Assembly: GCA_965202585.1 (NCBI GenBank)
Contig: OZ241829.1
Location: 24,986,001-25,050,000 of the forward strand
Length of the DNA stretch: 64,000 bases
DNA from: Thalia democratica
Lineage: Eukaryota
Direction: 5' to 3'
Made by a program: the position numbers and the translations under genes. Shown here piece after piece: positions 1 through 64,000 of the stretch. The notes beneath the pieces were generated by a model, which was not told where the DNA came from, searched no databases, and worked only from the letters and a program-made list of their open reading frames with translations. Each line of letters begins with the position of its first letter. Within the stretch, counting starts at the first letter, position 1.

Positions 1-3000
1 TTAAATTTAGAGCTTTTTTCTTGTAAAACTGAACAAACATATTAAGTTTTTGACAAGCGACTTTCAACTTATTTCAGTTTGCACAGGCTGATACAAACAT
101 ATACTTCACAATGTTTGATATCACTTAAACAGCTTTTGCAGATATTTTGTTCGTTCTTTTAAAAGTTAAAAGAGTTTTCCAAGAAATCACTAAATATACA
201 CAGTGATTATTTTAGAGACCTTAACACAAAAGTTGGAAGTTCTTTTATTTAGACTAGCTTAAGTAGTTATTATTATTGCATTTGAATTTTAGAATATGTT
301 ATTCTTTTTTTTTAGCTTAATTATAAATTTGTATACCTGTATTTTTGCGACAAATTTTTACAAATTTCAGGTTAAATTTTGATAAAAGCAGATGAATTTC
401 AAATCATTAACTTAAAATATTAACATTTCAAGTATATAGTTTCAAGTAAAAATTCAAGTTTAAAAAAGAGTTGTTGAAACACAAAAACGTTTGACACTTT
501 GACAAATAAACAATTAATACAAACACCCTGTTTATTTGTTCAGCTTGGTTTTACTAATTTTAGAAATTTGCTGTGATCAAAAACTGTGTTTGCTTTATAA
601 AGGCATACATCAAATTTTGACTTTAGGTAGATAAAAAAGTGTTTGTAACGTTTTATTTTGTCGTGAGTATAGTTCAGTGTTTGATCATTCTTGAGAGTAA
701 ACATAGCCAGTACAAACACAATGCTTTAATTGAATATGAAGCTTTGATGTCGTCGTTTTTTATAGTAAAAAGTATCTTTTAAACAATCAAGTTTAAGATA
801 ACTTTGGAACAGAGAGTCAATTGTTTTGCAAATACAAAAACTAAAGCGTTTCATCTGCACTTGAGCACTGCTGTGCTCCATAGGTTGAAGGTTAAAAAAG
901 TTTTTAAGTCTTTGTTTTAACAACTTGTGGTTTACTGCTTAGTATGGTAAAAGGAAAGAATAATTTTGAATGAGTACACTTATGTTTGTTTGTATTAAAA
1001 TCTTAGTCAAAACGGTCTTATAAAAAGTTTTGTTGTTTTCAAAAGTGTGAATTAAAAGTAATCACAAGGGAAAATAAAAGTACAAGACACAAAATCATTA
1101 TCTTAAAATTATACTGTTTTCAAACAACTATCAAATATTTCAAGTGCTTATTTCACAGATTCAACTGTCAAACGTTCACAATAACAAAATTTACATAGTG
1201 TTTTCGAATTTTTTTCTTTAACGAATTCGAAGTAAGCTTATAGCTTGAAGTTATCTGTTACAATATTATTCATTAAAAAAACGGCAATTGTACAACTTAA
1301 TTATGACAACCGCCTAATCCCTATTTCATTCCAAATGAATACGGCTTAAAACAACGTCTTTTTATCAAACCATTTGAAATAGCTACAGCTTAAACAGTAT
1401 GGAAGTATAAATTAAAATGGTGTCCGTATACAGAAATTACCAACTTAAATGTAAGGAAAAATTAATATCACCTTAATTGTAGTTTATTTTGCAAAAGCGA
1501 GGCTTGTTACTGAAACTTTTGACAAAATGGTCGCTCGCGCTTTCAAGCAACGCATGTTCAAGTGAGAGAGGAAAAAATAAAAAGACGAATTGCCAGCTTA
1601 CCTACACGACAGCTCACTGAGAGAGGCGCAAGCATATAGCGCTACATAAGTAAGAATAATTTATAGAAAAGGTGCAGAGATTGGTGTCGGGTCACTTCGA
1701 AACATTGTTAAGTAGCTAATTGGCAAGTTTACCTGTTAGTTTTTTTTGTTTCCTTTGTTAATAAATATTACTTCGCTGTAGAACTGAAACATTTTTGTTT
1801 AAGAAAAGTTTATCGGCTCGATTAGTTTTCAGAACAGTTTAAAGCTTACGTTTGTTTCAGAGAGATTAAACTTGTTAGAATTAGTACAAAACACTTGTGA
1901 AGTAATTCGAAATGGTTCCGAAAGAACTGAAAATGTATTAGATAATTTTTCAGAGCTTTATGAGTAAATTTTTTGACAGTTTGATTAGTAACACGCGCTT
2001 GAGTTTAAAGAAATATTTTAATATTTTTTTTTAACATAAAGCTTTTATATTTTGTTATTTTTTAAAGCAAGTTTTTTGAGACTTATCATATTTTAGTTTT
2101 AGATTAAGAATTATACTTAAGGTTATAAAGGTCTATTATTTCCGGTTTTACTCTCTTTTTGTTATTATAATTTAAGATATTCTAGTAAAGCTACAAATTA
2201 GTTTACTATAGTTATTTTTAAAGGCTACTTATAAGTCTAAAGAGTTATTAATAACTTGGCTTTGTTTTGAAAGTTTTTAAGGTACCTTACTAAGTATTTC
2301 TTATAAAATTAAGCTACCTGAATTGATATGTTAAAAAGTTTTAAGTTTTTAATTTAACAACGTCTTTAAAATTTTAAGCAGCAAAACATTTATCTCACTC
2401 TTTTAACATTAAAACAACAATGTCATTTACTTAAGTTATTTAAGTTGTTTTCAAGCTAAAAACTTATAAGTTGTCTACGTATTAGTTCAGATAGGTCCAT
2501 TTTATAAGATAGTAAAGTACCTTAAATAATTTTAATTTTTAGCCTCAAAACAGACAGTAATTAAAACAGAATAAAAATAATATGCGATTATACAAAAACT
2601 TAAGTAGTTAAAATATCTTTGTGTTGTACGCTAGTATTGTAATTTTTCGCAGTTTGTATTGTTTAGAAAATGCTTTCAATAACCAACATAATTTATTCGA
2701 CAATAAAAAAAAAGAATCTTTTTAACAGCTTATAGTTTTTGAGTCTTTCAAGAAAAACTTTAGTTTTTTAGCATTATAAATCTTTGATTGTAAACAGAAC
2801 ACTTTTGGTAAGCTTTTTAGGAACTTATAAAAATAAAAGTATATTATTTTCATAAGATATGTGAAACACTTTTTTCTTTTTTGAAAGAAAACCAAAGGAT
2901 TATTTGTTAAACTTTTGGCAAAAATATAAAGCCACTTTAATAATTTTGAAAAAATTTAAACACACTCATGTCGTAATATAGAAAAAAACGAAACTATGTC

Positions 3001-3589
3001 CATAGAATCCTAAATTAAACATAAAAATTGTTCTGGCCGAAATTTATAAATTGTTATTGTTGCAAATGAGTAGTTGACAGCAAAATGCTTAAGCTAAGCA
3101 ATACAAACAATTTTTTTTATAAAACATAACATTTTAAGATGCGTTTAGTAGAAAAACACAGTATAACTTTATTAATTCATTTTTGTTTAGGTCGTCAGAA
3201 AACGTGATTAATTAATTGCTATTGATAACCATTGAATGATGTTGTTTGTATATTAAGTGGTTAGAAACTCACAAAATTTTGTAGTTGGCATTAACAAACC
3301 ATGTTATAAAACATTTTAATACGCAGTTTAAAACTATCGTTTTACATTTGTTGTTAAGCTGTCGAATCCGAAATTTAATATGTGTCAAGTTTCAAAGGCA
3401 GACCTCGGAAAAACGCGCAACTAATTGAACAACCTAGCAGCTTGTACCCAACTTCATTTTTAAAATCAAACGCTGTTAAGTTAAAACACAGTCATGTAGC
3501 AAGTGCTCTTCCTCTCCGGCGACTTTTCCATCAAGCTCGCGACGTGCGAGCCTGAACGTTAACTTGAACGCGCGCTCGGTGAACGATAA

Positions 3590-3702
3590 TGAATTGATGC
3601 CGAGATCTCCGAGCTCCGTTTTATTTTTATAATTCTTCTGTCGCTTCGGAAGAGCTGATTGATGGCCGGTGGTGTCTGTGGCGACTTTCCTTAGCAACCA
3701 AT
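3590..3702 (-). promoter_or_regulatory. Candidate divergent (antisense-facing) core promoter
   Basis: On the - strand, in order: CCAAT box (3698-3702), X-box-like CTTTCCTTAGCAAC (3685-3698), TGATTGATGG Pbx/Hox-type site (3656-3665), TATAAAA (3625-3631) and Inr-like TCAATTC near 3595. Confidence 0.4.
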
Positions 3703-4372
3703 CGTTCGCCCGCTTGCAACCGCTACAAGCTTCTGTCGAGTTTTGAGTAGAAAACGATCCGAAAAAACCTGCCTGAATTCAGAAATGACTTTAAACAGTT
3801 CAGGAAACAAGGATCAATTGACTTATGTGTTTTAATTAAAACTCAACTCTTAATTGAGCCAGCGTAAAGCACTTACATGGTCGCTTATTGATTTTATAAC
3901 TAAATGGAGCAGTGAATATTCGCTTAAAACGTTTTAAGGCTTTTGTAAGTACTGAAGCTTGATAGAAAACGCTTGTGTTGAACTAAGTACTTTATTTTTT
4001 TTATGCTTAGCGATTTAAGCGTTAGCTCAACAATAAAACTTTATACAGTCCTCTTCCAGCTTAAATAAAACAGCATGATGTTCAATAAAGACTCAATTGA
4101 CCAAAATTAACTTAAAAAAAAAAACGATCGAAACTTATTAAAAAAATAGTATAGAAACGAAAGCACATGCATCAATTAATTTATTCTAATCCGCGAACCG
4201 GGGCTTCAGTTTTTTCCTGCCTTTTCAGTTAGCCGCACCGGAGCGTTGAGCAGAAAACTTTTAAGCTCCCTTCGTGATCCGACAAGCGAGAGAGACAAGT
4301 TAATCTCTAAGAAGACACGCTCCACGAGACTTGAAGAGGAAAATCCGCTTTCACGCACAGCCCCCACCGAAG

Positions 4373-4386
4373 GTTGTCATGGCAAC
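4373..4386. promoter_or_regulatory. RFX X-box in the probable Meis promoter
   Basis: GTTGTCATGGCAAC fits the 14-bp X-box consensus. Confidence 0.65.
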
Positions 4387-4698
4387 TCGACCGTGCCAGG
4401 CTGAAAGCATCACGAAAAAAAAGCGGGCCTTTTCGAGTGGGTACAACGCTTTATGGGGGAAAGAATACCCATAAGTTTTTAGGTTGTGTTTTGTACCCCC
4501 AATATTTTTTTGTTTCATATTGTTCTTCTTTGTATATGCGTACCTTTTTGTTGTAACCCGCGTGCCCTGCCCCCCTTATGGTTTTTATCCCCTTTTGTTC
4601 GTGCACCGTCGAAACTTAATCTTCTTACAGCTTACAAATGGTGTGTGTCTGTTTAAACAAAATATTTGTTGAGATTGAGCTTAAACGTTGTGAGGTGG

Positions 4699-4701
4699 AT
4701 G
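4699..4701 (+). CDS. Meis: Probable Meis exon 1 coding part (start ATG directly followed by the donor); 5' UTR extends upstream, TSS roughly 4.3-4.45 kb
   Basis: GATG|GTAAGG is a strong phase-0 donor at the end of a GC-richer promoter/UTR island. It joins in frame to CAA TTC GAC GAC at 19099 (M-QFDD, like the vertebrate MAQR|YDD split). An internal ATG at 19114 is an alternative start. Confidence 0.55.
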
Positions 4702-7700
4702 GTAAGGCTTGTTGTCATGATTGATTTAATGCTTTAAATGGGACAATAAAAGTTAAATTTTGAAGAAAAGTCGAACAACAAACGAAAAAAAACGGGTTTT
4801 TGCATTTTAGTAAAATATATACCTTTTTAAGTATTACAGGTTTTTTTGTAGTTTTATGTATAAAAATACAATAAAAAACCAAATAGGCTCTAAAAGTTAA
4901 AAAACTAAAAAAACCGTTAAAAACGTTGTACCTAACAAAGTAACTTTGTTAGAATACTCCAATTAAATTTTCTGACACTGTATTTAAAGTTTTATCATCA
5001 TGAGAAAAATATTAAATTACGACAGTCGAAAGTAAACAAACTCAAGATAGTCAAACTGACAATTTGATATCAAGTTTAATTTCCCTTTTCAAAGTTTGTA
5101 TTTTGTTTAACTAACTTCATGTTTCTTGTCAATTATGATTTTACAAAGTGTTTAAGTTAATAAAAGTGGTCAAGACGAATAAAATAAAAATATAAGCAAC
5201 CGTATATTTTCTTACACATGTGATTTAGTTTAATGTTGTTGGTATAAAAACTTGTAAACTAATTTAAAACTTAAATAGATACCGATTTAGCGAGATCTAA
5301 ATGCTATAGACAAAATATATTTTTCTCTAGAAAATAAAGCTCTTTGTTTTATTATAAGTTTTATTTATACTAACTCTTGAGTAAAGGTATGTAATTATAA
5401 ATATTACGATTTTTTAAATGTTACAGGTTTTAGTTATAGCTGAGTAAACCTAGTTTAATATAAAGCAAGAAATAAAGACGACACAGTCTTGACATTAAGA
5501 CCCAACAACTGTCATGAGCTGTCATTTCATGTCCTGGTAAAAAAAAAAGTAACTTTGTTTTGTTTTAAAAAGTTGTTATTCATAGAATTTATAGCTTACA
5601 GCTTGTTCTTTAAGTTATTCAAAAGTAATAACGCATTAGAAAATGCGTATATAGTAAAAAATACACTTTTTTACAAAACATTAAAAATAGAAACATTTTA
5701 GTAAAAATGGCGTTGTTATGCTTTAGCTTTAGTAATCGGTTAGTAAGAAATTGATTAAAAGTTTTTGAACTTGTGTAAATTTAGGTTCGAACTAGTAAAA
5801 ATAAATATTCACTAAACAAATAAAAACTACAAGAATAAGTTATAGATAGACTTTAGTCTTTCTTATACATAAATACTTTTTAAATTTGTTATATATTGTT
5901 TCGAGCTACTTATTTTTCTACTATTATAATTAACTTCTAAAAAAATGTTAACTTAAGTCTTATTTTATGTTCTTTATTATTTTTTTTAGTCTTTGATAGT
6001 TTTTTTTTATATTTAATAATTAATCTCACGTTATAAGCAAATAATGTTTTGATTCTAATGCAATCATGTCACTCGTTATTGACGTTGTTGACATATTTCG
6101 AATTGTTTTTTACTTTTGAAGTTTTTTGTTTAGACTTGAGATGTTAGTTTATTTTTATTATGTTTATTTTTTTGTTTTAATACTAACTTTTTTTATTATG
6201 TTAAGATTGAATTTTTTAAAACTAAACAGTAATTGTCTTTAAAATTTAAATTATAACGTTTAGTGTAAGCAACCATAAGAAAATATAGTTTTTTAGAAAA
6301 TCTAAGCTTATAAATCTTATATTTCGGGTTTATAAAGTTTTGCATGGTGCTATATCTATTCTAAACAAAAATGAACTTTTAAATATATTCTACTTTACTA
6401 AATGCTTATCAGGTAGCTTTACTTACAAGCAGCTGACTATTTTCAAAAATTGACCTTTGAAATTTTAAACAAACTGCTCTTTCACTAGGTCTTAGATCAA
6501 TTCTTCTAAAGCAGCAATCCCGTTTGTAACCGGCTAATTTAAACCGAGGCGTCTTTAGGCTTAGTAGACGGGTACCATAAAAATCTAAACCGACTTCGAT
6601 TTGTATCGAAATTGAGGGATTAAGATTTCAATTTTTATTATCAAGATGAGAGATATCAGCTTTCTCATCTGCAAGACTTCGTTCCTGTCAAGATATGATC
6701 AGAGACAGATAAAAAGACCGAGTCGACTCGCACACACAACTTAATAAAACATGCAGAAACAGGCAAATCAAAGAACTTTTTTCAGCCAGTAAGGAAGAAG
6801 TAACTTGTGACAGGAGCCTTGATAGCAATTGATTTAGTCCAGACATCTGGTTGTTAAGCAAGAGCAAGTATCTGGTCTTGCTGTTAAATTATATTTCTAT
6901 GGATGATGTTTTCTTTGCCAAAGTTATAAGCAAAGCCTATTTTCACGTTGTATCTGGCTATAACCTGTTTCGCTGTCATTTTTCCTGTTCTGAAGTTTTA
7001 ACATAAGTTACATACAGATCGTTGTTTTTAACTGAACATGCCACAAAAAAAAACTGGGTTTTAGCACATCTGGTTTTTGTCAGCAATTTAAAACCATGCT
7101 ATCAATGGTTTTTTTTTCTCATTGATTTTTTTTAAGCTATTTTCTTGGTAGTTGGGTGTGATTTACATAAAACATACTTGAAAACAAATGTCTGTTAAAA
7201 CTATGTTATGAAATGTTTAAGCAATTGTAAGTAAATTAGTTTTTAAAGCAATATAGTATACAAGTGCGTATATGAGTGTCAAATGCTTAAAAAAATCTAC
7301 TCTAAGCGTGATCTAAACTTATCTTTCGTATTAAAATTTAACAGAAAAACAAAGTTTTATTAGGATGTACGTACATTAAACTTTTGAGTTTTTTGATTTA
7401 TTTACCAAGTGAAGTAACAACTTTTTAAGAAAATATATTTACTTCAATTTCAAAAAAAAAATAAACGGTATATTTAACATTTAAAAAAGTTTTTCATCTA
7501 AATAGAATTTTATAATATAATAAAGTCGGTGTTTTGCAGCTAAACTATGAGTTTATTTTAAGGTAACTTGCATGAAATAAATATCGTCAATTTTCTTATT
7601 ATCCACATCGCAATAATTCAAACATTTAATATCGACTTTATCGTGTTTTACCTAGCTTAGTTCATTCTTTAAATTTTCTACAAAAATACTTATTCAAACG

Positions 7701-10700
7701 CAAAAAGACATCGTTATAAAGAGTAGTCAGTGTTTTATAAAAAACAGTTTTATTCAAAACTTTTGTATAGATGTATATGTAATACAACTGTTATACTATT
7801 CCTTAATTTATTTAAAATATTAGTTATATTTCTTTTGTACCTGTTAAAAGTTGTCTCACAGAAATAATCGAGTAGAAAAAAATATACTCAAAACATTACT
7901 TTTCCTTCTTAAAACCAGCTTAATCTTAATAAGCATTGATAGAAAATAGTAAGTCCGTAGTGTGAGAAAATCATATGTTTCACACATTAATCGTTTACTT
8001 AAGTTGCTTAAATTTTTAGTTTAAGCAAGAAAGCAGAGTTTACAAATAACATAATTCGAACGGCTTATTGAAGTGTTTTGCAAACTTTTAAATACATGAC
8101 ATATCGAAATACATACAGAGATAACATAATTAAGTTTCGGCGACTTGTTTTGGCACTGAGATTATCTTTATTAAGACGACAAGCCAAATTGGTGATAAAT
8201 GCTGTGCTTTCTGACTTACGTGCGTATGAAATTATTTTGATTACTGTTTCACAGCTTTTAATTAAAAGTGTTCTAATTGAATTTTTATTATAAAAAATGT
8301 GAATAAAAAAATTTGCAGCAAACTGAAAATTTCTAAATAAACTTAAAACATTTGAAAAAATTTGTTTTAAACTGTTTAAATAATATTTTTTAGTTATAAA
8401 TCTTAAATCTAAAGCTTTTTATATACATAAATGAGTGAAGTTAGAAAGGTGTTGCTTAATGATGTTCTAGCGAAATCATTGTATAAGTTTTGAAAGCTTT
8501 TTTAAAGGTTTTCAGTACATGCTAGAATAGTCATTAACATTTTTTATAATAAATTTAAAAAATAGTTCCAGAATTAATATCCGCCTACTTTTAATAAAAA
8601 ACTTTATTCGTAGAAAACAACACGTTCAACAAGCATAAATTTATCACGCTTTAAAATCCTCGGTAGGCAAATAATAGTGGCAATAAAAGTCAAGCTTGTT
8701 TGCCCAATACTTTGTACGGAACAGCAAATCAAATTGCTTTACGACGTCGTCACATTTACCGGTTGTTCTTACGAAACAGCAAAAAACAGGTGGCCATAAT
8801 CGCTGCTTAGTTTTTAATTGTTTTTTCTATATTTGTGCAAGGATTAAAAAAAAATTATAAAAAACTTATTATTTCTGTGTTAAAAACTACTAAAGTTTTG
8901 TTAATTTGTTTAACATACAAGCATTGTATTTAACTCAATGTACTTAATTAAACTTTGCATTGTACAAAAACTTTCCTGTATTTTGAATACTTCTTACGTT
9001 GTCGAGTGTGCACAGCTTTTACTGAAAAATCCAAAGCGTAATTGCTTTATCGCGTCCTTGTTTACTTTTCTGTAACAAATGTTTGCTTTTCCAACATTGC
9101 AGTTTAAAAAAAATTGTCTTCCATATTAATTACCCAGATGGTCGCTGCTCGTAAATTATGGGTAGCTGACGTGCACGGTTGTCAATAGTTACCGCGGTCG
9201 AAGACTCAGCAGAGACCTGGTTTAATCAAAATAGCTGAGAACGATATTTTTTAATTTGATAATACGCTAAGAAAATAAACAACTTTGTTTTTAATTTCAA
9301 GGAGCGGAGTTGCGAGTTCCTTTAATAAGTCTTATCTGGTTCTCATGGCGCCATATTTTAATGAATAAGTTTTAATCTTGCTTTGCAAAAACCGGTTCTT
9401 ATCAGAATGCTTGATACGCAAAACAGTATTATTATTATTTTAATTTAAGTTATCACAAGAAAACGTTTATACGATCATTCTAAGTTTTGAAGCTTACTTT
9501 ATATTTGAAAACGTTTTATTAATTTTCGTCAGATTTTTTACGCCTTGTGAGCTAAAAAAAACTATATATATATTTGCAGTTTTATTATAAGTTTTTTATT
9601 AATATTTTGTTTCTTACAAAAAAAAAATGTATATATACATAAATTTAATGATAAAAGTTTTTTGAAAAGCACATGTTAAAACAAATATTATTAATAGTTA
9701 AATATTATTGGCTGAATAAAATCCTTCCTCAGTGTCATCAAGTTTTTATTCGTGATTTGAAACAATTTAAAACATAAAACAATTTGTAAATATTTGTTTT
9801 TGCTTATTAAATGTAGTTACTCGCTTTTTATTAAAACAAATTTTTAGAGAAGAAAATTAAACTGAAATGCTTGGCAGTCAGTTGAAATTAGGCCCCAACA
9901 AAATTTTCTTGTGAGTGACAATACTTCGCCAGTTGTTTATTATTTGGTACAGTTTTCTTTTTATAAAAATTTTCACCAGTTTATTTATAAACTCAAGTGT
10001 GAAATTTATAATTTAAACTTATTTCTAGCGATTATTGATGTAGAGTTTAAGAAGAAATTTGACAAAAACGCAAAAGCAAACTCAGAAGTATTTTGATAAA
10101 ATTATTTTTAAAGCATGTTGCTTTAGGTCTAACACCACCTTTCAGATTTAGTTTAATTTCGTCCATCAAAGTTTCATTAAATTGTTTGAAAGCTTCCTTA
10201 ACACTGTTGATAACAAGCATAATCATTGCAAATAAACTAAAAACTCTGCTAAGTGCCCAATAATTTCGACAAGAGTTTTGTTTGAAAGGAGGTGTATCAC
10301 TTGCTAATGCCTGTCAAAACAAACACTGCTCTCAGTATAGAGACTTTTCGCATCCTTTCTCCGGTCTGATAAGTCTCACATCTGACGGACTTTGTTTACC
10401 GGGCGCTGTCAAAACCTTTCTCGTTGCTAAGCAGTTTTCTTGTTGATTCCCGGATCGCCCACGACGGCTGACTAATTCCCGCTAACACCCCTGCTGTCAG
10501 CCATCAGAAAAAACTTCCTTGATAACGAAAAACAGCGGGTTTTTTGATAATCCAGATAAATGCAGCGTACGTGTCTGAACCTTTGAATAGGGGTGAACTT
10601 AAGTTTAGCAATAATATAGATAACGCCGCAGCGATGTTAACACGGGGCACTAACACATCCCGGAAGATAAACCCCGTTAGTTCGGTTTTTGTTTTCAATA

Positions 10701-13700
10701 AGATAAAAGTTTTAACGTCAAGTTTACAATGTACAAAAGCGGCGGCTGATTACCGAACAAGGCAACTACAGAAAAACGGGGACACATTTTTCGAATCGAT
10801 TACCAGTAATTGACGATGATACAAACAACCGTCTACGCTGCGTGGCAACCGCCACTTTCAATTTCGTTGCTACGACAACCGATACTTGATCGATAAACAC
10901 AAGCATGCTTAATCTGACGCTGCCGGTTGTCAAGGCGACCACCGAATCCCCTTTTCTTTTGTTTTCATTGATTTTCTGTTAGTTTTGTTTTGTCTCATTA
11001 CTAAGTTGAAGATTACGAGCAACGATCTTTGTTTTTCGAAACTGTTACAAGAAACGAGAAAATAATCAAATTGCTAGAAGCAACATTTAGCTGCTTTATA
11101 TACCATTGTATGAATTGTAATTATTAAATATAATACAAAGTATCTTGTACTTGTTCAAATATCGGATTAGGAAGATTTTTTAGTTTATGTCGAATGCATA
11201 TTTAAAATTTCGCAGTGTCAGATTAGTGTTGTTTGTTAGTACAACTAAAACTTTTTGTTTATAAATTATAAGCATAAAAAATATTGTAGTCTTATTTTTA
11301 TTAGAACATGTCATAAAATTTGTTTAATAGTTTAGACACTGTTGAATCCTTTATTTGTTGTTGTAGCTAAACTTATACTTTTTAATACCATTATTTTTTT
11401 TTCAAATAAAGCTTTTTTAGTTAAAAAACTCAGTTATATAATTTTAAAGTTTTTAATCTACTTATAGCTTAAACTTTACCATGAATTAAAAGAATGACAA
11501 AATTTAAATTAAAATATTTGTACCAAGACATGTTTTGTTTATAAAAATATTCTTAAAATTAGTAGTTTCAGTGAGGATTCTTACAGCAAAACTAAATAGT
11601 TTATAAAGTTTACATATTTTAAAGAACACCTACAATTAAAAACAATATCAACAATTTAAATATCATGGTATGACAATTTCATTATCTTTTTAAGCTTAAC
11701 GTTTAGTAGGGATTTTTATGACATGAAAAACAAACAGCAATCAGCTAATAATAGTTTTTTATGCAGAAACAAAATTAGCAGCAGAGTAAACAAACTTCTG
11801 TCTCTGCCGTGCCATGACAAATCATTAGTGTTAATTAAGAAAACTTCTTTATCTGTTAATTTGCACTGAGCAGTAAACAAAACTCAGGACTGGCCGACTC
11901 TGACCAAATCACGAGCCGTCTCGGTTTGAGCCGTCCGCCGCAAATACGACAATCAGCCTGCGAATTGTGACGTCATAAACACACCGAACTGCTGCGGATT
12001 CTTTCGAGGCGAGTTGTCAACCAACACAGCGTTGATCGTAAACCTTTTGTTTTCCAACCCAAACAATCACGCTTCATGCCTAGCATGACCGTAGTAGTTC
12101 GTTTGAAAAGTCTTGAACGCGCACAAACGTTGCACCGCAAATAGTTCATGCGAAGGTGCAAGTTGTGTTGCTCGTAACTGAATCGTTAATTTAGTTTGTT
12201 ATTTTGTTATTTCTAAATTTATGGTTAATTTTTTTTTGTCACTGTAAAGCTTTTTTTTTCCTGAAATTAGAAAACAGTCATAACTGTTTGTTTTTCTTGA
12301 CTCGTGTAAATTTCTATTGTTTAACGCGCGTTTGAGCCGTTCGCATTTTATTGATGACCATGTCGCTAGCGCAAAGCTCCTTTTGTACAGTGACACTGTT
12401 GCCTGCATGCTAGAAAGCTGAGCACAGTGATGGCAGCATATGCTTGCTTGCGAATGACTAATCCGACTGCTTTTTAAATGTTTGTGTTTTCGCCACAAAC
12501 AAGCTTTGACTAACATTTAAGCCTCGCATCTAATTTAAATTGTTTACTTTGAGTTCTGTTTTAAAGGTTAGGTAGGCCTGCGCAATGAATTTTAATTTAA
12601 AGCAGTTGTAGCAAAATTAATGATTAAAATTAATGTGCTTTTGTTTTAGTACTTGTATGCTTTTAAGCATTTTCATTTGATTTTTAAAAGGTTAACAGTC
12701 ATCTTTTACCTATATGCTAAAAAAATAAAATGTTATAATAAACACCAGTTAATTTTTTTACCCCTATTTGTTAGTAGATTTTTATGCAAATAATTTAAAT
12801 CTCATGTAGGTAATTTAAAATTAGTTTTTTTTCTAGAAAGATTCTTTTAATATGATTACTTTAAACCTGTTATATTCTAAAAATACCTTTGAAAAGCGCG
12901 TAAGATAAAAGTGCGATGGAAACTTGTAAGCCGATAAAAAACCAACTTAATATGAAAAATAAGTGAGTTTGTGCCAAAAGTTATTAAGATTAGACGTTAA
13001 CATAACAAAAGTGCAAAGCTAGTTAGGCCACCTTGTTCAAAATTAAATACTACCTCGTCAATTATACTAATCTAACTACTTGAAGTTATTTGGCAAGTAC
13101 TTAAAGAAATTAGTTGCTAAAAAAAGAAAATATTTAAGAAATTCGACCTGCTTTGTTTTAGTTTGCTAATTTAAATGGTGCTTGTTTGTGTTACAATTAT
13201 CTTAAAAAATAAGATAGTATGTTAAAAAATCATTTTACAGTTTATATTAAATACAATACAGTAACTAAAAGTCACTTAACTTTTTTGATAATTTATAAAT
13301 ACAAGAAGTATAATATAAATAAGTAAAAAGCTATACCACCAAAACTAGTTATGTTTTATTAAAAAAAACTCATGATTTATATAATCTATAACTTTACTAA
13401 ATATTAAAAACAAAATTAGACAAATTAAGTATATTTATACTTTGTTTTACATATACTCAGATAAACTTGAAATCAAAGTCACAATAACATTTCTTTTTTT
13501 CAATAAGCTTAAAAAGTTACAGAAAAAACTGAGTTTTAACCTACTAATGTACTGTTTTTTTATTATTTACCCAGCTGCAACAATTTGTTTTTTTTTGAAA
13601 TCATCCACTTTTGCAAAGCCCTTATTATCCTCTTAAGTTTTTATCGTTCTGCTGTTGCCAAGTGGGTTGAATTTCACAAATTGGATTTGGTAACATTAAA

Positions 13701-16700
13701 GTTAATCTTTGCTTCACTCTAAACGATTAAGGCATTTATAAGTTTACTGAACTGGTTGAAGTTTTTTTGTTGGTTTTTTTTCTTGTAGTCTTTATGATAC
13801 ATAAATATATTTTAGTTTCAGTTCTTTTCAAATATAAATTCTATTTCAAACTTACTGAGTAACTGTTATAATTCTAGTCATAACTACGATTTCATAAGGC
13901 ACCTTGAAAATAAACTTTTGGCGTCAATGCCAAGAAAAGCAAGCATTTAAATCTGAAAGTTTTTAAAAAAATTTTCCAACTCATCAAAATTTTTAATTTT
14001 CTCGTTCGTACTAAGTGCATCGTACTAAGTTCGTTCGTACTAAGTTCAATCCAATAACCATAAAAAATATTTTTCAAAAACAGAAAAACTGAAAACGTTT
14101 ATAAACAAACAATCAATCTATTTGTTTCAAACAAGCTCATTTATAAGTGGTGATTCATTGACAAAAACACAAAACCCACCAAAGTGGGTGGCGAGCATTG
14201 AGTGACCGAAGCTTCTTTGGTGGCAAGAAGCGAAACTAGAAGTTTAAGTAAACAAACACGAGGGGAGTTAGCAACAAAAAGCGAGGGGGGCTCGAAGGCT
14301 GCCACGGCAACCGGAGAAAGCGGGTGATTGATGGAAAGACCTGAAGCGAAGCGTGTCAAGGTTTGAGAAGTGCAGAGTTTCAATATTTGCTTTCACATGG
14401 CCCAAGCAAAAAGCCGAAGGTGCTAGCAAGTCATCTTTGGTTGCATTTTTTCTGTCTGCGATGCAAGACCACCTATCAAGGGTGTTAATTTTTAATTTCC
14501 AGCTGTTAGAAAACTTTTTGCAGCTAATGGGAGTGGGAGTTTTCAATTAAGTGTTTGAGGTTTTATTGAAAAAGGATGAAGTTACCTGCAAGCCGATTTC
14601 AAGTAATTTATCTACGTGGGTAAAGTTACCGAAAAATAATAAAAGTACTTAGCTAAATGGATTGAGTTACAAGCAAAGGTTTAGTTACTTATAGGATATA
14701 TGAGGTTAATTGCTTAAAAACAAAAAACAATTTATTTGCATTATGGTCGTTTTACTTGCATAATATTAATAACTTTATTTTTTTTGCATCAGTTTTGTGT
14801 TTACAGTGCTGTCTTGAATTTTTGTCTTTGTAAGCTTCTTGGTTAAACACCAAAATATCTTGTAATTTAACCTGCAGACAGTTTTATAAAGGACCAATAA
14901 AAATGGTTTTTTACAAGTAAACAACTATAGTTGTACAATACTTTACTACACAATATACTTAAAAAGAACATTTTTGCTATAACTAAAGTATGTTAGAATT
15001 ATGCTACATTTTTAGACTTATGTCAACCTTTTTTACATGTGGCGAATTTAAATATAGATATTGTTAAAATAAAAAAAATGTGTTGGAAAACAAATTTATT
15101 ATTTTTCAAGCTCGTTTTTTCTACGCTTGTTATGAAACTGTATTAGTCAAAGTGTAAATTGTAATTTAATAAAACTTTATCCAAAATTTACAAAAACAGA
15201 AACTTTAAGTTAAAAATTCGACATTTTTTTTAAGTTAGTCATTTTATTAATCGAAACAATGTAAGACTTTATTTAAGATTTTAACTAAACAAAAGGTAGT
15301 TAAAGTTTAGTGCAAAACATTAATTCAAATAGATTAATAACAGTTTTATCACTTTTGATCAAACAATTTTTTTACAGATAGCTAAATAATATTTTTTTGC
15401 TATTTTACTGCATCTGTAAAGTTTTCATCTTCGATTAATCTGCCTGAAAAAATCCGACTCTGTTGAAAGATATGTCAAAAGAGGTGAGCTGATTTTTTTG
15501 TTTGTGTTGTGCAAAAAAATTAAAATTTAATTTAGAAGTATTTGATGAGTTTTGTACTAAACTTGTATTAAGTTTGCTGTTTTAATTTTTTCGAGTTGTT
15601 TACATAACTGAAAAAAAATTACTTAGGTTGGTCTAGAAATTTTAACAGTCTTATTTAATCTTTTTTTGTCAGCAACCGTTAAAATATACTTATAAAACAT
15701 TTCTAATGTTGAAGTGAAAGTTAATTTCATACTCGATTGATACTAACATTTATTAAGTATATTAATTAACAGGCTTATGTATAAACTATCGTGTTACCCA
15801 TAAACATTTTTGTTTTCACTACAAGTATCTAAATACGTAAATGATTAATTGAACTTCGCATGGAGGCAATAATCCCGGCAACGACAAACAACCACGTATT
15901 AGCGAAAGTTGCAACAAGAGTTGTCGGTCACTTTGTGAGGCTGCTGTGTATTACTTCAAGCATATGTATTTCACAGCGGCGGCTAAAATCAATACCCAAC
16001 ATTGCATATGTCAAAGCTAAAATTATCAGCAGCGTTTTCAACTCTCGTGTTGTTTTTTTGTGAAAGGGCGTTAATTTGCAAAAACGTGTTCTTTGCGAGT
16101 TATCGCGGGATCGCATCTTTTGATAAAGTATGACAAAAATAAAAGCAAGCGGACGTGAGCATACGAGTTAAATTTGCTTTCAAACCGCGGGCTTCTAGCT
16201 CATTGCCAAACAGTATCAATAATAATCAATGCAAAAAAAGTTGATTCTTTCTTAAGCGTGTAAACTGCAAAAGTTTTAAAAAATGCCCAGCACGCAGTTT
16301 CCTGCCAAATACTTTAACAGTTCGCCTAAAACTTGTTGGCTTGTTTTAAAGGGAAGCAGCTAAACTGCACAAGCTGCTAATCCAATCAACCGCAAACAAA
16401 AACTCCACGTAAGCCGCGCGATGACGAGGAAAAATCCCTTCGATTGCAAACGACTTTTCACTTTCGAGCCGACGCGCTCCAGCGACTTCATCGATGTGAC
16501 GTCACAATCCGCCGCTGATGAGAAGAGCGGTCGCGCACAAGGCGGTCGAGCGAAAAGAGTCCGCGGGCAACCGACGGAAATAGCAAGCGGACAGGTAGCG
16601 ACGGACCACCGGAGCAGAAGTTCTGAGGGCGATTTTTTGTTTGTTGCGTCACAGTGGCGTGGTGTGTGGCCTTTTGAAGATTTTCGAGTTTTCGCAACTT

Positions 16701-19700
16701 TTCATTTAGATTGACACCTGTGATAATCAGAAATTGTAACGTCTCTTGTTTTCTATTTGTCAATGTGTGGGGTCCGCGAGTCGAAAAATCCTTATAAGTT
16801 TAAAAGTAAACTGTAGAAAGGTTTATAAAAAAGTAGTGTAACTTTTTTCACTGTCTGTCAAAAGTCTAGCTAAAAAAATTATTGAAATTCTTTTTTTCGA
16901 CTGTTTGTGCTTTATGTGAGGTCAATTCACATAAAGTGATAAAAGTATAAAATTGTGAAGCAAAACTTACTTTATTTTGGTTGTCTGTAATTTTTCATTG
17001 AAGTTTTACATTTTACAACAAAAAAAATTTTTAATTTCAAACTGTGATTCAAAACTTTATGTTGTATTTAAGCTTTTCTGTTGGTAACAAAATAAGAACA
17101 AATATTTTTAGAAGATTTACAACAACAAAGCATATTGTTTTTATACTTTAATTCTAGATACATGTTTACTTATGTTGTCAGTTTAACAAAATAACAAAGT
17201 ACAATAGCTCTATCTAGCGATTTTTTTTATAGCTTTCAAAATATTATTAAAAAAAATTATTAATTTCCGAACATATTGAAAACTTCTAGTATTTAGTCAA
17301 AAACTTTGATCTATTTAAGATTTTTTTTTGTAAAATAGTTAGAACACTTTACATGATTTTTTTAGGTTATTAATTTAAAATATTTTTCACTTGAAAGGTT
17401 TACGCATTCGGCGCAAAAATAAAATTCAACGTTTGCCGTTGAAATTTGTTGAGAAAAAGCAATTTTGCCGCCAAAGTCGCCCTCGAGAGCTTTCTTCTCG
17501 TTTTCTCTCGAAATGCTGTCGGTTTGGCAGAAGTGCGCTAAACATTCGTAGCTGGTGTGGGCCCAACAAGCAACTTAGATTAATTCTAAAAAACTGAGAT
17601 ATGGTGCCGTGTTTGAATTTAATACAATTTAGAATAAGCTGCAACTGAATAGACTGTTAAACAACTTTGAAATTCTAATGTATTGAGAGTTTTTAGTTGT
17701 GTACACTTTTAAGCTTTGTCTAGGTTGAGAGTTTGTTTGAAACGTTTAAAACCTTTTATTTATAAATGTAGTTTAAAAGTGTTTTTGTTTATTTTAAACG
17801 GAACCGTGGATTTGAGGTAAAAACACTAGTTAATTTACTTGTTATAGTTTTGAAGTTGTTATAGTAACACTTTAAAGTTAAAAACTTCAGTGAGTTCAAA
17901 CGACAAGTTTTTTTAATGTATACGTTAGAAAAAAAAGTGTTATTATTTTTGTTTAAAAGGTTTAAGATTGATTGATTTGTTAGTCTTTTCTAAATTACGA
18001 AACTTCATTTTTTTTTTAAATTAGTTTGAGTATTCATAATAGTGTGTAGAGTTTCAACAGCTCAAATTTTACAGTTAACTATAAAAACTTGTTAGTTATA
18101 CAACCAAAGTCTTTAAAAAACAAGATGCATAAGTATTTTACACGATACGCATAAAAAGTAAAACTTGTCTACGAGTAAATGAAACAGGAAACAGTTTTTC
18201 ATTAATTAAATTTTCTTTTATTAAACAAATTAATTTTTTCATCAAAATGTAAACTAATACACAAATTTTATTTGATACTTTTTACCACAAAGTGCTTAGT
18301 AGGATTACTATTAAATTTCATTATACTTGAGTTTTGAACAATCTAGAACAACCTGTTGTGCTTGACAGGTTTTAAGTAAAAATTTTTGCAAACTTTTTTT
18401 ATTTCAACTGTTGCCAGCTCGATCTCGTACCTGCGACAAACGGACAAATTGGATCATTGCAAAATGGCGACGACCGCTTGCGTTAGTGCCAATGTCAATC
18501 AGTCAGACACTTAGCATAAATGGCATTAGTATATAATCATGTGTATATACATAATATACCGCCTTGTTTTAATTTAGTTGAAAGTTCTAGATACTTTATA
18601 AATAAAGCATAGCACAATATGTCTATGTGCTCTAATTAAATTTTAAATTAGCTTAATTAATTTTTATTTGGTGATTGAGCTAGTTTGCAGGGCTTGAATA
18701 AACTTATATACATATATAAAGTATTTGAATAATTTTATATTTTAAAATTGTAACTTTTAAGTGTTTGGATGCAACTAAAGTATTGTAAAGACTAAATAAA
18801 TAAATTGTAAATAAAAAAGGAAATTTTTTGAACAACTTTTATTAGTTTAATGTAATAAAAACTGATTTCGTTTCAACTTACTTCTTCAACAAAGCTAATT
18901 TAAAACAAAATTTCCAAACTAAAATATTTTTTAAACTGATTACTTTTTTGTGAATACCAAAGTACTTAAATTGAAAATAAAAATAAAAATAAAAATAACA
19001 AATTTTTCAATGTAAAAACTAACTAAAGCTCACTAGAAACTTAATTATAAATTAATTTACTTATTTTCATTTATAGAAAAAAACATTTAAACAAACAGCA
19101 ATTCGACGACGGAATGACCAGATACAACTCGCAGCTCTCTCAAAACGGGGGAATCCCAAGTGACGCAAACCCGGGGATGTACCCGGGCGGGGACATGGGC
19201 ATGCAGCCCGGTGGTCACCACGGCAACCAGGCCCCTTTGACCCCTTCGGGGGCGAGCTCGGGTGGGACGCAGGGGAGCCACTACAACCACCAGGTACCCG
19301 ACATCGGGACGCCCGGGATGCCGGGGGAGGACGTCAGGATTCCGCAGGAGCAGGACCTGAAGATGAACGCTCACAAGGAGGCCATTTACAAGTTGGTTGA
19401 AAATTTTCACAAATTTGTTTTTTTAAGGTTGTATTTCGTTATCAAAAGCAATTGCAATCTGGTTTTAGAGTCGCATATCTAAAACACAAGTTTTAATGTT
19501 TTGTTAAAGTTTAATTAAGTTATAAACTAAACTTCATGTTTACACAATTTTTAAACATAGTCAAACAAACTGTACTTATACTTTCTATAAACTGAAAAAA
19601 AAAATCTTTTCAGCTATAAAAGTTTTCTCTCAGCTATTGCAATACTGCACTTTCTATATTAAAAAGCTTTTTTGGCTCGCATTCGTTGCATGGGCTGTCT

Positions 19701-22700
19701 TTATTAATTATTTAAATATTAATGAGGCGTCCCTTAAAACCCGCTGCTTCGCGCCGTTCCGTAGTCAAGGCCACCTGGGACACTCTCGTTGCTAAGCAAA
19801 AAGGGGGGATGGGACAATATTTGTTATGGATATGTAAGCGAAGATAAGAAACTCTTTCGGAAAAGGTCATGATTTTTATGAAGTTAACTTTTTAAAATCT
19901 GCCAACTTGGCTCGAAGGCTGTCTCTATAAAATTTGAAACTATTTTTAACGGTTACTTTAAACTACTAAGTAGTTGTTTTTAACCACATTTTTAAAACAA
20001 GGGTTTAATAGAAATTACTTTAATTGAAAAGATATAAAACATAAACACTTTTGATCTAGTCTAGGTTGTTAAAAAGTTCATGCTTACTTAGACTTTAAGC
20101 GGTTAGTAAATGTTTAACAAAAAATGTTTTGTTATGAAGTGCATTAAGTTAATCTAAATATGCTAATTTTAGAACGCTTAAAACTTAAATAACTGATCAA
20201 TTAAAATTCTAAATTAACAAATGACACTTTGTTTGAACGAAAATGATATTATATAAATTTCAAGGTAAATTAGCAAAAGGTTTTCATCCTTTGTTTTGAT
20301 AATCGAAGTTGTTTTACATTTGTCACATTTAAAAGCAGCTACATAAATGCAGCGAATCTGCACAAAAAGGCAGGAAATACATATTCAAGTCGAACAGGCT
20401 CAATGAAATAGAGATAAAAAGTAAAATCTTTCTGGCTCTTTTATCAAACTCTCTGCTTTTTGCTGCACGCAAAGATCAATAAATGATAAAATACTCGACT
20501 CGCATGCTTCTATGCAGTTGGGTGTATGAGTCTTTATTTTTCTTTTTCGCTCACAGATGCGTGTACACATGGAAAATGTCAATTTCATAACATCACTGCG
20601 ATCAGTGCTGTTTTGAACAGAATAAATTGAAATTAGGGCTTGAAAATGTTCAGTGCACTGGAAATATGCAGTGCAAGTGTGGGGTTTAAAAATTAATTAT
20701 GTGTTGTTTTGTATGTTCCATTACTTTTTATACTAACACTTTAAAGTTTGTAGCAGTTTATCTAAGAAACACAGGAAACATACGCGAAAGTAAAACTTCA
20801 AAATAAAAAGTAGATATAAAGCTTATATATAAAGTTTTAGTGACGTAGTGATTTTAATAATTGTATGTTTATATTTAGTTGCAGACAAAATCTAGCTTAG
20901 TTTTATAACAAATTCTGAATCTTGTTATGTAAAATATTTTGAAAAACAACTAACTTTGAAAACAGCATATAAAACTGAAATTAATTTATAAATTTTATAA
21001 TAACAATTATGAACTATTTTTGTATCTTTTTACTGAGAGATTAAAAGTTGTTTGTCAATGATTTTCAAAACTAGTTTTATAATTATTAACATATATTTTC
21101 ATATATGTTGATGCCAACTACTATACAATCATACTACATTCAGTAAAATATTTCTAGTAAGAAAATGTCTTTCTATGTCTTTAGAAAAATATGCAGAAAG
21201 TGGATAAAATTATCTGTTTTATCTTTGAAAATATTTTAGCATGTGTATATACAATGAAAGTTTAACAACATTTTAAAAACTTCTGAAAAAACAAAACTTA
21301 GGGATTAAGATGAATATAATATTTTAAACAAATGTAGAATAACTCCAAAATATACTTAACTCAAACCTTAATTAGATAAAACTTTATTGAAACTTTTTGA
21401 CTGAACCGTTATCCTGTGAAAAGTTTTGTTTTACCTTTTTTTTTTCACCGATCTATGACACTTTTGAAGCAATCGATCACATCTTCAGCCAAGTTTCCTT
21501 ACTTCACCTCCATTCCAAGCGTTTTAAGAGTTTGAACTTCTTGGGTCTCAAACTGTTGTCTGATTCAACGATTGTTCCACGATTATTTTTCTTCAACCGG
21601 TCACGTCCTGATGTCTTGTCGGATCAGCGAGGAAAACTGATCTGTGACGTCACTTAAGGTTTTGAAAAGCGAGTAATTAGTTGCAAGATCGTAATCTCCT
21701 ACAAATTCCCTTTACTCTTTCAAGACTTAAAAATCTACAAAGTTTTAACCACGTAGCATAATCTAATATTTAAAGCTAAAAAATATATTTTTAGAATAAC
21801 TCAATTTCTTACTTTTTCGAGAAAAATGTATACAAAACAGCTTAAAAATAATAACAACTTGTAATACTTTTCAAGCAATTTTTTGACAACAAAATGATCA
21901 ACAATTTTAAAGCCTATTACAAAAATAGTTAAATAGAAAAGGTTTTTAAAAGTTCAAACAATTTTCACTTGCTGACCTTTTGTAGCATGCGTTGTTTAAA
22001 TTATTTTTAAATACAGTTTAACCACGATTTCTGATTGTTTCTAAATAGAAAGCTCCACCGCATACGGTTCAGACTTTTTGTCTACACAATTAAGTTGACC
22101 ACAAGCTTTTTAATTGTTTAAACCGTCGATTTACTTTTAACTACATGGTTTTAAGTTAAAACTTGATAAACGAATAAACGCCATGCAATGTATTTATTTT
22201 ATTTATTTTACACGCGTAATTAAATCTTCAGCCCTGATTTGTAATTTAGATGTGTATTGTTTCTCTTAACATTATTTTATGTGGCACGCGTAATTGATTT
22301 TATTGTCTCGTGTTAATTCAATGCAAACGAGTGTTAATTCTATTGTGAAGTAGTAAACTTGATCCTTTTTTTTCGCTTTAATTTTAATAGCTAAAAGTAT
22401 TTATTCACTTTGAAATTTTTATGTTTTGTAATTGATTTTTTTTACCAATTTTGTTTGTAATTTATGCTTCAACACTTCCGAGTTGCAAATTATTGTAACT
22501 AATGATACCTTCAGAAAATAAGTTCGTTGAACTTATTACTTTCTTTAACTAGTATAACTATTTGTTATTATAAATAAAAATGGTAAGAACCATTAAAAAA
22601 ATCAGTCACAGTCTTATACAACCACTTAGAATAGATCTTTCGTTTATTAAAAAACAAACATTTTCAATTCTGTAGAAAACAAAAAAATATACTAGCAACT

Positions 22701-25700
22701 AGAGAAAGTAAATTAAATATTTTAGCAAAATTTAAAATAAAAATTTTGCTAAAATATTTAATTTACTTTCTCTAGTTGCTAGTATATATTTTTTTTTTTT
22801 TTGTTTTCTACAGAATTGAAAATGTTTGTTTTTTAATAAACGAAAGATCTATTCTAAGTGGTTGTATAAGACTGTGACTGATTTTTTTAATGGTTCTTAC
22901 CATTTTTATTTATATTTATCTAAAATTCAATCCTGTCCGGTCTTTAAAATCAAAAGAGGAAGACTACCTTCATCACATTTTAATTTCTATTTGTTATTAG
23001 TAACCGTTTTTCTGAAACTAATAAAAATCCAACGAAGATATGCATTGTGCTAATATTGCCCTGAACATCTAAAAACTGTGCATGCGGGATGCAAATGTAA
23101 TTATTAATTTCATCAGCACCCATTTCTTGGCCGCTCTTTAATTGCCGCCTCAGGTGGGCTCACGGTGCCTCAATGAAGCGCTAATAAAGCACCTGGTTAC
23201 CTCCGAGGCTGCTCAAAGTTTCATTAGAAAAAGTTGAAAAAAACTTGTACCTTGAACTTTTATCAAATCATATTGAGATTGAAACATATTTTTATTAGTT
23301 TAAAAAGTGTTGATGTGAAAAGCTAGGTTCTTGTTGTAAGAATATTATATTCTTGAAACCAATTTGAACTGTGTTTTAAGCGAAGATTTAAAGTTACTAT
23401 CAAATTTTAACTCGTCTAAAGAATTCAGACATGCTTCTTCAAACGTTTCAGGGATTCTATCTTTTTCGTGTTTACTCACCGCTCATAAGCTCCTTATCTC
23501 CAATGGACCGTGAAATCTTGACGTCCAGTCAGATCTACCTCCTTCAGTTTATCTTCATCAAACAAACGCTTCGTTGACAGTGATCCTCATTTTTTAAAAA
23601 GTCAAAATAAAATTGTGGTTGCTTTGTGGTTAACACTAGAAAACATCAGCGCAAAAATCTAAAAGTTTTAGTAAAATTTTGTTTTATACTGTGACAAAAT
23701 ATAAAAAGCGGTTTACATCTAGACAAAAAGAGGCAAACAATTACTGTTCGTTAACCCAACTAACTTTGTTTTAAGTAAAATAGGCTTCAAGCACACCAGC
23801 TGTAATCCCCAAAAACTTACTCACTCATCTTTGCTTGTCCTTTTCTAGCAGAGCGCGCGTATTACAAGCTTCAAAAAGTTTTAAAGTGGAATTTTCTGCC
23901 CAAGTTGTTAGACTTAAAAGATTTACGCACGATTTGCATCAATTAGAAGTTTCCTCGGAAAAAACAGAAAGGATTTTACTCGAAGCAAAAAAAAAACGTT
24001 TTTGTTCCATTGAAACTGCTTTACACAACTTAAAAACAACTGAGAACGAACGAGAAATATTTTCTGAGAAAAGTCTACAAACATGGTGTTTACATCTGTA
24101 TCACATGACCAAAAACAAAATGTTTTATTTATTTTTTATTCTGTGTTAATGAAGGCTTGGTTAGTTTGGTCAAGTTTAATTTTTTTGGTTATGAGCCGTA
24201 CAAAGATATTATCTACTTATGAGTTATGGTACCCTTGTTATTAACTTTTAAGAGTGTTTTTATGGCGTTTAAGCCTTGAGAAAATCATGTAATCGAACAC
24301 AAACACCGTTTCACTCATGCATAATTAAAAAGTTCAACACCCAGTGCAGTGTGTCATACAAAGACTACTGTGAAGCGCGAAAGTTTTGAAAATAAATGCG
24401 CGCATTGCAATTCAAAGAGCGAGCTCGTTTTCGAAATTACACGCCATTCTTAAACCATAACACGCAAACAAGCGAACTAATGTGTGTATCACTGCAACTT
24501 AACTGCAAACACCGCCGCGGTTCCAATTGACGCCACGGCAAAACAACACGACGAAAATTATGTTTGTAGCCTCAACACACAACAGGCAGCCTGTTTTATA
24601 TGCACAATATGCAGCGTGCATGTGTGAGCTGGTAGTGAGCTGCATTAATCGATTGCTCACTGAAAATCCGCAACAATTTTTTTCTATCACTTTTGCACAC
24701 ACAATTTGCTAAGCAATTAGTTTCTGACTGTCACACAACATTGTTAGCTGGAACTGCAATTACATGATTTAAATGCCGTTTCTGAGTAGAGCGCTCCAAA
24801 TCCGTGTCATAATTCGATGCTTTTCGAGCTTCAAACGGCTCGTATTTCAAAATCACGACTGAAATGGGAGATGGTTTTGAGCGGCAGTCAATTCAACTGC
24901 TGTCACCTACCACGTGGTACAAGTTTTTTGATGCACACTTTGTAACTTGTTTGCACTTGTGAAAGCTTTGTGTTAATAGTTTTTGTTTGCCGTTTAAACT
25001 TTCAAAACCAGTTTTTTAAAGTGTTAACAAAACATTTTATAGCAAAGTTTGTTATGATGCATTTTTAAGTTAATATCACGTTATGCCATACATATTCATA
25101 ATTCTTTTTAAACCTAATACACAAAGTACGCGAACAAAAAGTACAAGTTTTAAAGCAGAAGCATTAGCCATTGTTTTTCATTTATTCTTTTTTTGGTATA
25201 ACAATATATATTTATACATATATGTATACTTTTAATAAGTGTAAAATCAGTACACTTTAATTAAGTACTTTAGCCTTTGAACGTTTCTAGCAGAAATTTT
25301 AAGTTTGTCAAATAAAAGTTTTAATTAAATAAAAGTTGAAATAGAAACCAGCAAGTAAAACAGGATGTAGATACGACTAACACGAATTAAGTATCGACTT
25401 TCAATAAACAGGAAACTAAATTTGTTGCTACTGTAAAACGGCCATCAATAACTTGTTACAGCAATCTGTTATACTATTTTTAACTTTGTGACTCGTGTTT
25501 TAATTCATGCAATTTTTTTTTTGGTGTAAAACTTATCAATTTTCTTAAAATATTTTAGAGAAAAACCACAAAAATATTAGAACAAATAAATTTAAAGCTT
25601 AAATTGTTTACTTTTTTTATTAAGTTACTTTGATACACAGGTAAAAGTTTTGTTATATACATTGAATATATTTTTAAGAGTCAATAATTAAAAATTTATT

Positions 25701-28700
25701 AAACTATTTAGTTAAGGCATTCACATTCAGCTACAACTGTATAGCTGAAATCTAATTTGACAAACAGCAGTTGAAAAAGTTAACACGACTTAACACTTCT
25801 ATCAAAACCAACAAGCGGCCACATTGACCTTCGCCAATAAAACAAAAAGGTGGCCCAGAAGCGTCCTTGTGACTTGTCAAAACTGTCCTCGTGACCTTTG
25901 GAGGTCACTTGACACCCGACGAGGACATCAAGTAGCTAGTGTCTGACCACTTGAAAAACGAGGGTATGGAAAAACACTTATGTGGGTAATCAGACGCTCT
26001 CTCTGTGATCAAAACAATGTTTTAAATGATATTTGTTTTGATCATAAAAAAGTTAAGCTTAAATTTTATTGGTTTGAATTGAGTTTAGATACTCTTGTTT
26101 ATAGCTGGTCCAATGTATTAAGTTACATAAAACTTATTAAAATAATGGAAAATTTTGTTAAAAAAAATTTAGTTTAGCTCATATACAAATTAAAGTTTAG
26201 ATTCTGCAAAATTGATATCTATTTTAAATGTTTTAATTTAAATTCTACACAATCAAAAAAAAAGAAGAAACAAAAAAAGATTGTATACTTTTTGCCTACA
26301 AAAAACAAACACCTTAAGTCCATAATTTTAGAACAAAACAAAATGGTTAAAACCTAATCAAAATCTCTTATCTGCCACCCACTTTGAAAGAAAAATCACT
26401 TGTTTGAATTACTGCTGTAAAATCTGATAATTGTCGCGGTAAGCGTGTTAATATGACATCATTGTTTAAAAAGTTTCAAGTCTGAAAGCTGCTGCTTTGG
26501 TCGATTTTAAAAGTAAAACGTATTTTTGTTTGTAGGTGGCAATTATTTCAAATGGTCAGTGCTTACTTGTGAATGAGCAAAAAAACTGAGAAGTTTTTTA
26601 TCAAATTAAGCATTGTAAAGCGGCGTGTTATGTAGAATTTCTATTAGTAATCTAGAAAGAATGCTAAACTTTTCACAAGCAACCTTTAAACTTGCGAAAT
26701 TCTGAAACCTTCTCCTTTTCTTTTTCGCACTTCGTACGATTTTTCTTTTTCATCGCGCCAGCTACTTTTGCACCCCCCCTCATTTTAAACTTCTCAAACT
26801 TTTTTTTTCGGTCGAGATGTGTTTACGAAGCACTGCCTCGTTCGAAATCACAGTAAAAAATGTGAACTTGTGAACCTATTAGATTATTATCTCTGCCAGA
26901 GTTTGAAGATTTTCATGAATTTTTTTAATTTACTTACTATTGCGGCAATTAAAAACGTAAGCAAACGCTTTTTATTTTTAATTGTTTCGCAATTAAATCC
27001 CTTCTGTTTATTTTAAATTGTATCAAACTGTTTATGCAAAAATAGACAGGGCTTTTATCGAAGCAACTTTAATCCCGGATTAACCTTCATAGATTATTTG
27101 TAGCAATTAAAAAAAAATAAAACTTTAAAATTATAAGTCCACAGTTTAATTTAAGGTGTACCTGGCAGTAAAAAATAAATAAAATTGCGGGTTAATTAAA
27201 ACATTAAAAGCTAATACAATAAAAGTTTTGTTCGTATCAATTATAACAAGTTATTTGTACTTTTAATGCCTTTGATTTTCGTTTTAAAAACTAGCTTTTA
27301 CGCCTTTTATGTTTGAAATACTTGACAGGGTTTGAATTGTTTTTTTCTTATCAAGTTTTCTTTGACAACGACCGACACTCGGTGATATTAATCAATTCTA
27401 ACATTTTATTTGTTTAAACCAATAACTTGATCAGCCTGTAGTGTACAACAAAAATTTTTTCTACGCAGCCAGACTTCTACAAGCTGCGGTTTGTTTTACG
27501 ACGAAAACAGTTAAGTTTTCAATCAATCAAAAAGCTACCTGGAAGCAATTTGCTGCCAACGCTCGATTGCTGCTCAGCAAAAGTGGAATTTCCGCCAAGC
27601 AGCTTACCTGAGCAGCGAAATGCTACCAAAATTTAAATAAAAATAAAATATGGCGGAAAAATCATTTTACTGCCGTGCTTACATTTTGATACAAGTTATT
27701 GCTTGTTAAACTTAAAAAATTTCTTGTTTAAATTCGTGAGAATTTTGTTTTAATGTTTTTTTTCAGCTTTTGAAGCAAAATTTGTTAATATTGTAAGAAT
27801 TGATCAATAAAAAAATTCAGTACCCTTTTATAATCTATAATTTTTTTTTCAGAAAGTATATACTTTAAATAGCTTCTTATGCACATTCTGTAAATTATTT
27901 TCTGAATGATTAACTTAAATTATATCAGAAAATTATTGTTTAAAAATTATCTAGCTAGTAAAGTATGAAAAAAAAAAGTTTTAGAAAAGTCCAAAAAAGT
28001 TCTAAGGCTTATTACAAATGGTTATAAAAATATCACACCTGTTAACTACTAAGGTGACTATTAACCAGCACGGCTGATTTACTATGGTAGAGTGCTGCGT
28101 TGAATGTTCTTTGAAATAAAGCAGCTATCAATCATCGTTTTGACAATCGTATAAATTTTGTATGAAGCTTGTGATAATAATTCAATGCCATTTTTCAATG
28201 GTCACTATAATTCAAGTACATTTGTAGAACTTGCTCCTTTTCTTGAAAATTTAAACAGTTTAATAGACAAAACGTACAAAGTAAAAAATATTTAAATATT
28301 TCCTTGTTTTATTGCAAAATATTTTTTTGATATTTTGCTAATGTTGAATCTTTCAAACTTTTTTTAATTTATTTAAACACTAGTACTAAAGTTCATAGTT
28401 ACCTATACTAAAAATTTTTCTTTAATTTTTTTTTAGCTGTATTAAACATTAAAATTATCATAAAATATTTGAGTTACCAATAATTCAATACAAACTGAAC
28501 CAAAAGCATCAAAGTTGAAATTTTACGATTTTTTCAACAGACACGACCTGTACCCGCTGCTGGACCTGGTCTTCCAGAAGTGCGAGCTAGCCACCTGCAC
28601 GCCACGCGACCCCCAGACCGGCACCAACCCCCCCGGACCCGACGTCCTCTCCTCCGAGTCCTTCAACGAGGACATCGCCTGTTTCGCCCAACGGGTAAGT

Positions 28701-31700
28701 ACCGACTGTGAAAATAAAAGATACTACGAGCTGTATAAATGGTGATTTCAAACCAAAGTACTTGTCAATTTTAAATAAACAAACAAGTAAGTTAACAATA
28801 ACTTGATTTTTTTGTTTTGATAATGAATTATTCAAAACCTAATGATTTTTATTCTGCAAAATAAACCAAACACCTCGGCACTTATAGTCTTGATAATGCA
28901 GGGGTACGCAGTGTAAACAGAGTATTATTTGTTCATTTTCGTTTTTGCCTCATGTACATTGCAGTGCTGAGATGTCAGCGAGTTGTTTGCTGGTAAATTC
29001 GAACTTCGTTTTGTTGTCTCCTGAGAGAGCAAAACAAACTGGTTTTTAATAATCAAAAGCCGGTGTTTAGTGCTGTTTCGTATATATTGCTAGTTTTCGA
29101 TGTCACAGTTTTGAAAAAAAAAAGTTTTTTATAACGTTATTGTATCTAAAGTTAAAGAATTAAAAAAAACTGAAAAATGTTCATTTTTGGGTTAGTTTGA
29201 AACTTTTTAACATGAGAAGCAAGAATTACTATATAAATATATTTGTAAATCTCATTTAAACACTTTTTAGTACAAGTTCAAGTCTGTTTACAGTAAAAGT
29301 TAAACAAATCGTGAGTGGAGAGTTTTAATCAAAGGACTTGAAAAGTTTTAGAAATTTTCAAGGGTATTTCAAGTGTTAAAATGAGGTCAAAAAGCGTCTT
29401 AGTTTTTCTCAGCCCCTCATAGTAGTTTTAATCCGTAGATAAGCACTTTACACACTTTACCTTAGAACGTTTAATTCCTTCATTGTTTGAATATATAATT
29501 TTGCACGCGATGGCTTCTTTAATCTGAAGTTTAAGACTGTTTTAGTTTCAAATAATAAAGTAGCAGTTTACCAAATATTAAAAATTTTGTTTAGGTTTCA
29601 CAAGCCTTGCTATGAATTTATTTTTCTGATTTAAAACGCTAAAAACAAGGGAAAATAAAATAAAAAATAAGGTAATGTAGGCTTGTAAAATTTTTAATAT
29701 TTCTATTTATTTAAGTATTTTATATATTCTAGATACAAGATGAGAATCGTTCTTGGAACTTCGATGCAAATAATGAAATTGACAATTTGGTAAGCTTAAT
29801 TGATAACAACAATCATTGAAATAATTAAGTTGTAAACAAAGTTAATTCAAAACTATTAAAATGTTTTTTAAAGTTTTAATGCTTCTAATAGATTCACGCA
29901 CTTTAGTTAAAGTTTTACCTTTTTGTTTTTGAGAGAGATTAAGCAAAAGCACTAAACTAGACATATTTTATTGAAAACTTAATAAATTAAGTATTATTTT
30001 TTATTGCGTTTTTTTTAACAAACTATTGTGGTAACTTTAATAGTTATACCTCTTAACATACAATTTAACTGTAATCGATTTTTTGTTCTAACATTCCTAA
30101 GTGAAAAAAAAATTAAGCCACAATAAAACGCCATTTGAAAGAATTTTAAAAGCTTCATTGTGCCGAATGACGTGGTTGAAATGAACTTTTGCTTGGGGGA
30201 GTCACTTGCGAAATTCAAGTCATGACTAACCGAATTTATCGCTCAAATTAAAACCCTGAAACTTTTTATCGCCTCTTCCGTGACTTATGCATATTTCAGC
30301 TTCGTAGGAGGTCTGATACGAAACCCCTCGCGTTTATGCCTCAATAAGCAGATTTTACGAGCTTACTAAACATTTTAAAAAACCTCGTGTATTATCTCAG
30401 ACTAAACTTAAGGTATAAATATGAGATGGTGTTTATGAACTATGAAAAGGCAAAATCGTCATTAGGATAGTTGAATTATTTTGTTTGCTTGCTCAATTAT
30501 TGTTAAATGCGAACATAGTTTTACAAAGTTTACCTACTACGTGATTTGAAATCATTTTAAGAACTGAAACTGTAAAGCAACAATTGCAACGTAAATTAGA
30601 GCCTGGATTTGAAGAAGTTATTGAATGGCAAACAAAACGAGTAGATAGCGGCGATTAGAAATGCAAACATTACCCAACTTTCTATCAAATCATGTTTGTT
30701 AAATTCGGTAAACAGAAAAAAATGTTACTAAAATTAATTATTGCTCTTTCGTCACGAAGCCGCTAATTTTTTTGACAAAGTTAAGCTTTAGTAATTATCA
30801 AAAATTTGAAACCGACAGGCTTTTTTTAATCTGTGACGTCATAATACTTTGCTGGTCAGCAATTTATTCGAACTACTAAACGTTACTTTACTTGGTGATT
30901 TTTGCTAAAACATTACTGCTACTTTTTAATATATCTTTTTAAGTAATCATTTAACTTGAACTTTAATCAGCAGTCACAGCGGTCGACTTTCATAAAAACT
31001 GATGACATCAGCAGGATTGCGGCGTTGCATGCAAATTTGTTGCAAAACACTTTACTCAGCATTTTTTACACAACGTATTGTACGCATGTATCTGTAGTAA
31101 GCTTAGAAAAAACAAGGCGGTTTAAATTTGTTTTGTTTTGAAATAGAAAATATTGATTGATTAGAAAAGCAAAATAAAACTTACAATAGTGTCACTAATG
31201 CATTTACAAAAGATAATTTAATATAAAAAAAGAAAGTTAACTGACTGTTTTAATGATAATTATGTTTATGCAAAGTGTTTTTCTCTGCTTGCTTATACAG
31301 CCTCTGTTTTCTAAACTTTTCAAAACACGTTTTCCGAAAACTATTTGGTGCCTTTTCTCTAAACGTTGCATTCTAATAAAAAATGTTTTTCGCTCGTCAG
31401 TTTTTCTTGCCACGCTCGATTTGAAATGCAAAGGAAACTTCATATTGACGAGTAACAAAGGCGACGCTGCTCACCAACGCACGAGAATAAAACTTACATC
31501 CTACCATAAAAACCCTTCAGTTTTGTTTGTGTTTAGATAAAGTTTGAAAGCTGTTAACAATTCATTTTTTTTCAACTTCTCAAGGCAGATTATCTGGTTT
31601 TTCGTGGTGTCTATTGATTTAAAAACCGTTATTAACGTTAAAGTCGATCATGTTAATAGCAATCGTTTGGTGCTTTACACACAAAAACTTCTTGTTGTTT

Positions 31701-34700
31701 AATCTGATGTTTCAATGAAAAATTTCGAGGTCAAACAGAGAACTATTTACAATAAAATAAGCTTAAAGTTTTTAAAAATATTTTAAATTCGGATATGTAA
31801 AATTATAACCACATAAACATTGAAAACATTTTAATAAGTGTTTTAAAAAGTTACAAATATTTATGAGTGCTTAAAACAGTAAAATAGTCTCACCTGTCAC
31901 ACTTTATGAATTAATTTTGGAAAACTAGAATGTTGAAAACTTAAAAGCTCCATGTGTATAGTCCTACAACCTAAACACTTCAGTTTTCCTGTACATGACA
32001 AAACAACTATGACCAAATAACCAACCATACACCTGCGGTCAGTCACGAATTGAACAACTTTGTTTTTAAACAAACAAAAGGGTTGGTGGGCAGGTCAACA
32101 GAACCCTTAAACTTCGCGCAGTTGTTGCACAAAACCCTTAAACTTGGCATGAGAGTTTTGAACTTCGCTAATTGATTTGGTGTTGTTTTGACAGCTAATT
32201 GAGAGAGCGGTGTCGGCGATTGCGCAAAAATTGCAATGCACATTCGAAACATTTGTAGTTGAATGACAATAGTATTTTAAGCTTATATTTTCTTGGTTGT
32301 GCTGTTTTTTAATAAAATAAATATTTGTTTACTAATTAAATCTGTAACGTTAAGCTAGAAATAAAGTTTACAAGCTTTATTTTTAAATATGATTTAAAAT
32401 TTAACTGAACAATTATATTCAGATGATTCTTGCCATTCAAGTGCTACGTTTTCACCTGCTAGAACTCGAAAAGGTAATTTAAGAAAGTGTTAATGTTTGA
32501 TTTTAATTTTGTATTGAAAATAATACAGGTTTAACTAAATACATCATAAACCAACAACATCTTAAGTTTTTAACTACCAGGTGAAATTTTTAAAGGTTAT
32601 TATTAATTGAAAAACAAATGTTACTGAATTTTAATTGTTTCAAGTAAATTTACTGAAATTATCCGAAGCTTTTCAACGTTCAGGTTCACGAGCTGTGCCA
32701 GAACTTCACTTCGCGGTACATCAACTGCCTGAAAGGGAAGATGCCCATCGATCTGGTCAACGACGACATCGCAGGTTCCCAGGGTTCGGGAAGGTCGTCG
32801 GGAGGGTCGTCCGGGGGCGCCAACAACCAGTCGGGAGGCAACCACCAGAAGCAACCGTCGCTGGCTGACTCTGGGGGCTTGTCGGGCGGAGTGCAAAAAC
32901 AGGTTTGTTAAAAGAAGAAACATACTTTGTGTCTTTCAAATCCTTAAAGGCAAAAGCCTTCAAGCTGCATAAATAAAATACAGTTTGTTTTTCATTTGTG
33001 AAATAAAGCTGTGAGTAGTAGCACTTAAACCATAAAAATAATTAAACACAGCAAGGAAACAAGTACTAATTTGTTATTTACTTATGATATATTAAAAGTA
33101 AAACTTTTATAAATTATATTTCCAACAAAAAATATTTTTTGGTAACTAAAATCTAAAAGATTAGACATGTTTTATTTAAATTTAGGCAGTTAATTAAACA
33201 AACTGTGTTGCTTATTTTTTCAAACAAAGTAAGTAAACATCAAAAACACATCAAGTAACTCACTGTAAACTGTAATCATGAATTGACTACCTCATAAATA
33301 ATGAATAATAAATAAGCAAACCGCCCACAAATTTTCAGCTGAATTAATTATGAACAACGCTTTAAATTCTAGACCACTTATGACCTTTTAAGTCAATCTA
33401 TTTCAAGTTTTGCCTGCATGTAATAAATTAGTAAACCACTTGGATAACCAACAAACTTTTAGCTGAATAAGATATAGTAAGATTTTATAAAACCTTCATT
33501 TTAAACTGTTTTTATTGGCACCAATTGATTTAAATCACTTATTGATCAAGTTTTTCTTGCAATTAATCGACCTGCCTCATTTAATTTCTAGTATGAATTT
33601 GTTTGAGACAAAATATCTACTTTCTACTTATCTAACCACTTTCTAAAGACCCTATGTCTAGTAAATTTAAAAGGTGGTCTATTAAATTTCACTTAAATCA
33701 GACATCCTTAATTGATTTAGTATTTGTGAAAAAAAAAGAGTATTTTTTATTTTTTACTAATGAAATAAATGTTACGGATATTAATACTGCTAGTTCTATA
33801 TATTCACACTACTTTGTCACTCAACTTCAGAGTTGTTAGTTTAGCATGTTCGTGACTCTGACAAAGCGCAAATATTTACCACCTCGGAAACAATCCCACG
33901 AAAATGCTGTCTGTGACGTCACACTGTCCATAGTGAGCATGACAGCTGATTGCAGGCAATCCAAACAAAAACTCAGGATGGAAGCTTTCAATTAGCAGTA
34001 AATCACTAGTTGTCACTAGTTTTAGTGTGAATCTTGGCAATTTTTTTTAATTACGCTTTTGAGTAAAATCGTCGGAAGACAGATGATGATGTTCAAAACT
34101 GTCAGTAAGCATTTATTTTACACGATTATATATTAGAACTAGAAGAGCTTATAATTAATTTCTGTTAATAAACCCTTTTTAAATCAATCGAGATTGTCCA
34201 AAACAATAATGCTACAACTGCACTTTTTATTCTCCTTCGGATTTTTAATCAAACTTGTCGCTCTAAAATCTACTCATTTCAGTTCTTTTTTCTTAAAACT
34301 AAACTGATAAAAGTTTACAATAAAATCCACGAATACTTTTTATGTTTTATTGAGTCCGTACAGACAAAAATAAAAGTATTAAAAACTCTTGTTAACCCTA
34401 AAGTAAAAAAAAAACTAAAAAGTGCTAAGGTAGTTTAAAAAAACAACTGGACAAAACTTAATATATTTCATTTTGAAAAATATACTTATCACATACAAAT
34501 TTTTGTTATGTCACTCAAACAGCATATATTTTTTTACTTGCGTTCTGTTCTACCACAGTTTAATATAATGCTCCTTGTTTAAATATTAGCTTTAAAAATA
34601 AGCATTTACTTTATGAATGTAATGATATCGTGAGAAACATACAAATTCAAGTTTTCCAGTATAACAACCAAACAAACGTCGATTACAAATTAAATTGCCC

Positions 34701-37700
34701 AGCCTTGCTACAAATGAACAAAAACAAACATACTGAAGGCGATGTTTAACTTTTACTTCGTGTGTACGGGCAAACACAGTTAATAAAACCATCATCATCA
34801 GAGCCGTGTAAAAGCGATAATTGAATTGTGTCAAGGTGAATTTAAACGGCGAGTATTCTTATGCACATTTTTAATCAAGCAATTAAAAATCAAAGCTTCA
34901 CTGAAACTCAAACACTTTGGTTTTGGTTTAATTGTTTGTAAGCTTTACAATATTTCATAATTTCTATCATGAACATCTCAATTATTAAATATCAAAGTTT
35001 TGACCAGATTTTGTTTCTACATTAGTTAAACTTTTGATAGGCTCTTAGTATTACACGTAAAACTAAACAAAACGTACAAAGTTTGAACAAAATTACAGAT
35101 TTAATTACATTCAAACTTTTAATTGTGAAGGTATAATCTTTATTTTTACTGGAAAATTTTAAGTTTTAAAGAGTAAACCACAGGTCAATAAAATTTGAAC
35201 TTCGTAAAAATGGTTACTATTTACAATAAAAGAAGTCACGTTTATAGTATTCTAACAAGTCGAAACAACTGTTATTTTAACTTTGTATAGAATTAAAACT
35301 TGAAAAAAAGTTTTCAATCTCGATTTATGTTGAAATAATTCTCGGTTAGGATTTAGGGGATTTCGCTTAACAATTAGGGATTACCCAAAAACCCGCGCAA
35401 ATCGGAAGTGGGGATCGTAACCATGTCATTTAGGGATTACACCATGAGATCCAAGAAAATCCGGAACAAACACCAGGTATCCGCTAGAAATCAACAAATG
35501 GAGTTACAAAAAAAAATCCCTAAAATATAGTTTAGCTTATGAAAGTATTTTTTGATAAATTAATTTATTAGTATTATTATATTCTTTCGGTTTATTTGGA
35601 AAGTAGTGAATTTTTATCTTCAAAATTTTTAAATACTAATTCTTTTTTATTGTCTAAAACGCTTGACTTTATATATACCAGTGATTCTTAACCTGAGGTA
35701 ATTTTACCACTGGGGTAATTTCCCTTGTTTTAGGGGGTAAATTTTATTCATTACAAGTTATATAATTTAATTTTTCTTAATTGTCCTTTTAATTTATTAG
35801 TAAGTATTTAACTGTAGTTTTTTAAATAAACTTTTTTAATTTTACAATCTTTTATATTTTATAAGCTAGAAGTTCAAAAATTCTAGTGTTTTTTCGTTGA
35901 AATTAAACAACATTTTGTATATTTGGGGTAAATTTGATAATTACTTTCCAAAAGTAGTAAAAAATGAAAAAAAGGTTTTGAACTGCTGATATAGACTAAC
36001 TGATAAAACTAAAATTCTAGTTGATCAAACTATAAGACGTTTAGTTTCAATTATTTTTACTTTATACTTTTGAACATTTAAAAATTTCACTTTAAACCTT
36101 GAAATCTGTATAATCAACCAAAAAAACATCGACAAACATTAAAATACTCTGCAGTTTAATCTCTAACTCCAAATAAAAAATCTACAAAGGCAGGTGCTAA
36201 ACCATTCTTCATTTGAGTAATTTTTGGCTATAAAACAAGTTGGGTTTAACTGAGCTTTAATTCTTAGTTTAAACGAATCGATGAACCACCGATTACGAAA
36301 ATTGACGAACTGAAAGACACTTGCAATGATTCAAACTCTAATACCTTTGCAAATGTTCACATCGCATTTACACACATTAAAGCTATCTGCATCTAAAACT
36401 AAAGTAGCTGGCAGCTTCTTACAGCTCTAATGGAAATAACAAATGACCGTTGCAAATTTTTATTCGAGCAGCTAGTTTTATGTTCAACACAGATTTTTAA
36501 AATGTTCTGTTCAATATAGATAATTTTATTTTATATTTTTTTGTGGTTAAAGGTTTATAACTTAATTACGCATAAAGTGAAAGTTTTGCTAGTGTTGTTT
36601 TCTTGGTCTGCAACATAAAAGTCTTTTAAGTATGTAATAAAATTATTTAGTCTATTCATAGTTTAAATTGTATTATAGTTATTTAAAACATAAATTTTAA
36701 CATTATGTGATTATTAAGTAATTGTGACTTGTACTACAACCAAAGCAATCTACAAAATATTTGTCACCTAAACTTTCAAAGCTAATCAAAATTTTTGAAA
36801 GCAACAACAAAAAGCTATTTTATTGGGTTTTACTGCAAAATAAAGAAAACAATAACCATAAAGCTATCTCTGCTCAGTATCAGAGCCACTAGCGCACACA
36901 GAGATGCTACTTGAAGCGGCGCTAACATCAGCGAAGAGATAATAAAATATTAACAACCTCAGCTGACATGGAAGCCAGCAAGCACATATATATATATATA
37001 CACATGAAACGCTAGTAGATGAGATTCGTTAATATTTCATGCTTTTGAAAATCTCCCGCTTTGACACCTCTGCGCTCTCAAATCGGCTCATCAAAAATTT
37101 CCATTGATTTTTTTGCTCGTCGTAAAACACGCGCACAAAGGAAGTTCGCGTTAAAATATCTCTCTGTGCTTTTGTGATAATTAATAAAAGTGATGAATAA
37201 TTTGTAAAGTTTATAAAAACGAGAAACTGATGAAAGTAGTCCATGGTGTTTTACACTTTATTAAGTTGCGTTTACGTACAACCAAAACTTTTAAGCACTT
37301 TTGATTTAAAATCAAAAGAAGTGTAGAATTTAACACTATTTTTGTTTGTTTCCTATATAAAACTAAACTAGCCTATTTTTAGGCTTTTTTTATATATAAG
37401 TTGAACACCGTATGAAATATACAAGTTTAGAAACAAAACCGTCAAGCTCTTTGAAACAAATTCAACGGTTTTTGTTCAAAGCTTAAGTAAAATTAAATTC
37501 GGTATGCTTATAACTTAAATAATCTTATTGTACACTTACTTGTTAGTTTGCGAGTAAAATTATGAGCTGCAAGTGTGTTTAGTGGAATGTATTGTCTTCT
37601 ATTCCAATCATAAAGCCAATGTATGCTGCCAGATAAGGAACACAAAGCCGCATGTTATCTTAAGTTATAAAATAACTCACCACTGTGAAAGCCTTGTAAC

Positions 37701-40700
37701 TCACGCCAGTTTACAAGTATCCCGCATGACACAGAGAATATACGCACGCAAACTCAAAAGTTATTTGTCAACCAAACATCGGCGTTTTGTCACTTTTGTC
37801 CAGATTTCCATTGTCCTTTCTATCCGCCCCTTTCCACATAATGCGGACACTAATTTTTATCGACAATGAATTATTTGTTTTTGTTGTAAATTGAAAACAG
37901 TGTTTGCCGAGCAAATTTTTCCCTTTCACAATAGGTGAGTTTTTTCTTTGGGTTTTTTCGACTTCTGCTCCCGTATTATTTTCAATGTTATTTTCTCCGC
38001 TTTGTAATAAAACACAGTTTTGCCGTTTTTTTGTTCGCAAAGTGAGCGTGAACTTATCGAGCATTTTATCAAGATTTGAGATATGCCAAAGTTAATAGGA
38101 TTAATAAAACTGTTTAAACAGTGAATAGTTTTGTATATGCTTCTACTGGGGCATAGAAATAAATTGCAAGTAATCTTTATCGAACTTACCATCAAAAAAT
38201 GTACTTGAGTACTTTTTAACACAACTAAAACTATTTTAATTTTTATATAGCTTATTCAAACTAAGCCTTTCTAGCTTTTTGCAACAAATTTAAAATAAAA
38301 TTAATTCCAAAAAAACGCTTGTTACCGTTAAATAGACAGTAGTGTTGATAAAATTCAATGTATGTAAATAATTTAACGCTTTAAAATAAAAAAAATTAAA
38401 CAATTCTTAACAGCAATACTTTCCGCCTCCGGACCATTCCGTGTCGACCCCGGACGCCCAACAGCAAATGTCGATACCGCAGGACAGGTGCAACAAGAAC
38501 AAGCTCCACCAGAGAGACCAGAGGTCCAACTCATTCACGCCCCAGTGCGCACCCGATGCCAACAGCCCCACAGGTGAGCGAGGAATTTTTAAATGCTTTT
38601 GTTTAAGACAGTTTCCAGTGCGTGAAAACAATGGGTTAAACATTTCTACTATTGTGCTTCTTCGGTTATCAAATGCACTACTTATTTTATTGTTATCTGA
38701 TTTGTTAGTTATTTTTAAAAGCAATGAAACTTGGTCTAACAAGCTTACAGCGACGGAAAATCAATTCTCATTAAAATTTCAAGTTAAAGTTTCCATAACA
38801 CCGCTTCCTCATTTATTTATTATGGCCCGTGTCCCAAAAACCTCCCCATAAAGTTCCGTCTTTGTTTATTTAGATCTGCCTAGCAACTGCATTGTTGTCA
38901 AGAAGAAGTCATCGTTGCTATGATCCCAGGAGACTGCGACTCGTGGTCATTGTGTATTTGTTCATAAGCAAATATATGTTTATTTCAAGCGTTGTTTTCA
39001 TAACGAAAGCTCACTCTATGGTTTTCTTTATTGTGAACTCAACTGTCGAAGTCTTGCTGTAAACAGTATATTTAGCTTTTTAAAATTGTTTACAAGATTT
39101 TTAAAAGTTTACAGGTTACATAGTTTTATGTTTACAACTTTTTAAATTTAGTTTTCTAAAATCAAACTTTAGTCAACTACTGTTTTCTTAAACTTCAAGC
39201 TACTTTCAGTTTTGGTTTATATATAATCAATTAAAATGCTGATCTGAAATAAAAACTTGCGAAAGTAAAAACAAACAGAAACTTACATCAGGCCTTGTCA
39301 ATTTTTTCTTGAGTTTTGACGAAGCTCGTATAAAATATATCATTTGGCCTACTACGGTGCCAAAAAACGAAATATGACATCATAAAGCACCGAAGCAAAA
39401 GCGGTTTTCTGGCTTTGAACTTTGATTAAAAGTTGTGCTTCCGTTTTGTTTTAAAGTTTGAACTCTGGTGACATTTGAAGCGTTACTTCCTGACATTTTA
39501 TGACAGTACCTACAACATCTTTTTTGATAATTTCCAGCATTAAAACAACACATTAAAATTAAATGCAAAACAAGGCAAGCTCATCTTGTACCTTTTTTAC
39601 AAATAAAGTTGTAAATCTGCTCAACACTCATATAAGTTGCAATTAAATATTCGTCAAAGTTAACAAAGTTTTACGAAGTTTTTCCACTATGCGTTTTTGT
39701 TTTTTGCATAGTTTTGTAAAAACACAAACTTTTGTTTTTAAAAGTATCGTTATTTAAAATGTATCTTTCTGTCAAGTACTTTTAGGAAGTCTTGTTTGAA
39801 AGAACAGACCTTTTTACACAATTTTAAACTTCTCAAACAATTTGTTTCTCCACCAGGGAGCGCATTGGAGGGCAGCACGTACTCCGGAGAGGGAGGAGGC
39901 GAAGAGGAGACGGAGCCGGGAAAGAAGCCGCCGCAGAAAAAAAGGGGGATTTTCCCTAAGCAGGCGACTAATATCATGCGAACGTGGCTATTTCAAAATT
40001 TGACAGTGGGTATAATTAAAATACTTGAGTAATTGAATGTCTGGTTGCTATAATTACTGAAAAATTAAGCCAAATTGATTATTTTATATTCCTATAATAA
40101 AATTAAATCTTAGTTATTTAGATGTACTTTTAGTAAATAGTTATTATTTAGTTTATTAAATTATTATCAATCATAAGATTTTTCAATTGCTAAATTTTAT
40201 TTTTCTATAAAACAATTTTTTTAGTTAAATTTTCTTAAACTCTTAGTTAGAATCAAAAAAACTTTTACAAAGGATTTAGAATCTACGAATACATTTTAAA
40301 AACTAATTTAAAGTTTTAGCTGACGACAGAAACAATTGTTGTTTTTACAGCACCCGTACCCGTCAGAAGAACAAAAGAAGTCGTTGGCAGGACAGACCGG
40401 GTTGACGATATTACAAGTCAACAATTGGTGAGTTGATGTTAACAAAAACTACTCGTGAAGTATAAATTGGTTATAAATCGATCAACCAGTGCAAGTAATG
40501 AAATTTGTGGTGGGCAAAAATAGTAGTCAGAATTCAGTAAACTAGTTTTGCAAAGTCTAAAACCTCAAGAAATTGCAACTTAGATTTGTTTTGAATACAA
40601 TTTTAAAACTAATAGACAGTTAATTTACTTCAACTTACATGAAAGTTTCTCCGTAATAAAACATGTGTAGATATTTTTTTGAATTATCATTTTCGAGTCT

Positions 40701-43700
40701 CTTAGCTACAAGTTTGAGATCTCAAAACTTCACAAATCTCGATTTTCAAAATGCAAATATCATAAATTGATAGCGCTTACACGCTGGTCTAACTCTTGGC
40801 ACTCAAAAATTTGTCACATTTTAGTGCAAACGAAGGGAGAATGTCCGGTTAGAGTCTGATGTTGCTTTGTCAAGCTGCAGTCAGTGAGCAATGTAAAGAG
40901 AACAAAACACGTAAAGTCGATAATATAATTTAGCTACAAACGAAAAATAGCCAACTGAGTCAAAGTTAATGATTTCGAGCTTTAATACGCTAGTTATTAC
41001 CAAAATACTTTAGAATTTAGACTTTTAGAAGGCTCTATTAGTTTTATACTGATATAAGTTTGATAACTGCTTCAGAGTACTTTTTTAAATTAGACAGATA
41101 CTATTTAAAGTAAAAGTTGTCATTTAGTGATTTAAAAGAATTAAAACATAATAGCTCAGAATAACTAGGTTGTGCTTTAAATTTTTTAAACTTTCCAAAA
41201 TTTAGTTTAACTTCATATAAAACAATGAATATATAATATGTATAATAAATACATAACATGCATATGTATAATCTAAAATGAAAACAAAGCAAAATAATAA
41301 AAATAAATAAAAAGCAGTGTAGTTTCAAATTAAACATAGCTATTTTTACAATAGAAAAGAAATATAAAAGTTTAATTTTTCACCAAACTTTTTGAATTTT
41401 TAAACTTTTACAAAAAAATTGTTGTATCTAAACTTTCTAATAGAAAAATTTTAAAATAAAAGTATGATTTTAAGAGCATATAGTCTTTTAAGTTAAAATA
41501 CTTAACACTACAATTTATAAAAAAAACTAAAAATAACTTAAACAATACAAGTATATAATTTAATTACTGTTACAAGATTAAACTGATTCAATTTAAAGAT
41601 TTTTAAATTACTTCAAGGTTTTAAACAGTTATAATAAACTTTTAAAACAAAAGCAACTTTACAATTGTTTTATCATTCCTTTTTATCTGTTGCTTTAAAA
41701 CGTCGACATGTTGTGTGTAGCTCATTTGCTCAAGTGTTAGAAAGAGGTTCAACCAGAGGATAAAATTGCGACGTCATAAAACAATAAAGCCTTTCAATAT
41801 TTCCACAACTTTAGTTGCTTGTAACCAACGGGGCTTCATTTTTCATACAATTTTTCCAAAAAAAAATAAAACAAGTAATAAATAAATTAAAAATTAATAT
41901 AATATAAAATAATCAATGATTGTTTAATATTTCAACGAGTAATAATTACTGGTGACTACTGCAGCTATTAGAATACCATTAAAGCAACCTTGGTGGTCGT
42001 TTCTTCCCCCTATTCCATCTGATAATCTTTCCATACTTTAAAAGATTTATATTTCGACAGCGAAGAAAATAAAGATAAGAATCTCAACAACTTTACTTGT
42101 GAATCTTAAAGCTTATATTATGGCCTTTTTACTACTGACCTTATAGGCTTAACATTCCAACAAACTTTTATTAATATGCTATTAGAAAAAATTCTTAAAG
42201 TTCATATTTGTATTATTATTCTTTTTATTTAGCTTGATCAAATTTGTTACTTAAATTTAAAAAATATTAATAATAAAAATGAAAAAAAGCTGCATTTTAA
42301 ATTTAATTTTTTTTTTAATTTGAAAAAAAAAAATAGTGATCAATTTCAAATTTAAAAGAGTAAAAGTATATTTTTATAAGTTTAAGCTTAAACACACAAA
42401 AGTTTTAAAACAAATCTTTGTTTTTCTCAAAAACAATTGGATTAAATTCCAGTTATTTCTTTGACATGCTTTTACTAGAAAAAAAACTTAAATGCACTAA
42501 ATATCCTGTATAAGTAAAGGGTGGAAAAAAGTGAACTTTAAATGGCATTCCTTAAATTTGCACAAGAAAATATTTATTTTCTAATTTTAGGTCCTACCAA
42601 GCACGTACTAGGGCATCTATGAGCAAACAAAAAAGCTGAAAACTTGCTAGCCCTGCTACGTCACAATTAAACTTTCATTCGACACGAAATATAACCCTAA
42701 ACAATCTAAAAAAAGATAAGAAATTTCTAGCCGAATAAATTTGGTCTTTTGTCTACTGGCCGATAAGAATCTTTAAAGTTTACATAACATGTATTTTGCT
42801 TTTTACTACTTGAAAAATTCATGAAAAGCTTAAAATGAAAGATCTAGAGATAAAAACGAGCAGTTGAACAACTACCTTTAACTAAAAAACAACAAACAAC
42901 TTTAATAAAACTACTTTTAGCTTGTATAAACTTAATTGAATATTTTTAAGAGTTTAGAAACACCTAGTTGACTTTTCAATGAGTCATCCCTGAAAACCTC
43001 TAGTTGCTATAGCAACCGACCACCATGGTCGAAACGCCTGAGGTCACTCGCATTCCTATGGTAACTGTGGTTAACAAAATCGTTGACTTCCAACTTTCAC
43101 AAACTTTACTATTAATTTTTTTCGTGATATAGCACAAACCAGGTTTCCTAGGAATCTTGAAACTAGTAAGAACTTTTAGAAGGTGTTTAGACTTTTTTTG
43201 ATTAAGATCTGCAGAAACTTTTAGTTGTTTACAAACAACTTGAAGCCTCCTGCTGCAGTTTGACGGATTGCGTTGCTTAAATGTCACTTTTTATAAGCTG
43301 TGTGGCAAAGTGTCATTTTTATTAGCTTATTGATGAGTTTATAGGTGGTCCGTCACCTTTTAGTTTTTCGTTAAGGAGAAAGTTGCGTAAATTAAAATAA
43401 GTGACATTTTCAATGAGTTAGCACTTATATAAAAATTTATAAAATGATTTATTTTCTCTTGTCAAAAATTTTAATTAAGCATTAGTTAAGAAACAATTTT
43501 TTTATTACGCTTAAACTTGTTTGTATGTACGTAGAGTGCACACCAAATTATCATATAAAACTGTGTTCGTAATTTTTCATTAAAATACTAGAAAACTTTT
43601 AATTGAAAGATTTATTGATTAATCTTGTTACTAAAAGTATTAATTTGAACTTTTGTTTTTAATCGGCAAACTTATTTTAACTTAATAGCGCCACTATGCG

Positions 43701-44814
43701 GTTAATAAATAAAAGTTTATTTTCAATATGATATACATTAATTCAAATAGATGTTTTTCAATTTAAACATGCTTGTTTGGTTTTGTTAAACACAGAATGA
43801 TAAAAATATTTTTTTAACACATTGTTAATGTATATTTATAAAGATTAGAGACTTTACAGCTTAACTAGTTTTAAATAGTTTTGATTCTAAGTTATACAAT
43901 TTATAACTTATATTAACAACTCAAATTCTTACAGGTTTATCAATGCTCGGAGGAGAATTGTACAACCGATGATTGATCAATCTAACAGAGCAGGTTCGTG
44001 TTTAAATAATTCGAAAATTGTTTTTTAAAACCTGCATCGTGTAACTTTGTTCAAAAACTTACTTTTTATTTAGTTAAAACTGACAAAATATTGCCAAAGT
44101 ACTTTTTTTCTAAGTTTTAAGAGTTGATGAACATTTAATTATTTTTTCAGCATCCAACTCGATGATGAACCCTTACAGCCCGGACGGTCAGCCGATCGGC
44201 GGGTTTTTTATGGACCAATCAGGTCATCTGCCCATGAGACACCCGGGAGGTTGGCCCGCGGGTAAGAGTTTTTTTTACTTAAAAGCAAAGTAAAGATTCA
44301 TAATAACCTAAATCTATCAATGCGTATCGTAATATAACTATTTATAATTCAAGCGCACTAAAATGTTATTAGCTTAGTTTTTAAACGTCAACTAAATTAG
44401 AAGCTGGTATATATTCAATTAAACTTTTTTTTTATATAGCATAATTAATTACGTACTAAAGTGTTATTAGCTTAGTTTAAAAAATCATTTAATTGGGAGT
44501 TAATACGATTAGAATTGTTGAAAACTAATAAAAAATTCAAACCAGGTTTCAACGGAATGCCGGCCGACATGATGATGGGCAACAACTTCATGGGGAACCC
44601 CCAGAACCACCACTCGCAGCAGGGAATCCCCCACCTGCGACACCCGCCCACCATGCTCCTCCCACACCACCCGTCGCTCATCGGGGGTTTTCCCCCGAAC
44701 CACCACCCTCACGTCCACCCGCACCAGCAGGGCCACGCAACGTCAGTGGCGGGTCACGGAGGGGGAATTCCCGGAGACATCCAGTCCCACATCCACCTGG
44801 GTCCCACGTGCTAG
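4699..44814 (+). CDS. Meis: Meis/homothorax-family TALE homeobox gene, spliced CDS join(4699-4701,19099-19391,28541-28694,29733-29789,32423-32473,32684-32902,38414-38573,39857-40005,40351-40427,43935-43993,44151-44261,44546-44814), 533 aa
   Basis: Exons join in one open frame (1602 nt incl. TAG) through GT-AG junctions. The product has the HM/MEINOX domain ([10 protein letters not shown]...SFNEDIA...[22 protein letters not shown]...KGKMPIDL) and a TALE homeodomain ([61 protein letters not shown]). Intron positions and phases match vertebrate MEIS as I recall them. Exon 1 is less certain than the rest. Confidence 0.96.
10311..10939. promoter_or_regulatory. Candidate enhancer island in intron 1 (X-box cluster plus Meis sites)
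   Basis: GC-richer island with GTTGCTACGACAAC (10866), GTTGTCAAGGCGAC (10926), GCTGCGTGGCAAC (10837), a half-site at 10423, and CTGTCA at 10311, 10406 and 10494. Confidence 0.5.
14002..14045. repeat. Short tandem repeat, three copies of TCGTACTAAGT
   Basis: tcgttcgtactaagt-gca-tcgtactaagt-tcgttcgtactaagt read directly. Confidence 0.9.
19099..19391 (+). CDS. Meis: Meis exon 2 (N-terminal Gly/Pro/Gln-rich region to AHKEAIY)
   Basis: acaaacag|CAATTC acceptor and TACAA|gttggt phase-2 donor. KEAIYK|H matches KDAIYG|H of MEIS. Confidence 0.93.
22569..22914. repeat. Long near-perfect inverted repeat (foldback) in Meis intron 2
   Basis: Left arm 22569-22733 (165 bp) is the reverse complement of right arm 22741-22914, apart from a 9-nt expansion in a TA/poly-T run. 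The spacer is 7 nt (aaaataa). Confidence 0.97.
26863..26876 (-). promoter_or_regulatory. DR2 nuclear-receptor element (RARE consensus)
   Basis: + strand TGAACT-TG-TGAACC, i.e. GGTTCA-CA-AGTTCA on the - strand; both halves fit RGKTCA. Confidence 0.5.
28541..28694 (+). CDS. Meis: Meis exon 3 (HM/MEINOX box A)
   Basis: ttttcaacag|A CAC GAC ... CAA CGG|gtaagt; encodes [22 protein letters not shown]...[15 protein letters not shown]. Confidence 0.97.
29733..29789 (+). CDS. Meis: Meis exon 4 ([19 protein letters not shown])
   Basis: tattctag|ATA ... TTG|gtaagc, phase 0-0. Ends in EIDNL like the vertebrate ELDNL exon. Confidence 0.92.
32423..32473 (+). CDS. Meis: Meis exon 5 ([17 protein letters not shown])
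   Basis: tattcag|ATG ... AAG|gtaatt; 51 nt, near-identical to [21 protein letters not shown]. Confidence 0.97.
32684..32902 (+). CDS. Meis: Meis exon 6 (HM box B end, Gly/Ser linker)
   Basis: cgttcag|GTT CAC GAG CTG TGC ... AAA CAG|gtttgt; encodes [25 protein letters not shown]. Confidence 0.96.
35679..35988. mobile_element. Non-autonomous hAT (Charlie-like) MITE, about 310 bp
   Basis: Termini CAGTGATTCTTAACC and GGTTTTGAACTGCTG (10/15 TIR match). Flanking 8-mers atatatac and atatagac match at 7/8, consistent with a hAT target-site duplication. Internal GGGGTAA repeats. Confidence 0.72.
38414..38573 (+). CDS. Meis: Meis exon 7 (linker)
   Basis: cttaacag|CAA TAC ... ACA G|gtgagc; GC-rich, open, phase 0-1 as in vertebrate exon 7. 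The sequence itself is divergent. Confidence 0.88.
39857..40005 (+). CDS. Meis: Meis exon 8 (homeodomain N-terminal part)
   Basis: ctccaccag|GG AGC ... TTG ACA|gtgggt; encodes [23 protein letters not shown]. Confidence 0.97.
40351..40427 (+). CDS. Meis: Meis exon 9 (TALE loop, helix 2, start of helix 3)
   Basis: tttttacag|CAC CCG TAC CCG ... AAT TG|gtgagt; encodes [26 protein letters not shown]. Confidence 0.98.
43003..43016. promoter_or_regulatory. Perfect palindromic RFX X-box in Meis intron 9
   Basis: GTTGCTATAGCAAC, with TGAGTCA (AP-1) at 42980-42986 and X-box-like ATTCCTATGGTAAC at 43052-43065. Confidence 0.6.
43935..43993 (+). CDS. Meis: Meis exon 10 (helix 3)
   Basis: cttacag|G TTT ATC AAT GCT CGG ... 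GCA G|gttcgt; encodes [19 protein letters not shown]. Confidence 0.98.
44151..44261 (+). CDS. Meis: Meis exon 11
   Basis: ttttttcag|CA TCC ... GCG G|gtaaga; [15 protein letters not shown] resembles MEIS PYNPDGQPMGGFVMD. A second in-phase donor lies at 44250. Confidence 0.93.
44546..44814 (+). CDS. Meis: Meis terminal coding exon (His/Pro/Met-rich C-terminus, MEIS1B/2D-like), stop TAG 44812-44814
   Basis: caaaccag|GT TTC; phase matches exon 11. HLRHPPTM resembles QLRHGPPM of the long vertebrate C-terminus. Confidence 0.9.
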
Positions 44815-45977
44815 GCGGCGCTAGCGAGAAGGAGCAATGAAACATCGGATAATCATATTTTTACTTTTTGCTCCTCTCTTTCATGTTTGAACTTAGTTTG
44901 CGGACACTTAAAGGTATTAAAGTGCTTAAGAAAGAGTTCGTGGTAGTTTTATGAAGATTGTTGCTATTTTAATGATGTTACTTTAGAATTTTTTTGTTTT
45001 ATTTTTAATTTGTACATATGTTTCCAGTTTTTCTATGAATTGTCATAGAATGAATATTTTGTCAAAATTTTCAAACTGGTGTAAGAAAATACATCAAGGG
45101 AACTAAACAGCTTAACTCTTTTACGATGGTCTTTTGATATGCATGATTATTTTGTTCAAAAATGTTATTATACAATACTTATCGAATAATTAGTATTTTT
45201 GTAAGATTTATTAAATGCTCACATTTTAAGATAAAAGATTTTCGTCCAATAGGGTAGCATATTAAAGATAAAAACTGTTTTAAAGTCTAGTCTCAGTAGT
45301 AGTTTCTCTAAAAAAATAGTTCCCAAAACGATGATGAAAAAATGATGAGTTAGGAATAAATTTTGTATATTAATAAGTTATAAGTCACAAATAAGAATTT
45401 CTAAAGTCGAATTAGTTATGTTGACAAGCCAAAACTCTTTATAAAACATTTTTTGAATTATTTACAAAAATGTAATTTAGTAAAATTTATGATGGGTTAA
45501 GTTTATTTTCATTGTTTTTAAATTATTGTTACCTTCAAAGGTTATTTTTTTGTTTTTTTCGAAGTTAAAAACTTTTATTTACCAAAAAAGAATTGCTGTA
45601 AATTGTAAAACTTAATTTTAAGTTCTGTCAGTAAAAAAGATCAAGCCAAAACTGTTTTCCTTTTTTATATATATCTTTAAAGTTCTAAAGTTATTTTACA
45701 TAAGTAAACCAGATTAATTAAAAAAAAATTACACACATTTTAGTACTTCTTTTAGTTTTTAATTTTATTTTGTATCGAATTTAAATTGAATAATTTTTTT
45801 AAGTCAAATTATAGCTTAAGTCTTTGGTTAAAAATTTTGTGCACTAATTAATGATTTAGTCAATGTTTTATAAAATTTCACAATAGAATATTTTTTACTG
45901 TTTTTTTTTATTGTGCCTTTTGTATTTTGAATTTTTTATTTATATTGCATTCAAAATACAATTTCGTTGTTACATTC

Positions 45978-45993
45978 AATAAAAAGTAATAAA
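45978..45993 (+). terminator. Probable Meis polyadenylation signals (tandem AATAAA), implying a 3' UTR of about 1.2 kb
   Basis: AATAAA at 45978-45983 and 45988-45993 after a U-rich stretch. The hexamer is common in AT-rich DNA, so other sites are possible. Confidence 0.5.
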
Positions 45994-48900
45994 AAAACGT
46001 GCAAAAATCATCATTTAAAGCTTATCCTTTTTTATTATTCAAACTTGTAATTTTATTTACTATTGTTTATCTACCTTAGTAATAGTTGATCAAGTTAAAC
46101 AAATATCTTTATTCAAATACTAAAACCTTAAGAGACCGAAGAAAACTAAATTTAAATAAAAAGTTTTGTATAACACTTTAAGTCTACTAATCTGTAACAA
46201 TTCAATTAAGTATAAGAAAAAAAAAATTCGATAGTTCTTAATATGTAACTTTTTATGGTTTAAACTGGTAAAAAACTCTAAATCTTAATTAGTTTATATT
46301 TACCGTATGAAATTTAACAGCTTTACAAGTTAAAAGTATCTAAATTTCTTTAAAAACTACTTTTTAATCTTCTACGCTGCTTACAAAATGCAACGCTGTA
46401 GCTGTTGCTCCACCAAATAAATAAAACAAAAGAAAAGAAACTGTAAAAAGAAATAGTTTTAGAGTATTAATTTTTAAAGACTCTGCTTCAAGTGGTTACA
46501 TTTTTTAACGGGAACTTAGAATTTTAGTTCTTCAACTTAAAATTGATTTTACTGCCTTGATAATTTCGATTCTTAGGTTCAAATATATTTAATTTTCATG
46601 CAGTCCCGTGTAATTTAACAATTGCAAGTACAGTTATTTATTGCTTTTGTTTTACGAAGAAAAAGTTTAAAGTTCACTAAAATATTAAATTAAAAATATA
46701 TAAAAAAAATAAATAATAATTTGTGAGAATTAAAATAAAACCCCAAACAAAACAGACGTAAAGTGTAAAGTTTTTATAATTAGCACAAATTTAACTTATA
46801 CTAATCTCTCAAATACTAGTGTAAAACACATAAAACTGAATTTATTTTGAATTGCTGGTTATGTTAAAATATTTTTTTAAACTTAACAAAGTAAAGTTGT
46901 TTTAGAATACTTTTGTTTGATTATATACTTTATATGTAAGTAAAACCAAGTGGTTTAAGAAGAGCATTGTATGTTTATGTTTTGTTTTTACTTAATATTT
47001 TTGTTTGATAAAATTATACATGCTTTTTATAATTTTTAACAGTTTTGCTTAAAATATTTAATTATTTATTGTTATTCTTAATCTGAACCGGAAACTAAAT
47101 ATCAAAGTTAAATACTAGAACTAGAAGCTCTAAGTACTGCTTTAATAAACCCGAATCACTGTGTTCTGAACTAGGGCTCTGCAATTTTCTCTTCAGAGGG
47201 CAAGATTTACCACATAATATACTTTGTATGTTTAAATTGTGAGAAACGTCAAGCAGACAGCGCAATTTAGAAAACTTGTACTATTTAATTAAAAAAGAAA
47301 CCCGTGAAATCTTAATGCAATAAATGAATATTTTAAGTTATACTTTGAACTAAAATAAAGTGAGAAAGCACTTTTAAAGTACTTTTACTTCAAGCTGATT
47401 TTTTTTTAACAACATGTTTTCAAAGTAAAAACATGTTCGAAGATAATTGCTTGAGAGCGACACCCGATCTGTGGGCCGCACGTTGCCAAACTCTAATGTT
47501 GACCGCAATAAATGCTTACAGTTAAATAAATTAAGCTAGAAAAAATGTTGATTTTGTTATGCTTAGTACTCAGACAAGGCTTAAAACTTGAGGCTTTGAC
47601 TAATTTTTCATTTGCATCATATTAGAAGTTATTTAAAATTTAATAAAAAGTTAAAAATTTGCAAAGTCAATTGCGCTATAATTTTTTTTTACTTTCGCTA
47701 TAAGAACGAGGCATGAGCTGATCTAGAATACTTAGAATATTAGTTATTTTAACTTAATTAAACTATAAACAGTAAAGCATCTAAACAAAAATATATTAAG
47801 ATGTATAAGACTATTATTAACTAAAGTCAGCCTGCTTCAATTTTTAATGTTTAGGAAGTATTATAAAGTAATTTCATAGAATAAAAAGTTATTAATTAAA
47901 TTTTTAGGTATAATCAATTTTGTAAAAAAAGTTTCTTATACGAAATCAGAATAGAAACTTTTCATAGCAAAGTTTATTAAAATTGTTCTTTTCTACGGTT
48001 CAAAAGTAATTTACTACAAGTTTTAAGAAAATTCACTTTTCGATATTCCGATTTACTTGTAAAATACGAAGTTTAAAACAAAACAAGATCTAAATTTATC
48101 AAAAATAAGCTTGATTATGTTGCTTAAATATGAACAAAAAAGTGTTTTTAATTTAATAATAAAAAACATATATATATATATAACAACATTTTCATCGTTT
48201 ATTCAAAAATATACCTTGGGTCGTACATGAAACTGGTAACCAGCCAAAACAAGCTCTTCATTAAAAGTATTAGCAATTTAGAAATTATCATTATTTGGGT
48301 TATAAATAAAACATAATTTTACCATTATATGTACGATTCATTAGTAGTTTATTGAAAAAAATTCTAGTATATCCTATAAATATAAATTCAAAAAACATTG
48401 TAAAAATGACTTTAATCAATCATTTCTACTCTTTCTGTTGCAATATAGCAACGCTCATTTTTAGTTTGAACACCGATCGGACCAATTTCGCAGACTCCAG
48501 AAGAGATATACTTTATTATATTTTTTCTTATTTTTGAGGAAAAACGTTAGATTAGAAAATTGCCAGGGATCTTTTACTGTCAAAAAATCAAAACATTTGT
48601 CCATGTCTTAACTGCCTTATAATATTTTTGCCATTTTTTGGCAAGATCAACCCTTCCGGGTGGTTAACTTTGGTTGCAACGTGGACACCCAAAGCACAAA
48701 GTTTACACACCAGCTCCGTTCTTCTCAACAGCTTTGTCAGTAGTGTGTCTGACATGTTAGTAACCTAGCGATCTACAATAGGATTATTATTATAATTTAA
48801 TAAAAAGTGTGTTTTAATTTTTTTAGCATATGTGTTTGTAATACTTTTTGATATGCTCAAACTTAAATGTTTCAACTGGTTTTAGTTTATAGTCAATTTG

Positions 48901-49490
48901 ACTAGGTGTTATATTTTTCTTATCAATAAAAAATATATGTCAAGATAAAAAACAGAATAAAGTTTGGATACGATGAATAGCTATAAAATTGATAAAACAA
49001 CAATTTCATTAATTGCTCAACATTAAACGGTAAAGTTTTATGTTGATCGAGTTTATTTAATTTAGTTACTCAAAAACTTGATAAGTAACGATTGACACGC
49101 GGGCAAAAGGCGATCTAATCAAAATAAAATCTTATGTTTTACGCCTTAAGTTGTTACTTTTAATTTTCCTAGCTAAAAATTACTGAAAAGAATGCATTTC
49201 TGAAATACAGTTTTAATTAATTAAAGCTTATGATTTGACTTCCTAATTAGTTTTAATTGATGGATGATTAAAAGCACTTAATATTACTTTTGATTTTTGA
49301 TGATCAGTTTTTCATTAAAGATATGAACTACAAGACATTGCCAGCTTTATGTGAGATTTTGGTCTCTAAGAGTCCTAAGGTGAGCTGTGAACGATTTGGC
49401 TACGTCAACTTTTCGGACTTTACCCACAAACAGTCGCTGCAGTGCATTTGAACTTAAGCCCGCTTGGTTAAAATCACAACAACGGTTTCT

Positions 49491-49549
49491 CGCGACTATG
49501 CCTGCCTAATGAGTCCTAAAAAGAACGAAACCGGTCGTAGGTTGTCTCG
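49491..49549 (+). ncRNA. Degenerate type I hammerhead ribozyme, probably a Penelope-like element or retrozyme relic
   Basis: Stem I CCTGC/GTAGG, extendable to cgcgac/gtctcg. Core CTAATGA (49506-12; canonical CTGATGA). Stem II GTCC-taaaaa-GAAC. GAAA at 49527-30, then palindromic ACCGGT stem III and a GTC cleavage triplet ending at 49536. Confidence 0.7.
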
Positions 49550-50097
49550 GATGCTATCGTTGTTGGTCGTGCTGTGAAGTTCATTGTTTATTACCGATGG
49601 CGAAAAACATCTTAACTTTGTTGATGATGGCCGAAATAAATACTGGCTTAGTGTTCATTTGAAATGAAAATTTATCTCTATGCTATTAGGTCATAATTAC
49701 TTTAGAAGAATATTATAAATTGATTTAAAAATATTTTCAGGTCATCATAAGTAAATATACAATAATTTCTAAAACTTTGAACTTTATATTTGTAAACTAA
49801 CAGTCTAATTTCTTAACTTATCCTACATTAATTAAATTGATTAATATGCAAAAGTTACAATAAAATATTTAACTTAAAACTACACCAAAACCGACATCCC
49901 AAAAGATAAATAAATTCTACTTTTAATGGCATAGTGCAGGAGTCTGAAAACTGTCAGGCCCACTTAAAATTTCATTTCAATTATAATAAATTTGTTTTAG
50001 AAAAGATAATACAACATTTATATAACACAATATGTCACCTTTTTTTTCAAAAATGAATTTTAAAGAAGTTTTCTTGAGCGAACTAAAATTTTTCCTT

Positions 50098-50114
50098 TGA
50101 CCTTTAATTGACCT
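50098..50114 (-). promoter_or_regulatory. Perfect DR5 element (RARE consensus) downstream of Meis
   Basis: + strand TGACCT-TTAAT-TGACCT, i.e. AGGTCA-N5-AGGTCA on the - strand. Confidence 0.55.
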
Positions 50115-52289
50115 GTCGACTCTTGGCATAGGGGGCAAAAGATTGGGTTTGTCATTTTTTTAAAAGTTGATCTTTTTTTTATTTTAAAGGTCTTTGACTT
50201 AGCAAGCAATTGGACTTTACAGTTTTTTGAAATTGAATTTTTATTTCAAAATACTGAGGTACAACGTAATGTACTGTTTTACTTATCTTAATAGTAAACT
50301 TTTTTCTGGTAGTGTTAAAAAAATAAAAATAAACTCAAAAAAAATAACGATTTTTTTTTACTTAATGGCTACAAAATTTTTTTGTTTGCGTGTTAGTAAC
50401 TGTATGAACGTTTGAAAAAAAAAATTATTAGTTAAAAAACTACTTACAACAAATCAATTAACTTCAACCACAGAAAATGGACACTAAAAAGAATTAAATA
50501 TTTAGAAAAAGTTCAAAATTATACAAAATTAATAAAATTCAAGTTCATTAACAAAATTGATTATAAAATAAAGAGTGATTGTAACTAACTAAATCAACTA
50601 AATCTCATTCAAATCTAGCAAAAAACTTATTCAGCACCTAATTTACAAAAATTAACTAAGTTCAAATAAAAAACTAACCATATGTTTTGACTAATTTGAT
50701 CAAAAGCTGTAAACATATTGTTTTAATTATAAAAAAGCTAAGTGTTTAGTAATAAATCTGAAAAAACTAGTAAAATTATTAAACATTTTGGAAATAAAGT
50801 TTTACAACAACTGCAAACAAATATTTGTGTAATTTTAAAAGTTTATAAAAAAAGTAAACTATTTAATGCACTAAGCTCAAACTTTTAATACAACTCATTA
50901 AAAAAACACATCATAGTATTTACACCAATGTACTCAGTTCTGTGCGACTTTTTTACGAGTCGATCTTATTTCAAATAACTTTGTGTCCTAGCTAGCAGTT
51001 GCTTTTCACAGGTTTTTAAAATTCAAACTATCAAAAAAAAATTAAGGTACGATGAAAATAAGTTCATAAGGTTCTTTATGTTAAAAATCAAAAAACAAAT
51101 CTTTTGAACAGTCTTTAAACTTCTTTTTCTCGATTCTTTTTCTCACAACAATATATCCATCTATTTTTTATTTTAGGGTTACAAAGTACTGTTGATTATG
51201 TGTTTGTAACTTTATTACTATTAAAAAAAGTTTAAATATTTGATAATTAGTTAAAAAACTGTAGACAACAAGTCAAGAATTTCAAACCACTTTAAACTGA
51301 CAAATAAAATAGTTAAAGAGAGCATGTAGAGCTAAGGTGCCTAAAGTGGGCCATTTCAGAATTTTAGGGGGCCATAGGTTGCAAGGGAGAGGGGGAGGGG
51401 CATATGATTAGTATAGAGACCATGAGGCCATAATTTGGAACTATTATTAGATATTTTTTTATGTAAATAAATAGTATTTAATATTAAATTTCATACTGCA
51501 AAAGTTAAACAATAATTTAAACTACTATTTTTTAAATACATTGCATCTCTTTTAACTTTGTGAAAAAAAAAAAACAATATTTATTTGGTTACATGTTATG
51601 AAACATTATATCACTTTATTTTGAAAATGGACAGACTTATATAGTAATGCTTAAACTTAAACATGAGTAAGATTTTAAATTCAAATGTCTTGAAAATTTT
51701 TCTATCTCTGATAACTAAAACCACTGATTTTGTTGAACATCTCAAAACTCAAAATAAGAAAGCAAAACTTTGCAACCTATGACGCATACAATCGACAATT
51801 CGTTTTAGTATGAAAATTTTAAGATTGTAAATACAAAACTAACTTTAAAAAAAAAACTTGAATGTTTATTTGAATTATAAAAAGTATAATAAACTAAAAA
51901 ATAGTAATCACGAACAAAAAGACTAACTTTATTTTTGTATTTACAAAACTTTTGTTTTATCTTTCAATTGACACTTTTTCAACAAAAATAATTTTTGTAT
52001 TCTGTAAACTTTTCTTACACTACTGCAGTTATAAAGTAAGTTTCGTTACCTTTTTTTTCAAAATGGTAAGCAGCACTTAGAAGGTAACAAAACAAAGTTT
52101 TGTAAAGTTAAGGTGTTTTAAAATTTAAATTTACACTAATAAAAAACAACTCAGTTGGTTCTACCTCTTTATCTAAAAGTTTTGCCAAAAATACTTTATA
52201 GTAAGAAAATACAATTACTAACTTTGTTTCGACTGTTCTTTAAAATTTTCTACATTCAGTATAGATTGTTTTTATTTTCCGTAAACAGG

Positions 52290-53480
52290 CTTTAAATTAA
52301 TTTAGTTTTTTTGTATTTTTTCCAAGTAGTTAACATTTTCTTTAACAAACATCCATTCAACTGTAATATTCGAAGTTTTCAAGCTTAATATTTTTTCTCC
52401 AATTGTTTATTCCAAACAGTCAAAGTTTTTGTCAGAATCATTATCTCTAAATACTATCAGATCAATTTAGAATTTTCATTTATTAGTAATTTACAATCTT
52501 TTAACAATCTATTTTTGTACATTTTTAGTATTTATCGAGAGCAACAAGTTTAGCTTCTCTTTGTCTCCTTTAACTCTCTCACATTTTCAACTTATATAAA
52601 TTTATTTTGGCAGTATATCTAGAATTCACAAAGAACTAAACGTAGTCTATTTCTATTTTAAGTAAGTTTTTTTGTCGTTTATTTTCTTTTTGCTAAATTT
52701 CTGTAAAATTTACTCATTACTTTTTTATTTCAACGTTTTAGTAATTATTACGAGGTAGGAGCTCTATATGTTTTAAATACATTACATATCATTTTAATTT
52801 TGTAATATAATAAAAAAACTACTTTTACATGATTACATATTTAAGTTAAGCAACTTTTAAACAAACATTATATTAATAGTATTATGAAAATTTATAGACA
52901 TTAATAGTATGTTTAACTTAAGCATGAGTATGTATGCTTTTATTTTAAGTTTTTGAATGATTTTCTATCCATGATCACCAAATCCACTAATACAGTTAAA
53001 AATGATAGAAAATTTTAAGAATAATTAACGTAACAAAAAAAGAATAACCATGGTTGCAAAAATCACTTGATTGAGATATAAATAAAAAAACAAATGTTAA
53101 ATTAACCAACTTTTTTTTTTTAAAGTGAGGCTTCATCTTTTGTATACACGTATATATAAGTTTTATTTCTTTATCTTGTATTTTTGACATAATTTAGTTT
53201 TGGAATACAGCACCAAACTAGAAATTTATTCTTTTTCTTTACTTTGTATTTTTTTAAATTAGTTTTAACTCGTATAACTTTGCTTTGTCAGTAAATCCAG
53301 AATTGACAAACAGTCTTTTTAAAACTTTAGTAAGTTATTCTTCTTTTTATTTTTGATAATTTTTTTGTAAAATTCTTTTTACTCATTACTTCTTTATTTT
53401 AAAATTTCAGCATGTAGGAGCCAATAATATATTTTTAATCCCTTTTCTCGTTTTAACATTATGACTTTGTAAAAAACTGA
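52290..53480 (-). pseudogene. Decayed coding sequence containing an internal duplication, family unknown
   Basis: Protein-like frame interrupted by several stops (IDLIVFRDNDSDKNFDCLE*TIGEKILSLKTSNITVEWMFVKENVNYLEK). Two related segments 678 bp apart encode FVNSRYTAKINLYKLK (52585-52632) and FVNSGFTDKAKLYELK (53263-53310). Confidence 0.45.
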
Positions 53481-54889
53481 ATATTTAATAAATATTACCT
53501 AATAAATACAAATTAAATGATAGTTAGATTCGGTTTTTTTGTTGTTTTTGATAGTAGTAAAATTTTAACAAATACAAAATTAAAAAATTATCTCAATCGA
53601 TTTTATGTGTAGTTTATTTACAAACTAATACAATTTAAACAAAAAATAAATAAAAAACATTAAGTCTTTAAATATACGGTTACTCCTTGTAACTTACTAA
53701 GTAAGTTTAAACTTTAAATTGAGTAGTGTAACTAACACTGTCAAGCTTTAAAAAAGTTAAGCACCTAAAAAATTTAATGATGAAATAGTTGATCAATAAA
53801 ATTTTAAAAGGTGATGAAACATCACCTAAAACTTAAATTAACTTCTGTGATAGACTTGCACACTCAGCATGCTGACAAATTGTATTACAGCTTGATGACT
53901 CAGAAAACTTGTGCTAGTGTCTTGAAACTTATAAACTAGTTTTATAAAATTTTTGATGCTAACTTACATTTTAGTATTTTCATGTAAGTATAACAGGACT
54001 ATTTTAAGCTATTATAATTTTTTCAAATGTTTTTAAATGTAATAATCGTATGGTCAACCATCTTTACTATAGTTTTCTGCAAAAGTTTAAAATAATTTTC
54101 TGTCGTAGGTGACCTTCTCTGTTATTTTTTATTTTGCTCTCACACTTTTATTAAGTTATTTAAAATGTTGGTGAACCTGTATAAATATAAAACAACAGAA
54201 ATAGAGATGTGTGATTCAATAGAATGTACAAGGCTAGATTAAAACTCGCGTTGTACAAGCCTAAAATATATTTGTTTTGTTTAAAATGTATTACAATTAA
54301 TATTCAAACTACTATGTATAAAGCAAATACTTACTTTTTTTATCTTTTCCAAATCTTTATCTCGAAATGGTAAAGACTTTATTCTTAATCTTTTACATCG
54401 TTTTGAAGGTTTTTTTGGTTCAACTACCAATTATTTTAAACAAAACAATTTATAAAGAAAAGTAACTTACTCTAACTGCTTCAGGTTACGTCATAAATAG
54501 TTTATTTTATATTTTTTTTTTTATAAAATTAAATAATGTTTGTAATGTTGTGCAATTTTTCTGAATTTACACAATTTGAACTAAAGTACTAATTTTTGTA
54601 ATAAAATTTATTATATTTGATAAAACTGCATTAACTAATTCATGTTTCGGCAGGTATTTGGTGATCGCGGGCCTAATTTAAAAAATAAAGTCTTCGCTGG
54701 CGGCAGTTATAGATAAGGTGACCTTTTTTCTAGTCTACAAATGACTCATTTTAATATAATACAATGAAACATGATAAATAAATAAATTTAAACTTAGGTT
54801 GCAATGTATATTTTTTCTTTGCAGTTTAGCTTTGGTGTACTCATTTTGATTACCTTAAAGATCACTGATATGTAGCATACCTTCTAAGT

Positions 54890-55172
54890 CAATGGTTTTC
54901 AACCTTTTTTAAAAGTGTGCACACTTAATTACTAGAAAATAATCATGTGCACACCAGAGTAAAAAGAGTACAAGTAATTAATAAAAACTGCTATTATATT
55001 TTATGTTTTAAATGTAAATTTTTAAGAACAACCTATTAAGAACTCAAACTTGTGTTGTAATTAGCTTTTTGTAAAACAAAAAAAAACAAAAAAGTTTAAC
55101 ATATTATTTTTTACTTAAGAAAATTTTCTGTGTGCACTAAAATAATTTTTATGAACACAGTGAAAACCACTG
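54890..55172. mobile_element. hAT (Charlie-like) MITE, about 283 bp
   Basis: Termini CAATGGTTTTCAAC and GTGAAAACCACTG are near reverse complements of the CAGTGGTT type. The 8-bp flanks match at only 4/8. Confidence 0.55.
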
Positions 55173-56286
55173 ATATAAACTAAAGATAAAATTATTATTA
55201 TTGTGAAAATTTTTATTTAAAAAGTATCAAATCCTTACAAAAAATATTGCAAGATCAATGATATTGCACTATTTCTTAATAACAATTAATTCAACAAATT
55301 TCTTCACTGGTTTCCTTTTCTTTGTTATTTTGCAGAAGTTTTTATATCTTAATAATAGTTTACCAATCATGTTCACTGGTCGTAGTTTGCCGACTCCTGT
55401 TTAGAATACATCTAATAGTTATTTATTTGTCTAAAAGACATTTACTAAATAACTAAAAAAATATTATTTTTGAGGTCCAGAAAACAAATATTTTCGTAAC
55501 AAACGTATAGACCTTCTGGACTCAGTTCAAAAAGCATTAAATCGGAAGAATAAAATACTAAAAAAGCTCATTAAGAATTAAATATTTTTAATGATTGAGA
55601 TAACTGGTTTGAAGACTTAATTTAAACAAAAATTAATTAGAGTAAATTTTGACATGTTTTCAAGAAAATTTTATAGTAACTAAGAGTCATGTTTCATATA
55701 CATATGATTACAAAAGAAAATATTTTCGCTTAAAAATTTTTCTTTTCTTTTGACTTAAACTTTGAAACTTTAGCTTTTTACCTATTTAGTAAACTTTAGC
55801 GGTTTGGTTTTAGTACATACAATTGAAGTCTTATTAATATACAGATAAGTTGGTAGTTGTAAAACAATAATAAATCTCAACTCTGTTTATTATTTAACAG
55901 AACTATTTATTAACACTTAATTAAAGATATTAGCCAAAAAGGCATTTTAATTTGGTTGAGAATCATTGTTTTATAACATGTAACCTTTTTTTTTAGAATG
56001 TAACTCTGAAGTACAATAACAAGGCTATATTACTATTCTAAATTTAGGCTATCAACATAAACAATTCATATCTGTACTGCATGCTTTTTTGTTTTGAACG
56101 GCAATTAGAAAACAGTTCATAAATATTACTAATAGAAACTTTATCAGCAAACTAATTATTACAACAACATTAAGTACGTTTACCGTTCTATACACAAAAA
56201 GGAAAATAATAAGTCAATGGATTAACATCAGTTTTGAAACTACTCTTTTATTAGTGCAACTTCATTAAATTAACTGAATATTGGCA

Positions 56287-56610
56287 TTATCCGCTTTTCA
56301 ATTTAACTGCTATGTTCATAACAAAATTGTATTGCAGGTAAAAATTATTACGAACAAATTCTTGGATCGGTACATTTGTATCTCCGATCTCAAGCAAGCC
56401 TCCGTCGGCGTTGAAAATAAAAGGACCCTGAATATTCAGCTGTGTATAATCATGGTCCGAGTACGGCTCCTTCACATCATTGAAGTACTGCTGCATCTTT
56501 CTCCGATCCCTTTCTATCGGTTCCGGTTTCGTTGTGAACGTGTTGGTGACAGTTTTCCCACTGGGGTCTATTGAGGTCATTGTTAAAGTGGTTGTAAATG
56601 TAATTGACAT
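56287..56610 (-). CDS. Small orphan protein-coding ORF (107 aa as one exon; may splice out at 56356)
   Basis: GC-richer than its flanks. ATG is preceded by an in-frame stop. A TTCCGTTTTAG acceptor lies 18 nt upstream of the ATG, and AATAAA (56247-52) lies about 35 nt after the stop. I recognise no family. Confidence 0.5.
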   Translation of the reverse strand: MSITFTTTLTMTSIDPSGKTVTNTFTTKPEPIERDRRKMQQYFNDVKEPYSDHDYTQLNIQGPFIFNADGGLLEIGDTNVPIQEFVRNNFYLQYNFVMNIAVKLKSG

Positions 56611-57644
56611 TTAGTTAGGTTTGTATGACTAAAACGGAATAAACATTCAAAAAAATTATTCAACGAGTTATTGTATGTTTATTGCGTACTCTTAATTTAC
56701 TTTCTTCTTTATTTACTCCATAGAACTTTGTTTATTCGCAAATTGATTTAATTAAATTGAAAACTTTGTTTACGAGTAGTTTAATTCACAGAAACTTATT
56801 TGAGTTTAACAACCAAGTCTAAAGAAAAACTTTTTAAAAACTAAATTATAATAAAACTATAACTTTTATTCTTCAAATTTCCACTACACTAAGTGATGTG
56901 GTTACTAAGATATAATCTTTAAACACTTAAGCATTTAAATTAAAAGTATAAAATAAATTTTTTAAGTTACTGAAATTTAAATTTTCAATTTGTACATAAA
57001 TTAATCCAGCACTAATAGACTAATTTGTTTATACTATTAAAAACTTTTGAAGAATAATTATTTTCATAGTTTTATTACTTAATCCCTTATATGTTTATTA
57101 AATCAAACTTTAAGTTTTAAAATGCTAAACTAGCCTATCATATAATACACTAGTAATATCTTGAAAGATAAATTTTATAATGAGGTCATAAGTACTTATA
57201 TAATTTTACAATACCTAATTTCTGATCAAAAGTTGTGTAAAAAGTTGACCTTGATTGAAAAAAACAATTAAAAATAATCTAAACGACCAAAGAAGTTTTG
57301 CAACTAGAGACTTTTTATAGCAAAGACTTTTTCGTTTAAACACAAAGCCTGTAAAGTTATTTTTTTAATCGTGAAATAATGACACAAATAAATTTTTTGA
57401 ATCAACTTTTAAGTTTGACCATAACATTGTTAAGTTTTTATAATAAAGTGCTTTTATTTAGATCATAAACTGAAAATAATTTTTTTGTCAAACATTAGTT
57501 TACATTGCTAACTTTTAATTTGTTAAATTTAAGAAAGCACACTATTAGTAAAGTATTATTTTTACTACTGTAAAATTTCAACTCTTAAAAAGTCGGTATA
57601 CCTATCAAAATCAGTGAAAAAAAAAGTTGTTATATCTTTTATAG

Positions 57645-58127
57645 GGGAACGGGTCAAACATGCACGAAGACTATTTTGCACGAAGGGCCATTTTTGCACA
57701 AGATAATTTTGCACGAGGGGTCACTTTTGCGCGAAGACACTTTCACTCGAAGAGTCATTTTTGCAAAAGAGTGAAAAATTAATGAAATATAAATAAAATA
57801 AAATTAAAATAAGAAATTTAATAAAAAGAATTTAAAAAGATAAACTAGTACTAAAAATGTCGATTAAGCGTCAGAGGTAACATTAATAGTAATAATAGTA
57901 AGTTAATATATAGAAAGTAAAAGAAGAAGAAAACCGACTAAGGGTAAGGATTAGGGGTAAAACTGATAATTTAAAAAAACAAAAACAATAATCAATAATG
58001 AAAAAAAAAAAATAATAACCCGTGCAAAAGTGTCTGCGTTTAAATGTGAACCTTAGTTGAAAATTCTTTCGTATAAAAGTGACCCCTCGTGCAAAAGTGT
58101 CCCCTCGCGTATATCTGACACCTACCC
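57645..58127. mobile_element. Non-autonomous DNA transposon (MITE) with subterminal tandem repeats
   Basis: GGG...CCC termini with 17/25 TIR identity. ACTTTTGCACGA-type repeats of about 17-18 bp run in opposite orientations at the two ends around an AT-rich core. No clear TSD, superfamily unassigned. Confidence 0.7.
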
Positions 58128-58174
58128 TTTTCATAAACATACACGAATGATCAGTTTTCAAATATTTCTACTAG

Positions 58175-61100
58175 ATCATGCAGCTGAAGGTGCAAAATGT
58201 GAAAATTGTCTCACCAGCAACGGGCTTACAGGGAATGACTGCATCGAAAGTGTGCTCTGAAAAAATTCGGCCAGTAAAACATACCAGTAAATTGTGTGAA
58301 AATATTTCTGCGATTTCGTTTGGCTTGTCATATAATACATTTTATGCTTTGCTAAACTTGTTTTCATTCATAAAATGCTTTGCTAAACTTGTTTTCATTC
58401 ATAAAATGTTGATGTTAGAAAAAAAGTTACCTCACATGTACACGTTTCATTAGTTTTATAAATAAAGTTGTAATTGAGTATATTTAACCGAAAAGTTTTT
58501 GCGTTCATCAGCTACTACGACCAATTATTATTACGTTTTTTTTGTCGTTCAATAAACTAGTATTTTGTACACATAAGGACGGTATTTTACTTTAAAAGAA
58601 AAAACACTAAAATATAACATTTAGTCTTAAAAGATCAACTAAAAACAAAATTTAAACAAAATCAGTAGTTTTACAAATAAAAAAGCTTAAATGCTTGACT
58701 AAAAGTATCATTTTCTAGAAAAAAGTAGTATATATATTAGACAAAACTAAACTGCTAAATATTTAACTTATTAAACTTCTTTTATCGTTTTAAAAATCTT
58801 TACTAAACTTTATATAAAGTTTTTCGAGATTATCCGTAAATTTAGTAACTAAATTAAATATACAGTTTTAACTAATTCATATTAAATATTGCTTTATATA
58901 GGTGTTGGTAAATAAAGAGGTTGATGCAGAATCATTCGCAATGAAGAGAGCAAAAGAAGCAACTGATGATAGAAAATAAAGGTACTATTTTTACCATTTG
59001 AGCAAATAAACAGTTTCAATTTAGAGTTTAAACAAAAATAAATTATATGCTTTTTGTAGCTCATAATTAAAACTATAAAAAATTGAGGTTGAAATATATG
59101 TCGATGATTTAAAGCTAAACTTTCAAGTTAATTTTTCTTGTGTCGAAAAACCAATTGCTCAAAAAACGGTAAACATCATATATGCTTTTGAACAGCAAAG
59201 TGTTAGACATACTTGAGGACTCAAAATTTTATCAAGAGGACAACAAAGTTTTACAGGATTTACAAAGTTCACTTTGCAAGATCTGCAGAAGTGTCCGAGC
59301 ATCTTGTGCGAACAAGACACCCTCCACCGTTAACTATATCTGTTAGAGAAGAAACTATATACAGTTTAAAGGTTTAAGTTGTTTAAAACATTATAAATTA
59401 AAAAAGTATAAATTTTACATTTTTTAATTCGACTTTTTTCCAAGAACAAAATTTTCAAAAAATCAATTCTAGCTTTTAAAAAGCTACTACACTTACGTAA
59501 AAAATAGTTTCAAGTCTTTTTTTTTTTTTTGTAAATACTTAAAAATATTTTTACCTTAAATTTTCTTCTACATAATCTAAAACTTTTTATTTTTGTTGAA
59601 CTTATCGATATATAAACAACCAAAAGTTTTTTAATTTTTTTACTACATGATAAAAACTTATAAAAAATTATTAGGTAGGTTCTGTATAAACTTTGAGCAA
59701 GTTTTTTGATTGAAACTACTTTCCATCAAAAGCTTAAAAACGAGATTTTGAAAACTGGGCTGAGAATAAACCAAGTTAATAACTGGTTTAAAATCAGTGA
59801 GAATGGCAACAAATAAAGAAAAAGAAAAGTATATCTGTTATTTGTTTTTGTTTTCATATAAATATTATGAGGCCGATTTTTTTATATTAACACTTATTTA
59901 GTAAATATTGCTCATTTTACTTAACTAAAATTAATTTTAATTGTTAATTTTAAAAGTTCTATTTTATGACCTTAAGCTAAACTAGTTATTTGAGATATTA
60001 TAAACAGATTTAATTATCTTTAAGATGTCATGGCAGGAATGTTAGTTGCTGATATTTAGTCGTCGAATCTGTACAGAATTTTAGGTAGTAATTTATAACT
60101 TGAATATTGATAAGCTTTTATTCAATAACAGTACAATATACCAACTTACATTTTTTAAAATTGAGTAAGAATCAATAGTTTATAAATCGTGAATGTTAAA
60201 ATTAACCACATCTGTAACGATATAAGTGTAGCTAAGTAGTTTCAAAAAGTATCGTTAGTATGTAGTAAAGCATTCTATAAACTTTTTATTGTTTTTACAT
60301 TTAGTTTGACTACAATCTTTCAATTTTTAATATCTTTTAATAGTAATAAATTGTTGTGATATAATTTACACTAGCTAAATGCTACTACATATTTTTTTAA
60401 ACTGCTTGTGAAAACGTTTTTGTATCAAACTCAGACAAGATTGTAAATTTTTGAAAAAATTGTTAAGTTTAGTATATAAATGTTAGTCATTTTAAAACAA
60501 CTTTTGCACTATTGTGGGGCTTATACATTTAGTAATATAGAAATAAGTGAAAGCACTGATTGTTGAACATTTCTTAAGATGAAAGCATTGAGTAAAGGAA
60601 ATTTAGCAAATGTGTATTTTAAACAAATTGTGTGTTTGTATAAATTAAACATCCGGTCATTTAACTAGTTTCATTTGATATTTTAAAACACTGAAATTTA
60701 CCGTGGTTTAGTGAGTTACAATGTATTTGATTTATAGTGGCCTCAATTTTTTTAAAATTTCAAGTGAGTATTGTTGTGTATTTTCAAGGTTTTTTTTTTG
60801 TTTGATTCTCTAAATGTGAATAAATTAATAAACTAACAGATTTTAGAAAGTGCTTGAATGTTACTAGTTTTAATTATTGAAAACTTTTCTTTAAGTAATT
60901 GGAACTTGACTATTTATTTTAACAGTTTAGGCTTATATAACGATAATTTGATTCCAGAACATCAACTCCTGAAAAAGTAACGAAAGTTTGGAAACAAAAA
61001 TAGTATAAAGCCAATTTATTTTGCTGAAAATTACTTAAATTCAATTAATTAACTAATTATCTAATCAACTAATTACTCATTTAAAACTATATAAAGTGTT

Positions 61101-61695
61101 TGTCCTCTGTAATTTGCTAGTTTGTTTACTTGTGATCATCACTTTAGCGTGAAACAATTGTAAAGTAATAAACTCGATATAACTTTTGTCTTAATTGTAA
61201 AAAGGCTACTTAAGTGTGAAGCTCTCTAGAAATTTATTGTTTAAATCTCAAAATAGTACAAAACCATGCTTAATACAACAAAAAAACTTCTATAAACATT
61301 ATTCCAATTTAAGGCAATTAGTTATAATACCATTTTCAATAAAGATAAATTAGTGCAACCCTAATCTAAGATACTTGTCTAAATCAATATAACTCAGTAA
61401 ATCTTAAGAACCTATTTAAATAAAAAGGTGTAGATTAGTTTATCATTGTGTTTTTATTTTTCATGTGTAGCTTTTAATTTACATGTTACAGCCAGCTAAG
61501 TAGAATATATCCAAATGTGCTGAAAGTTTATTCTTTATATGCAAACCCCTTTAAGATTTGTTTTAAAAGATAAATAAATTCAAATATTTGTATATTAAAC
61601 ATAATTTTGTTTTTATTGTACAGTCAAAGAAAGGCTCTTAAAGTGAGGAAAATCGTGAAACTAATGCAGCAAAAAATTGAAGTTCTTAGTCAACG
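58175..61695 (+). pseudogene. Multi-exon relic of a divergent non-TALE, K50 homeobox gene (candidate exons 58175-58273, 58902-58981, 59196-59371, 59679-59828, 61624-61695)
   Basis: AG/GT-bounded segments with mutually compatible phases (0,2,0,2). Uncorrected frame KTGLRINQVNNWFK at 59751-59792. ETIYSLK|VLYKL gives the canonical Y8/L13/L16 spacing. A nonsense codon at 58977 and several small indels are present. Confidence 0.62.
58344..58408. repeat. Exact 31-bp tandem duplication
   Basis: atgctttgctaaacttgttttcattcataaa twice, followed by atg. Confidence 0.95.
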
Positions 61696-63329
61696 GTAAA
61701 TTTCAATTTTAAGTTTAACTCAAACAACTTAAAAAGTATTTAAAACTTAACACCCATAACAACTAAATAATGAAAAAAGTTTGTCTTGATAAAAGTTTAA
61801 TTATTTAGTACTACTTTAAATTTACTTAAACTATTTACACTAACGTTTAAAAAAATGACAAAATAAGCTTTAAATACCATTATAAATAATAAAAAATACA
61901 ACATAGTAGACTTAGTTAACATGAATCTTATTTTAAATAAAAGGTAATAAAATCCATTAGTAGAAACAAAGTTTATTCAAATAGCAACATAATTTTTCCA
62001 GCTTAGACAAAGAAAAAATAATTTAACGAAACAATCTATTTAAAACAATAAACCAAAAGTTGAAACAAGCTTGAGTTTATAAGCCAATTTATTTTAATAT
62101 TTTGTTTAATTAATTATATTTTATTTCAACATTAAGAAGACTAAAACAAATAAAAGTAATTTGATATTTTAACAAATAGTTTTTAAAGCTGAATGTTATT
62201 AAAAAAAACAATACAGAAATATTTTAAACGAGTGTTTAAAAAAAAGTAAAACCGTTTATAATTTACACTACTTTACAAAAAAACATTTTAAACATCTTGG
62301 CATAAATTAAATTCAAAATTTTTGAAATTGACGAAATATTTGCCAAACCTAAACATAAAATAAATAACATCATTAACACAGTGCTTCCGCACTTATCCGA
62401 CCTTGTTGAGCTTTTTTTGTAAATAAGCCCGTATTGGCCTTTTGTTAGATAAGAACAAAACATTGTTTCTTTCGTTAATCATTAATATTATGCAACAGAT
62501 ATAAAAAATATACACATGTGTTTATGTTAGTTTAATTTATTCAAATTTGAAAAGTTTAAAACCAATTTAACAAAAAAAATTACATCTTTAACAGATTAAC
62601 TTATATCGGAACTCTTTCTGAAAAATTAAAACAATGCAGGTTTGTTTGACATAATTTTCTAGTGTCTTAGTATAAAAACTCACGTAATCAGATAAGTTGT
62701 GAATTTTTAAACATGGTTTCTGGTGTTTTGTTTCGTCCGGTCGGTTGTGTACTCATGCTTAAGTATGCCCTGTCAATATTTTCAAATACGACATAATTTC
62801 ATCACAGTTTAAAATTTGATGTTTTGAGTAGACCTCAGTTTAATTTTCTTATATTTTTTTAGCGCGAAAAGTATGAATTGTAACATCAAGTTTAATTTTC
62901 ACTTAAGAACCACATACTAATATAAACTGTGTGCTTAGCTAATTTACTCAAACTAGACGTAGCCAGTTGTTCCTTTTATTATCCGGCCGTTTTAAGCAAT
63001 TTTTTTGTAATTAAGGCCGGATTAGCTTTCGACCATTTAAAAACAAATTTTAGCTTTTTTAAATGGTCAACCTTACTTATTAAAATTCAACTAGTATAAT
63101 AAAACGTACACTGTATTTTTATTTAGTTTTTTTTTAACTTTCTTCAACGAACCAAAGAAATATAATAGGCAGAAAAACTTTGATAAGTTAAAAAATAGTT
63201 CAACAAAAGAAGTTACACCATAAACAGTTTAAGTAATATTGGAACTTTTTCAAAAAAAATAATTGGGTTTTTTTTTGATAGAGCTTTCTCGTTTCATATC
63301 ATAAAACTCATGGATTTGAATAAGTTATG

Positions 63330-63520
63330 ACATACTTTCCGGTGTTGCTTCTGGTTGACAACAACGATCAGCCAGGTAATAATACATTTTCAGCGTGAGA
63401 ATGGACACTTAGATGATTTAGGAACAATATTTTTGCATTTCCAGTAAACAACAACTTTATTGTTCCACTGGTATTTGAACAGGCGTTTATTGTCACCCTG
63501 CCTTTTGCCTTTTTTGTTCC
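63330..63520 (-). mobile_element. Possible decayed WRKY/FLYWCH-type zinc finger of a MULE-like transposase
   Basis: The - strand reads RLFKYQWNNKVVVYWKCKNIVPKSSKCPFS (YWxC-x8-C), then stops/frameshifts and GKYVITYSNP. Motif resemblance only. Confidence 0.3.
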
Positions 63521-64000
63521 AACTGGTCGACTGTCTACTAATGCTAAGGTGCAATCTTGTTTGGTTACATAATAATTCAAGTTCGGGCAACTCTAATTCC
63601 GACAATTCAAATTCTTAAAAACATATTTAAAAGACTCAAATAGTTTAGATTGAAAAAGCGTGACCATACAAAATAGTCATAATTAAGTGTATTACAATTT
63701 ACAACAAGTTATTTTTTTTTCGCTACAGTGACTGATAGAAAATTGAAGGTCTTTGAAATTTATAATCGGGCATAGATGTATAAATTAATGAATAAGAAAT
63801 TTAAAAAAAAAACAACGACCCTTTAGAACACAGCAAAACAAGAATATCAAAAAAAAATATTTTCTGGCTAAAACATCGGTAAGAGTAAAATTTCCAAAAT
63901 AAAACAAATTTTTCTAAGGGGCGCCACTCAAAAATTCAAACCCCAACCCAATCATTTTTTTAATTAAAGGCAAAAGAGCGTTCTCTAGAAAAAAATATTA

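What the first reader, a model, noticed from the sequence alone, without database searches (positions are those of the whole stretch)
58175..61695. Hidden, decaying K50 homeobox gene 13 kb downstream of Meis, missed by the ORF track
Seen: TGLRINQVNNWF (59754-89) matches the Meis [12 protein letters not shown] at 10/12 residues, mostly through different synonymous codons, and without the Meis intron. The preceding exon ends ETIYSLK and joins VLYKL in phase 0. Allowing a few 1-3 nt indels, mostly in homopolymers, reconstructs SVREETIYSLKVLYKLEQVFDENYFPSKxLKNEILxKTGLRINQVNNWFKNQR. That is a 60-aa non-TALE homeodomain with K50 and an unusual intron after codon 11. Flanking exon phases chain correctly. 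Known: K50 domains (Otx, Pitx, Gsc, Six) bind TAATCC-type sites. Inference: a lineage-specific homeobox family of unknown class, recently pseudogenised here or mis-assembled. The reconstruction is mine and is not unique.
Basis: partly seen in the sequence, partly recalled or inferred. Interest (0 to 1): 0.78.

Follow-up and report, generated by a model that had tools for sequence, protein, structure and literature searches.

The report
Dead SIX-class homeobox gene relic
The stretch holds the decayed remains of two exons of a SIX (sine oculis) type homeobox gene, a dead early offshoot of a family that has grown to at least 40-50 copies in this marine animal's genome; the relic is an ordinary pseudogene, and the family it reveals is the more interesting part.

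Summary
The core observation holds. TGLRINQVNNWF-K sits at 59754-59792, and an upstream open frame ends ...REETIYSLK at 59371 before a GT.

It is not a homeobox of unknown class. It is a pseudogene of the SIX/SINE class. This genome has at least 79 SIX-domain exon matches in tandem clusters, and their genes share one intron after homeodomain codon 9 (...EExxYxxK|GT), exactly where the relic's exon ends.

- **Exon B (59194-59371):** a frameshift-tolerant scan with one subfamily's profile aligns it over all 71 columns, score 53 against a next-best of 35 in the window. It carries one 5-nt deletion.
- **Helix 3 (59751-59797):** ranks second in the window, behind only the real Meis exon.
- **Helices 1-2:** not above background.
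unsupported.

Decay is old, not recent: about 8 disabling lesions, mostly outside homopolymers, and a terminal branch of 1.4 against a median of 0.04.

A truncated inverted copy lies 109 kb upstream.

The scan had noted other homeobox expansions in this genome, but not this SIX one.

The parts
59194..59371 (+). Relic of family 'exon B': the C-terminal half of the SIX domain plus homeodomain residues 1-9 (R-E-E-T-I-Y-S-L-K). The acceptor AG at 59195-96 sits at the family's position. A 5-nt deletion and frameshift lies near 59260. The GT donor is at 59372-73.
   Evidence: The frameshift-aware profile alignment covers columns 1-71 of 71 with score 53.0. The window background has median 19.5, sd 3.6 and a next-best of 35.1. 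With lenient penalties the score is 69.5, against 44.9 for the best hit outside this exon. HMMER on the read-through with X at the break gives E=7e-4 among 5,066 window pieces. Splice positions were compared.
59372..59674 (+). Intron between exon B and exon C, 303 nt here against 167-181 nt in intact family members. Those places were left out of every later search.
59675..59750 (+). Decayed 5' part of exon C (homeodomain helices 1-2). It is read in one frame as VGSV*TLSKFFD*NYFPSKA*KRD, with stops at 59687, 59711 and 59735, then a 5-nt deletion before 59751. It is co-linear with family DNA but is not statistically distinguishable from background.
   Evidence: DNA alignment with six family members, codon listing, half-profile scans at rank 35 to 450 of 854
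59751..59801 (+). Helix-3 relic: K-TGLRINQVNNWF-K(50). One A is then missing from an A-run (59790-93). Past it the restored frame reads N-Q and a TGA stop where the family has N-x-R.
   Evidence: Family exon-C profile score 44.4 (55.9 with lenient penalties). Apart from the real Meis exon and the bin next to it, the window background reaches at most 30-35. HMMER E=6e-4. PF05920 17.3 bits, below the cut-off of 24. Comparison with the paralog.
57232..59750 (.). A 2.5-kb segment present here but absent from the inverted paralog at C5:24936863/5. It holds exon B and the first half of exon C, so the paralog lost it by deletion. The junction shows the microhomology TCAAAA/TGAAAA.
51616..60600 (.). 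One arm of an inverted segmental duplication of about 9 kb. The partner is C5:24943814-24935987, about 109 kb upstream on the minus strand, at 70-87% identity. The partner keeps only KTGLRINQVNNWFKKHIKRQ*.
58178..58260 (+). It has no similarity to any family exon above background.
58899..58978 (+). It lies about 220 nt before exon B, where the family's small exon (TDKELAEEALKD...) would be expected. The similarity is not above background (score 17.6, rank 130 of 428). Inconclusive.
61607..61693 (+). It does not match the family's second homeobox or its conserved C-terminal exon.

Best explanation
This is a non-functional relic (unprocessed pseudogene) of a SIX/sine-oculis-class homeobox gene. 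Two of its exons are still recognisable. One encoded the C-terminal half of the SIX domain and the first nine homeodomain residues. The other encoded the rest of a K50 homeodomain. The gene belonged to a large expansion of SIX-type genes in this genome, apparently lineage-specific. In an exon-B tree it branches beside, and before the radiation of, one subfamily on C4:75.4-75.5 Mb. After it stopped being maintained it accumulated stops, two 5-nt deletions and a 1-nt deletion. The locus was also copied in inverted orientation 109 kb away, and that copy later lost exon B and half of exon C in a 2.5-kb deletion. Shown: the homology, the exon structure, the lesions and the duplication. Inferred: the lack of function, the order of events and the age.
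For: - **A large SIX family exists here.** The genome has at least 79 PF16878 (SIX1_SD) exon matches and at least 49 exon-B matches in tandem clusters.
- **Family members are true SIX-class genes.** In member L039, exon B scores 43.3 bits on SIX1_SD and exon C scores 51.6 bits on Homeodomain.
- **The intron position is shared.** Family genes have an intron after homeodomain codon 9 (...K|GT), as the relic does.
- **The relic's exon B matches.** It aligns full-length to the subfamily profile, score 53 against a next-best of 35, about 9 sd above the median. HMMER gives E=7e-4.
- **Helix 3 matches.** It is second in the window, behind only Meis.
- **The layout fits.** The two hits are in the right order, on the same strand, 303 nt apart.
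- **Class markers fit.** Position 50 is K and homeodomain positions 3-6 read ETIY.
- **It is broken.** Lesions are listed.
- **It is old.** The relic is sister to the subfamily (support 93/84) on a branch of 1.4 against a median of 0.04.
- **The family itself is alive.** Intact relatives show dN/dS of 0.22-0.59, so the relic is the exception.
Against: - Pfam's SIX1_SD model does not hit the relic's own open frames directly. The link is transitive, through the genome's own family.
- The helix 1-2 part and any exon for the N-terminal half of the SIX domain are not detectable.
- The tree placement rests on about 60 degenerate residues on a very long branch.
- No reads or RNA could be examined, so neither assembly errors nor transcription are excluded directly.
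Confidence: 0.85

Rival explanations
1. It is a live, very divergent homeobox gene, and its apparent breaks are assembly errors in an AT-rich genome full of homopolymers.
For: An independent sample (run X3) holds 86% of the stretch's 31-mers, which shows presence but not base-level accuracy.
Against: Three in-frame stops arise from substitutions, and two deletions are 5 nt long and outside homopolymers. Invariant family residues are replaced: TIWDG has become TISVR. The paralog, an independently assembled locus, also lacks N51 and R53 (WFKKHIKRQ). The branch length is 35 times the family median.
Confidence: 0.04
2. It is a fragment copied from the neighbouring Meis (TALE) homeobox exon.
For: The best PDB and Pfam matches of the 39-aa open frame are Meis1/2 and Homeobox_KN (E=0.3 and E=0.004). 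It matches the window's Meis helix 3 at 9 of 11 residues.
Against: - Only 24 of 36 nt are identical, with 5 synonymous differences.
- Position 50 is K, not I.
- The Meis intron in the W codon is absent.
- The length from the acceptor to T38 is 79 nt, against 84 nt in the SIX family. A TALE loop would need 93 nt.
- The exon upstream is SIX-domain-like and ends at the SIX family's intron position, not at Meis codon 25/26.
Confidence: 0.03
3. The coding function is dead, but the DNA is kept as a non-coding RNA or a regulatory element in the Meis neighbourhood.
For: It lies 13-14 kb from Meis. The helix-3 stretch is 40 of 42 nt identical between the two copies.
Against: Windows that well conserved are common across the duplicated block: 22% of 42-nt windows reach 40 or more matches and 10% reach 41 or more. 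No run recorded as RNA holds the stretch. The paralog lost 2.5 kb of it.
Confidence: 0.05
4. It is a chance resemblance in AT-rich DNA.
For: Each piece alone is short and below Pfam's cut-offs. The middle of the homeodomain is not above background.
Against: Two independent profiles put their best non-Meis hits 303 nt apart, in order, on one strand. The exon-B alignment starts at an AG and ends at a GT at the family's own splice positions.
Confidence: 0.02

Closest known systems
SIX/sine oculis (SINE class) homeobox genes, nearest SIX4/5 and SIX1/2 types
   Same: A SIX domain lies directly upstream of a K50 homeodomain. Homeodomain positions 3-6 read ETIY (Six1/2 has ETSY; Six4/5's ETVY is from my own knowledge). 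Helix 3 is TGL...QV.NWFKN. The family's exon-B profile finds 849 SIX-type proteins in the public library, and one of the best hits is named 'homeobox protein SIX4' by its source.
   Different: The copy is dead. Only the C-terminal half of the SIX domain is traceable. The sequence is far from any bilaterian SIX family, and Pfam's SIX1_SD model does not hit the relic directly.
The ctenophore-specific SINE-class diversification in Mnemiopsis leidyi (18 genes; PMC2959044)
   Same: It is a lineage-specific multiplication of SIX-domain plus K50-homeodomain genes that do not fall into the three bilaterian families.
   Different: This genome has at least 40-50 loci, arranged in tight tandem clusters. 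Some carry a second homeobox and a conserved C-terminal exon. Other agents' unchecked notes call the organism a pelagic tunicate, not a ctenophore.
Birth-and-death tandem homeobox arrays with pseudogenes (mammalian Rhox, Obox, Dux and PRD-like; human homeobox pseudogenes, PMC2211742 listed, not read here)
   Same: Intact paralogs are under purifying selection (dN/dS 0.22-0.59) alongside decayed copies. Spread is by segmental duplication.
   Different: The class is different (SINE). This relic is isolated on another chromosome region, next to Meis, rather than inside one of the arrays.
Meis / TALE homeobox
   Same: Helix 3 is nearly identical at the protein level.
   Different: There is no 3-residue loop extension by length. 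Position 50 is K, not I. There is no intron at codon 51. The upstream exon is SIX-type.

Membership tests
SIX/SINE-class homeobox | SIX domain (PF16878) immediately N-terminal to the homeodomain | tested here: met
   This is met transitively for the C-terminal half. The relic 59194-59371 aligns full-length to the exon-B profile of a subfamily. That subfamily's exon B scores 43.3 bits on PF16878 positions 62-113. A direct Pfam scan of the relic's open frames gave no SIX1_SD hit.
SIX/SINE-class homeobox | N-terminal half of the SIX domain | tested here: not met
   No relic of exon A, or of the subfamily's small upstream exons, is above background in 57232-59190 or elsewhere in the window. This could reflect decay or loss. 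The nearest subfamily also lacks a clear N-terminal half.
SIX/SINE-class homeobox | Lysine at homeodomain position 50 | tested here: met
   W-F-K at 59784-59792, also in the paralog
SIX/SINE-class homeobox | Diagnostic residues at homeodomain positions 3-6 (ETSY, ETVY or QKTH types) | tested here: met
   E-T-I-Y at 59351-59362. The ETSY definition of positions 3-6 is quoted from PMC2959044.
SIX/SINE-class homeobox | Family-typical intron after homeodomain codon 9 in this genome | tested here: met
   ...SLK|GT at 59371/2. The position is the same in the C6, C4 and C7 copies, including canonical-looking SIX genes.
SIX/SINE-class homeobox | Invariant DNA-contact residues N51 and R53, and an open reading frame | tested here: not met
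   The window has a 1-nt deletion after K50 and then TGA. The paralog reads K51 and I53. Exon C has three stops and there are two 5-nt deletions. It is therefore a pseudogene, not a working member.
TALE / Meis | Three-residue extension between helices 1 and 2; I50; intron in codon 51 | tested here: not met
   The length from the acceptor to T38 is 79 nt, against 84 nt in the SIX family and 93 nt for a TALE loop. Position 50 is K. There is no intron in the W codon.
PRD-class K50 (Otx/Pitx/Gsc) | K50 homeodomain without a SIX domain | tested here: not met
   The exon upstream is SIX-domain-like and ends at the SIX family's intron position.

The most novel reading that the evidence does not exclude
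The relic is the fossil of an early, extinct branch of an undescribed radiation of SIX-class homeobox genes in this marine animal. The radiation has at least 40-50 loci in tandem arrays, against 3-6 in most bilaterians (my own knowledge) and 18 in Mnemiopsis. It includes a subfamily that joins a half SIX domain to two homeodomains and a conserved C-terminal exon with no Pfam match. That would make it the largest known SINE-class expansion and a new domain architecture. The copies themselves are observed directly. What is uncertain is whether this is unpublished, and whether the copies are expressed genes.
Probability: 0.45. Interest if true: 0.55.

Novelty: new member of a known kind. Interest (0 to 1): 0.3.

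Why it matters
The relic on its own matters little. It is one more dead homeobox copy, and it should not be annotated as a new homeobox class or as a K50 regulator next to Meis.

Its value is as a pointer. Classifying it exposed a very large tandem expansion of SIX-class genes in this genome. The copies are partly intact and under purifying selection, and some carry two homeodomains. The relic's deep branch and its inverted, later truncated duplicate show that birth and death in this family have gone on for a long time and have scattered copies outside the arrays.

A census of this family with expression data would show how a normally small, conserved developmental gene class can radiate.

Tried and rejected
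- **Reads and RNA.** The look-up of sequencing runs found no run recorded as RNA that holds the stretch.
- **Searches with the relic's own frames.** Searching the genome with the relic's open frames found only itself and the paralog. The solved-structure search found nothing for exon B and only non-significant Meis/PBX matches for helix 3.
- **Fetching more family loci.** A protein search of the own genome supplied them instead.
The best 'hits' (WHYPLF at 56282 and a hit at 58759-58849) are chance. The second-homeobox profile was never scanned, because no sequences were collected for it.
- **Selection on helix 3.** The near-identity of the two copies there is not unusual for the duplicated block.
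- **Other searches.** The ESM Atlas feature search of a family exon gave no usable hit.
- **The neighbourhood.** Other ORFs of the duplicated block have no Pfam family.
Full report
**What is in the sequence.**
- The window is AT-rich animal DNA (24-34% GC in 2-kb windows) from a chromosome-sized contig of an 802-Mb assembly.
- The motif T-G-L-R-I-N-Q-V-N-N-W-F is at 59754-59789 and is followed by K. It sits in a 39-codon open frame, 59697-59813.
- An open frame upstream ends ...S-V-R-E-E-T-I-Y-S-L-K at 59371, with GT next.
- The window's Meis homeobox exon reads ...[11 protein letters not shown] at 40396-40428, and its W codon is split by an intron.
- The relic shares 9 of those 11 residues. 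Only 24 of 36 nt are identical, and 5 of the 9 shared residues use other synonymous codons.
- The last Meis open frame ends at 44814.

**First tests.**
- The 39-aa frame scores 17.3 bits on Pfam Homeobox_KN (E=0.004, cut-off 24). The other open frames score nothing.
- Against solved structures, the best matches are Meis1/2 and PBX at E of about 0.3.
- Searching the animal's own genome with the 39-aa frame, or with its DNA, finds one other place: C5:24936784-24936880 on the minus strand. It reads ...KTGLRINQVNNWFKKHIKRQ-stop.

**A segmental duplication.**
- Comparing the window with the 80 kb upstream shows that window 51616-57231 plus 59751-60600 matches C5:24943814-24935987 in inverted orientation, at 70-87% identity.
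- Window 57232-59750 has no counterpart there. In the paralog the two flanks abut, with the microhomology TCAAAA/TGAAAA at the junction.
- The missing 2.5 kb holds exon B and the first half of exon C of one gene structure (see below). The contiguous state is therefore ancestral, and the paralog suffered a deletion.
- The near-identity of the helix-3 stretch between the copies (40 of 42 columns) is not special. 22% of 42-nt windows in the duplicated block do as well, and 10% reach 41 or more.

**Class assignment.**
- The residues before the intron (E-E-T-x-Y-x-x-K) and the K after W-F recalled SIX proteins, so I searched the genome with Pfam SIX1_SD (PF16878).
They fall in tandem clusters on C6 (37.45-37.69 Mb), C4 (32.5-33.8, 67.36-67.41, 70.46-70.74 and 75.43-75.52 Mb), C5 (65.03-65.11 Mb), C331, C223 and elsewhere.
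- The genes have three core exons:
  - Exon A holds SIX-domain positions of about 3-59.
  - Exon B holds positions of about 55-113 plus homeodomain residues 1-9, ending ...W-D-G-E-E-x-x-Y-x-x-K followed by GT.
  - Exon C holds the rest of a K50 homeodomain.
- Canonical-looking SIX genes of this genome (C7:43.02 Mb, C6:31.29 Mb) have the same intron.
In standard homeodomain numbering it lies after codon 9. Positions 3-6 are the diagnostic E-T-S-Y type positions (PMC2959044).

**Statistics.**
- I built position-specific profiles of the family exons. I scanned the whole window, both strands, with a local alignment that allows frameshifts and stops everywhere, so the background enjoys the same freedom as the candidate.
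- Places 59500-59537 were masked throughout.
- General family profile, exon B: the top hit is 59371(+) with score 38.5, against a next-best of 35.8.
- General family profile, exon C: the top hit is the Meis exon (60.7), then 59792(+) at 44.4. Apart from the bin next to the Meis exon (32.7), the rest are at or below 30.4.
- One subfamily (C4:75.4-75.5 Mb, C331, C4:32-34 Mb; loci) fits better.
  - Its exon-B profile aligns 59194-59371 over all 71 columns with score 53.0. The background has median 19.5, sd 3.6 and a next-best of 35.1.
  - There is one frameshift, a 5-nt deletion near 59260. There is also an in-frame gap in a region of exon B whose length varies in the family.
  - With lenient penalties the scores are 69.5 for exon B, against 44.9 for the best hit outside that exon. 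They are 55.9 for exon C, against 35.4 for the best hit outside the Meis locus.
- HMMER on the exon-B read-through with X at the break gives E=7e-4 among 5,066 pieces of the window. The exon-C piece gives E=6e-4.
- The alignment starts at an AG (59195-96) that occupies the same place in the serine codon as in the family. It ends at the family's GT.
- The subfamily itself is SIX class. Exon B of member L039 scores 43.3 bits on SIX1_SD positions 62-113, and its exon C scores 51.6 bits on Homeodomain.

**What is not supported.**
- The 5' half of exon C (helices 1-2) is not above background with either profile (rank 35 to 450 of 854 bins).
- DNA alignment with six family members is co-linear from an acceptor at 59674|59675.
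  - It reads that half in a single frame (V-G-S-V-stop-T-L-S-K-F-F-D-stop-N-Y-F-P-S-K-A-stop-K-R-D), with a 5-nt deletion just before 59751.
- The length from the acceptor to T38 is 79 nt, against 84 nt in the family. That fits a 60-residue domain, not a TALE domain.
A conservative read-through with X at each break scores 14.7 and 23.1 bits, and the purely in-frame reading scores 16.4 bits on PF05920 only. The high score therefore partly reflects the choices made in building the reconstruction.
- The one at 58899-58978 lies where the subfamily's small second exon would be expected, about 220 nt before exon B. Its similarity is at background level.

**State and age.**
- Lesions in exon B: a 5-nt deletion near 59260, and the invariant T-I-W-D-G-E-E replaced by T-I-S-V-R-E-E.
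- Lesions in exon C:
  - stops at 59687, 59711 and 59735;
  - a 5-nt deletion before 59751;
  - one A missing after K50;
  - in the frame that this missing A would restore, N-Q is followed by a TGA stop where the family has N-x-R.
- The paralog keeps the frame there but reads K51 and I53, so it too lacks the universal N51 and R53.
- In a maximum-likelihood tree of 32 distinct exon-B peptides plus the relic, the relic is sister to the whole subfamily (support 93/84). Identical rows and short matches were left out of the tree.
- The relic's terminal branch is 1.4 changes per site, against a median of 0.04. Its placement is therefore uncertain, but its long neutral history is clear.
- Intact subfamily members give dN/dS of 0.22-0.59 over exons B and C for the deeper pairs. 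The family is alive and this copy is not.
- 'Recently pseudogenised' is not supported. 'Mis-assembled' is unlikely because most lesions are not homopolymer slips, but I could not look at reads.

**Limits.**
- The look-up of sequencing runs listed three runs that hold most of the stretch (two organism labels), small shares in marine metagenomes, and no run recorded as RNA.
I worked beside those places from then on.
Other agents' unchecked notes on this genome call it 'probably a pelagic tunicate' and describe other expanded homeobox families (Islet, PRD-like, double-homeobox). None mentions SIX genes.

**Comparison with what is known.**
- The exon-B profile finds 849 proteins at E<=0.001 among 1.84 billion representatives. 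These are ordinary SIX proteins of many animals.
- The best hit is a mite protein with three matched stretches. Another is named 'homeobox protein SIX4' by its source.
- Only that mite protein reaches E<=1e-30, so no close relative of the expanded subfamilies is evident in that library.
- The nearest published parallel I found is the ctenophore-specific diversification of 18 SINE-class genes in Mnemiopsis (PMC2959044).
- My literature searches found no report of a SIX expansion of this size.

**Verdict.**
- The finding is real but ordinary in kind: a long-dead SIX-class pseudogene, with a truncated inverted duplicate.
- It is not a new class and not a recent loss.
- The context it revealed, a very large tandem SIX-class radiation that includes copies with two homeodomains, deserves its own follow-up.

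Noticed in passing
Own genome: C6:37.45-37.69 Mb, C4:32.5-33.8, 67.36-67.41, 70.46-70.74 and 75.43-75.52 Mb, C5:65.03-65.11 Mb, C331, C223 (loci L015-L066): There is a massive tandem expansion of SIX-domain homeobox genes. Many copies have open exons, and dN/dS is 0.22-0.59 between the deeper pairs.
   Followed up: partly
L039:1495-2699 (C4:75.455 Mb) and its relatives L037, L038, L041, L052: Some members of one subfamily carry a half SIX domain (43 bits), a homeodomain (51.6 bits) and then a second homeodomain exon (53.2 bits). Other members (L042-L047, L050, L051, L053) have a conserved C-terminal exon ending ...LANDPNVAGMSPVNEYHHYLSIWHYPYFYK, with no Pfam family. This may overlap the 'multicopy double-homeobox gene' noted by another agent (s1-281684). 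I did not check that.
   Followed up: partly
window 51616-60600 and C5:24935987-24943814: An inverted segmental duplication of about 9 kb (70-87% identity) lies 109 kb apart. The upstream copy has a 2.5-kb deletion flanked by the microhomology TCAAAA/TGAAAA. The ORFs tested in the block, including 56287-56610 on the minus strand, have no Pfam family.
   Followed up: partly
C5:24978484 minus strand (about 7.5 kb before the window start; locus L012): A 15-residue match (KNLSINYSFQQKYYK) to the start of the subfamily's exon B scores 40.3, against a next-best of 34.4 in that 80-kb scan. Nearby, 76 nt are 80% identical to window 58485-58557. This may be a second fragment of the same dead gene or chance.
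   Followed up: no
   Followed up: no
window 40396-40430: The Meis homeobox intron splits the W48 codon (TG|GTGAGT). This is the position reported for Meis genes from ctenophores to bilaterians (PMC2959044).
   Followed up: no
P0001 (439 aa, a mite protein in NCBI): The best public hit of the exon-B profile has three SIX-domain-like stretches in one predicted protein. It is probably a merged model of tandem SIX genes in another animal.
   Followed up: no
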